Assembly (NCBI GenBank): GCA_951406725.2
Contig: OX597824.1
Coordinates: 75,826,001-75,890,000 of the forward strand
DNA from: Octopus vulgaris
Lineage: Eukaryota
Length of the DNA stretch: 64,000 nt
Direction: 5' to 3'
The first letter of the stretch is position 1. The number at the start of each line of letters is the position of its first letter. The position numbers were made by a program, and so were the translations under genes. Positions 1 to 64,000 of this stretch are shown one piece after another. The notes beneath the pieces are model-generated. The model did not search any database. It saw only the letters and a list, made by a program, of their open reading frames with translations, and was not told where the DNA came from.

Positions 1-306
1 GCGTTAGTTAAATATCGAAATTTAGAGAGATCAGTTATATGTGGAATGAAGTTATGAGTTGAAAGGTTAAAATTAATAGAGAAGGAAAAGCAGAAGCGAT
101 AGTCACAGTAAAAAGTCGATAAATATTAATCCCAGCGATTCTATTAGAGTACGCAAAAGTAGCGGATATATGATCAATTATTACGATTAAAATACACTAG
201 GCTACCTAAATATATTCACTGAATCTTATTACCTGAAATTAATGTCTATATTCTAGAGTTATTGATACTTATCCAGCACTCAGAGAAGACTTTATACAGT
301 CGGTTA

Positions 307-734
307 TAAGAAGATTCGACGGACAGAATGTGGATATTTGGTCTTCAATTCATCACATCTATTAATAACATTACCCGTATGTTTCAAAACTTCCAACAAT
401 TCCAGCCAGCGGAGATTGCAACAATATCTATTACTAACATAACTCTTAGAGTGTCTAGCGATGTTCCACATTGAATGAAAATCGATATTTTTGTCCTTTA
501 ACTCCCAGATCCTTTTGGAAAATGATGCTTTTTTTGGTTTATCTTCCCTTCTAAATGAATTAAGATTAATGTTGATTTAAAATTACAAGAAGTGGAACCC
601 ACGTAAGTGTAAGTATATACATTAATTTTAACATCACATTTATATACAATGCTTTTGGTCAGGCATTTATTTCCTAGTGGATATTCAAATTTCTTCCTAA
701 AATTACACAATCTAGTTAATATTGTAGGTGACAT
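307..734 (-). pseudogene. Penelope-like retroelement GIY-YIG endonuclease remnant (frameshifted)
   Basis: ORF 498-734 reads LCNFRKKFEYPLGNKCLTKSIVYKCDV...YVGSTSCNFK. A shifted frame continues SKRIWELKDKNIDFHSMWNIARHSKSY...CCNLRWLE...INRCDELKTKYPH, matching the C-terminal GIY-YIG domain pattern of PLEs. Confidence 0.75.
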
Positions 735-855
735 AAATCATACAATTTCACGCTGCACAGCAGTAAAGTTGCTATGTGCGTTAGCCACTCCATCAACATT
801 TCTATTACCATGATTCGTACTGTTATTATTGTAAACATCACTCAGTCTCCTAAGT

Positions 856-945
856 ATTATTATTATTACTGTTACAGTTGCTATTATTGTCGTGGCTATC
901 GCCACAACTATTCTCACCAGTATATTTATTTTTATTGTTGTTATT

Positions 946-978
<33 letters not shown>

Positions 979-984
979 CTTCTT

Positions 985-1013
<29 letters not shown>
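856..1013. repeat. Compound trinucleotide microsatellite (TAT/TGT/TCT)n
   Basis: Direct repeats visible; source of the spurious homopolymer ORFs. Confidence 0.9.
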
Positions 1014-1020
<7 letters not shown>

Positions 1021-1249
1021 ATTAGCATCTTTCAATTCTGTTTCCATTTCTTATCGAGTGTCTTTCTGACACCTAGGGCAGAGAAACGTACTGTATACAT
1101 TGGTAGGCCATTAAAATAAGCACACCAGATTGTTCATTCACAAAGTCATGTTATAGATAAAAAGAGGAAGAAAGACAGAGAGAAAAGGAAAAAATAAAAA
1201 AGTAAACAAAGAAAACAAAGAAAATAAAGTGGGAAAAAGGAAAGAAAAT

Positions 1250-2600
1250 TCACAGCAACAATGCTATTCTCAATACGTGTGACGTACCTGTTAAGACAAT
1301 CTTTTGCACTTCCTGCATGGATGGTAAGCCAGGGATCATTCTTAAATAATTTTCAGTTCCTTTTTTTTATCACTCCAAGTGCTCCTACAATCACTGTAGC
1401 CGTTTTGAGAAGCCACATCTTTTCGATTTCAATTAGCAATTCTTTATATTTTCTGGGCTTATCAAATTCTTTTACCGAGATATAATGGCCACAGGGTATG
1501 CTCATGTCAATCAATAAACAGACTTTGTTGTTTTGGTCTTTCACAACAATATCTGGTTTATTTGCTTTGATGGTCTGTTCTGTACATATTGTTAAATTCC
1601 AAAGAATAGTTACATTTTCTCCTTCAGTTACAGCCTCAGAGTGGTGCTTGTTCCATTTGTCAGCAGTTTTGATTTTATAATGCCGACACATTATCCTATG
1701 TAGATATTGGCCAACTCTGTCATGTCTTGATTTATACTTTACAGGTACTAAAACTTTAGACCCAGAGATTAGGTGGTCCACTGTTTCAATCCCATCGTTG
1801 CAGTATCGGCACTTTGGGTCCACGACATTTTTCATCACATTGGCTTGATAGTTCCGTGCCAATAAGCTCTGATCTTAGGCAGCCAAGAAAAAGCCTTCAC
1901 TCTCTGCCTTTAGCCCTGAGCTCCGTAGCCACTAATGGCCGTGCTTCTAGTCTACATCAGTTTGTTTGCTACGGGTCACATATTTTGCTATGCAGAGGTT
2001 TTTGTTCCTACCTTATTGGCCAATTGCTCAAACGCATTTTGCTGTGCTATTGATTTCACCTTCTTTGCAACTACAGTTGCTACACTTCGATCACGCTGTT
2101 CAACTTGGGTATTATGCATAAACTCACTTGAAAATTTTCGTTCTCCTTCAGAACAGAATGAAGCTTCTTACGTACTTCATGGTTTTCAACGAGCTTTAGC
2201 ATCCAGTCGTTTCAAGATATTTTGCCAGTCCATTTGTAGTGGTTTTGCAGGAGATTTCAAATCGTATCAAGCCCTGACATCCTTGAGCTCTGGGTAGGTA
2301 AAAACGATCTGCGTCGACCTTTGAGTGGTGCATCTTATTACAAAGTCAGCAGCTTACGGATTTTCCCGTCACTCTTCCTTATTTCGCTCATATTCCAGTT
2401 CAACACATTGAAACTGTAAATAACAACCGGAACTGCTAAGGATTCATTGCTAACGCCTTGTTACGTTTATGTAACTCGGATTTTAGGAATACTCGAACTC
2501 TCTGGTAACATTCCTTCCTGATCTCTTTCATACTTGCATGCTGAATGCCAGAGCCCTCATTTATTCTGAGGTATTCATAGATTTGTTCCTGCTTGACTTC
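1250..2600 (-). mobile_element. R4/Dong-like non-LTR retrotransposon 3' part (RT C-terminus, zinc knuckle, restriction-like endonuclease), degenerate
   Basis: ORF 1353-1862: KCRYCNDGIETVDHLISG (CCHC-like knuckle), RHDRV, KPDIVV...LLIDMSIP (PD..D), KYKEL, IVGALG. Upstream YEYLRINEGSGIQH resembles the RT C-terminal YKYLG region. Stops and frameshifts present. Confidence 0.85.
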
Positions 2601-2639
2601 TATTACTGCTTTAACATCCATTATTATTATTATTATTAT

Positions 2640-2800
2640 TCTATGTTTGAGTTTTGCTTTATATTTGTACAAGTTGGCTCCAAGTCTCACCCAGAGACCT
2701 CAAGAGACAACAGGTTGGAAGTTCATGTTGTTGTTATGCCTAGTGTGCCATATATTTGGGGGGTTAGTTTTTGGTGTTGTACTAATGAATGTGTAAAAAA
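2640..2800 (-). mobile_element. R4/Dong-like LINE 3' UTR fragment next to (TAA)n
   Basis: ccaagtctcac...gagacaaca matches 5860-5900, which lies downstream of an RLE C-terminal coding remnant. Confidence 0.55.
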
Positions 2801-2831
2801 AAAATTTTTTTTTTTTTCCTTAAAAATCGAT

Positions 2832-2832
2832 A

Positions 2833-2900
<68 letters not shown>

Positions 2901-2901
2901 T

Positions 2902-2990
<89 letters not shown>

Positions 2991-3004
2991 CATTATTATT
3001 ATTA
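2832..3004. repeat. (TAT)n(CAT)n(TAT)n microsatellite
   Basis: Direct repeats. Confidence 0.95.
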
Positions 3005-3309
3005 CTAGCACTATGACCCGGCAAGTACTGTCTAAATCTCCGCCCAATCACATACAGCTAGCTGGCATTCAATTGGCGTATCAAGTTCCGGGCATTTTGA
3101 TTGGGTTTTGGATAGAAAATTCACAGAAAAGTCACTTCTATTGATTTTTTTAATGGCTTTGTGGGGTGACTGGGGAAATGTAAAGATGTGCACGACCACC
3201 CTTGGACGGTTTTGAATGACCATAGAAAGTGCAAGCCCTCTAACTGAAAAATTGTGGATTTGTATAAAGGACACACACGCAGACATTTTGCCATTTATAT
3301 ATAGAGAGA
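3005..3309 (-). mobile_element. Non-autonomous Helitron
   Basis: Minus strand begins A|TCTCTCTATAT and ends GCCGGGTCATAGTGCTAG|T; inserted at an AT dinucleotide with no TSD. Confidence 0.7.
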
Positions 3310-3321
3310 TTATTATTATTA

Positions 3322-3719
3322 CTAGCAGTATCGCCCGGCGTTGCTCGGGTTTGTAAGGGAAATAACTATATAAGCAATTTTAGAGAGTTATAGCCAAAAA
3401 ATAGCAAAAAAATGCATTAAAAATTGAAAAAAAATTAAGGTAAATTTTTTTTTTAAATCGTTGACACATCGTAGATATTTTTAGAGAGTTACTTCCCTTA
3501 TATAAAAGCGAAAAAAATGCATTAAAATGGAAAAAATATGATGGTAAATTTTTTAAAAATCGTAGACTCATCGTAGACGCGCGCTAATACCCAGAAGGGC
3601 TCGATATGAATCACGACTATAAGATACCCGCTTTTGGTTAAACTGCACCGCAAAATGTGGGAGTAATTACGAATCTAAATCGTAGGAGACAGACACACAA
3701 CTTCACTCTTATATAAAGA
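3322..3719 (-). mobile_element. Non-autonomous Helitron
   Basis: 5' A|TCTTTATATAAG; 3' hairpin CCCGAGCAACGCCGGG then CGATACTGCTAG|T. Same 3' end as 13315-13708. Confidence 0.8.
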
Positions 3720-4059
3720 TGCTTTTTTTTTTTCAGTCATAGAGTTAGATTTATGAAGGTCTTCAGTAGAAAATCCTTCGAATTCTGACTCGCTGCTTGA
3801 TATAATGAAATTCGTATCCATTTTTTGTCAGAATTACAAATTTTGAAAACACAATAGGAACAAATTTCGGAAAAAAATCTCCCATAATTCACGGAATTAA
3901 AATTACACTTCGATTTTTGTACAAAACTGTATTTGAAGTGTTTACGAAGTATAATACGTGTTTTCACGAATGTACTAAAGAGATTTACTCTGATATTCTC
4001 ATTTAAATATGAATAGGTAAATTCGGGCGGTTTGGTAACGAAAGGGTTTATATAAGTGT

Positions 4060-4499
4060 CGTCTGTTTATACATAAACACTGTTTCATACTTTCAGTTTA
4101 GTCTTCCTCAGATCACTCTGTCGCTATTTACTCTCTTCCAAGAACATTTTCACTCACTCTTATCTGTTAGCTTGCCATACATTTTACTCATGTATCTATC
4201 AGCGTGATAGACAGAAACAAATATTACATCTAGTTTCACTATATTCGTTGCACACTGTGTGTGTGCGTTTGCGTGTGCTGTAAACCAGACTAAGAAAAGC
4301 ATTTGACATACGCACCAGAATGTGAGTTTTCTGTAAATTTTGCTTAATTGGAGTTTAAATTTTAAAAACTGGACCTGGCAAAACCCGATGCATTCTACTC
4401 TTAAAAATGCTAGGTAAATTGTAATTGAAGAAATCCTATATTGTAGATTTCTATAACTGACAAAGGGAGGCAGATAAAATCTGCCTTTTATAATAAGAG

Positions 4500-4500
<1 letters not shown>
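4060..4500 (-). mobile_element. Probable Helitron 5' portion (3' end not found)
   Basis: Minus strand starts A|TCTCTTATTATAAAAGGCAGATTTTATCTGCC, like the other Helitron 5' ends here. Left boundary uncertain. Confidence 0.4.
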
Positions 4501-4591
<91 letters not shown>

Positions 4592-4604
4592 TATTATTAT
4601 TATA

Positions 4605-4639
<35 letters not shown>

Positions 4640-4642
<3 letters not shown>

Positions 4643-4975
4643 TAGTGTGCACGAATGTTTTACTTTCAGAATCAATGTCCTTGATACTGAGTAACAACCA
4701 GTTTCCTCAGGAACCGATGGCCTTTTATTTTTACAATTCTTGCTGCTCCCAATAGAGCAAATTTCTGAATTGATGCAACTCATGTAGTTACACCAATCTT
4801 AATGCTGACGTTGTCAAGTCTGTCGGTGGTTGTACCAAGGTCATCTATAACAAATGGGATTATTTTTTTGTAGAAACTTTCCACAGTAGTCATATTTCCC
4901 TGGCCAAATCCTGGTATTTTCCCCCATTTTCCCTTCTTTGATTGCTACATTCATGTCTGCAGATATAGCCACATT
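4640..4975 (-). mobile_element. R4/Dong-like RLE C-terminal fragment between (TAA)n tracts
   Basis: Reads VAISADMNVAIKE, then after a frameshift KYQDLAREI*LLWKVST and IQKFALLGAARIVK. Confidence 0.65.
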
Positions 4976-5009
4976 ATCATTGTTGTTATTATTATTATTA
5001 TTATTATTA

Positions 5010-5040
<31 letters not shown>

Positions 5041-5267
5041 AATTATTATTATTATTATTATTATTATTCAAAATGGTTAGCGGCATTTTGTCCAACCTTA
5101 CTTTCTGATTTCAAATTCCATTTAGGTTGACTTTATCTTTCATCCTTTTGGGGTTGATAAATTAAGTATCAGTGAAATTGTGGTCGATGTAACTGACTAA
5201 GCCCTCCCTCAAAATTTTAGGCCTTGTACCTACAGAAGAAAGAGTTACTATTATTATTATTATTATT

Positions 5268-5805
5268 GAGTGAGAGAGCAGTTCATGCCATCAAAGTGAC
5301 ACTGGGGTAAAATATACGAAGCCCAATATACCCATCATGACTACCCGTCTGATAAGGGTACACCAGGCACATGCATCACAACCATATGTGCGCGACATGG
5401 TGATCTCATATCAAGATAAACAGCACATGACCTTGCAGGTGGGGCCCAGTTAGAATTTTCTTCAGGTTGAGTAGCCCATCCTGCTCAAAAGGTCCCTGAA
5501 TAAGGGTTGTTTAAGGATGTGGAAAGAACCACCCATGTTTCCAGAGGTGAATTATTCTAACCCCAAAGAATCCCTCTCAACACATGGCTATGATGCTCCC
5601 CCACTACTTCTGCTCGTGATCAGAGATGCACATATCGTCAGCCACTAAGGGACATGCTCAACTGGTTAAAGTCAAACAACTGACAAGCAAATCTGTGGTA
5701 TTGAGCAGAATATTTGCTGTAGCCCATCTTTTATACCAAGACAAAACAATGTACATGATAACACTTCCAATCAGTTAAGATCAGAAGCCATGAGAGCCAC
5801 TGCCT
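5268..5805 (-). mobile_element. ~550-bp (TAA)n-associated non-coding retroposon, 5'-truncated copy
   Basis: Near-identical to 26713-27267, 27323-27876 and 27932-28458; flanked by (TAT)n on both sides. Confidence 0.8.
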
Positions 5806-5842
5806 CATTATTATTATTATTATTATTATCATCATTATTATT

Positions 5843-6220
5843 ACATGGTACATGTTGACTCCAAGTCTCACTGAGAGACTTCAAGAGACAACAAGTTAGA
5901 AGTTGAAGTTGGTGCTATAACTATGGTGCCATAGTTTTGATTTTGTGCAAAGTATTGTTCTTGAGAATGTCTGTGAAAACATAAGAAAATTAGAAGCTTG
6001 TTCTGAAAGTAATTTGATTATCAGATGATTGTGTGATGTTAAGATGACAGTAAAAGGTGTTTGCTATTATGTACATTTAAAAATATTCTGATATTGTTTA
6101 CAGATTAAAATGTTTTGGGGATTACATAGACAATATTTTTTCTTAGGACATGAGCAGTTCCCATGAGAACTATCTTTTTAAGTTTCTTCCATTTTTGGAT
6201 TTCCTGGTATCTGGGATAGG
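5843..6220 (-). mobile_element. R4/Dong-like LINE 3' end (ORF end plus 3' UTR) ending in (TAA)n
   Basis: Minus strand QIPGNPKME...KIVLMGTAHVLRK is a typical RLE LINE terminus, followed by UTR and a TAA tract. Confidence 0.7.
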
Positions 6221-6388
6221 TAGCAATCAGCCCCGTGCCTCCCCCTATTGGGAGTTTTAATTGTTAACTTATATTTCGTTGTTATCCTTTTTTCAAACAG
6301 ACAAAACTCTTTGTAACTTTCGTCCTGTGTTTTGTCCCTTTATGTTTTAATTGATTTTTGTTAGCCCTTGTGGCCAATAAACGAATTA

Positions 6389-6438
<50 letters not shown>

Positions 6439-6443
<5 letters not shown>

Positions 6444-6699
6444 TGTTGTGTCTGGGGAGAGTCATTCTCTTTTAGTGCCTTATTATTTAACACACTCACA
6501 GGTAAAATTTCCACTTATTTCTTATTTTTATATTTTAAAATTTTCGTTGCGTGTTGCAACCTTTTCAATAGTCAAAGGTTGCAATACGCAACAAAAATTT
6601 TAAAATATAAAAATAAGAAATAAGTGGAAATTTTACCTGTGAGTGTGTTAAATAATAAGGCACTAAAAGAGAATGACTCTCCCCAGACACAACAGAATA
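6439..6699. repeat. Near-perfect inverted repeat, ~126-bp arms, 9-nt loop
   Basis: 6439-6564 is the reverse complement of 6574-6699 with few mismatches. Confidence 0.95.
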
Positions 6700-6754
6700 T
6701 GCTTCAACACACGAACTCATATAAAGAATCTTGCAAACCAAATCCAAAAACGAA

Positions 6755-6786
<32 letters not shown>

Positions 6787-6787
6787 G

Positions 6788-6828
<41 letters not shown>

Positions 6829-7014
6829 CGTAGTCATTATCATTGTCATCATCATCATCATCATCATCATACAAGTTTTAAACTCTACAATAATTTAATG
6901 ATTTTTCCCCCTTATATTATTGCTGTAGTTAATATCAGTGTTAATGTAATCACCCACATTGTTCACATAATTATTGCAATTATCATCATTATTATTATTA
7001 TTCTGGAACGCTAT

Positions 7015-7378
7015 GTTTGGCCGTTGCCAGCGCCGCCTCGACTGGCTTCCGTGTCGGTGGCACGTAAAAACACTATCCGAATCGTGGCCGAAGCCAGTGC
7101 CGCCTCGACTGGCTTCTGTGCAGGTGGCACGTAAAATGCACCAATCCAACCGTGGCCGATGCCAGCCTCGCCTGGCACCAGTGCAGGTGGCACATAAAAA
7201 GCACCCACTACACTCACGGAGTGGTTGGCGTTAGGAAGGGCATCCAGCTGTAGAAACTTTGCCAGATAAGACCGGAGCCTGGTGCAGCCTTCTGGCTTCC
7301 CAGATCCCCGGTCGAACCGTCCAACCCATGCTAGCATGGAGAACGGACGTTAAACAATGATGATGATGATGATGATGA
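7015..7378 (+). mobile_element. RTE-type LINE/SINE 3' tail with internal ~60-bp tandem units and (GAT)n tail
   Basis: Repeated tggccg..gccag..ggtggcacgtaaaa units, then ggagtggttggcgttaggaagggcatccagc...aacccatgctagcatgga...(gat)n. Homologous to 19440-19795. Confidence 0.75.
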
Positions 7379-7891
7379 TTCTCATTTTTATTACCATTAT
7401 CATTTTGCTATTCCCCCAAACTGATATTCACCCCTGACTATACCCCTTTTTGTTTGCTATTCATTGCATCAACACTATATCTATATTCCCTATCTCTACC
7501 CATCTTTCACTCACTTACACACTCTTGCAAACTTAACTGACCCTCTCTCTCTACCTCTTCACCTATTCCTCTATCCCCCTTGTACATTGAGGGTACAACC
7601 TGGTGTTTCCTCACCACCATCTTCCTCTCTCCTTTCTCACCTGTGGTAGCCATGCATCTCCTCTACAGCAAGACACTTTGTTCCTATCCCTCTATCATAC
7701 TTTACCTATCAACACCAAGCATAACCTACCTCTTGCAAAACTACACAACCCTCAATCACGAGGTCTTGTCAAGCAAGCTCCTTCGTGACCTCACTAGTGT
7801 TGGTGACATGAAAAGGCACCCAGTGCATTCTGTAGAATTCGTTGGCACTAGGAAGGGCAACTAGCCATAGAAACCATTCCAAAGCATTTGA

Positions 7892-8262
7892 AGGCGGCAA
7901 GTTGGCAGAAACGTTAGCACGCCAGGCAAAATACTTAGTGGTATTTCGTCTGCTGTTACGTTCTGAGTTCAAATTCCACCGAGGTCGACTTTGCCTTTCA
8001 TCCTTTCAGGGTCGATTAAATAAGTACCAGTTATGCACTGGGGTCAATATAATCAATTTAATCGTTTGTCTGTCCTTGTTTGTCCTCTCTGTGTTTAGCC
8101 CCTTGTGGGTAGTAAAGAAATAGGTATTTCATCTGTCGTTACATTCTGAGTTCAAATTCCACCGAGGTCGACTTTGCTTTTCATCCTTTCGGGGTCGATA
8201 AATTAAGTACCAGTTACGCACTGGGGTCGATGTAATCGACTTAATCCCTTTGTCTGTCCTTG
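7892..8262 (+). mobile_element. tRNA-derived SINE family A with internal tandem duplication
   Basis: A-box-like TGGCAGAAACGTTAG, B-box GTTCAAATTCC, central gcctttcatcctttcggggtcgat; multiple copies in the window. Confidence 0.85.
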
Positions 8263-8702
8263 TGGTGGTGGACTGAGAATCTTAGGCTAACAGAGAAGGT
8301 AAACTTCCCATGCAGCATAAAGTATTAAGAGCACTGTTGAAATATATTCCATTCTATGCACAAATGGTTCTCTAATAGTAGTTGATAGCTTGTAATATCA
8401 AGAAAACCTAATAAGTAGTAGAAGTGTGTGTGTGTTCTGAGAGCATAGTAACCAGTGTACGGATTAGTTGGAGAAAAGTTCAAGGAGGTATAACTTCTGC
8501 TGACAATAGAGGGCTTCTTTCTATGGGTTGAAAGGAATATTTTATGATGCTCGTGTGCAAAATGCATGGTAATGAGCTGAGATCACTTGAGTGCAGAGGA
8601 TCTGCAAATCCTAGAAGGAAGCAAAGTGAACATGCTTGACTAGATATGTGAAAGTTAGTGAACATGAATGACAGAGCTTAAATGAGTTGAGAGAATAAAG
8701 TA

Positions 8703-9224
8703 CTGTAAATCCTCGAGTATAATCCGCACTTTTTTCCAAAATTTTGAAGGTCAAAATCCCTAGTGTGTACTATATACGAGATTAAAAATGAAAAATATTT
8801 TCTAAGCAATGTCCGAGTCTCTATTTGCTGTCCGGCAATTTTTATTCAGACGCATTTTGTGATGTCGGGCACGAAAATACATTAAGCTAAGCCTAAAAGC
8901 AATGAAGTCATAAAAGAATCGTCCATAACTTGCAGTAAGCAACATTTATTAAAATATAAGTATTCAGAACACAGAATAACATGTAACAAAAACAATTTGC
9001 AAACATATTTACATTCCCATATAACAGTTAAGAACATCACCATTATTGTATTACGCATGTGTGGAAGTGTTTGTTCGACTAGGAGCTGCTGGTTTAATTA
9101 CGCACGACTCAAGTTAGAGAAGGGGTGTGTATTATACACAAGGTTTAGGTTTTTCAGAGGTACAGCCCCCTAAAAATCCCCTGTGTATTATACTCAAGGG
9201 TGGACTAAACTCAAAGATTTATGG
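8703..9224. mobile_element. Tc1/mariner superfamily (pogo-like) MITE
   Basis: TA|CTGTAAATCCTCGAGTATAATCCGCAC ... GTGGACTAAACTCAAAGATTTATGG|TA: imperfect TIRs and TA TSD. Confidence 0.75.
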
Positions 9225-9689
9225 TAGATAAAGGAAGAAGTGGGGATAGTGTGCAAAGTAAACGAAACCTAGAAGAGACAGACAGAGGGATGCTTAGAAC
9301 AGTGGTGAGGACATGGAGAAGATGCTGCAGCATCTGTTATGACCCTCTCCCCATCCTTCCTTTGTGACATTCACTACTTCAAGGGTCATCTACTTTCAAT
9401 TTATCATGCTACTACCCTCATCACTCAACCTCTTTGGCCTTTCTAATCACCTATGTGTAGATGACTACTTCAGACCACTTGTGACCAGTTCACTCTAGCT
9501 TCACTCATCTCTCCTGTGCTGCCCAGCTTCACTCAGTGACACTATGAGTGCCAGCATATTTTCATTCCTTTTCTCCCACACATCCCGGGCTTTTGTCATC
9601 CCTCCATCCCTGGGATCACATGAACTTAAATTTTGCGATCTTCCTACCATCTCAGGCTCAGACATGCAGCCTTGAATATACATGCATAT

Positions 9690-10057
9690 CTCAGAATACC
9701 GAGAACCCTTATCCGGGTAAAGACCCCCGCTGGTAATGAATGAACATTGGATTGCACCTAGAAGGTTCCCCTCCAAGGCACAAGTCTGAGCAAAGTTGTT
9801 TATAGAAGACCAGCAGTCACCCATGCATACCAGCCTGCACTTTCCATGCCACCAATGTTATCCAAGGGAAAGGCAAAAGGCTGATACAACTTGGTACTAG
9901 TGACATCGCAACTCATTTCTACAGCTGAGTGAACTGGAACAACATGAAATAAAGTGTCTTGCTCAAGAACACAACACGCGGGCTGATCTGGGAATTGAAC
10001 TCACTACCACATGATTGTGAGCTTGATGATCTAACCACTAAGCCATGCACCTTCGCC
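9690..10057 (-). mobile_element. tRNA-derived CORE-like SINE (family C)
   Basis: Minus strand: tggcttagtggttag (A box), gagttcaattccc (B box), gttcttgagcaagacacttt (CORE-like). Related copy at 48118-48275 (+). Confidence 0.7.
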
Positions 10058-10469
10058 AAGAACCCTTATCACATATATATCTTCATTATCATTCAAGTAT
10101 CTCTAACTCATGCTTATCACTCTGTAAAGTGGTTGACAAGCAAGCAGAGACATGAGTTATGAAATCTCTTAAGTCATGATGAAGACATGGATATATCTCT
10201 GATAAAAACCACTTTAGTACTGTCAGGGCCATGCATGACACCTCACTAGGTTGGTGCCATTAAAAAAAGCACCCAGTATACTTCGTGAAGTGGTTGGTGT
10301 TGAGAAGAATCCAGCCATAGAAAGCAAGCTGAAGACTTGTTTAGCCCATGTTAGCATGTGCATGGACAATGGGCATAAAATGATGTTGACAAAGATGATG
10401 AAATGACATACATACATACATATATACATGCATGCATGATGCATGCATACATACAAGCTAGCATATAGA

Positions 10470-10697
10470 TGCAAACTAGCAGAATCGTTAGCATGCCAGG
10501 TGAAATGCTTTGTGCTATTTCGTCTGCTGTTACATTCTAAGTTCAAATTCTGCTGAAGTTGACTTTGCCCTTCATCCTTTTGGAGTCAATTAAATAAGTA
10601 CCAGTTATGCCATGGGGTTCCATGTAATCGACTTAATCCCTTTGTCTGTCCTTGTTTCTTCCCTCTATGTTTAGCCCCCTGTGAGCAATAAAGAAAT
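10470..10697 (+). mobile_element. SINE family A copy
   Basis: Homologous to 7892-8120 and 22520-22753. Confidence 0.75.
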
Positions 10698-10823
10698 ATA
10701 TATTCAGTGTTCTATGTAATTCTGTCAAGCCAATTAATGGTATGCTTCACGTTGATGTGCCTTGGTCCTTTATAGAACCATTGTCATTGAAGCTTTATAT
10801 ATAATCATACATACATATATACA

Positions 10824-10859
<36 letters not shown>

Positions 10860-11157
10860 TATAGTGTCATTGAGACCCAAAGGTGTCAGGTAATGCTGAA
10901 TAAGTGCTATAGACAGATCATAGTTAAGTTCCAGATTCGGTAATATTGTGAATAAAGGGTTCAACGTTGGTTCTATGTCAGCGTGTGTATATAAGAATTT
11001 TTTGCATAATGAGACAAAAAGCCAAGGCTGTATAGATATTAGAGCATTTATAGAAAGAAGGTTGCTAACAGATATTAGAGCATACATTGTATGTCCACAC
11101 AAGTGGTTCTATTGAGTTAGATATTGCAAGTAGTACTCGAAAGTTTGCTGGCCCTGC

Positions 11158-11541
11158 TCTCTTTTACTTGTTTCAGTCATTTGACTGCGGCCATGCTGGA
11201 GCACCGCCTTTAGTCGAGCCAATCGACCCCGGGACTTATTCTTTGTAAGCCCAGTACTTATTCTATCGGTCTCTTTTTGCCGAACCGCTAAGTGACGGGG
11301 ACGTAAACACACCAGCATCGGTTGTCAAGCAATGCTAGGGGGACAAACACAGACACACAAACACACATACACACATATATATATATATACGACAGGCTTC
11401 TTTCAGTTTCCGTCTACCAAATCCACTCACAAGGCATTGGTCGGCCCGAGGCTATAGCAGAAGACACTTGCCCAAGATGCCACGCAGTGGGACTGAACCC
11501 GCAACCATGTGGTTGGTTAGCAAGCTACTTACCACACAGCC
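11158..11541 (-). mobile_element. tRNA-derived CORE-like SINE family B
   Basis: Minus strand: ggctgtgtggtaagtagc...gggttcagtccc...ttgggcaagtgtcttct...(TA/TG)n...tgactgaaacaagtaaaagag. Many copies in the window. Confidence 0.85.
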
Positions 11542-12232
11542 ATTCTATACAGCCTTGGTTTTTTATCTCATTACGCAAAAAAATTCTTATATACATAAAT
11601 ATATACAAGTATGTGTGTATGTATGTATGTATGTATGTGTCAATCTGCACTGCTTCCAGAGCCAACCTCATAGCCTTCTATCCGTTACCCATGTGATGGC
11701 AAAATTATTGTAAGTTCTGCTTAAAATATGCTTGGTATCCCAGGGACTGGCCTACGAACCCTCTGCATCTCACCTCACCTTGATGGAATCACACCTTGTT
11801 TGCTGCCTTTTCTTTGGCATAGTTTCTACAGCCCAGCATACTTTCTTTCCTCTTCCTCTCACCTGCTTACTTAAAGCAGTACGAATATATATCATTGCTA
11901 TTATGCAAAAGAGTCATAAGTCCAAAACATTGCTTTTTCAGAAAATGAAAAAATAGTTTCACCATTCCATAGCAAAACTGTTGTACTACACTTTGACAAT
12001 TTTTTTGATGTCTTGGCATCTGAAGCAGCTGGAGATACGATAATTTGACCAAAAGAACCGGTTATAGAAAACAAAAATACATATTGCAAAAAAACACATT
12101 TGGCCAAAATTTGGACATACAACAGTTTGACATAATAGCAACAATATATACATATGCATTCATACACACACACTCACATTCACACACACATACACACAGA
12201 CACCTACCTACACACACACATATACATATATA

Positions 12233-12810
12233 CTCTTTTACTCTTTTACTTGTTTCAGTCATTTGACTGCAGCCATGCTGGAGCACTGCCTTTAATCGAG
12301 CAACTCGACCCCAGGACTTATTCTTTAGTAAGCCCAGTACTTATTCTATCGGTCTCATTTGCCGAACCGCTAAGTAACGGGGACATAAACACACCAGCAT
12401 CGGTTGTCAAGCAATGCTAGGGGGACAAACACAGACACACAAACACACACACACGCATATATATATATACATATATACAATGGGCTTCTTTCAGTTTCTG
12501 TCTACCAAATCCACTCACAAGGCTTTGGTCGGCCCAAGGCTATAGTAGAAGACACTTGCCCAAGGTGCCATGCAGTGGGACTGAACCCGGAACCATGTGG
12601 TTGGTAAACAAGCTACTTACCACACAGCCACTCCTGCGCCCTATACATATATACATATATACTCTTTTACTCTTTTACTTGTTTCAGTCATTTGACTGTG
12701 GCCATGCTGGAGCACTGCCTTTAGTCAAGCAAATCAACCCCAGGACTTATTCTTTATAAGCCTAGTACTTATTCTATCAGTCTCTTCTGGCAAACCGCTA
12801 AGTTACAGGA
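12233..12810 (-). mobile_element. SINE family B, one full copy plus one partial tandem copy
   Basis: Same sequence as 11158-11541. Confidence 0.85.
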
Positions 12811-12922
12811 GGGAGTGTGAAGCATTCATATATGATGGAAATGTAATCTTCCTCACAAAATTGTAAAGTGCTCAGCAATCTTACTCTCGTGATTTTCAAG
12901 CTAAACTTGAATTCACATTTAA

Positions 12923-13139
12923 TCCTTTAGCATTTAAACCAGTCATATCTGGCGAAAATATTCAACCTGTTCTAAGTTCAAACTGGTCAAATCCTGCCTA
13001 TTACACCTACCCTACAATGTCATTTTAAAAATAGTTAACATCATCAAAATCTCTAAGATACAAAATAATGCAAGGTTAATTCAAAGCAATGTAAATAAAT
13101 AAGCATTACATTTGATAGAATAATCTGAATGCTAAAGGG
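12923..13139. mobile_element. piggyBac-type MITE
   Basis: TTAA|TCCTTTAGCATT...AATGCTAAAGGG|TTAA. Same family as 38345-38564, opposite orientation. Confidence 0.8.
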
Positions 13140-13154
13140 TTAACCATACAAAAA

Positions 13155-13765
13155 TATGAGTATGGAGACTTGTACAGCCACAATTTTTATTTTATAATTT
13201 TATACAACATCTCATAATGACCTACACGTGTCTCTACTGCACAGACAATAATGCAAAGTTGCAGTTACAACCATGAGTAGTTGCTGCAGAAGAGACACGT
13301 GTAGGTCATTATAATCTCTATATGTATAAAGCTGAAGTTGTCTGTGTATGGCAGGTTTGGTAGCCTTCAACTAACACTATCTCCTCCAAGACCCTGCAGT
13401 GCAAGTTGACCAAAATTTAGAGTATGATAGAAGAGGGCTTGCTCTTCCTTCCCTAGAAGAAAATATTCAAATCGGACCATGCTAACACCAAAAATTATTT
13501 ACATCAAAAAGGTGCTTTTTTTTCTATGAAAATCCCTATTTTTTACGATTTTTTTGACGGCTGTGTTGCCATATTTTGGTGTATTTCAACCAGAAAAATG
13601 TTCGCTTAAAGAGAATAACAAGCTTCATAACGCAAAAGTTTTACTTTTCAAAAATTCTAATTCTAAAGGGTCAAAACAAACCCGAGTAACACCGGGCGAT
13701 ACTGCTAGTATGCTGTATAAAACTATAAAATAAATTCTGTGGATGTACAAGTCTCTATACTCTTT
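13155..13765. repeat. Imperfect inverted repeat interrupted by a Helitron
   Basis: gagtatggagacttgtacagccaca...ataatgacctacacgtgtctct (left arm) mirrors agagacacgtgtaggtcattat|Helitron|atgctgtataaaa...tgtggatgtacaagtctctatactc (right arm). Confidence 0.8.
13315..13708 (+). mobile_element. Non-autonomous Helitron
   Basis: A|TCTCTATATGTATAAAG ... CCCGAGTAACACCGGG CGATACTGCTAG|T. Confidence 0.85.
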
Positions 13766-13966
13766 ATCAATAATAATATATACACTGGACAATTTCTACT
13801 ATCCAGCAAAGAGTACATGGAATTACCCATTGGAGGAATCCAAGGAGTGTCTAGCAACAGATACTAGTCACAGACATTAAATAACGATTGAAGTGGTTAG
13901 CTGTTAAATGGAACTTAACTGAGATCTAATACAGAATCCACCCGGATAACATATCCTTCCACTCAC

Positions 13967-14020
<54 letters not shown>

Positions 14021-14179
14021 TTTTTTTTTAATTTTATCCCCCCTTTTTTGTCCTCTTTCTTTCCATTTACGATCCCTTTTGATCGAAAACCAAACCCCTT
14101 CTTTACCCCCAAAAGAAAAGCTCTACCTTGTAATTTTGTCCTGTCTGTGTGCAGCCCTGTGTGGCTAATAAAGAAACAC
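14021..14179 (+). mobile_element. Tx1/L1-like LINE 3' UTR fragment within (TCTA)n
   Basis: Matches 15390-15553, ending gcagccctgtgtggctaataaagaaaca. Confidence 0.8.
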
Positions 14180-14182
14180 ATC

Positions 14183-14246
<64 letters not shown>

Positions 14247-14301
14247 CATCCATCCATTTATCTATCTATCTATCTATCTATCCATCCATCCATCCATCCA
14301 T

Positions 14302-14358
<57 letters not shown>

Positions 14359-14377
14359 CATCATCTATCTATCTATC

Positions 14378-14417
<40 letters not shown>

Positions 14418-15553
14418 CGTCTCCATGACCGAACTGCAGTCGTGGATCAAAAAGAGGCCGAGGAAGGGCGAATGGCACCGCGAGTGTCGCGTTGCTCTCA
14501 AGCAACTCTGCCATCCTGGGTCGACCTTAAGTGACTTCAACACAACCAAAGCATTCTATAGGGGTTTAGTGGAGGGGAGGTACGACGACGAGCTCGGGGC
14601 GAACCTGGACGTAGACGAGGAATACCTGACCTGCCTGTTCAGGACGACTTTCGGGCCAGGGCCCATGGACAACTTCCAGAGATCCCTGGCCTGGCAGTGC
14701 TACCGAGAAGCGCTACCCATTCGGGATAAGCTCTACAGACACGGCTCGAGAAACACGGGGCCGACCTGCCCGAGATGCGGTCAGAGCGACGAAACCGTTC
14801 TGCACGCACTCGTTCAGTGTCCAACAATTTCCGACCTGTGGGCTTATGTCGAACAACTGCTGTCACGTGTGGGACGAGTCGGTTTATCAACTGAGTCTAT
14901 CGTCAATATTGTCACGCCTCCTTCCTTCAAACGGGAAGGAAGAGCTATTTCATCATCCTTGTGGCTATGGCGAAAGAATGTATCTGGTGGACGCGTCTGA
15001 AAGGATTGGAGACAAACACTTTCCTCTCTGGTCAATCTCTCATCAACTTCTTCAAGTACCACTTGAAAAGGAAAGTGAGAGTAGAGAGGCAAGTTTTGTC
15101 TAGCAAATGTTTTAAAAAAAGATGGGTGAATGTAGCAAGAATGGCACGTATGAATGACGAAGCCACCTTGAGCATAATCCTATGAACCCAGAAATTGAAA
15201 ACAGAGAGTTGCTTATTTGCAAAAAAAAAAAAAAAAGAAATATAAAATGTGACTTCATTGACCGAGGTTACCGTGGTCTTTTCCGTAGGCTTTTATTTCC
15301 ACGGGTAAACCTCATCTGTCCTCCCTTTACACTTCATATTGACATTTCTGTGATAACGATCCCTATTGATCATTTTTTTTCCTCTCCCCCTTTTTTTTAA
15401 CCCCCCTTTTTGTCCTCTTTCTCTCCTTTTACGATCCCTTTTGATCGAAACTCCCCCCTTTCTTTTCTTTTTTTTTTTAAACCTTCAAAAGAAAAGCTCT
15501 ACCTTGTAATTTGTTCTATCTGTGTGCAGCCCTGTGTGGCTAATAAAGAAACA
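14418..15553 (+). mobile_element. 5'-truncated Tx1/L1-clade LINE (ORF2 C-terminal zf-RVT region plus 3' UTR)
   Basis: WQCYREALPIRDKLYRHG...CPRCGQSDETVLHALVQCP (CCHC). One frameshift near 14950, then VAMAKECIWWTR...FKKRW to a stop at 15185. AATAAA just before the (TCTA)n flank. Confidence 0.85.
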
Positions 15554-15684
15554 TATCTATCTACTATCTATCTATCTATCTATCTATCTATCCATCCATC
15601 CATTTATCTATCTATCTATCTATCTATCCATCCATCCATTTATCTATCTATCTATATATCTATCTAACTATCTATCTATTTATC

Positions 15685-15748
<64 letters not shown>

Positions 15749-15777
15749 CATCATCTATCTATCAATCATCTATCTAA

Positions 15778-15818
<41 letters not shown>

Positions 15819-16379
15819 CATCCATCCATCCATCCATCCATCCATCCATCCATCCATCCATCCATCTATCTATCTATACATGTATACACACACACACGCA
15901 CACATACATTCCGTCTCTGTCATATGCACACATGCAAACAGGTACAGGCATTCACAGCCACACCCACCCATTCACAAGCTTTTCACCTACTTGACTGAAT
16001 CAAACACCATTCACTAACCTGCTCATTGACTCACATCCTATACATACATCGCTCACATAAACACAAACACACATGCACACAGACACTACCACACACATAC
16101 ACACACACACACTGACCATCTTTGCACTTTCTTGTCCTCAAAGAACCACTTTCTGTTGCTTTCCACTTTTGGTCACTTCAGCAATGTAACTATACAAGTG
16201 CTTCTTGTGATTGTTTTCCTTATTTGGTCTTTTCCTTTTCCCCCTTCCAATGAAGAGCTATGCTCGAAATGTCAACAACTCTCTCTTTTTGCTGAGCATC
16301 AGACTAATACATTCTTTGTGCACATCTTGTTGTTGTTGCTTGTTATTGTTAATTTTATTGTTTGTTTATTTGATTTGAC

Positions 16380-16425
<46 letters not shown>

Positions 16426-16629
16426 AGAGGTATTGGTATCCAGAAGACCCAAGATGGCAGGTACGGCTATGTAAGTACTATGGAAGGACCATAGTTAAAC
16501 TCTCAGTTCGATAATAATATGAGTGAGGAATCCAATGTGGGTCTTGTATGAGCATGTATATATTGAATAAAATGAGACAACAAACCAAGGCAGTGTGGAA
16601 TTTTCAGGACATTTATAATGAGAAAGTTA

Positions 16630-16677
16630 GTCTTACAGTTGTTTCTGAGATATTAGGGATAATCCTTCATCAGAGAC
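16630..16677 (-). ncRNA. Minimal type I hammerhead ribozyme (degenerate copy)
   Basis: GTCT CTGATGA aggattatccctaatatctca GAAAC aact GTA AGAC. Confidence 0.55.
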
Positions 16678-16883
16678 GATGTGAGATGGTTAAATAGAGG
16701 GAAATATTTGAGTTCAATATAGGAAGTTATTTTGAAAAGGATGGAAATAAGAAATATAAAGGGAAATGAGAGAATAAAAGTAAAAATAAAAATATATGTA
16801 TATATATAATTGTTATATATATATAATATATATATATAAGCTGTTATATATATATATATATAGTTGTTATATATATATATATA

Positions 16884-17058
16884 TCTCCTTGTTTCTTTCC
16901 GTGTTTCTTTTCTGTGTATCTTTCTGTTGAAGAGCGTAGGCTCAAAATGTAAAAGACTTGTTTTATTTATATTCCTGAGCGCCATACTAATACAATTGTT
17001 TGTTTGTATTCCACCTGCCTTCGTCTTTTGTTTATTTTCATAAAGCTTCCCGTTATAT
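16884..17058 (+). mobile_element. Short (TA)n-flanked PLE-like repeat with hammerhead-like motif
   Basis: Second copy at 34100-34285; motif TCTTT CTGTTGA AGAGC GTAG GCTC (G/A)AAAT GTA AAAGA. Confidence 0.55.
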
Positions 17059-17323
17059 ATATCTACATCTCCACATTTTCCATTTGTAATGACAAAATAT
17101 GAACTCCTATCAGAATTTACATACCATGGACAAGGGGCATTTCTAGCACTTCTATACATACCACTTTCCTTGGATATGGAACTGCAACTATAACATACTA
17201 AATATATTTTTTTATTTTTGCTTTTATTCTCTTATTTCCCTTTATACTTCTTATTTCCATCCTTTTCCAAAATTACTCCTTATATTGAACTCATATAATT
17301 TTCTTCTTCATATAATTTTCATC

Positions 17324-17371
17324 GTCTCTGATGAAGGGATATCCTTAATATCTTAGAAACAGCTGTAAGAC
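17324..17371 (+). ncRNA. Minimal type I hammerhead ribozyme
   Basis: Stem I GTCT/AGAC, core CTGATGA, stem II GGGATAT/ATATCTT, GAAAC, palindromic stem III AC-AGCT-GT, predicted cleavage after GTA (17367). Confidence 0.7.
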
Positions 17372-17439
17372 TAACTTTCTCTTTATAAATGTTCCATGAA
17401 AATTCCACACAGCTTCGGTTTTGTTGTCTCATTTTATTT

Positions 17440-17442
<3 letters not shown>

Positions 17443-17491
<49 letters not shown>

Positions 17492-17547
17492 TGTATGTAT
17501 ATGTATATATATATACATGTATATGTATATATGTATATGTATATAAA

Positions 17548-17589
<42 letters not shown>

Positions 17590-17653
17590 TTTATATACAT
17601 ATACATATATATATATATACATATGCATGTATATATATATACATATACATACA

Positions 17654-17705
<52 letters not shown>

Positions 17706-17838
17706 TATATAAGTATGCATCTATGTATGTAACAAAGCTGGCATCTGAGCTTGGTGATCCTATCAAACTATGTAGTCCCTGCCAGCATGATAAGTAGATG
17801 ATGATGATGATGATGATGACGACGGTGACGACGACGAC

Positions 17839-17870
<32 letters not shown>

Positions 17871-17950
17871 CGATGGCGGTGACGATGATGGTGATGATGA
17901 TGATGGTGATGGTGATGATATATATATATGTATATATATATATATGTATG
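17443..17950. repeat. (TA)n-rich and (GAT/GAC)n microsatellites
   Basis: Direct repeats. Confidence 0.9.
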
Positions 17951-19139
17951 AATGTAGAGATAATACTGCATCCTGCAGGGCCAACAAACTCATGCTCCTT
18001 TCCAAGCAAACCTGGTGGGGGTTGCTAGCTTAGTTGTTGACACTTCGACAATGCAACAGGTTGTACACAGTTATGTGTTACCAATACCACTAACAGGCAA
18101 CCTGACACATATATATATATATAAATATGTTCACGCAAACGCACACAAGCACACACATAAACACATGCACAAAAAAAAAACAACAACATATATACACAAT
18201 AAAATGTACGCGCATATTCATGGATGCATGTTTGTTTATATGTAATAGATTGTATGTCCATACAAGTGGTTCTATTGAGTTAGATTTTGCAAGTAGTGCT
18301 CAAAAGTTAACTGACAACATGTGCATGTGTGTGTGTGTTTATGTGTGGTAAGTAGCTTGCTTACCAACCACATGGTTCCGGGTTCAGTCCCACTGTGTGG
18401 CACCTTGCGCAAGTGTCTTCTACTATAGCCTCGGGCCGACCACATGACTTAAACAAGTAAAAGAGTAAAGACTAATGAGTGTTTTGGGCTGAAAGCTTAA
18501 ATGGTGCTTAAATGGTTATTTTTTAAAGATGATTTAAAACATTTAAAACTTGTCTACCACCATAGAGAAGAAGGAAGGATTATGTGGATGCAAACTTTAT
18601 CTCATCTTCTCATTATTACTACAGGGTGGATGCAAAAAATTTACCATATATATATACATACAGGCACAGGCATGGCTGTGTGGTAAGAAGCTTGCTTCCC
18701 AACCACAATTACTGATTCACAAGCACTCATAGACAGACTTGTAGACATCTTTTTAAAAAACAAGTCTAGAGTTGTTTGCTGAGAAGAAGCTTCTTTTCAC
18801 TCTCTATAAATTTCTCAGTAACATGCAGAAGTATTTGTTATGGTAGTAGAAACTTTTGCACTTTATTCAAAATTTGGATCATGTGTTTGAAAAATAAAGC
18901 TTGTAAGCCCAGGATCTCGTAAAGCAGATCCTCCTAAAGTGAGGTATTACTGTATACACACACACACACGCACACACACACACGCGCGCGCGCGCACACA
19001 CACACACACACACATAAACACACATACACACACACACACATACACACACAAGCACATACACACACACAATTTTTTTTTAGAATAAGATAAAAACCAAGGC
19101 TGTGAAGATTTTAGAACTTTTACATATATAGATGGACAG

Positions 19140-19795
19140 GAAAACCTGGGACGAGATCTCACCTTTAGGTCTCACTGAGGAAATGACTAGAGACCGAGAC
19201 CTTTGGAAGTATGCTGTGCGTGGGAAGACCCTGGGATGTAGCCAGTCCACTTATGTATACCTTTCTCTACCTGGGATGTAGCCAGTCCACTTATGTATAC
19301 CTTTCCTTCTTGGGACACAAAACTCTACTTGAGAAGACCTGTTGAGGCAAGTGAAAATCGAAATCAAAATCGAAATTGATCAACATCAATGGAAATTGCA
19401 GCTGTGATACCAGTGCCAGTATTACGTAAGAGAACCATCCGAACATGGCCGTTGCCAGCACCACCCTGACTGGCCTCGTGCCGGTGGCATGTAAAAAGCA
19501 CCATCCAATCGTGGCCGTTGCCAGCCTCGCCTGGCCCCCCCGTGCCGTTGGCACGTAAAAAGCACCAGCCAATCATGGCCGTTTGCCAGCCTCGTCTGAC
19601 ACCTGTGCCAGTGGCATGTAAAAGCACCCACTACACTCACGGAGTGGTTGGCATTAGGAAGGGCATCCAGCCGTAGAAACATTGCCAGATCAGACTGGGC
19701 TTGGTGCAGCCTTATGGCTTCCCAGACCCAGTTGAACTGTCCAACCCATGCTAGCATGGAAATCAGATGCTAAATGATGATGATGATGATGATGA
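19140..19795 (+). mobile_element. RTE-clade LINE 3' end (ORF terminus, 3' UTR, (GAT)n tail)
   Basis: RKTWDE...LGLTEEMTRDRDLWKYAVR is the typical RTE C-terminus. 40-bp tandem duplication at 19230-19304; UTR with ~60-bp repeats. Confidence 0.75.
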
Positions 19796-20003
19796 TATAT
19801 ATATATGTATATATATATATACGAGAAAAGAAGCAACAAGAATGGATTAGTTTTTAGTACAATTGTTTCATGTTGCTTCTTTTCTCGTTTATAATCACCC
19901 CACACTACTGTATTGGTTAACACCATATAGTTTTCTGGTGCATCTAAGTTAAGTACCGCATTCAAGTGAATTCATTAGAATCGACTTGAATCTTAATTGC
20001 TTT

Positions 20004-20034
<31 letters not shown>

Positions 20035-20256
20035 TCAATATAGGGTGGCAAAAAAAATTTTTGTAGAATTCTTTTGCCACCAGCGGCCTAGTAGGAAAAA
20101 ATTAAATAGTCATAAACTATTTTTACATTCAACATCACAATCAAGGAACGGCCATAATAGGCCATTCACCCACTAGAAATAACAGCCAAAAGCTTTAACC
20201 GCAAAATAACATTAATTCCGTAAACCAGGAGAAAATTGAAAAACTTTTACCCTGTA

Positions 20257-20363
20257 ATTTCTTAGACGATGCACCGTTTCATCTACCGTTTAATGGTAAA
20301 CTAACCTGATTAAATTAAATCAAGCCAATCCACCATAGGCCCTTAGACTCATCAGTAAGAAAT
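20257..20363 (-). ncRNA. Type I hammerhead ribozyme, extended stem II
   Basis: Reverse complement of 21003-21109. Confidence 0.88.
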
Positions 20364-20747
20364 AGCCAAGTCGGAACAGATATTTTTCACGAGGCATTCC
20401 TCTTGCTACCTCGGCAATATCTGACCTAAAATTTTCAAATCGTCGCACTCGCGCCAAATTTATCGGCAGCAAATAAATATAAGCCACCGATTCCATTACG
20501 GAACTAACCAGAAAATTCATAATTAATCAATATAGGGTGGCAAAAAAATTTTTGTAGAATTCTTTTGCCACCAGCAGCCTAGTAGGAAAAAATTAAATAG
20601 TCATAAACTATTTTTACGTTCAACATCACAATCAAGGAACGGCCATAATAGGCCATTCACCCACTAGAAATAACAGCCAAAAGCTTTAACCGCAAAATAA
20701 CATTAATTCCGTAAACCAGGAGAAAATTGAAAAACTTTTACCCTGTA

Positions 20748-20854
20748 ATTTCTTAGACGATGCACCGTTTCATCTACCGTTTAATGGTAAACTAACCTGA
20801 TTAAATTAAATCAAGCCAATCCACCATAGGCCCTTAGACTCATCAGTAAGAAAT
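20748..20854 (-). ncRNA. Type I hammerhead ribozyme, extended stem II
   Basis: Reverse complement of 21003-21109. Confidence 0.88.
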
Positions 20855-21002
20855 AGCCAAGTCGGAACAGATATTTTTCACGAGGCATTCCTCTTGCTAC
20901 CTCGGCAATATCTGACCTAAAATTTTCAAATCGTCGCACTCGCGCCAAATTTATCGGTAGCAAGAGGAATGCCTCGTGAAAAATATCTGTTCCGACTTGG
21001 CT

Positions 21003-21109
21003 ATTTCTTACTGATGAGTCTAAGGGCCTATGGTGGATTGGCTTGATTTAATTTAATCAGGTTAGTTTACCATTAAACGGTAGATGAAACGGTGCATCGT
21101 CTAAGAAAT
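21003..21109 (+). ncRNA. Type I hammerhead ribozyme, extended stem II
   Basis: Stem I ATTTCTTA/TAAGAAAT; core CTGATGA (21011-21017); stem II GTCTA/TAGAT enclosing a 19-bp hairpin; GAAAC (21086-21090); stem III ACG-GTGCAT-CGT; cleavage triplet GTC, cut after 21101. Confidence 0.9.
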
Positions 21110-21492
21110 TACAGGGTAAAAGTTTTTCAATTTTCTCCTGGTTTACGGAATTAATGTTATTTTGCGGTTAAAGCTTTTGGCTGTTATTTCTAGTGGGTGA
21201 ATGGCCTATTATGGCCGTTCCTTGATTGTGATGTTGAACGTAAAAATAGTTTATGACTATTTAATTTTTCCTACTAGGCCGCTGGTGGCAAAAGAATTCT
21301 ACAAAAATTTTTTTGCCACCCTATATTGATTAATTATGAATTTTCTGGTTAGTTCCGTAATGGAATCGGTGGCTTATATTTATTTGCTGCCGATAAATTT
21401 GGCGCGAGTGCGACGATTTGAAAATTTTAGGTCAGATATTGCCGAGGTAGCAAGAGGAATACCTCGTGAAAAATATCTGTTCCGACTTGGCT

Positions 21493-21599
21493 ATTTCTTA
21501 CTGATGAGTCTAAGGGCCTATGGTGGATTGGCTTGATTTAATTTAATCAGGTTAGTTTACCATTAAACGGTAGATGAAACGGTGCATCGTCTAAGAAAT
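21493..21599 (+). ncRNA. Type I hammerhead ribozyme, extended stem II
   Basis: Identical to 21003-21109, 490 nt downstream; predicted cut after 21591. Confidence 0.9.
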
Positions 21600-21717
21600 T
21601 ACAGGGTAAAAGTTTTTCAATTTTCTCCTGGTTTACGGAATTAATGTTATTTTGCGGTTAAAGCTTTTGGCTGTTATTTCTAGTGGGTGAATGGCCTATT
21701 ATGGCCGTTCCTTGATT

Positions 21718-21843
<126 letters not shown>

Positions 21844-22519
21844 TACATATATATATATCAATTAAGTAACAAGGGTGTCCAGGTATCAGTACATTATGCC
21901 TCTTTCAAGCAGCTCTATTTAATCGATGAATGAAAACATTACATCAATTTGAAATAAACCTCTCTCCTTGGGTGCAGACGACTATATAGATTGCCAACAT
22001 ACAGGATACTCCATTACAATTTTTTAGCAAATTTTTCATCAGCACTAAAGACTAAAATAATTACATTGCTTCTCTTTGCCATTTTGGTGGCAGAATGAAT
22101 TTAAGGAAAAAAATACTTAAAGCTTACTTTAATTAAGAGTGGCAGAAGAAAATAATGGGTGTCAAGATAGAGGAATGCTGATATAGCTACGTTCATCTTT
22201 ATCCTTATCATTTTTCAAAAGACTCAAAGCAGCATGTAGTCTAAACTCTTTGGAATTAAACCCATTGGAAATTGACAGTTAAGTTTTTGTTGGTGGTGAT
22301 AAATTAATTAATGTCAGATACTCACCCCTACCCCTATTTTACAGGAACCATAAAAGCAACCAGTTCTACATAAAAGAATATGTCTCAGACATTGCTAGTA
22401 ACATAATGATATATAGAGAAGGGGTGATAACCAGAAAGAGGAAAGATGGCAGTGACTTAACATATTATGATTATAAAATAAAAGGGGCCTAAAGTTGAAA
22501 ACAAAAGAGGTCACAATAA

Positions 22520-22753
22520 GGCGGCAAGCTGGCAGAAACTTTAGCACGCCAGGCGAAATGCTTAGCGGAATTTCGTCTCCTGCTACGTTCTGAGTTCAAA
22601 TTCTGCTGAGGTCGACTTTGCCTTTCATCCTTTCAGGGTTGATTAAATAAGTACCAGTTACGCACTGGGGTCGATATAATCGACTTAATCCGTTTGTATG
22701 TCCTTGTTTGTCCTCTCTGTGTTTAGCCCCTTGTGGGTAGTAAAGAAAAAGAA
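22520..22753 (+). mobile_element. Full-length SINE family A with TSD
   Basis: Flanked by direct repeat aaaagaggtcacaataag (22503-22520, 22754-22771); A and B boxes present. Confidence 0.9.
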
Positions 22754-23235
22754 AAAAGAGGTCACAATAAGATCTAAGTGTGGGAATTTAAAGTATGGGA
22801 AAAGATGTGTATCCAAACTTTGCAAAATTTATGTATTAAAAAATTAAAATTTTAAAAAGGATTTAAGAACCTAGTAAGAGAAGAAGGATAGATAAATCAA
22901 CCTAAGCCATAAAAGTGAGGGACTTTTATATATATTAGAAACCTCATAATGTTTCTTCCTAGCATACTGCTAAGGTAGTCATGCTAAAATTATTCAATAA
23001 TGAACCTATAATTAAATTCAGATATCATCTAAGTAGGAGTACACATTTCTTACTGAATCAAAACCATAGATTAAGGGCTAAAAATAGAAGATAAATATTT
23101 CTATATCAGGTAAAATTATTTAAAAACTTTAGAAAAAATATATTCATATAATAAAAATTACCAATATTATGAAAAAATTTAAAAGGATATAAAAAGGTAT
23201 AAAAATACCACATATATTTGCATAAAAATATTATA

Positions 23236-23293
<58 letters not shown>

Positions 23294-23312
23294 GAAATAT
23301 ATAGTGCAATTA

Positions 23313-25570
23313 TCTTCTATAATATAAATTGGACATGGGCGTTCGTTGTATTCTTTCTTGTCTTGAGGTTTACAGCCAAACGACTGGGTGGATTCGTGTG
23401 AAAAATGGCACACATATGGAGACGGGTACATAGATTGGAATGCAGTTTGTATTTTTTCCTAGTCCCCTTAGTTACTGAAAAGTAACAATTTTTTATGGAG
23501 AAGGGCTCCTGACTCCTTTTACTGCAGGTAAAGGAGTAAAAAATGAAGATATTTTCACTTGTCCGGGCATTGCTATTGCAGACAAATTAACAACAATTCG
23601 ACTAGAGAGATAAACACAAACCACCTCGTGCTGACTGCAAAACTCTAGCCAAATTAGCCGGGAAAACTCACACACACATGTCCATTTCATATATCTTCTT
23701 TCAATTTCTACTTTCTTGGATGCTCCCGGCAGAACCAGAAAAACTTTTTTCATGAACCTCCTGCTTACCAAAATTTGCCAGGAAAATTGGATTGCCATAG
23801 CAGTTGCATCCAGCGGCATTGTGGCAACTCTACTGCATGGCAGTCATACAGCACACCCAGCCTTCAAATTACCACTAGACTTGACCTAACAGGAAAATCC
23901 AAATTGCAATGTTAGTCATGGCTCAGCCATGGGAAATCTTACTGAGTGCCGCCTTATCATTTGGGATAAGGCAACCATGAGTCATAAGGCGGCTTCTGAG
24001 GTGCTTGATTGGTCTCTTCAAGACCTGAGACGCAATATGAGAATGATGGGTCGAGTGACTGTTCTGCTTGCTGGCAACTTCCGACAAACTCTACCTGTCA
24101 TTCCACGAGGAACAAGAGCTGACGAGGTAAATGCTTCCATAAAATCATCCTACTTATGGCACCACATCGAGAAACTTCACCTGACTACGAACATGAGAGT
24201 TCACATGCATGGCGACGAAAACATGGCCACATTCTCGGCGCAGCTTCTCAATGTTGGTAATGGAACTGGAGCTGGTGATACTGATGGTTTCATTCATTTA
24301 CCATTTGGTAACTTTGTACCTACCGTGGATGATTTGGTTTCTTCAGTTTTTCCTGATATTGCAAACCAAAGACTTGACACAACTTGCCCACAAGGATGAG
24401 CAATTTTGGTGCCTCACAATAAAACAGTCACCGCTATCAATAATAAACTTCTCAATCTGCTTCCTGGAGAAAAACTCTCCTTCAAGTCCATTGACACGCA
24501 TGATAATCCAGATGATATGACTGTTTCCACAACTGAATTCCTTAATTCCCAAATGCCTGCAAGACTTCCACCTCACAAACTCCATCTTAAGGTTGACGCA
24601 CCCTTCATGCTGCTGCGGAATTTGGATGCTCCAATAATGTGTAAAGGCACACGGATGATAATCAAAAAATTATACTCCCGAGTTCTGCAGGCAACCATCT
24701 TGAATGGACCGGCTGCTGGTCAAGATGTTCTTATAACTCCAATGTCCTTCACTCCCTCCGATGTGATCTACAAGTTTAAGCAGCTTCAATTTCCTATTAA
24801 ACTCTCCTTTGCAATGACAATAAATAAGGCACAGGGTCAATCATTGCAAATGGTTGGTTTAAATTTCACAGAACAAGTGTTCTCCCACGGTCAACTTTAC
24901 GTTGGATGCTCCTTTTTTGGCAGGCCACAAAGTCTATACATTTGTAAATCAGAAGGGAGAATGAGAAACGTTGCCTACAAAGAAGTGCTCCACTGAAAAG
25001 ATGGCATTTCTTCACATCCTTCAAATCACCCCAGTCATCTGCCGCCTCAAAAGCTTCATAGTCGCAGTGTCAGCCAATGTAACTCAATGACACACCTTCA
25101 CTCACTCACTCTATCTCTCTTTCTCACCCTCTTTCTCTCTCACATACACACGTGCAAGCACGCACGCACGCACACACACACACATACACACACACGTCCA
25201 TTTCATATATCTTCTTTCAATTTCTGCTCTCTGCAAACGAAATTTTTACGGATACAACTGCTTACAAAAATAGGGATGAATGTATAATTTCTTTCTATGT
25301 TCATAATTAAATCAATGTTTTAATGATTAGACAGAGGTCCAATAGAAAAGCTCTCAGAAACAGACTACGTACAAATTCGTTCTTCACAACTCCTGAAGCT
25401 GTTTTCTGACAATGGTGGGGGAAGAAATTTTCATACAGCTGAAGGCTCCACTCGAAACAGGGGACCCGAAATGATAAGGTTGAGAAATACCATTATAGAT
25501 TATGCCTAACCAAAGATGATCACAGCCACATCATTCAAACAGACCAGGTGAAACCGGGCTTAACTGCTAG
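23313..25570 (+). mobile_element. Internally deleted Helitron carrying a Pif1-family helicase relic
   Basis: 5' A|TCTTCTATAATATAAA; 3' degenerate hairpin CCAGGTGAAACCGGG then CTTAACTGCTAG|T; helicase motifs inside; no Rep domain seen. Confidence 0.85.
23712..24996 (+). pseudogene. Helitron Pif1-like SF1 helicase pseudogene
   Basis: FLDAPGRTRKTF (decayed Walker A), AVASSGIVATLL, LIIWDKATM, LLAGNFRQTLPVIPRG, LTTNMRV, QFPIKLSFAMTINKAQGQSL, FSHGQLYVGCS. In-frame stops near 23888 and 24397. Confidence 0.9.
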
Positions 25571-26329
25571 TAAAATATAAATATAAATAAATAAATATAA
25601 ATACCATATTGTATTATATTATACCACGATTATTATGGAGAGAAGTTACAAACCCTTTCTCAATCCTTAGAAATGACACCGGTATATATGAGGGTATATA
25701 GATATATAAAATACAATAATGTAATATAAAATACAATAATGTAATAATAAATAAAATAAAGTAAAAATGAATAAATGAAAAAATATTTGTATAAAATTTC
25801 AATAAAGGATTTATAAAATGAAAAAAATAGAAATAAAGGTAAAATTCTTACGTTGCGAATGCCATAAAATGTATACCGGATATAAAGAGAGATAAAAGAT
25901 AAAAAATAAGGATAAGTCAAGGTATTCATAACGAAAGCTAATTAAAGAAATATATAAAATAAGATAAAGATATCATTGGAAATGGTTTTATAAAATAATT
26001 GTAAGATATATTATCACAGGCACAGATGAGTGAAAAATCATAACAGTTCACAGGAGGCATATAATATACTTAAGGGAGGCGTAAAATCTGGTAATCCAAT
26101 GTAAACACACATATTATGACTGATAGGGAAGAAAGTCTTAGAAACGATGGGGAAATAGTGTAATCTAAGTATAGTAGGAATGCAAATTAAACAGGTAGGG
26201 GTTATAAGAGGGCAATATTATGTATAATTCCATACAAAAGATATGACACCCCAGATAATTCTGCCACCAAATCATAATATGATATATATAATATTGTTTC
26301 TAAAGTATTTGAAGGTATGGGTGATCCTA

Positions 26330-26700
26330 TGTGCACAAGATACTCAAAGGTCTAATCTATAATTAATTAGATTATTCTTATCTCTATACTTAAAAATTTA
26401 ATAAGTTTCCATACAACATAGTTTGCATCCATATTGACTATCCATGTTCTATATCCCATTTAAGGCTAAATTTACTATTGCTATCCTTAAGTTCCCAGAT
26501 TTTACTAGATAATGATGTACTGTTGGTTTTATGTCTAAGTCTAAAAGATGAAAAATGGTTATTAACGCACTTCTTCATATTTATCAAGCACCTGATGCTT
26601 CAGTCATTACTGCACATTAGTAAACAACATTTTGAGTTAAACAACGACCTAATAATGGGCATTGGGATATTACCCTACAATTGCAGCTGGGGATATTATT
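26330..26700 (-). pseudogene. Penelope-like GIY-YIG endonuclease remnant
   Basis: PSCNCRVISQCPLLGRCLTQNVVY, then VNNHFSSFRLRHKTNSTSLSSKIWELKDSNSKFSLKWDI and CKLC. Confidence 0.8.
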
Positions 26701-26712
26701 GCTATTATTATT

Positions 26713-27267
26713 GAGTGAGAGAGCAGTGCATGCCATCAAAGTGACATTGGGGTAAAATAAACAAAGCTCAGTATACCCATCATGATTACCCGTCTGATAA
26801 GGGTACACCAGTGACATGCATCACAACCATATGTGCACGTCATGGTGATCTCATATCAAGATAAACAGTGCATGACCTTGCAAGTGGGGCCCAGTTAGAA
26901 TTTTCTTCAGATCAAGTAGCCCATCCTGCTCAAAAGATCCCTGAATTAGGATTGTTGAAGGATGTTAAATGAAACACCCATGTTTCCAAATGCGAATTAC
27001 CCAAACTGCAAAGAATTCCTCTCAACACATGGCTATGATGCTCCCCCACTACTTCTGCTCATGCTCAGAGATGCACATATCGTCAGCCACTAAGGGACAT
27101 GCTCAACTGGTTAAGGTCAAACAACTGACAAGCAAATCTGTGGTACTGAGCAGAATATCTTCTATAGCCCATCTTTTATACCAAGACAAAACAATGTACA
27201 GAATAATATTTCTAATCAGTTGAGATCAGAAGCCACGAGAGCCACTACCTGGTACTACATCAGGGCA

Positions 27268-27322
<55 letters not shown>

Positions 27323-28458
27323 GCCCTGATGCAGTACTAGGCAGTAGCTCTCATGGTTTCTGATCTTAACTGATTGGAAGTGTTATCATGTACATTGCTT
27401 TGTCTTAATATAAAAGATGGGCTACAGCAAATATTCTGCTCAATACCACAGATTTGCTTGTCAGTTGTTTGACCATGACCAGTTGACCATGTCCTTTAGT
27501 AGCTGACAATATGTGCATCTCTGATCATGAGCAGAAGTAGTGGGGGAGCATCATATCCATGTGTTCAAAGGAATTCTTGGACGTTTGGATAATTCACCTT
27601 TGGAAACATGGGTGTTTCGTTCAACATCCTTAAACAATCCTTATTTAGGGACCATTTCAGCGGGATGGGTTACTCGACCAGAAGAAAATTCTAACTGGGT
27701 CCCACCTGCAAGGTCATGTGCTGTTTATCCTGATATGAGATCACTATGCCACGCACATATGGTTGTGATGCATGTGCCTGGTGTACCCTTATCAGACGGG
27801 TAGTCATGATGGGTATACAGGGCTTCATATATTTTATCCCAGTGTCACTTTGATGGCATGCACTGCTCTCTCACTCAATAATAATAATAATAATGATAAT
27901 AATAATGAGCAGAAGTAGTGGGGGAGCATAACTCTCATGGCTTCTGATCTTAACTGATTGGAAGTGTTATCATGTACATTGTTTTGTCTTGGTATAAAAG
28001 ATGGGCTACAGCAAATATTCTGCTCAATACCACAGATTTGCTTGTCAGTTGTTTGACCTTAACCAGTTGAGCATGTCCCTTAGTGGCTGACGATATGTGC
28101 ATCTCTGATCATGAGCAGAAGTAGTGGGGGAGCATCAGCCATGTGTTGAGAAGGATTCTTTGGGGTTTGAATAATTCACCTCTGGAAACATGGGTGTTTC
28201 GTTCAACGTCCTTAAACAACCCTTATTCAGGGATCTTTTGAGCGGGATGAGTTACTCGATCTGAAGAAAATTCTAACTGGGCTCCACCTGCAAGGTCATG
28301 GGCTGTTTATCTTGATATGAGATCACCATGTCGCGCACATATGGTTGTGATGCATGTGCCTGGTGTACCCTTATCAGACGGGTAGTCATGATGGGTATAC
28401 TGGGCTTCGTATATTTTACCCCAGTGTCACTTTGATGGCATGCACTGCTCTCTCACTC
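26713..28458. mobile_element. Cluster of three copies of the ~550-bp (TAA)n-associated retroposon (26713-27267 minus; 27323-27876 and 27932-28458 plus)
   Basis: Direct sequence similarity to 5268-5805; copies separated by TAT/AAT tracts. Confidence 0.85.
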
Positions 28459-28504
<46 letters not shown>

Positions 28505-29006
28505 TATTAATTCTATCACAATAGTATCACTCAAATTTGTTGTAGTATTATCAGGTGTTGTATCAATAATGCTTGAGTTATTATATCTTGTGGTATTATT
28601 GTTTATATCAGTTTTATTGTTTTGGCTTCCTACATAACTACTATTATGAAACAGCTGTAATGCACTGATACCTGGACATCTTTGTTACTTATTAGCTTTT
28701 TATTCATCTAACTTCAAGCTGTGTGGACCAAACAGGAGTGATTTGGTGCCTCAACTTAAGTCCCTAATTCAACTAAATCTTAATGATTTCATAACTTGTC
28801 AACACCCACCCCCCACACGTGTGTATGTTTGTCGTAGGGAGGGAGCCTGTCTCCCTTGTCAGCTTTTAGAAAAGTGCTCTCATGTAGCTCAGAGTTGTTT
28901 TGACTCTTATTTCTAGCAATGCTGGTGCTTACAAGCACCCTCTATCACTTTAGTGACAACTGTACTTGTTGCCAATTGGTTCCAAATTGTGAATAGCCAC
29001 CTTAAT

Positions 29007-29041
<35 letters not shown>

Positions 29042-29636
29042 CTTTATCTTTAGCCCTATAGAAATACACACATTGACCTATGTGTAAGTTCTGATACCCA
29101 TATATGTTTATTTGTTAGTTGTTAGCTGTTTATCTCTTAATATATTTCCCACCAAACGTAAGGTCATGACCCTTTTTGTATTTCTATTATTAATGTCCTG
29201 GCTGCACCCACCTAAATCTAACTCATACAAAACACACCTTCTTTGCATTGTCTGTTTCTTTATATTTGGTCTTTTCTATGTCTTTCACTTTCTCTCTCTT
29301 CCTCTCACTCTGACTCCTACATTTTTCTTTCTTAAGTACACACTTGGTTTTGTCTTTTTTTCTCTTGTTTTTTTTTTACTCTCTCAATCTTGCTTTTGTT
29401 TGTTTTGCTCACTGTTTATTTCCCTCTGGACATATAAAAACCTCTTGCCATCAGCCAATCTTTCAGTTACAGGTCTGTGTAACATAATGGAATATAGTGT
29501 TGACCTCATGAACTTGTGACTCACCATACACTTGTACATAGAACATCCACTGCAGAGGATACAAATAACCACAATGGTGAAACATATGGAGAGAGAGCAA
29601 CTGATATAAACTTGTGTTTATGATATATACATATGT

Positions 29637-30062
29637 CACAGGAGTGACTGTGTGGTAAGTAACTTGCTTGCCAACCACATGGTTCCGGGTTCAGTCCCAC
29701 TGTATGGCACCTTCGACTAGTATCTTTTGCTATAGCCTCAGGCTGATCAAAGCCTCGTGAGTGGATTTGGTAGATGACACTGAAAAAAGCCCATTGTATA
29801 TATATGTATATATATATATATATGCATGTATGTGTGTATGTGTTTATGTGTCTGTGTTTGTTCCCCCAACATTGCTTGACAACCGATGCTGGTGTGTTTA
29901 TGTCTCCGTAACTTAGTGGTGGCACATAAGAAGCACTCACTACACTCTCAGAGTGGTTGGCATTAGGATTGGAGCCCGTTGTAGCCTCCTGGCTTGCCAG
30001 TTCTCAGTCAATTGGTCCAACACATGCCAGCATGGGAAATGGATGTTAAATGATGATGATGA
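29637..30062 (+). mobile_element. SINE family B head fused to an RTE-type tail
   Basis: Family B sequence to ~29920, then ggtggcacataag...gagtggttggcattagga...(gat)n. Confidence 0.65.
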
Positions 30063-30069
30063 CGTAAAG

Positions 30070-31250
30070 GTTTATGTTTTTATTAATTGAAATTTTCATG
30101 TTTCAGGTTCAATATGTGATTGTTTAATCATGCCATGTACAAAAGAAGCCTTGGAACTGTCTGAATTTCAAAGCAACTGTATTGTGGTATTGTGGTCATT
30201 CTGAAGGTGGACATGGTCAGTGTAAATTTGCAGAAAACCTTGGGATCCTGCTAATAGAGTGATTGTGCAATTCACCAGAGAGGGGAAAGAGTAGAAATCA
30301 CTTCACCCAGATCATCCAGGGCCCTCTGACAGGACTTCTTTGCTAAGAGAAGTGTGGAGGATAATCCTCAATGCAAGACCTCTGGCATAGCAGAACAAGT
30401 TGATGCCAGTCTCAGAACAGCTGTCAGGTATCTCCACAAACTTTGTTACTATTGCAGAGCAGCAAGAAGGGTGCCACTTTTTCAACCAGCAAACATCAAA
30501 CAGAGAAAAGATTGGGCCAGTGAGATGGTGGAGAGGCCACTAGCATTTTGGGACACTGTCATGTTCTCTGATGAGTCCAGATTTGCTGTATTTCATGACA
30601 GTGGTTGAGTGTGGGTCTGGAGACTCTGTGATCAAGAATTTGATGTGAAAAGGTTGCAGCCAACAATGAAACATGGCAGGTATTCTGTGATGGTCTGGGG
30701 AGCAATTTAGAGCAATGGTTGATCAGAGCTGGTGGAATGTGAGGGAAACATAAACTCAGATATAAGTCCATACTGCAGAAAGGACTCCTTCCAATCTTCT
30801 CCAGGGGTGAAATGATTAGAGAATACTTTATTTATGGAAGATGGGGCTCCTTGTCACACAGCTAAAATGACCCAAGATTTGTTGGATGAGAATGACATTA
30901 AAAAGCTTCCATGGCCAAGCCAGTCACCAGATATGAACCCTATTGAACACCTTTGGGACATAATTGACAGAGCACTTCATAAAAAGATCAAGAAAGCATT
31001 TTCAAAGCCAGATCTTTTGAGTATACTGCAATGAAAGAAGTATACTACAATGAATTCCACAAGAGAATATTTGGCATCTTATCAGTAATATGCCTAATAG
31101 AGCCCTTGCAATATAAATGCAATGGACATGTCTACTAAATATGAAATATTCACATTGTAACAATTAATAAATAAGCTGAATGTATAATATCAGATTTAAA
31201 TAAATTTTAATGATTATAAGGGTGTATATTTACTTATATAAATGCTTTGT
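30070..31250 (+). mobile_element. Degenerate Tc1-family transposon
   Basis: WDTVMFSDESRF, VMVWGA, MEDGAPCHTAK...LPWPSQSPDMNPIEHLW; stops and frameshifts. Confidence 0.85.
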
Positions 31251-31277
31251 GTGTGTGTGAGTGTGTCTATATATATA

Positions 31278-32128
31278 TAGGGTGCAATGGTAAATTTTTA
31301 ATTTCGCACATGCATATTGTTTTGAATTTTGATAACTACACAGTATAGTAGAATCAGTTAGGCACCATCTGTGGGAAAAACAACACCATGATGCAATTCA
31401 CTCTGCCAGAAATTTGGAAACAACATACTGTACTGCTTGGTATTCATGACGGAAGCTCCAATATGAACATTTCAGAGTGTTTGGGTGTCAATCTGAGAAT
31501 AGTGCAATCTGCGGACATGTAGCAAGAGTGATAAAAATCAAACAGCCAACATCACGGTGTTTGAAGTAATCACTAGTGATGGCGACATTATACCTCCGTT
31601 CATCTTCTCACATGGCCTCAGACTCAACATGGAGGCCTACATCATGTGCCTGGAAGAGGTAGTGCTGCCCTGAATCAAGAGGGTGGTTGCTGGAATACCC
31701 TATGTCTGGCAGCAGGACTGTGCACCATACTACACAAGCAGGAGAACCCAGACATGGCTGTCAGAAAATTTCTGTGACCACGTCATCCCTAACATCTGGC
31801 CACCTAACTCCCCAGACTGCAGCCCATTTGATTATTGTGTTGGGTGTAGTTGAATGAGAGACTAGCAAAACTCCTTGTAACACCAAAGGTGAACTGAAGG
31901 CAAGGATTATGGCAGCATTCACCAACTTAAACAAGGAGATTGTCCAGAAGAGTTGTAGGAGATTCTAAAGCTTTGATTGAAGCCAATGGCAATTTTATTG
32001 AATAAATTTACTCTTTAGTATTTCAAGACATTTTTATGTAATTTTGGTAAATATATCTGCTAAAATGCAATGTCAGTGTTATTTTCATTTTAGCATAATT
32101 TAGATGACAGTTTATTCGCTGGACCCTG
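31278..32128 (+). mobile_element. Internally deleted maT-type (DD37D) Tc1/mariner element
   Basis: QQD-CAPY...WPPNSPDCSPF-DY has 37 residues between the Ds; ends ...GGACCCTG|TA. Confidence 0.8.
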
Positions 32129-32139
32129 TATGTATATCA

Positions 32140-32340
32140 TATCATATGGATGAGAAGAGCAGCATAAAAAAAGGTGTTGGTTGTTTAAAAATGGATGGAA
32201 CTTGTGGAGGAGGGAAATTCAGGAAGACATGGGACAAAGCAGTGAAGGTGGGTCTCAAGATGTTGATCCCCACAGAGATGACAAATGACTGAGATGATTG
32301 TTGATTTGTTGGGCTTGAGAAGACCCGTCCATCACAACAA
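32140..32340 (+). mobile_element. RTE LINE C-terminal fragment
   Basis: MDGTCGGGKFRKTWDKAVKVGLKML...EMTND. Confidence 0.6.
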
Positions 32341-32632
32341 AAATGATATCCTGAAAGCATTCTGTGAGGCTACTAACATACTCTGGTCCATCAAAATTTC
32401 CCTTATAGCTCATTCCCCTAAAGACTGCTTAAGAGCAGAATTGGCACACATTTTGGTCCCCACCTTCCTTTGTTCAACCAGTTAGTTACCTCACTCTTAT
32501 CTTCACTGAATGTTCCTTCTCTTGTTCTTGTTGTCCTCCTTTTCTTTCCTACAATATTCTCATAGAACATCTCCATTCTGATATCTCTATCTCTCTTCTC
32601 AACCATACTCCATCTTATTATCTTGCATATCT

Positions 32633-32851
32633 ATTTCTTTACTACACACAGGGGCTAAACACAGAGAGGACAAACAAGGACAGACAAACGGATTAAGTGG
32701 ACCCCAGTGCGTATTTGGTACTTAATTTATCAACCCCAAAAGGATGAAAGGCAAAGTTGACCTCGGCAGAATTTGAACTCAGAATGTAATGGCAGACGAA
32801 ATATGGCTATGCATTTCGCCCAGCATGCTAACGGTTCTGCCAGCTCACAGC
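32633..32851 (-). mobile_element. SINE family A flanked by an ~87-bp direct duplication
   Basis: Flanks 32544-32632 and 32852-32940 are direct repeats. Confidence 0.8.
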
Positions 32852-33852
32852 CTTTCCTACAATATTCTCATTGAACATCACCATTCTGATATCTCTATCT
32901 CTCTTCTCTACCATACTCCATCTTACCACCTTGCATATCTGCTCTCATTCTCATCACACTCTCATATCTGCAGGTCATGCTCCACTTACTCTACATACCC
33001 TTATGTACCCCACTCCTTCATTCTTCCCACCACCCCAGAAATTTAGCTTCTGTCCTCCTTTCCCAGTCACTGTTATCTCTCTCACCTCCCCCACACTGAT
33101 ATTTCCCACCAACCACACCTTCACTTTTGCCTGTCATTCAATACATTCCCATCTGCTCCTATCTCTAAACCATTTGTTACTCTCCTTTCACACTCTTTTG
33201 AAACTAATCATCCCCCCTCTCCTCCCACCCCGTCCCCTGACCCATTGTCCCTGTCCTGTCTTATACTCACCATCTTGTACCTTGAGATTACTCTGGCTCC
33301 CTATCACTACTGTCTTTGTCTTCATCTTCTTCCCCATTACTACTACTCACCCTTCCTTGTACAATTTGGGACAGCCATGTATCTCCTCTATGGCAAGACA
33401 CCTGCCCTTGTCTCTCTTTGACATTTTAGCCTTTCAGCACCTGGCATAAATCCACCTCCCTCTCCCTACCAACTTAGTCACAGAGGCTTTTCTCCTTTCT
33501 GTTCTGTCTCACAACTTACTTGGCAACCATACTAGTGTTTGTTGGATTAGATTAGCCTGGAGTTAAATGGCAACAGCAACAATTTATTACAGATTAAATT
33601 TTCTTTTCTTTACTCTTTACCAGAGAAAAAAAAAAGTTATCTATGCTTGACATAAAGGTTTCTTTGTTTGATTTTTCATCCAGTCTGTTTCACTTGACTT
33701 CCATGGTCAAGGTCAGGGGTTGTTGCTGGTGTTGTTTTATACTAGTGGTTTTCAACCTGGGTCCATGTGAACCCTGGGGATCCATGCAAAGCAAAATAAT
33801 AAAGTGGGAATAGGCATATGTATTTTAAGGGTGTATGAAAAAAAAATTAGCT

Positions 33853-34475
33853 TTACTCTTTTACTTGTTTCAGTCATTTGAATGTGGCCATGCTGGAGCA
33901 CCGCCTTTAGTTGAGCAAATCAACCCCAGGACTTATTCTTCATAAGTTTAGTACTTATTCTATTGGTCTCTTTTGCAGAACCGCTAAGTTACAGGGACGT
34001 AAACACACCAGCATCGGCTGTCAAGCGATGTTGTGAGGACAAACAGAGACACACAAACATATACACGCATATATATATATATATATATATATATCTATCG
34101 TTAGCTCCTACATGCAATTTTTTTCTCTCCTTGTTTCTTTTCTGTGTATCTTTCTGTTGAAGAACGTAGGCTCGAAATGTAAAAGACTTGTTTTATTTCT
34201 ATTCCTGAGCACCATACTAATACATTATTTGTTTGTACTCCACCTGCCTTCGTCTTTTGTTTATTTTCATAAACCTTCCTGTTATATATATATATAGATA
34301 TATACATATATACGACAGGCTTCTTTCAGTTTCCGTCTACCAAATCCACTCACAAGGCTTTGGTCGGCCCGAGGCTATAGTAGAAGACATTTGCCCAAGG
34401 TTCCACACAATGGGACTGAACCCAGAAAACATGTGGTTCGTAAGCAAGCTACTTACCACACAGCCACTCCTGTGC
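33853..34475 (-). mobile_element. SINE family B with a PLE-like repeat (34100-34285) nested in its (TA)n linker
   Basis: Both SINE halves match 11158-11541; the insert matches 16884-17058. Confidence 0.8.
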
Positions 34476-34484
34476 CTATAGATA

Positions 34485-36148
34485 CACTTGCGTCGGAAAT
34501 TAATTAGCACTTCTCAAATTTCTACATTTTCTTACATTTTCTTAATTTAATTAACTTATTATCAGAAACGAACTCGTTTTTAATCAAAAATTTATTAAAA
34601 CATATCCCAGCACACCACATAATTGTTATTAATCGTGAAATTTAGTCAATATCTTGTTGCTCCTCCTTTGGCAGCAATGACAGCTGCTATGCGGGTCGGC
34701 ATGCTGTCTATGAGTGCCTGCAGGTACTGTGCAGGGATGGCCTTCCATGCAGCAAGAAGTGCCCCAAACAGCTTGTGTCGGTTCCTGTATTGCTGCACAT
34801 TCAAATCCCTACCCAATCGACTCCAGAGGTTCTCAATAGGGTTCAGGTCAGGTGACTGGCCAGGCCAGTCCATGACCGTCACCCCATGGTCCTTGACGAA
34901 ACTGGTTGTGAGCTTCGCTGTGTGGGAAGGCGCGTTGTCCTGCTGGAGCACGTACTCCTCGCCACCAAAGAGGTATCCCGTACTATCTCAACGTACTTTG
35001 CTGCGTTGATGTTGCCTTCGACGGCATAGAGCCGCCCAACACCACTGTAGCTGAACGCCCCTCACACCATCAGACCACCCCCACCATGCTTCATGGTGGG
35101 AGCAATGCAGTCTTTGTTGAAGCGCTCACCCCTCCGGTGTCGCACATGGACAGGCTTGTCACTGACGAGACTGAATTGCGACTCGTCAGTGAACATCACT
35201 GTCCACTACTGCTGCACAGTCCATGTCTTGTGGGCTGTAAGGAGCAGCCCTACAGGATTTTAGACCAGCTTCCAGTAATCTGGTCTTGACGGTAGTTGTA
35301 GACAACTGCTTCCCTGTCATCTTTTGCATCTCCTCCGCCAGTTGCTGGCTCGTTGCCCTTTGGTTGTACAGTAACTTTCGGATCAGCATCCGGTCCTCCC
35401 GCTGGGTCGTCAGCCTCTTCCGTCCCCTACCCTTTTTGTCAGCTGCTGATCCGGTTTCTTCATATTTCTTAAATAAGCACTGAATTGTGCGCCTGGCTAC
35501 ACCAAGTTTTCTGGCTATTGCAGCCTCCGACAGCTTCCCACGCCACGAGAGAGCCTCTTACCGTCTCTCCAAGATCATGCGAGGTCTTGGGCCCATCTAG
35601 GAATGAACGATAAAAACCAGTTATTTTCATTAAAACTATTCATTTGAATAATGTTATGCTATAACAAAACTGCTATGAGTTATTATTCATTAAACAAAAA
35701 AGAAAGAAAGCAGAATTTCTCACCTTATTTGATGTATAACAGAAAGTTTTGTGAACCGGAAGTGACATCATCAAGCAGAGTGTAGGAGAATTTGTGAGGA
35801 AAAAAAATCTTGCAAATACACAAATCAATTAACCTACGAGCTGTTCAAAACGTCTTACGCGATGAGAAAACTTAGTACGGTGTGATTTCGGTCCTTGCGA
35901 GGCGCTACCTATATCTATTAAACAAAGGAAGATTTGTCTGCATCCGCACTCCAAGTTGTTGTTGCACTGCTATGTCAACATCATTAGGCTGTAGACTCTC
36001 AAACTGCTCTGCAAACAAAGTTACGTCATCGTTCTGCGCAACAGTGAACTCACAACAAAGCAATAGTTCGAGATATGGCCACTAGGTGACAGCAAATACC
36101 TTGAGTGAAGAGCAAATCAAGGGTGCTAATTAATTTCTGATGGTAGTG
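34485..36148 (-). mobile_element. Full-length Tc1 (DD34E) transposon with both TIRs; transposase pseudogene 34646-35596
   Basis: TIRs CACTTGCGTCGGAAATTAATTAGCAC / GTGCTAATTAATTTCTGATGGTAGTG. VMFTDES, and QQD-N...WPGQSPDLNPI-E (34 spacing), GGATRY terminus; frameshifts. Confidence 0.9.
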
Positions 36149-36379
36149 TGTATTAGATATATTTGTTGAAAGTAACAGCTTCGTTTCTTTCTCTAATGTT
36201 TTACACAGTTTAACATAATTCTGGTCACTGAAACGTTCACAGGCAGAGTGCCATTGCAAACTTAAATGAATGAACAAAAAACAAAATAGGAATTTTGAAA
36301 GAAATATTGGATTTAGTCTTTCTCATTTGCAAAAGGATCCTGCTTTAATTTTGCTCAGATTGCTTTTAATTTTTGTGTA

Positions 36380-37200
36380 TTAATGCAACACTGAATTTTA
36401 ATTACAATCAACCAATTACTTTATCTCGTAAATTAAAGAATCTGATGTTATTTGGAATTAAAGTTGGGAAATTTGGGTAATATTAGCCAATCAACAGACA
36501 GCAAGGCATTAACTGCTTGTTACCATGACAATCACATGTATTGTGTTTCACCCACATGTTTTAATTCTTCACACCTCGAGATTTACTTCGTCGGCATGTT
36601 TTGTTTTAATAAAAATTTATATTTATCAATTAAAATTTTATTGTAGATATTTTTCGTCAATTGTCTTAATATTTTACATATTTTTCATATATAACAAAAG
36701 TTATTTGCGATGTTTACACAGTTTCTCAGCATTATGAATGTGAATGGAATATGTGAACTTTGTACAGATAATGTGACATTATCTTTGAATTTTGCATGCA
36801 AAAACATATAACATACAGGCATTTCTTTTCTTAGGACAAATTCTTTGTTGACCAGTTTTATTCCTATCGTAGTTTACAAATCTAAGCATGAAAACGTTAC
36901 TCTTTCTCACACACACACATGCACTTATATATTAATGATGTATACAAATACATGACAGGTATACATAATACTGAAATACACATAAAATAAACACATGCAG
37001 ACTAATATATTAAAACAAATTTTTTTTTAAATAATAAAAACATACAATCAACAAAGAGACAAAAGCAACAGTAAGATGATACATTTTGATTTTATTAGGT
37101 ATTTCTGTTTATTTAGAAACCTACAATGAAGAGATCATTTCACAGACATTAAACTATAAATTTCACAGGGTACAACCTTAAGGTTGATACCACTCCGCTA
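36380..37200. repeat. Dispersed repeat segments shared with 39270-39470 and 44440-44830
   Basis: caattactttatctcgtaaattaaagaa...ttaccatgacaa and atttagaaacctacaatgaa...cagggtacaaccttaa each recur. Confidence 0.6.
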
Positions 37201-37919
37201 AACACATACAATTTCTGCCTCACTATTGGCTAAAAATACAAATTTTTTCGATTTTTAAACCTCTATAACTTTTCCTCCAATTTTTTTCTCCATAACATCA
37301 TACTTTCATAGCAATTAGACTGGAAAACTTTATTATTATAGCTGATTTCCAGATTTTTCACTGTCTTTTAAAAAATGCATATTTTGTGAATGAAAAAAAA
37401 ATCCAAAGTATCTTTAAAACTAGTTTTTAAACATCAAATAGCTATGGGATTCTACCAGGATAACATAGGAATCAAAAGGGTCCCTAAGCAAAAATTGGTT
37501 GAGAACCACTTTTGTACAATCACCTTGTTTAAACTGGAGTATATTTTCTTAATTTTATTGCTTGTGCAGTAAGCTACAAAATTTTTACATTCTCTTAATC
37601 TCCTGTAATTCAAACTGCCTCATGGTCTCATGCCAGTGACACGAAAAAAAATAAAAGTACCAAGAACAGACTGTAAGGTGGTTGGCATTAGGAAGGGTAT
37701 CCAGTTGTAGAAAACATGCCAAAGCTGACACTGTGGTGTTGCACAGCCCCATACCTTACCAATCTAACCAAACTGTTCAACACATGCCGGTATGGAAAAC
37801 GGTTGTTAAGTGATGATAGTATATAATTTATGTGTGTGTGTAGTCAGAATTTAAGGAAAATGTGATTTGTGGAAATGGCATAGCGATGCATTAAAATATT
37901 TATAAATTCCATCCATGGA

Positions 37920-37963
<44 letters not shown>

Positions 37964-38149
37964 GTTACTATATTTATCCTACATTATATCGGCACAGCAC
38001 GGTGCAACCCCAAATAACTGGTTTTCCAGTTGATATCATTAGGCTGTAGCTTAATGTTGCATAATAAAACAGGAGTTTTTATATGTTCAAAATGTTTCTT
38101 GTAAACGAACTAAAGGATATATTAATATATGCAGGAAGCAGTGAATTAA

Positions 38150-39175
38150 CTGCCATGTAAATTATGTAAAAATGAAAATAACGCTGACATCACATTTTAA
38201 CAGATATATTTACCAAAATTACATAAAAATGTCTTGAAATACTAAAGAGTAAATTTATTCAATAAAATCGCCATTGGCATCAACCATGACCTCCAAATGA
38301 CTTCAGAATTTCATCCAACTCTTCTGGACAGTCTCCTTGTTTAACCCTTTAGCATTCAGATTATTCTGTCAAATGTAAAGCTTATGTATTCACACCATGT
38401 AAAATTCATCTTGCATCATTTCATGACTTTGAGATTTCAATGATGTGATTGCTTATTTTTAAAATGACACAATAAGGTAGCTATGAATGACCATATCTGA
38501 CTAGTTTGAACATAAAATAGGTAGAATATTTTGGCAGGATATGGCCGGTTTAAACACTAAAGGGTTAAGTTGGTGAATGCTGCCATAATCCTTGCCTTCA
38601 ATTCTTTTTTGGTGTTGCAAAGAGTTTTGTTGGTCTTTCATTCAATTGTGACCAACACATAATAATCAAGTGGATTGCAGTCTGGTGAGTTAGGTGGCCA
38701 GATGTTAGGGGTGATGTGGTCGCAGAAATTGTCAGACAGCCATGACTGGGTTCTCCTGCTTGTGCAGCAGTCACCCTCTTGACTCAGGGCAGCACTACCT
38801 CCCCCAGGCACTTGATATAGGCCACCAAGTTGAGTGTGAGGCCATGTGGAAAGATGAATGGTGGCATAACATCTTCATCACTAGTGATCACTCCAAACAC
38901 CATGATGCTGACTGGATGTTTGATTTTTATCACTCTCGGTACATGTTTTGGGGACAAGGCAAGCCAATGGTTGTTCTGTGTGTTCACCATCTGTTTATAT
39001 TTGAGATTCCGGCATGAAAGCCAAGCAGTACATCATGTTGTTTCCAAATTTCTGGAAGAGTGAATTGTGTCATGGTGTTGTTTTTCTTACAGATAGTGCC
39101 CAGTTGACCCTACTATACTGTGTAGTCAACAAAATATTTTTTTTAAAATGCACACGTGCAAAATCATAAATATAG
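38150..39175 (-). mobile_element. Second maT-type (DD37D) element, deleted and interrupted by a MITE
   Basis: Homologous to 31278-32128; KIKHPVSIMVFGVITSDEDVMPPFIFPHGL, WPPNSPDCNPLDY. Confidence 0.8.
38345..38564. mobile_element. piggyBac-type MITE with TTAA TSD
   Basis: TTAA|CCCTTTAGCATT...CACTAAAGGG|TTAA. Removing it restores caccaacTTAAacaaggaga as seen in the paralog near 31920. Confidence 0.9.
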
Positions 39176-39487
39176 AATAGTGACAATGGATTTAGTCTGT
39201 TTCATTCACAAAATCAGCCCCCTTCAATTTTGTTCAGATTGTTTTTTAATTTGGGTGTATCGATGCAGTTCTGAATTGTGATTATGCTCAACTAATTACT
39301 TTATCTCGTAAATTAAAGAACCTGATGCTATTTGGAATTAAAGTTGGGAAAATTTGGGTAATTTTAGCCAATCAACAGACAGCGAGGCATTAACAGCTAG
39401 TTACCATGACAACAGCACATTGTGTTTATTCTTCACACTATGAGATTCACTTCACCCACATGTTTTGCTTGTAATTCTCTTTTTTAT

Positions 39488-39700
39488 TCTCTTTTACTTG
39501 TTTCAGTCATTTGACTGTGGCCATACTGGAGCACCGCCTTTATTCACACAAATCAACCCCCAGGACTTATTCTTTGGAAGCGTAGTACTTATTCTGATAA
39601 GTCTGAAACTCTTTAGCCAAACCGCTAAGTTACGGGAACGTAAACACACCAGCATCGGTTGTCAAGCAATGTTGGGGAACAAACACAAGCACACAAACAT

Positions 39701-39763
<63 letters not shown>

Positions 39764-39925
39764 TACAATGGGCTTCTTTCAGTTTCCGTCTACCAAATCC
39801 ACTTATGAGGCTTTGGTCGGCCCGAGGCTATAGTAGAAGACACTTGCCCAAGGTGCCACACAGTGGGACTGAACCCAGAACCATGTGGTTCGTAAGCAAG
39901 CTACTTACCACACAGCCACTCCTAC
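39488..39925 (-). mobile_element. SINE family B
   Basis: Same sequence as 11158-11541. Confidence 0.8.
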
Positions 39926-40452
39926 ACCAATAGGACAACATTACTTAATGTGTCCTTCATTTTTAAAATGTTAGAGCATAGTGTGAAGGAGATTTGGCTG
40001 TTATTTCTAGCAAATTGAACACCCACACAGGGACTACCTCATTGGTTCATATGCGGATGAGTATAAGTAAACAAAAAGGAAAGATGGATCTTCATCTGTT
40101 TCTAGGATGATCATTTCAGTTGCATGATCAACTGAACTGGTTATACATTCAGCTGGTCCTTATTTTATTAACCCTCAAAGGATGAAAGGCAAAGTCAACC
40201 TAAGCAGAACTTGAACTCAGAATGTAAAGCATTTTGCCCAGTGTGCTAATTATTTTGTGAGCTTGTAGTCCTATGGTTACACATATTAACATATAACTGG
40301 CTGAGTATACCACAGCACACATGTACCCACAGCATAATCCATAAGTAGAATCAGTACAACCCAGTGTGACATGGCTAGGTCTTTTAATTACAGGTCCAGT
40401 ACCTAACTATAGTGTAATTTGGCTTAGTATTCCATAGATATATGTGGCTTTT

Positions 40453-40673
40453 ACCGTTTCGTTACTGTATTTATTTTGAGATGCTCTGTGTTTCTTTCAA
40501 TTACTTTAAATATAATAAAGAATTTAGTAAAATAACTTACTTATCATTCGGCTAGTTTTAGGAACATAAATTGTGACTAAGGTTTGGTGGAAGATTTTAA
40601 TTCAAAACTTATGGAAACAAGGCATTTGCACTCAGAGCCAGAGCCGGTTTCAGCCGGGTTGGTAACGAAAGGG
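40453..40673. mobile_element. piggyBac-type MITE, second family
   Basis: ttta|CCGTTTCGTTAC ... GTAACGAAAGGG|TTAA. A similar end occurs at ~4034-4050. Confidence 0.65.
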
Positions 40674-40952
40674 TTAATGTAATTCTGGGACAGAATCAGT
40701 GTGATACGTGATGGACATAGCCAGAGTTTCAACCGAATGTTTCTCAACTATTAAGAAAATACACCATTCGCTGAATAAATTGTGGAAAATCACAACAAAA
40801 TTAAACTAAATATCAGATGAATAATTCTATTGACAGGGAGCTGTGGGTCACAGATTTCTTCATTCCTCCTTATTGGTTACATATTTGGTGTGAGACTAGG
40901 TCGGCTCTTTGAATTAGTTGTACTTCATTTGGCAGGGTTCCACGCAGTTTCT

Positions 40953-41372
40953 TATTTCTTTACTGCCCACAAGGGGCTACACACAGAGGGGACAAACAAG
41001 GACAGACAAATGGATTAATTCGATTATATCAACCCGAGTGCATAACTGGTACTTATTTAATCGACCCCCGAAAGGATGAAAGGCAAAGTCGACCTCGGTG
41101 GAATTTTAACTCAGAACATAGCGGCAGAAGAAATACCTATTTCTTTACTACCTACAAGGGGCTAAACATAGAGGGGACAAACAAGGAAAGACAAATGGAT
41201 TAATTCGATTATATCAACCCCAGTGCATAACTGGTACTTATTTAATCGACCCCCGAAAGGATGAAAGGCAAAGTCGACCTCGGTGGAATTTTAACTCAGA
41301 ACATAGCGGCAGACGAAATACCGCTAAGCATTTCACTCGGCGTGCTAATGTTTCTGCCATCTCACTGCCTTC
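40953..41372 (-). mobile_element. SINE family A with tandemly duplicated body
   Basis: Two body repeats; imperfect TSD ttccac/atacagtttct. Confidence 0.85.
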
Positions 41373-42139
41373 TACACAGTTCCATACAGTTTCTATTTAA
41401 CCAATTTTACTCCCAATGCTTTGGCTACCCGACAGATTAACTATTAAGTTACTCACAGATGTGCTCCACCCTCAGATACCCAGACATTCTGTGTCTCCCC
41501 TCTTTCTGCAATTTCTACTGCAATTATATGGCCTCTGCTCCTTGCAGCTTGGTGAGCTTATAAAACAAAAAAAAAAAGATTAAAAACAAAACGAAGGAAA
41601 CCTGCCCACCTCACTTTTTCTTTTCCATGAGGTATGGAACTTTGAAGGACTGTTGTTCCAAAAATTCTGCCTAGAATGGATGGAGCGCCAGACTGAATGC
41701 TTTGTTCTGTTTAGTTATGTTCCTCTGCATTCTGAGTTCAAATCCCACAAAAGTCAATTTTACCTTTGATCCAACAGGTATCAATAAAATAAATTACACA
41801 AGAACAGCTTGCCAATAACAACACATTTCTCAGCATCTTGAGGTCAGCTTTCACAACCTCATCCCATACTGTTTTGCAAAGATCTCTCTAATAGCATTTA
41901 CTAAGACATCTGAAGGTGATGCAATATTACTATTTAGTGCATCATCTTTATGAAACAAACAATTAGTATTGCATCATCTTTAAAGGAATAATGAAACATA
42001 AATCAACAAGTATAAAACAGTGACAGCTTGCCAACTATTCATTTGTCATTTGGTTTTATAGTTGTAATCCTTCCAAGACATATCAAAGCATCAAAGGCTA
42101 AGCCTTGAAGAGATTTCACCATCGTTATCCAGCTTACAT

Positions 42140-44310
42140 AAAGAATGGCAAAAAATTATTTCTGATGAATCTTCTTTTCGTGAAGATGATAATGAAAGTG
42201 ATCACGTCAGTATTACTTATTCAGAATCGGTTATGATGACAACAATGCTGACACAAATGATTCTTTAAACCCTTCAATAATGCATGCAAAGTATTACACG
42301 AAGGATAACTCTGAAACTGAAAGGACACAGGAAGAATGTAAAGTATTATTCGAAGGATAAGTCTGAAACTGAAAGGACACAGGAAGAATGCAAAGTATTA
42401 TTCGAAGGATAAGTCTGAAACTGAAAGGATACAGGAAGAATGCAAAGAATTATTTGAAGGATAAGTCTGAAACTGAAAGGACACAGGAAGAATGCAAAAT
42501 ATTATTCGAAGGATAAGTCTGAAACTGAAAGGACACAGGAGGAATGCAAAGTATTATTCGAAGGATAAGTCTGAAACTGAAAGGACACAGGAAGAATGCA
42601 AAGAATTATTCGAAGGATAAGTCTGAAACTGAAAGGACACAGGAAGAATGCAAAGAATTATTCGAAGGATAAGTCTGAAACTGAAAGGACACAGGAGGAA
42701 TGCAAAGTATTATTCGAAGGATAAGTCTGAAACTGAAAGGACACAGGAAGAATGCAAAGTATTATTCGAAGGATAAGTCTGAAACTGAAAGGACACAGGA
42801 AGAATGCAAAGTATTATTCGAAGGATAAGTCTGAAACTGAAAGGACACAGGAAGAATGCAAAGCATTATTCGAAGTATAAGTCTGAAACTGAAAGGACAC
42901 AGGAAGAATGCAAAGTATTATTTGAAGGATAAGTCTGAAACTGAAAGGACACAGGAAGAATGCAAAATATTATCCGAAGGATAAGTCTGAAACTGAAAGG
43001 ACACAGGAAGAATGCAAAGTATTATTCGAAGGATAAGTCTGAAACTGAAAGGACACAGGAAGAATGCAAAGTATTATTCGAAGGATAAGTCTGAAAGGAT
43101 AAGTCTGAAACTGAAAGGACACAGGAAGAATGCAATGCATTATTCAAAAGATAAGTCTAAAACTGAAAGGACACAGGAAGAATGCAATGCATTATTCAAA
43201 GGATAAGTCTGAAACTGAAAGGACACAGGAAGAATGAAACTGAAAGGACACAGGAAGAATGCAAAGTATTATTCAAAGGATAAGTCTGAAACTGAAAGGA
43301 CACAGGAAGAATGAAACTGAAAGGACACAGGAAGAATGCAAAGTATTATTCAAAGGATAAGTCTGAAACTGAAAGGACACAGGAAGAATGCAATGCATTA
43401 TTCAAAAGATAAGTCTAAAACTGAAAGGACACAGGAAGAATGCAATGCATTATTCAAAAGATAAGTCTAAAACTGAAAGGACACAGGAAGAATGCAATGC
43501 ATTATTCAAAAGATAAGTCTAAAACTGAAAGGACACAGGAAGAATGCAATGCATTATTCAAAAGATAAGTCTAAAACTGAAAGGACACAGGAAGAATGCA
43601 ATGCATTATTCGAAGGATAAGTCTGAAACTGAAAGGACACAGGAAGAATGAAACTGAAAGGACACAGGAAGAATGAAACTGAAAGGACACAGGAAGAATG
43701 CAAAGCATTATTCAAAGGATAAGTCTGAAACTGAAAGGACACAGGAAGAATGCAAAGGATTATTCGAGGGATAAGTCTAAAACTGAAAGAACACAGGAAG
43801 AATGCAAAGTATTATTCGAAGGATAAGTCTGAAACTGAAAGGACAGAGGAAGAATGCAAAGTATTATTCGAAGGATAAGTCTGAAACTGAAAGTACGCAG
43901 GAAGAATGAAACTGAAAGGACACAGGAAGAATGCACAGTATTATTCAAAGTATAAGAAGTCTGAAACTGAAAGGATGCAGGAAGAATGAAACTGAAAGGA
44001 CACAGGAAGAATGGAAAGTATTATTCAAAGGATAAGTCTGAAACTGAAAGGACACAGGAAGAATGAAACTGAAGGTACACATGAAGAATGCAAAGCATTA
44101 TTTGAAGGATAAGTCTGAAACTGAAAGGACACAGGAAGAATGCAATCGAAAGAACACAAGAAGAACTCCATCCTACATCAACAGCCTGGAACTTCCCATT
44201 TTGCGAGTAGATCTTGTGATTCCACTCTTTAATCATTTATATAGTTCACGAAGCCAAATTTCTTGGAAATAATCCAAATATGGACAAATGCTGAAGGAAC
44301 TTGGGTCTAT
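42140..44310 (+). pseudogene. piggyBac (PGBD4-like) transposase N-terminal relic split by a minisatellite
   Basis: Acidic ISDESSFREDDNESDHV and AKYYTKD before the array; TGRMQSK and QPGTSHFASRSCDSTL*SFI*FTKPNFLEIIQIWTNAEG after it. Confidence 0.6.
42286..44145 (+). repeat. 52-bp minisatellite (~35 units) with 25-bp sub-unit duplications
   Basis: Unit ttattcgaaggataagtctgaaactgaaaggacacaggaagaatgcaaagta; period 52 (aaggataa at 42301 and 42353). Confidence 0.95.
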
Positions 44311-45433
44311 AAAGATAAGTGAATAGAAATAGATTCTGCTGAATTTAGGAAGTTTATTGGATTGATTATTCATATAGTTTACAAATCCAAGCATGAGCAT
44401 GTTACTCAACTTTGGTGTTTTGGAGACAGACACCCCCTTTTCACACATGCGCACACACACACACACACATGAATACATAAATGTACATATAAACTTATAT
44501 ATGAATACATACAACCACAAGCACAAATGTATTAATGGTATACACAAATACATGGCAGGTAAACATAATACTGAAATATGTAACCCATATTGATTCTCTG
44601 TGTAGAAATCAATGGCTTCATAAAGTACATCTGTAAAAACTAATGTGGAACAAACACATACAGACAAATATATTACTATAACAAATTTTATAAAATAGTA
44701 AAAACATACAAAACAATAGAAATCAATGAAGAGACAAAATAAATGGATCTTTATTTAGAAACCTACAATGAACAGGTCATTTCACAAACGCTAAACTATA
44801 AATTTCACAGGGTACAACCTTAAAGTTGACACTGAGGTGGTGGAAGTGAAAAAAAAATTCAAAATATTTTCTTGTTTTTCTATGGGAAAAGATGCCTATC
44901 ATCAATTTGAAGACTTTGGTGAAAAGCATTGGAAAGAATCCCTGTCAAAATGGAGAAATTCCAACTTACATGAGCTGTCTGATCTGAAACTCCGTTTTCC
45001 AGAAACTCCTCCCTTCCTGCCTCCTTCCAAAACTGTTATCTATAAGTTTTTTTGTAATCATAATCTACACCATTTGAAAGGTATTTGTATAAAATTTCAT
45101 TAAAAAATACCTATTTTCCAGTAAGTTTTGAGGGGGAAAATGTTGGGCTCTGTGAATTTTCCAAAACTCCTCTCCCCAACCCCTCGGGAAATTTTTTCCA
45201 GCAAATCTTTAAATACACTCAATGTAGAGGATATAATCAATTATTTGGTGAAAGTTTCGTTAAAAAGTATTGATTTTTCTGGAAGTTGTGAGGCAACAAT
45301 GTTGATGAGGTATCAAACTGTAGTTATGCCTTTTTTCTTCAATAAAAGTTAAAGTAAACTTCTGTTACATTTTCAAATAATTTACAGATTAACGATGAAC
45401 GAAGTTAACTTCTCAATTAACGGTACCCACCTC

Positions 45434-45469
<36 letters not shown>

Positions 45470-45472
<3 letters not shown>

Positions 45473-46732
45473 GGGCTGGACAAAAAAATGGAAACACCTA
45501 GCATCATAATTTTGAAATATCTATAAAACCGTGAAAAGCTTGTTTGTTTTTATGTTTTTTGATTTATTATTAGTGTTGCTTAACATGTTTCGCTAAAATT
45601 GCTGTTTCTTTTCAGACATCATCAGAAAAAGGTAATTAAAATTCATTAAAATGACAGATCTGTTGCCTTTCAAAGAGGTCAAGTTGTTGGTGCTTGTATG
45701 GCAGGCACTAGCATAAGGAAAACAGCTGAAACGTTTGGTGTATCAAGAAGTACTGTCTTGAAAGTAATGACAGCCTTTGAGAAAGAATGAAAAACCTGCT
45801 CATCGAAACAAAACTCCAGAAGAAAACCAAAACTTTCATATAGGAACTGTTGGACTCTTACGTGAATTGTTAGAAAGGATCACAAAAGTACAGCTCCCAA
45901 AATTACTGCAGAGCTTAATGACCACCTTGAGAGCACAGTTTCCACAAAAACTGTTTGCCAGGAGCTGCACAAAGACAGATTTCATGGGAGGGCTGCAATC
46001 AGAAAACCACTACTTTCAGAAACAAATGTTGCAAAGTATTTAGAGTGGAGTAAAAACTTTACACAATTGGTCCCAAGAGCAGTGGAAGAATGTTATTTTC
46101 TTGGACAAGTCATCCTTTACCTTATTTTGACCAGCAGCTGAGTATACACATGGAGACAGCCAAAAGTAGCATTTCACCCAGACTGCCTTCTTCCAACTTT
46201 TAAGCATGAAGGAGGATCTATGATGATCTGGGGGTGCTATATCTTGGAAATCTGCTGGCCCAATGGTTTCCATTCATGACAAAATTTATGGTTAAGACTA
46301 TTTAAGCATTTTATCTGATCAAATTCATCCTATAGTTGCGGAACTGTTTCCGGAGGGAAACGCAATTTTTCAGGATGATACTGCATCAATTCACACAGCT
46401 AAAGGTGTTAATGAATGGCACGAGGAACATTCTAGTGAAGTTGAACATCTTATCTGGTAACTACAGTCCCCAGATCTCAATATTATTGAACATTTATGGT
46501 GCATTTTAGAAAACAAGTAAGGAGTCGATATCCTCCACCATCATCATTACAAAAACTGGAGACTGTTTACGCTGAAGAATGGACATAAATGGCTTTGGAA
46601 ACAATTCAAACTTTGTATGAGTCCATACCTCATAGAATTCAAGCTGTAATTACTGCCAAAGCGGTCTTACGCCATATTAAAATAAATTTGTTTGAAATTT
46701 TAAGGTGTTTCCATTATTTTGTCCAACCCCCA
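45470..46732 (+). mobile_element. Full-length degenerate Tc1 transposon with TIRs
   Basis: TA|CAGGGGCTGGACAAAAAAATGGAAACACCT ... AGGTGTTTCCATTATTTTGTCCAACCCCCA|TA. GGSMMIWGAI, FQDDTASIHTAK, QSPDLNIIEHLW. Confidence 0.9.
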
Positions 46733-46748
46733 TATATATACATACATA

Positions 46749-47022
46749 TATAAATTAGAGAAGAACCACCTTTTATCAATTCAACAATGAAATAATAATG
46801 ATACAATTAAATTATACCATATAGAAAAAAATTAAATATACAATAAAACATATACCAATAATTAAGTATATATATATAATTTACCAATTATATACTTTTT
46901 ATTTATTATTTTGTACTTAATTATTGGTATATGTTTTATCGTATATTTAATTTTTTCTATATGGTATGATTTAATTATATCATTGTTGAATTGATAAAAG
47001 GTGGTTCTCCTCTAATTTATAT
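46749..47022. repeat. Imperfect AT-rich inverted repeat (~110-bp arms)
   Basis: tataaattagagaagaaccaccttttatcaattcaacaatga mirrors tcattgttgaattgataaaaggtggttctcctctaatttata. Confidence 0.85.
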
Positions 47023-47659
47023 ACTTGTATTATATGTTGTGAAATTTGATTTAGTATTACTAAATTGAATTTTTCCCTGTAAGTTTAGAATAACATTCCC
47101 TAATATCATTATTATTATATATATATAATAATTTGTCCCCCCAACATCACTTGACAACTTGAGTTACGTCCCTGTAACTTAGCAGTTCAGCAAAAGATAC
47201 TGATAGAATAAGTGCTAGGCTTACAAAGAATAAGTTCTGGGGTTGATTTGCTCGACTAAAGGTGGTGCTCCAGCATGACTGAAGCAAGTAAAAGAATATG
47301 TATGTATAGATTAATGTGAAAATGAGAAAGCAAAACATTTGGCAATACTTGAGAAAGACATTTAACTTAGATAAAGAATATAAACATATAGAGACTCTAT
47401 ATGCTTATATTCTCTATCTAAATTAAGTGATTTTTCGAGTGAGGCTAAAAGTTTTGCTTTTTCTGTTTTATTTTAATTTATATCCACCAGCTCAAGGAGA
47501 AACCACTTCTAGCCACCTCTGATAGGCAATCTCAACACACATTTTTAGTTGCATTTTGAATTGGAGTTTTAGTGGTAAACTGAACTGAGCACTCATGGTA
47601 CATACCTACTACTTTATGACAGTTGATAAAAACTCCTTACGAATATATATACATATATG

Positions 47660-47694
<35 letters not shown>

Positions 47695-48363
47695 GTGCGT
47701 GTGTGTATGTATATATATATATATATATATAGATATGTGTATGTGTATACACACCTATTTAGGTGCAGGCATGGCTGTTGTTAAAAAGTTAACTTGTCAA
47801 CCACATGGTTCCAAGTTCAGTTCCACATCATGAAACCTTGGGCAAGTGCCTTCTACTAAAGCCCCAGGCTGAGCATAGCTTTGTGAGTGGATTTGGCAGA
47901 TGGAAGCTGAAAGTGGTTAGTGCAAAACATGGGTAGCTGGATGTAGTATGACCAGAGTTAGAAAAATGTGTGCGTCAAGGGTGCCTGAGTAGAGGTATGA
48001 GTCTATCCAACTCTGATGAAGAGACTATATTAGTAGAGAGATGGTGGAGCTTGTCTATTTGTGACTTAGTGTCAGTCAGTTGAGTAGCCTTTCTGTAGTT
48101 TAGGATATCTGAGTGTGTACCAGCATGGCCTAGTGGTTAGGGTGTTGTACCCATTACTGCAAGATCATAGTTTCAATACCCATACTGCCTGTGTGTTGTG
48201 TTCTTGAGTAAAATACATCATTTCAGGCTGCTCTAGTCCATTCAGCTATAAATGAGTAACCTTGTGATGGATTGGTGAAGAAGGGTGAAGAAAATCACCT
48301 GAATGATTTCACAAGCCACATTTGTATTTTATGATGAAAAGGATAAACAGTATGATCCATACC

Positions 48364-48940
48364 TATTTTTTTACTACCCACAAGGGGCTAAACACAGAGA
48401 GGACAAACAAGGACAGACAGACGGATTAAGTTGATTATATCGACACCAGTGCATAACTGGTACTTAATTTATTGACCCCGAAAGGATGAAAGGCAAAGTC
48501 GACCTCGGCAGAATTTGAACTCAGAACGTAACAGCAGACGAAATACCTATTTCTTTACTACCCACAAGGGGCGAAACACAGAGGGGACAAACAATCGGAT
48601 TAAGTCGATTACATTGACCCCAGTGTGTAACTGGTACTTAATTTATTGACCTTAAAAGGATGAAAGGCAAAGTCGACCTCGGCGGAATTTGAACTCAGAA
48701 CATAACGACAGATGAAATACCTATTTCTTTATTACCCTCAAAGGGGCTAAACAAGGACACACAAAGGTATTAAGTCGATTACATCGATCCCAGTGCGTAA
48801 CTGGTACTTAATTTATCAACCCCGAAAGGATGAAAGGCAAAGTTGACCTCGGCGGAATTTGAACTCAGAACATAACGGCAGACGAAATACCGCTTAGCAT
48901 TTCACCGGGCATGCTAACCATTCTGCCAGCTCGCTGCCTT
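48364..48940 (-). mobile_element. SINE family A with triplicated body and TSD
   Basis: Three body repeats; flanks agtatgatccatacc / agtatgatctatacc. Confidence 0.85.
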
Positions 48941-48959
48941 AGTATGATCTATACCATGA

Positions 48960-49250
48960 GTCCTGTCTGGTTGGGAGTGGCTGTTCAACCACATTAAATG
49001 ACATCGTGACATAGCATTAACATACGTCCCAGGTGAGGGAACAGCATTCCATTATGAATTTCGTCTGAGCCCTTATGTATTTCACACAGATGTTAGGAAA
49101 TGAAGTATTTTCTGGTGCTGGAAAGAAGGGCTAGTCTTTGAGATGTGGTCTTAGCTATGTTGCAAATATACTTTTGCCAGAAGGGGACTGTCAGAGACTC
49201 AGCATTTTGAGTGATATTGTGGGCTGGAGCTTGTGTGGAGCTATGGTATA
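48960..49250 (-). mobile_element. CR1/L2-like LINE RT C-terminal fragment
   Basis: FWQKYICNIAKTTSQRLALLSSTRKYF, then IMECCSLTWD (compare the MEYCS.IW motif). Confidence 0.5.
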
Positions 49251-52200
49251 TTCTTGATATATGTGTGTGTGCATAGGTATATATAAATATCATCATTCAA
49301 TGTCCATTTTCCATGCTGGCCTGGGTTGGATGGCATGACAGGAACTGGTAAGGTCAGGGGCTGCACTAGGTTTCATAGTCTGTTTTGGCTTAGTTTCTAT
49401 AGCTGGAGGCCCTCCCAAACACTAACCACTCCATAAAGTGCACTGAGTATTTTTTATGTGGCACAAGCACCCATACCAATCCTTTTACATGGTACCTTCG
49501 TTTTAGGATCTCAATTCTGTTGTGGCATGCGGGTCTTCTTTAGTACAGCAATGTGCCACATATCTCGTTCCTCTGTCATCTCCTTATATATATAAAATGT
49601 ATACATACATATTTTGACATGGTTGTACACTCCATATATATATTTCTTTGTATTCAAAATCATCAAGTTTACTTCCTTTTATATTTTTTAAGACAGCAAA
49701 TTAAAAAAAATGTTAAGGTAACTTTGTATCAGGTCACATACTTTTCACTCACATTCTGGATTCTCAATAATTTAAAATCATTTTTATATTTTCTGTCTGT
49801 CTTTTTTCCAAAATATGTTTAAGAATTTCATAAAAGTAAATATATCTGTTGGATTTTTAAAAAAAATTCAAACTATTTTATAGAAAACTTCTGGTGACGG
49901 AAAAATGGCTTCGTAGGTTATTATTGATTAACTAATTAATTATTTACAGAATTAATTTGAAATAAAACTAGTTTTCTTTAACCCTTCAGATATAAAAGTC
50001 TAAAACTATTTCTGGTTTCATGATAAAATTTCCAGTTTAAATTGATGTAAATTAAAACCTTCCGTCAAAATCTAAGTTTCAAACACCTGTTTAATAAGGA
50101 CAAAATTAATTTGCTAATTTTTTTCATTATTTTAACAATTAATTGAAACAAGTAGTTTGTCAAAAAAAAAATTGGAAATAAATTGAATATATTTTCAAAG
50201 GGAGACTGACGATCCAGGAATTAGTAAGATGAAGAGGTGAACAGCTAAGGGGAGGTAATACGGTTACTTGCTTTTAACTCCTCTCCTTCTTGCATCAAGC
50301 AAAGAGGAAGAGAAAGAATTAAGAGAAACAAGGGAAGTGGGAGAAAGGCAGATAAAAGAGAGAGAGGGAGAATTAGAGCGATAACTTGAAATATAGAAAA
50401 GAAGAAAGAACGAAAGAAAGACACAAAGTGCGACAGAAGAAAAAAAGAGAGGGAGAGAGAGAAAGAAAGGTAACACACACAAAACTAAAGTCTTTCACAA
50501 CGGCATAAAAATTATTCATAATTGTAAACAAAACAGACGCATTTGCACAAACACCTAAAATTCCAATTAAGTAGACATAGACTTAACGAGTTGCTCCACC
50601 GAGCAAGGCATGATTAAGAGATCAAATCTAGGTTAAGACGTTGTTAGATATATTTTTTTTAGGTTTTTCAAAACTGATCGTTGTCTGAAGTTATTATTGT
50701 TCAGTCCTAATTAGAGTTACGATTAGGACCTAAGGATCAAACAACACTTCCTAACCGCGCCCACCACGTTGAGAGTTATATGTCAACTTGAAAGTGGCTT
50801 CCTTTTCAGTTTTACTCCACTTCTCGCTTATTCGTTTTTATAATACCCCAAATCGCAAAATACGATACTAATACCTCGCTTATACTCTTGCAGTAAGAAT
50901 ACTATCATACAGTTAGTAATGTATGATGAATTCCCTCTAAATTATGTAACTAATTAAAAAAAAAAAACCCCAGATAATTGCAATAATATGTATGTACGTC
51001 ATTTTTTTTTTTGGTGGTCTACTTACGCACAATCTTTTGGCGCCCACCCCGCCTTTCTTGTTCCTTCCTCGTTTCTTTTTGCCTCCTCGGATAGCTATGC
51101 TGACATATAATCGTGCTATGGGTATCACTAATTGTGATTAACCAGCACAACAATTCACTTGATAACGCTGCCGACATCGAAAACAGGAAAGTTTTATATA
51201 GATATATTATATATATAATATGTGTGTGTGTGTATGTAGCGTACGTAAATGGACATACCCTATTTCATTATTGTTGCATTAATTAATTGAGTATGAGGGA
51301 CAAGTGCGAACCAGACAAAAAAAAAAACTTTAGGAAAAAGATGTAATATAAATAATACTATGAAATAAGTTTTAGTAATCAAATGGAACTAGAATGAAAA
51401 CAATAGCTAACTATTACTAATTAAAACAGAACCACCCTCTCTGTAGCTTAACCTGCGTAGAAAACAACAGCCAAATTTACCTCAAATGACTTCACCTAAG
51501 TTTTAAATAGGGGAAGAACACAGTAAAATGTTATTCTGAGTACACAAATGCCTTAAGAAGATAGAATAAAAAAAGGAACAGGAAATTCGTGGCTGAAACG
51601 TTTATGATTTATATTATAGTTAACTTGCAGTTTACCAAACAACTGCAGTAGTAATAAATATTTATTTATATCCTTTAGTATATACTCATCCATTATGTGT
51701 AAGCATATTTATTTTCAAACCGTTTGTGTGACGCACGTTATCTCAAAATCAACACATAAATATTTATGTATGTATATATATATATATTTTTATTTATGAA
51801 TAAGCACCCCTCTTCCGAGATACTAAAGAAACTCGCTTTCATAATTGGCGTTACTCTTGTACTTTGGTAACCTTCCTGTAACTTTAAATCGATAATCGGT
51901 TTTTGTTATCCTCCTTAAGCCTTTGCTTCTCTTGTCTCTCCTCGTCTATGTATGTATGACCTTGTGCATGTGCCCCTAATTTTGTTGTCTACATCTTAAA
52001 AATAAACCCCACCCCCCGAAAGAAAAACACCCATAACTTATTCTATCCTCACGAAAACAAATCCACCGTTGTTGTTAAACTGATAATTATACACATATTT
52101 GTGTGTGTGGTGTGTATACATATATATATATATATAGATAAATATGTATAATAAAAATAAAGTAATTTGTCAATTTCCTTCGCATTCTCTTTGTACATTT

Positions 52201-53539
52201 CAAAGCAACTTATTGCTTACTGTACATCTGGTGCTTTCCTAGTTTATACATTTCCTTTTTCTTCTTAAATTCAACACACGCATTTATATATATATATATA
52301 CACACAAAGTAGATTCTATATATATATAAGCAATGTAGATTACATATATATATATAGGCAATGTACATTACACACACACACATATATATATATATATATG
52401 TATATATGTAGGCAATGTAAATTATCAGCCATTCCATCCCTCCATTAAAAAACGCAAACACACTTTTAGGTATATGTAAAATATCCGTTATAACATTTCA
52501 TTCATAGTATTGTGCATGTGTTATACATACATACATATATATATATGTATATATTATAAGGAATGAAGTGTGTTTGGAGACTTCATTTTACTTTTGCGTT
52601 CCAATTTTTTTGTGTGATATTTTGTCATGCCTCTCTTTTTAGAGCCATTAAAGTCTGTAATTCAGAACACTAATCCAACGCTATAAAGATCTAAAATTGC
52701 ATTTAGCTTCTTTTCAACTATTTCCACTTCGCCCTACATTCCTTATTTGTTTTTATTTACTATTAAAATTAGGGTTAGGGTTTAAGTTTCAAGTTTCCAC
52801 TGAATACGGGGCTTGCAGTAAGAGCGAATGTGTGCCATTTGGTTTCGATTCCTTGATTGAGAAAAATCCAAAATACCACCACTTCAATAAACGGCATCGA
52901 GTATTTCTTTGAAGAAGAAAAAAAATAATGCATGAACATCACTTAATCCCAACTTCAGTAATTTGTGTAAAATTCGCTGCCTTTGAAGAAGAAATTTGTA
53001 CGATTATTCATTATCTGTCATCATTTACATCCTCGTGATGTAGACGTGGTCAGCAAATCTCTTTCAAAGACGCCCTTTTCGTTTCTGATGCCGGCGCCTT
53101 CTGTTTAGAAATTAAAAACAATAAAATATTAAAAAAAGTTCAATATATATACATGTATATAAACTTTGTACAATGTATATACACACACGTGTGTACGTAT
53201 ATATATTTTTACTTACACTTTATGAACAAACAATAAGCAACTGACACATTTAAACACACAAAACACTTTTCGCTCCTGCTTATAACATATGTACATATAA
53301 AAAAACAAAACATTTCTAGGCACACATATATACATGAAAAGAGAAAAACAAAAAAGGTGTGTGTGTGTGTTGTATGTATATGTTTGTATACATGTGAATA
53401 TATACACGTGGGTATGTGCATTCATATATGTGTTTATATGTGTGTATATATATACGAGTAATGGTTGCGTTCCTGGTTCGAATCTGGCCGAAGTCAACTT
53501 TTAACTTTTCATCCTTTTGGCGTCGATATAATCGAACAC

Positions 53540-53624
53540 ATTTTTTCGAAAATTTATGGCACACACACATATATATATGCCATATATATATGTGTGCCAT
53601 ATATATATATATATATGTGTATAC

Positions 53625-53709
<85 letters not shown>

Positions 53710-53832
53710 ATATATATATGTATGTGTGTGCCATATATATATATATGTGTGTGTGTGCCATATATATATATATATATGTGTGCCATATATATATATATAT
53801 ATATATATGTGTGCCATATATATATATATATA
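53540..53832. repeat. Compound (TA)n(TG)nCCA microsatellite immediately upstream of the exon acceptor
   Basis: Repeated atatat-gtgtg-cc units. Confidence 0.85.
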
Positions 53833-53901
53833 AATACTGTGTGTGCTTGTGTAATCTATTCTTCTCTTTCTCTATAGATTTTATAATCCAACAAGAAGAA
53901 G

Positions 53902-56900
53902 ATGGATCATGATGACGGCGATCTTGGTGGTAAACCTATGCCGTCGTTATCGTCCGAAGATAGTTATTCCACCACCAAAGAGGCCATTAGTAACAACAAC
54001 AACGATGATGATGACAATGTTATCATAAATACAGAGGCCACGAAAACAAACGATAACAACAACAGTGGCCCCGGGGTGATAACAGCAGCAGCAAGTAATG
54101 ACGACGAAGACGAAGACGATGAACCAGTGGCACCGAAGCGACGGAGAAGCGAACCTGTAAATTCCAGAGACAGCATGATTAGTAATAATACTAATAAAAC
54201 GACAGATTGTTATGATGACATGTCAACATCATCATCAGCAGCTTGTAGGGAGAGTGTCGAAACTGGTGCAATGACCACCGATTCTGTTGATAATAATACT
54301 GACGACGACAGCAACAATAATCATCTGTTAACTAGTTCGATCTCGACTGTAAGCATTACCGATAATAATAAACACTTTCATAATAACCAACAACAACAAC
54401 AACAACGAGGTCGCAGTAGTATGGAAGATGAAGAAGAAAATGATGTTATTTCTGATGATAATAACAATAACAATAATAATAATAATAATAATGATGATGA
54501 TGGTGATGATAACAACAACATCAATAATGGTATGTCGACCGGCGGTGTAAGAACTTCTTATGATGAGACGACAATGTCGAGAAAAGTGAGCGATGGTGGT
54601 TGTGTTGGTGGTGGTGGTGGTGATGAAAGCAATGCCGATAGTGAAAATAACTTCTCTCGTGTGTCGATCGCCGCCGCCGCTGCCGTAACGACATCACGAC
54701 AACCACAAGAAACACAAGGTGCTGCCGCCGTTGCAGCCTCTGCCACCGCCGCCGCCACCACCATAAACAACATCGACGGCGATGACACCACCACCACCAC
54801 TACTACAACCATCACTCATAACACTTCCTCTTCCCGTGCCTCAACCTTCTCCTCTTCTTCTTCCTCCTCCTCCTCCGCTTCCGCCGATTCCCCCCCTCAT
54901 GTCGTCGCTACCAACGCCGACACCGCTCTAGCTGCCACTTCCTCTTCCCCTTCCACCACCTCGTCTTCGGCGATCGTCGCCGCCACCGCTATCATCAACA
55001 ACAACGCGGTCGCTGCATCTTCCTCTCACTCTCACTCCGCTAACCATTCCCCTCCGACTTCTCTCCCTTCTCCTTCCTCTCTTACCGCCGTCAACAGCAT
55101 CAACAACAACGCAGTCACTGCTGACTCTTCCCCTTCCGCTTCCTCCTCCTCCTCCGCTTCTGCCCCCGTCCACACCATCACCAACAAAAATAACGCAGTC
55201 GCTGCTTCTTCCTCTGCCTTTTCCTCTTCCTCTTCCTCCACTCTTGCCGCTACCACCGCCAGTATTACCTCCGCCGCTCCCACCACTACCGACTCTGCCT
55301 CCTCATCCCTTTCCTCGCTCACCACTGACACCACCGTCACACACTCCGACTCCGCTGGCGTCGCCACCTCCGTCATCGGCAGCAGCATAATAAGCGCCAT
55401 CACTGTCGACACGGCTGCCTCTTCCCTTGCCTCTGCCTCCTCCTCCTCTTCTTCTTCTTCTTCCACTTCTGTCGCCGCCGTCGTCGACGACAACACCGCT
55501 ACCACTGCCACCACCAGCACTATCAACAGCGACGCCACTCCTACCCGCAACATCTCCGCCTCCTCCTCCTCCTGCGTTACCGTTGCTGCTGCTGCTGTTT
55601 CCGCTGACGGATCGGCGATAGTAAAGTCGGCGGGATTAACTTGTAGTGCAAAGGACAATACCGCCTCGAACGGTGGTGGTAGTTGTAGTCACCTTAACAA
55701 CAACAACAACACTAGTACTACTACTGCTACTACTACTAGTAGTAGTAGTAATAGTTCTACTATTACTACTACTACTACTGCTACTACTACTATTATTAGA
55801 AGCCGTACCTCATCTACTTCTTGTTCTTCGTCTTCTTCTATGGCGGACGGTGATGGTGGAGTCGAAGGAGGAGGTGCGAACCTGGCAACGGGTGCCGCCG
55901 TCGCTTCATCATCGTCGTCGTCATCGTCATCATCATCAACAACAACAACAACATCATCTTCCACTGCCAGTAGTACAGATATGCAACAACAGCAACTGCA
56001 GCAGCAGCAGCATCAACAACAACAACAGCAAAACACGGTGGACAAACAACAACAACAACAACAAAAAGCAGTGGCAGCGGCCGTAGCGACAACGACATCC
56101 TCCACCACCGCCGCCGCCACCATCATCGTGACAGGAGGTGGTTGCAGTGCTTCTGTGCTGGCGGCCGACACTACGACTACGCCAGGCGTCGTCGTCGTGG
56201 GAGGAGCGGGCGCAGTAGTTGTTGCTGACCTGACAGCAAGGGGCTCGCCGTCGCCGCCGCCGTCGTTGACACCACCGGCACAATCACCACCACCACAACA
56301 ACAACAGCAACAACCACAACCACAAAAACAAGCGGCATTGTCGTCGTCGTCGTCGTCGACGTTCACAGCGTCCACAAGTTCGCTCCTGTCGGCGACGTCA
56401 GCGACGTCGCAATTATCAGCATCATCATCATCATCGTCACCATCATCATTACTACCACCACCACCACCACCACCAGCAGCATCATCATTGTCGTCGCCGA
56501 CGTTGACAATGACACTTGCGGCCAAACCGACGGACGATGGGGGTGAAAGTGCAGGATCAAGTACCAGTAGGCACCACCCCCATCAATCCCAACAACCACA
56601 GGATCAAAACTCTACCACGACGACGACGACCACCACCACCGCCACTACCACCGCCGCTGTCAGCACCATCACCCCCACCACCACCACAACTACTACATCT
56701 AGTACTACCACCACCACCACCACTACTACTAGCAGTGCTATAACCACTAATATTAACAACAACAACAATCAGAGCCTAACTCAACAACAACAACAACAAC
56801 AAGCGGCTGGCATGGCATGTACCATGTGTGGGTCAGGATTCAAAGAACAAGCCCCCAAACTTTTACCTTGTCTACATCAACTTTGTGATATGTGCTTGAA

Positions 56901-56920
56901 GAATGTCAAGTCGGACTCTG
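53902..56920 (+). CDS. First coding exon of a RING-finger (TRIM/RBCC, TIF1/TRIM33-like) E3 ligase with a very long low-complexity N-terminus; gene continues downstream
   Basis: 3-kb stop-free frame. Acceptor ttcttctctttctctatag| at 53877, in-frame TAA at 53884 upstream of the ATG, donor G|GTGAGT at 56921 (phase 1). C-terminal CTMC-x13-CLH-x2-CDMC with the PKLLPCLH motif typical of TRIM RINGs; NLS-like PKRRR. Confidence 0.85.
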
Positions 56921-56956
56921 GTGAGTGTTTTTTTCTTCTCTGCAAGCAAATCACAC

Positions 56957-57009
<53 letters not shown>

Positions 57010-58805
57010 AAATTTCTGTCTCCCTTTCTGAAGCAGTGCAAGGTAGGTAGGTGAGTGAAAGGTTATTAACCTCATCTATAAAATTTTCTTTTAATTTTTC
57101 AGCTCTTAACCCTCATTATATATGTGTGTATATATATATATATATTGTACCCCGTCTTGAAATTTGTCTCTTTCATTCTTTCTCTATCTCGCATATATAT
57201 ATAGATAGATAGATAGATACATGCATACATACACACACACTTCCTTGCACCCCCGTGTTTCTTGCTCTGTCTTATATAGACTGTCCCTCACCATCGCCCT
57301 CTCTCTCTCTTATAGTCTGTCTCTCCCTCTTCACTTTCCCCTTTTTGTTATGTCTGTCTTGTCTCCTTCACTGTTCACTACATGCTGCATGTCTCTTCGC
57401 CTCTCTGTAACCTTTCTCTTATCACTCTTCTCTTTCCCTGTCGCTCACTCTTATCTCCCTCTCTCTCTCTTTTTACCTTCTCTACCCTCCACGCTTCCTA
57501 TCATTCTTTCCCCCTCTCCGTCATCTCCTCCCTTCTCTCTCTGGTCATTCAATGGTAGTTGTTTGGTATTTTATATATATATTTTGGATGTAGTGAGGTG
57601 TGATTAATGGTGAATGTGGTAGTACCTAGCTTACTTAGCTTGTTATTGTGCTCATTGAATAATGGCGATGTTCTGTGGATGGGAATGATGAATCCGATGT
57701 GGGTTTTCGGCTAGTATATGGCGGTTAAATGTAATAAGGTGGGCATGCTGTATGTAAGTGTGGTGTGATGATTGCAATGGCGATTGTGTGTGTGTGTGTG
57801 GGGTTTCATATATAGTGATGATGGTTGATGGTGGTTTGGTTTTGCTGGCCCGAGTGAGTAGTGATAATGCAGTTTTGAGTCCTCTGCGTTCGACGGGGAG
57901 AGGGCGGGTTCGCATGTGGTGATATGCAGTTGTGGATATGCTGGCATTGTCTGGTTTGCCTGTTTGATAAGCTCCGTTAGCGGTGTGTGTGTGTGCGGGG
58001 GTTTGGTGAGGTGGTCGATGATGGCTTTTTGAGGTGTGGTTTAGATTTTTTTTTTGAATAGAGTGGTGTGTGGTTAGATAGATAGATTGGCTTTGCTTGT
58101 ATATACATCATGAAGAGGGGGAAAAAAAAAAGTAGGTCTCGTCTCGTGTCACTACCATACATATGTATGTACATGTATAAATGAATACATGTATAAAATA
58201 ATGCGAGGTGTCTTTTTTCCGTAAACATGTTCATCCTTCACCCCTTTCAAACAAACATGTTTTTATAAAAACACAGTGAACTACTACATACACAGTAAAA
58301 AAAAAAAAATAATACCTCAGCCCTCTCTCATCTCCTATGAAACTTCACAGATGCTGACTGACTAGTAGATAAGATGATGTACACCTTTTCAATAACTGTA
58401 ATTGCTGCTTTACTTTGCAATTATTTATTTCAATTCTTTTATCTTTCTAGCTGTGTTTGCAGGTAGACCATAGTTCAGTTATCATCATCATCATCATCAT
58501 TATTTTAGACGCAAACACCTCAAAGAACGTCTCGGTGTTCAGTCAGTACATAAGATGCATGCGTGTCTGGAATTCAAATGTTTGAGAGAGAATGTGGTTT
58601 TTTATAACGGTCACACAGGTAGTGAGTGAGACCTTCCGTCATTGGACGTGAAAAACAATTGCATAGTTATGTGTACATATATATACTTACAAACACACAC
58701 ATACACGTGTGTGTGTATATATATGTGTATGTTTGTATGTCTGCTATGTGGATGTGCTGAAATGCATGTTATTTTATGCTTATCTGTATATATGCTATGT
58801 GAATG

Positions 58806-58842
<37 letters not shown>

Positions 58843-59256
58843 CAGTCTGTCTGTGTGTGTCTCTATAAATGGCACAGGCCATTTTCCCCAAACGAAATTG
58901 CTAGCAGTTAGAATAAATATTTTTTCCATTATTTCGAATTTCAGAGCAATCATTCAAATGTTTTTTTTGTCTTGTTTTATAACCGTTATTTAAAAAAAAA
59001 AAAGTACAATTTGGCGTGTATATATAATTTTGTTACTTGTTTTGCAGAAATTCTAATATTAGGACTTTTTATCATTTTAGGATGTTTTATTTACTATTTT
59101 CAGTGTATGAAGAAACAGATTTATTTAAACAGTTTTCGAAAAATTTCGAAAATATTAACTTAATAATTATTATTGTTTGTTTTGTAATGTCAAGTTCTAT
59201 TTTTCTTCTTCTCTTGGTGCAAATAAAAGAAATGAATATTGGCTTTACAAGGTCGA

Positions 59257-59400
59257 TGGCTGGGTGGCAGAATCGGTAGAGCGTCTGATGTCACGTTTTT
59301 GACATCATAGTCAGTTACGTCCCTTTGCAAACCGAGTTCGATTCCCGCCGGTATCCGAACATTTCTCTATCATTCTTCCAGGGATTTTGCTATAACGATC
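59257..59400 (+). mobile_element. Old tRNA-derived SINE head
   Basis: gtggcagaatcggtagagcg (A box) and gagttcgattccc (B box), too far apart and unpaired for a tRNA cloverleaf. Confidence 0.5.
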
Positions 59401-61119
59401 ATGTATGCACCGTCATCTTAATGAGAACAGATTATTGTTCTTTACAATTTCAGTGAGATATCCATGTTTAATATTGACGGTACACATAGACACACAAATT
59501 CAAGACGTCGGCGTCTTTCGTGTTTTCACGCAAAGTTATAGGTTCTCTTGTAAATAGTTGGAGACAGGCTACAAGAATAACAGCAAACAAATTATTTAGA
59601 TCAACCAGAAGGCCTTTTCGTGTCGTTCGATCTGCTAGAGAGCGCAGCTAACAACTCGACCCTTTCCTTCCGAAATTCCTCTACACCCCCCCCCCCCCCA
59701 AACATCAAAACAAAAAAAGACTGAAGAACATTAAATAATGTACTCCTTGTTATAGTGTCTAATTAAAAAACGGGATGGTAGCTGCAATGGTTCTTAAGGT
59801 TTGATAGATCAGTGCAATGGTCATTGCTGGAACGTCTTTGATATTGCTGAATTGCTGAGCCTGTTTGATCGTGCTTGATCTGGGGTTAAGTATCATCTTC
59901 GAAGCAGAGAAGACAAAATAGTTTCTAAATGATCCCCGATATCCACCTAACACACATCAAAAAAGAAGGTCAAAATCAATTTACTGACATTTTGTAATGG
60001 ATGATGTGGTCTCAGCCTTCGTGATTTCGCCCCCTCTTGCTCCTAAAATTCCACTTTTGCAAACAACATTGACTGACAAGACACCTAATCTAGGTGATGT
60101 CTGCCTGTCTGTCTATCTCATCTATCTATCTATCTATCTATCTACACCCCCCCACCTCTCGTTAAGATTAAAAAATGTCTTTTCATATGAAACTATTTTT
60201 GCGTTCGTGTTCCTAAATTTCCTATTAAGTCTTCAAACAAGTTTTGTTTTTCATAATATTTTGTTATTCATTGTTCCTTTGAAATCTTTGCCAAAAAAGT
60301 CTATATAAATATGTTTGTATATATATATATAGAGAGAGGTAAAATATATGCGTGTACGTGTTCTGAGGTGTGTTTATATGAATCTAGTCTCTCTTAAGAA
60401 TGATCTATTTAGCAAATTCGAAATATATGTGCATATGGATGTATATATATATTTATTGATGTGTGTATATCTATGTATAATAATTATAGATATGCATATA
60501 TTTATGGAGATATTTATGTATATATAAATACATTCATAAGCATATATATTGCATGTAATGGGTATATAGTTTTCTTTTTTTGTTATGCTGTTTGAAAATT
60601 TCCTCTTCACATGAAGCATTCTAGCCACCCCGCTGTCTGACGGGTGTCCCTCCCTCCCTCTCTCTCTATTTTGGAACATGGCTGTCCATGTCGTCGCCAT
60701 AAATGAATGCATACCGATGCAGAGAGGCAGGCGAGTCCTTGATGATGGCACATGTTTCTGCTGGCTGGCAGGCTGACTGACTGACTGGCTGGCTGGCTAT
60801 CTCGGTTCTTAGGCTGGTCTGCCTGTCCAACATCAGCTGTGTATTTGTACATACACACACATACACAGTCTCTCTGATTGTATTATAAGCACTACACACA
60901 TTTACACACCCTCACACGTATACACAAAATGTTCATCTTTTACTTAGCAAATTATAAATATAAATCTATACATACATGCATACACTTATTAACATCGCTG
61001 CCTGCGTGTGTATGTATAGCCATCCTGAAGACAGACATTGAAATTTATTGAGATTCTTACTTAGCCTTAGAATACCACAAAAATTTGACACCTTTACATG
61101 CACATATGTAATAGGTACG

Positions 61120-62340
61120 TACGCAAGAAGGTGAGTCATTCATTATCCCCAATGCACTTAAAGTTGTGTTCCCTATTAGCGGGAAAAGTGGTTGCGCGCG
61201 CATCACTATTTGTGGTTTCCCCTCTTGTCATTATTGTGCAGGTTTGAACTTGAAACGTCAGTAATGTTGTTGTAGTTAATACGTTCACCATTGCCACTTC
61301 TTTTTCTTTTCTTCTTTCTCAAAGAAGAGTAGCTTTCTGTGACCCATTTTCTGTGGGCTTAATGTGTATTAGTAACTGAAATCGATCGAGGGATTTTGGC
61401 ACGATATGAGAATGGTGTTTTGTCATAACGGGTTCTACAAATGGATTGAAAATTCCAAAAGTGGTCGCTCAAGTGTCACGGATCAGAAAAAGGAGCTGGA
61501 TGCATGGCTGTATCTTGTACTGATGACAACACTGAATGAGGCCGTGACCTGATTCTGTTGAATGGATACCTGACTTTTGATTGGTGGTGTATTTTGTTAT
61601 ATGCAAATTAACCTTGGTTCTACCATGAAATTGTTCACAACATTGAACTTGACATTGATATTGTTTGTGCATGATGGATCCTCGGAACAACAAACGAAAT
61701 TGCACAAACAAAAATCATTTGAAATCTACCAAGGGCTTTTGGATTTCTTTTTTGGGGAAAAAAATCGTCACTTAGGATTTAACTTCGATACCTTATTACC
61801 AGCCGAAGTATGAAAATCGATGCAGATAGTATTTTTGGATTAGCGAAGACCAATACTGAAGCATTCATCAGGAGAGAAAGCTCAGCTGTAAACCATGCTC
61901 ATGATAGCAAGATGTTACATGACAAGCTCTGTCTTGCATTTCGAAGTAAAACATGCAGAAGTTCTCTTGAAAGACATTGTGTTGTTTACAACATAATGCT
62001 CGTTCTTATACGACTGTTATTCTGAAACTGAAATTTGAAGCACTGGAAGATCGTCGACATACTTCTGACCTCTCATTGTCACCTGTTTGATTGCATCGGT
62101 GAAAGAAACCTTAAGAGACAACAGATTTGCGACGGGCCAAGAAGTGAAAGAAGGGGTGCATAAATGTGGCTCATGCCCCAAACTGGAAACATTATTTTTC
62201 TTTGAAGGTTTAAAGCTTTAACAAAGTTGGAACAAACGGGGACTGTATTGAAAAATTACGGATACATAATACTTTTTTTGATTTCTATGTGCTTACACAT
62301 TCTTATATAAAAACGTGTCTACAATGTATCTAATGCGCAA
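61120..62340 (+). mobile_element. Highly degenerate mariner-family transposon (intronic)
   Basis: Fragments EE*LSVTHFLWA, QHNARSYT, LKFEALED, KETLRDNRFATGQEVKEGVHK, GDCIEK match the mariner transposase layout. Confidence 0.7.
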
Positions 62341-62374
62341 GTGCCCATGTTGGAAATCTAATGTATAACAGGAG

Positions 62375-62409
<35 letters not shown>

Positions 62410-64000
62410 GCGCACACACAGACACGTGCACTTGTAAGAATGTTACACATACAGATGTTCAATAAATTTATTACGACTATATCAGTTTCTTTTTGTGCAT
62501 GCATGTCTGGACCCAAGTAAAGATGGAAAAGTGAATGTTAAAACGATGATCATGAATGATTTGTGTGTGTGTGTCTGTGTGCACGCGCCTCTGTGCATAG
62601 CGTATATATGCACATACATACATACGTACATTTATGAAATTATAATAAAATAGTCTGTCTACCAGAGGTGATTGAATAAGAAGTGCAAGTGTGATGTCGA
62701 ATCGGCAACTCTTTATTCTCACACCTTGCTGAATTCTCTTTCAAACACACACACACACACACCAGTGTTATCTAATGTATACCTAACACTGGCGGAAAGT
62801 CAATACTCTGCTTTATTTTTCCACCTGGAAACATCAAATAAACGCGTTCCCTCCAGCAGCATCATCATTATCATCGATGTCGATGTGTGATTCTTTCAGT
62901 TAGTTCGTTTATTGTGTTGCATTGCACAACTATTTTTAGTTTACGAATCGAATAAAGGTTATATGCAAAGGGTGTGTATATATATGCATGCATGAGTACA
63001 CACACAAACTCTACTATATAAGTAAGTGTAGGGTAGTTAAGAGTGAAACACATGTATCTGCATTTGTAGTAGTTAAATTTAACTCTTAGCTTAACCACCC
63101 CCGTCCGATTTTCGTTTTTGTTACTTTCTCTACGTTTCCTCCATATTTTTTTCTGCTCCAATTGCGCTTGCTTCGTGTTGTTTTTTGGTTGGCCTTTTTC
63201 TTTTATACCTGTTAAGTTAACCTCCCGCCTACCGCGTCAATCACAGAATACATACACACACACACACACACACACACATACATATTTATAGATACAGACA
63301 CATGTGAATACGTGAATCTCGATCGTTTTTTCCTATAATTTTACATAGCACCTTTCCTTTGGAAACCCTTTCAGTTTCACTCACAGACACACGGGGGTTT
63401 TCTTATAAAAGTATTGTTGATGTGAACGTAATTAGAAGGAACACAAATAAGGAAAGAAAAACAACCCACATAATCAGGTTTCAAAATTTTATTTCATTTG
63501 TTGTATATACTATTATTATTTTATTTGAAATTTTACAGTCAAATCGTTTTGCAAGTCAGTTTTACGCTGTGTGGCCTTAACCTCCATACCAAAGTCGCGC
63601 TGAACTCAATTTGGCCGTCTTATCGTTATAGACATTAGTAGCATTTCATACCTAGGGTTGAGGGTCGATAAATTTTATTGGCTTATGTACCCCTTTCTTT
63701 CTTTGTGCCTACGAGTATTGTTTTGTGTTCTTTTGTATTGATGTTTAATTTCCCATCAAGCACAATGTGATTAATTCCGACTTATTTATCGAATCGCTTT
63801 CCATGAAACTTTGTGTGTTTCATGTACATTTTAGTAGAATTTCAAATTTGTTTTACATGGAAAAAAAAAGGTTGACTCTTAACCGTTTTGTTAGCTGTCG
63901 ATTATCTACCTAGGAATGCTAATGATGTTTAATATATAATTAAACCATTATAATTCCATTATTCTTTCTCTCTCTCTCTCACACACGTGTTTGTTTACGA

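Follow-up and report, generated by a model that had tools for sequence, protein, structure and literature searches.

A young hammerhead-bearing retrozyme family of Octopus vulgaris, probably copied by a Penelope-like enzyme

The locus described here raises the question of what a type I hammerhead ribozyme with an exceptionally long stem II is doing in the genome of Octopus vulgaris, and whether its copies may cleave as dimers, as an earlier note on this DNA had proposed. It lies in the 64,000-nucleotide stretch that we analysed (hereafter the window), to which all positions refer. The hammerhead is one part of a mobile 490-nt unit, and the insertion anatomy of that unit was found to be more informative than the motif alone. 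We are fairly confident that the unit is a young, non-coding, non-LTR retrozyme, likely copied by a Penelope-like enzyme, with a hammerhead in every unit and predicted dimer cleavage.

The hammerhead and its 490-nt unit

The type I hammerhead could be located directly by reading the sequence of the + strand at 21003-21109. Its stem I consists of 8 bp formed by ATTTCTTA (21003-21010) and TAAGAAAT (21102-21109), followed in fold predictions by a small internal loop, and its core strands are CUGAUGA (21011-21017) and GAAA (21086-21089). Stem II spans 21018-21085, where five pairs between GUCUA (21018-21022) and UAGAU (21081-21085) enclose 58 nt. This content is made up of AGGGCCU, a 19-bp hairpin (21030-21048 with 21055-21073) closed by a 6-nt loop, and UAAACGG, the two 7-nt strands forming a 7 x 7 internal loop. 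The cleavage triplet GUC occupies 21099-21101, C17 being 21101, and the predicted cut falls between 21101 and 21102. All tested core positions (C3, U4, G5, A6, N7, G8, A9, G12, A13, A14, the A15.1-U16.1 pair and H17) were present, as were three stems with an open stem I, stem III being formed only in the dimer prediction. On rereading, the earlier description of the motif's position, its intact core and a 5-bp stem II around 58 nt with a six-wobble, 19-bp hairpin was correct. Its assignment to the kind of hammerhead found in Penelope-like elements (PLEs) and retrozymes on the + strand also stood.

The 19-bp hairpin comprises 13 Watson-Crick and six G-U pairs, with folding energies of -21.7 kcal/mol on the + strand versus -5.3 kcal/mol on the - strand, and the 126-nt hammerhead region gave a z score of -4.6 against 200 shuffles. 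The chance of all six mismatches being G-U is 1/64, assuming that each arose by transition; that every non-Watson-Crick position is a wobble was true of this subfamily but not of others. Here stem II opens with a G10.1-U11.1 pair in place of the usual G-C, a feature absent from the earlier note. Rfam model Hammerhead_1 (RF00163) matched four places in the window at 22 bits (E = 0.031), its gathering score being 34, and no Rfam match at gathering level was found in the 64-kb window; the low score is due to the long loop II, which is penalised by this 45-position model. Among the hammerhead features tested, the only ones lacking were the G10.1-C11.1 pair and a sufficient Rfam score.

In an alignment of 320 copies from 96 loci the hammerhead core was fixed, with N7 occurring as all four bases. 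N17 was C in 65 loci and A in 63, corresponding to a cut after GUC or GUA, and the variability at N7 and N17 matches positions known to be tolerant. The last pair of stem II (21022/21081) had changed from A-U to G-C in 26 of the 27 loci changing that pair; stem II was lengthened by one pair in six loci and its last pair was broken in six. Pair 10.1-11.1 was A-U in 73, G-U in 45, A-C in 4, U-U in 1 and G-C in none of 123 locus-level counts from 181 stretches. The absence of G10.1-C11.1 may slow the ribozyme. This pair is highly conserved in type I hammerheads, with known exceptions (PMC3088659 and the accessible part of PMC7229834), and unusual first pairs of stem II have been described previously (PMC3088659). 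The hammerhead widens the known range of variation in stem II and at 10.1-11.1, which alone would be of modest novelty.

Four hammerhead copies are carried by a head-to-head array of the 490-nt unit at 20027-21722. Copies 1 (20257-20363) and 2 (20748-20854) lie on the - strand; copy 3 is that at 21003-21109, and the identical copy 4 (21493-21599, predicted cleavage 21591/21592) also lies on the + strand. Numbering the unit from the predicted cleavage site, such that 21102 is position 1, the full unit from cut site to cut site (unit 1-490) occupies 21102-21591 on the + strand, with a folding z score of -6.8 and a G+C content of 36.5%. It is non-coding, the longest open reading frame having 66 aa (P = 0.068 in shuffles); this frame was rejected as a protein gene, its changes being mostly non-synonymous and the frame being broken in one subfamily. 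No tRNA was found in the unit. The tandem arrangement, the unit length of a few hundred bp, the single type I hammerhead per unit, the low G+C and the many loci are all features of non-LTR retrozymes.

Matches to the unit numbered 228 at 40 scored of 1,049 candidate places, and its subfamilies are about 3-10% apart. The pattern of core plus long stem II gave 2,502 matches genome-wide and none when read backwards, so the hammerhead is not a chance occurrence. Contigs from sequencing runs labelled as four different organisms also match the unit. None of the listed runs matching it was recorded as RNA. It does occur in contigs from four runs presumed to be RNA, with a summed depth far below that of a neighbouring repeat in three of them; such contigs give neither ends, strand nor level and bear on expression neither way. 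Several further features were observed. In contrast to the remainder of the unit, one hairpin region (unit 339-362, 21440-21463) has a dense cluster of indels and lineage-level changes. TTGATT, a candidate reverse transcriptase (RT) recognition word, lies a few bases upstream of both fixed ends described below (unit 120-131 and 224-236; 21221-21232 and 21325-21337) and also inside the stem II hairpin. Elsewhere in the window, positions 42284-43908 hold about 31 copies of a 52-bp unit in an array with strong strand skew.

Predicted dimer cleavage and the long stem II arm

Stem III had been described as a minimal helix of 3 bp. It is indeed weak and palindromic, but four pairs (A-U, C-G, G-C and G-U) closing a UGCA loop can be drawn, and the whole 12-mer ACGGUGCAUCGU (21089-21100, + strand) is self-complementary, with a duplex energy of -17.5 kcal/mol. 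Co-folding of two copies gave a double hammerhead as the minimum, at -88.1 versus 2 x -39.3 kcal/mol, with a 12-bp stem III. The favoured fold of a single copy of this subfamily pairs GAUGA with UCGUC across the core, and forcing the monomer hammerhead costs 4.2-4.6 kcal/mol. In two A17 subfamilies this cost is close to zero, and dependence on dimers may therefore differ between subfamilies. The predicted probability of stem I ranged from 0.10 to 0.93 depending on context. Loop III was UGCA in 98 loci and UAUA in 29, with five other loops in one locus each; the change from UGCA to UAUA is a double one that preserves self-complementarity, and the non-palindromic UACA occurred in seven copies of one locus. 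The double-hammerhead co-fold and the switch from palindrome to palindrome support dimeric cleavage as a prediction, the dimer being formed by neighbouring units. Weak stems III with palindromic loops and predicted double-hammerhead cleavage are shared, in the accessible parts of the sources, with the dimeric hammerheads of newt and axolotl and the minimal ones of PLEs (PMC4209133, PMC7229834). Eight of nine predicted Xenopus retrozyme dimers were uncleaved in vitro according to the portion of 10.64898/2026.07.22.740005 at hand.

The long arm of stem II had been regarded as an insertion. This is unproven, since the search for a short-stem-II relative of the unit was negative: a short-stem-II pattern gave 26 matches (3 in the control), none of them akin to the unit. 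These matches do include a separate, older and canonical-looking type I hammerhead family, 70-80% alike (loci L226-L229, L231, L234, L235, L242 and L243), several members of which have inverted copies nearby.

The covariation check suggested in the earlier note, applied across genomic homologues, did not favour the hairpin. None of its 19 pairs showed a compensatory change, and the whole-structure covariation score was not above chance, being equalled by 131 of 500 shuffles; within the youngest subfamily, 168 copies were too similar for covariation to be informative. On 12 representative rows, 16 pairs of the arm were invariant, two had one-sided changes and one was broken in nine rows. Pair 21034/21069, which is U-A here, has A at 21034 in 41 loci and U at 21069 in 10, and is broken in most subfamilies. 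The inner 13 bp of the hairpin are invariant, a run of a length expected by chance with P = 0.29, and the inner 32 nt of the arm, including all five inner wobbles, carry no lineage-level change, compared with 75 variable columns.

Across the whole unit, 19 of 87 lineage-level changes break confident + strand pairs versus 31.9 expected (P = 0.0005), while 14 break - strand pairs versus 20.4 expected (P = 0.046); pair-keeping changes on the + strand were slightly above chance (21 versus 15.7, P = 0.058). The deficit of pair-breaking changes being weaker on the - strand, + is indicated as the RNA strand whose structure is under selection. Selection on RNA structure, which had been claimed from the wobbles, was thus borne out for the whole unit and not for the hairpin. 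A-to-I editing was rejected as the origin of the wobbles: private changes were strand-symmetric (A>G 11 and T>C 14 among single-copy changes, 8 and 6 among locus-shared ones), with no signal.

The long arm is most likely a conserved accessory helix attached to the ribozyme, and any catalytic role for it is putative. It is possible, albeit against our expectation, that the arm is instead a separate signal that overlaps the ribozyme and serves the RT-endonuclease, a ligase or, as DNA, a promoter. The inner 32 nt look like sequence constraint rather than pairing because the five inner wobbles are unchanged as well, and the 5' strand of the arm resembles a reverse CCAAT box. Against this, the invariant run is not significant.

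We consider it unlikely that the arm is a working part of the ribozyme, with an internal loop that would dock against stem I and make rapid cleavage of the monomer possible. A 5-bp stem II followed by an internal loop, and a stem I followed by a small internal loop, approximate the geometry of a loop I-II contact, and GGCCU of the 5' strand of the internal loop is invariant while the opposite strand varies. However, subfamilies differ from one another at three positions of the 3' strand and at two of the 5' strand, the palindromes of stem III indicate dimers, and the search for pseudoknot partners of the internal loop returned only short, non-covarying candidates, including several 5-nt complements of the loop strands. 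The earlier suggestion that this loop supplies tertiary contacts accordingly found no support.

Insertion anatomy and arm ends

The array at 20027-21722 is composed of two 5'-truncated arms that meet head to head with a short overlap at 20956-20963. The left arm (20027-20963, - strand) comprises unit 283-490, 1-490 and 1-236 and ends at site B (GATTAATTAT) into (TA)n (20004-20026), while the right arm (20956-21722, + strand) comprises unit 345-490, 1-490 and 1-131 and ends at site A (GATTGTGAT) into (AT)n (21723-21858). Site A is unit 131 and site B unit 233-236, 105 nt apart. The 105-nt tail between them (unit 132-236; 21233-21337 on the + strand, with a 15-bp hairpin at about 21284-21320) is present at the left outer end (20027-20131) and absent at the right one.

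This pairing of ends was found to be general. Among 102 arrays in 100/101 stretches, picked by similarity to the unit or core, 73 had one end at A and the other at B (64 by coordinate and 9 by terminal motif), and none had A and A or B and B; the remainder were one-armed (20), had an off-site end (8) or were cut by the stretch edge (1). Joining was 5'-to-5' in all 76 two-armed arrays. Genome-wide, 819 B and 818 A ends adjoin (AT)n, counted independently of the hammerhead. Among the first 88 and 100 ends listed, 38 of 39 neighbouring ends within 12 kb were outward A/B pairs, a count made partly on the same loci as the array sample. Arms of about 10-20 nt, which look one-armed in alignments, still follow the A+B rule (L035, L134, L142, L145, L165 and L273). 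Two insertions outside TA repeats have target site duplications (TSDs) of 15 and 14 bp, end homology included. The unit thereby displays an inverted 5'-truncated copy, a tail at one end only, a (TA)n target and a TSD, as in Penelope-type insertion. Junctions are spread over the unit; in most of them the positions brought together are unrelated and are linked by filler or by overlaps of 1-5 nt.

Nine locus-private alleles were present in all copies of both arms and one was confined to one whole arm. Six others occurred in subsets on both arms, 147 in single copies and 25 in subsets of one arm, 13 of the latter coming from a stretch that holds two arrays. In long arrays L061, L134, L255, L153 and L156, alleles reappear at a spacing of two or three units, as would be expected if dimer or trimer circles had served as templates, or if blocks had been duplicated later.

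The inner ends of the arms bear on whether the hammerhead cuts. Twenty insertions chosen for lacking a hammerhead have arms that stop just 3' of position 1. A follow-up sample took in every listed locus of contig C2 up to 108.7 Mb (49 loci, of which 44 were new). In it, 21 of 66 arms at risk ended at unit 1-36, compared with 5 of 71 in the preceding interval and 3 of 45 in the next 36 nt (background about 6.5%; Fisher P = 0.002 against the next interval). Both arms ended at unit 1-36 in 9 of 37 two-armed loci, and with 16 further C1 loci the count was 32 of 90 arms. The nominal P value (7e-10) is too small, as the 1-36 interval was set after the first twenty insertions and arms from one locus cannot be counted as independent. 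In one long array (L031) both arms start exactly at position 1, giving an exact palindrome at the cleavage site. The sample chosen for long arrays has inner ends throughout the unit, only slightly enriched at 1-35 (18 of 152). An arm ran through the whole hammerhead in 27 of the 49 loci, and through two cleavage sites in 14, which indicates that uncut multimers or circles are copied too.

The simplest reading of the pile-up is that RT ran off an RNA 5' end generated by the ribozyme and that joining removed a few bases, and the position of the pile-up 3' of the predicted cut suggests that the hammerhead cleaves in vivo. A transcription start in the region of unit 1 is another conceivable cause. 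Stalling of RT on structure was rejected, the stronger 19-bp hairpin just upstream giving no pile-up (3 of 42, 37-72 nt past the site).

From this anatomy, we propose that a Penelope-type enzyme likely copies the retrozyme RNA from two fixed starts at once. The array would be transcribed into a multimer, in which two hammerheads are predicted by folding and loop covariation to pair via their 12-nt palindromes and to cut after GUC or GUA; a single copy from this subfamily would probably adopt the core-occluded fold. Judging from the arm stops, part of the RNA would be cut in vivo to unit length and the rest left uncut or ligated to a circle. On one and the same RNA, an enzyme suggested by the observed ends would then start reverse transcription from both strands of (TA)n, using one strand as primer at A and its partner at B, and the two cDNAs would be joined 5'-to-5' by the short homology or filler seen at junctions. 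Linear RNA that has been cut would yield short palindromes lacking the hammerhead, and long arrays like that at 20027-21722 would come from uncut or circular RNA. More tentatively, with rather less than even weight, a dimeric RT-endonuclease may straddle the 105-nt RNA element so that A and B are primed on the same RNA, the hammerhead deciding the outcome and the arm gating the choice.

The inverted arm might alternatively arise from a single cDNA by fold-back or self-priming, with the endonuclease resolving the far end, instead of from two primers; we judge this improbable. Such a route has been proposed for rotifer PLEs from junction palindromes (in the part of PMC3846280 available), in 8 of 37 two-armed loci the 5' ends of the two arms fall no more than 10 nt apart in the unit, and L031 is an exact palindrome. 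Nevertheless, either arm may reach further (A in 17 of 37, B in 12 of 37), most junctions link unrelated positions through 1-5 nt overlaps or filler, and symmetric junctions are equally expected from two enzymes running off one RNA end. That the ribozyme no longer works and that the arrays were propagated or enlarged as a satellite, by DNA-level processes, is very improbable: the period-2 or -3 alleles of L061, L134 and L255, possibly local duplications, and the non-canonical 10.1-11.1 pair would fit, but hundreds of dispersed insertions have fixed outer and variable inner ends, the core is conserved between subfamilies 6-10% apart, and arm ends pile up at the cut site.

Relation to Penelope-like elements and known retrozymes

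No autonomous element sharing sequence with the unit was found in 50 GIY-YIG stretches (from 150 scored of 6,136 candidates), the trait looked for being sequence in common with the pLTR of an RT+GIY-YIG element. Intact-looking RT+GIY-YIG open reading frames are present, with GIY-YIG above the cut-off and RVT_1 just below it. Two such families have the same target and insertion anatomy as the unit and share no sequence with it; inverted loci L206, L208 and L215 carry a tail of about 30-38 nt at one end and none at the other.

The first of these families is young, with copies 99% alike (L215 at G000:C14:47992100-48002000, L046, L060 and L216), and shows an inverted 766-bp arm, a 30-nt tail and a (TA)n target. 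Its 3' region contains a minimal hammerhead-like motif, CCGAAGA (U4C), which reads CUGAAGA in an older copy (L174). The closeness of the retrozyme to RT+GIY-YIG elements at L046 and L060 was rejected as a partnership, these being separate insertions 0.5-1 kb apart. In the second family (L201-L213), many RT+GIY-YIG frames of 781 codons are intact, an overlapping frame upstream has at most 479 codons and the tail measures 38 nt; the long 3' region contains repeated words that resemble CCAAT and CRE motifs. No canonical hammerhead core was found in the 1.1 kb scanned for this family.

As far as the available parts of PMC7229834 and 10.64898/2026.07.22.740005 describe them, metazoan non-LTR retrozymes likewise consist of dispersed, tandem, non-coding units of <50% G+C with one type I hammerhead, and a link to PLEs has already been proposed. 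Unit length is 490 nt here versus 150-450 (PMC7229834) and 51-972 (10.64898/2026.07.22.740005). The present family differs from those retrozymes in its structured 58-nt loop II and lack of G10.1-C11.1. Fixed paired ends were not found for retrozymes in the accessible text of either source, and the word 'inverted' is absent from the main text of PMC7229834. The supplements of PMC7229834 and PMC4209133 and the tables of 10.64898/2026.07.22.740005 may contain long-loop or cephalopod hammerheads. The literature covered, which included few subscription papers and no supplements, held nothing on this family, on paired fixed retrozyme ends or on genomic hammerhead run-off.

With EN+ PLEs, as portrayed in the accessible portions of PMC8557442 and PMC3846280, the family shares a head-to-head inverted 5'-truncated copy, a one-end tail, (TA)n targets and a TSD; a hammerhead near the 3' end and two RT starts bounding the tail are also shared (PMC8557442, PMC3846280, PMC11167929). 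It differs in that the unit has no open reading frame, the tail is 105 nt versus 30-40 and the arms are often longer than one unit (same sources), and also, within what these sources hold, in the strict A+B pairing counted here and the genomic sign that cut RNA is used. PLE hammerheads have a helix II of 6-8 bp and a conserved G10.1-C11.1 (PMC4209133, PMC7229834, in part), as opposed to 5 bp, a 7 x 7 loop and 19 bp with R10.1-U11.1 here. For an Anolis PLE in vitro, the available part of PMC11167929 reports that two RT starts bound the tail and both target strands are extended, with no strand preference between the starts; uncut RNA was used, and no reads ended at the cleavage site. By analogy, the retrozyme family appears to work like a non-autonomous Penelope.

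The literature leaves open how inverted ends and tails of PLEs are formed, whether the hammerheads of these elements cleave in living cells and what enzyme mobilises animal retrozymes (PMC8557442, PMC11167929 and 10.64898/2026.07.22.740005, as far as available). The more than 800 scorable insertions of this young family bear on all three, through the pairing of starts, the run-off at the predicted cut and the Penelope footprint, and the 490-nt family supplies a small RNA substrate with natural variants for direct tests. If the more tentative version of the mechanism, with the dimeric RT-endonuclease, is true, cut linear RNA would give rise to dead, ribozyme-less palindromes and uncut or circular RNA to new source arrays, and the insertions would be a fossil record of the entire Penelope-type reaction.
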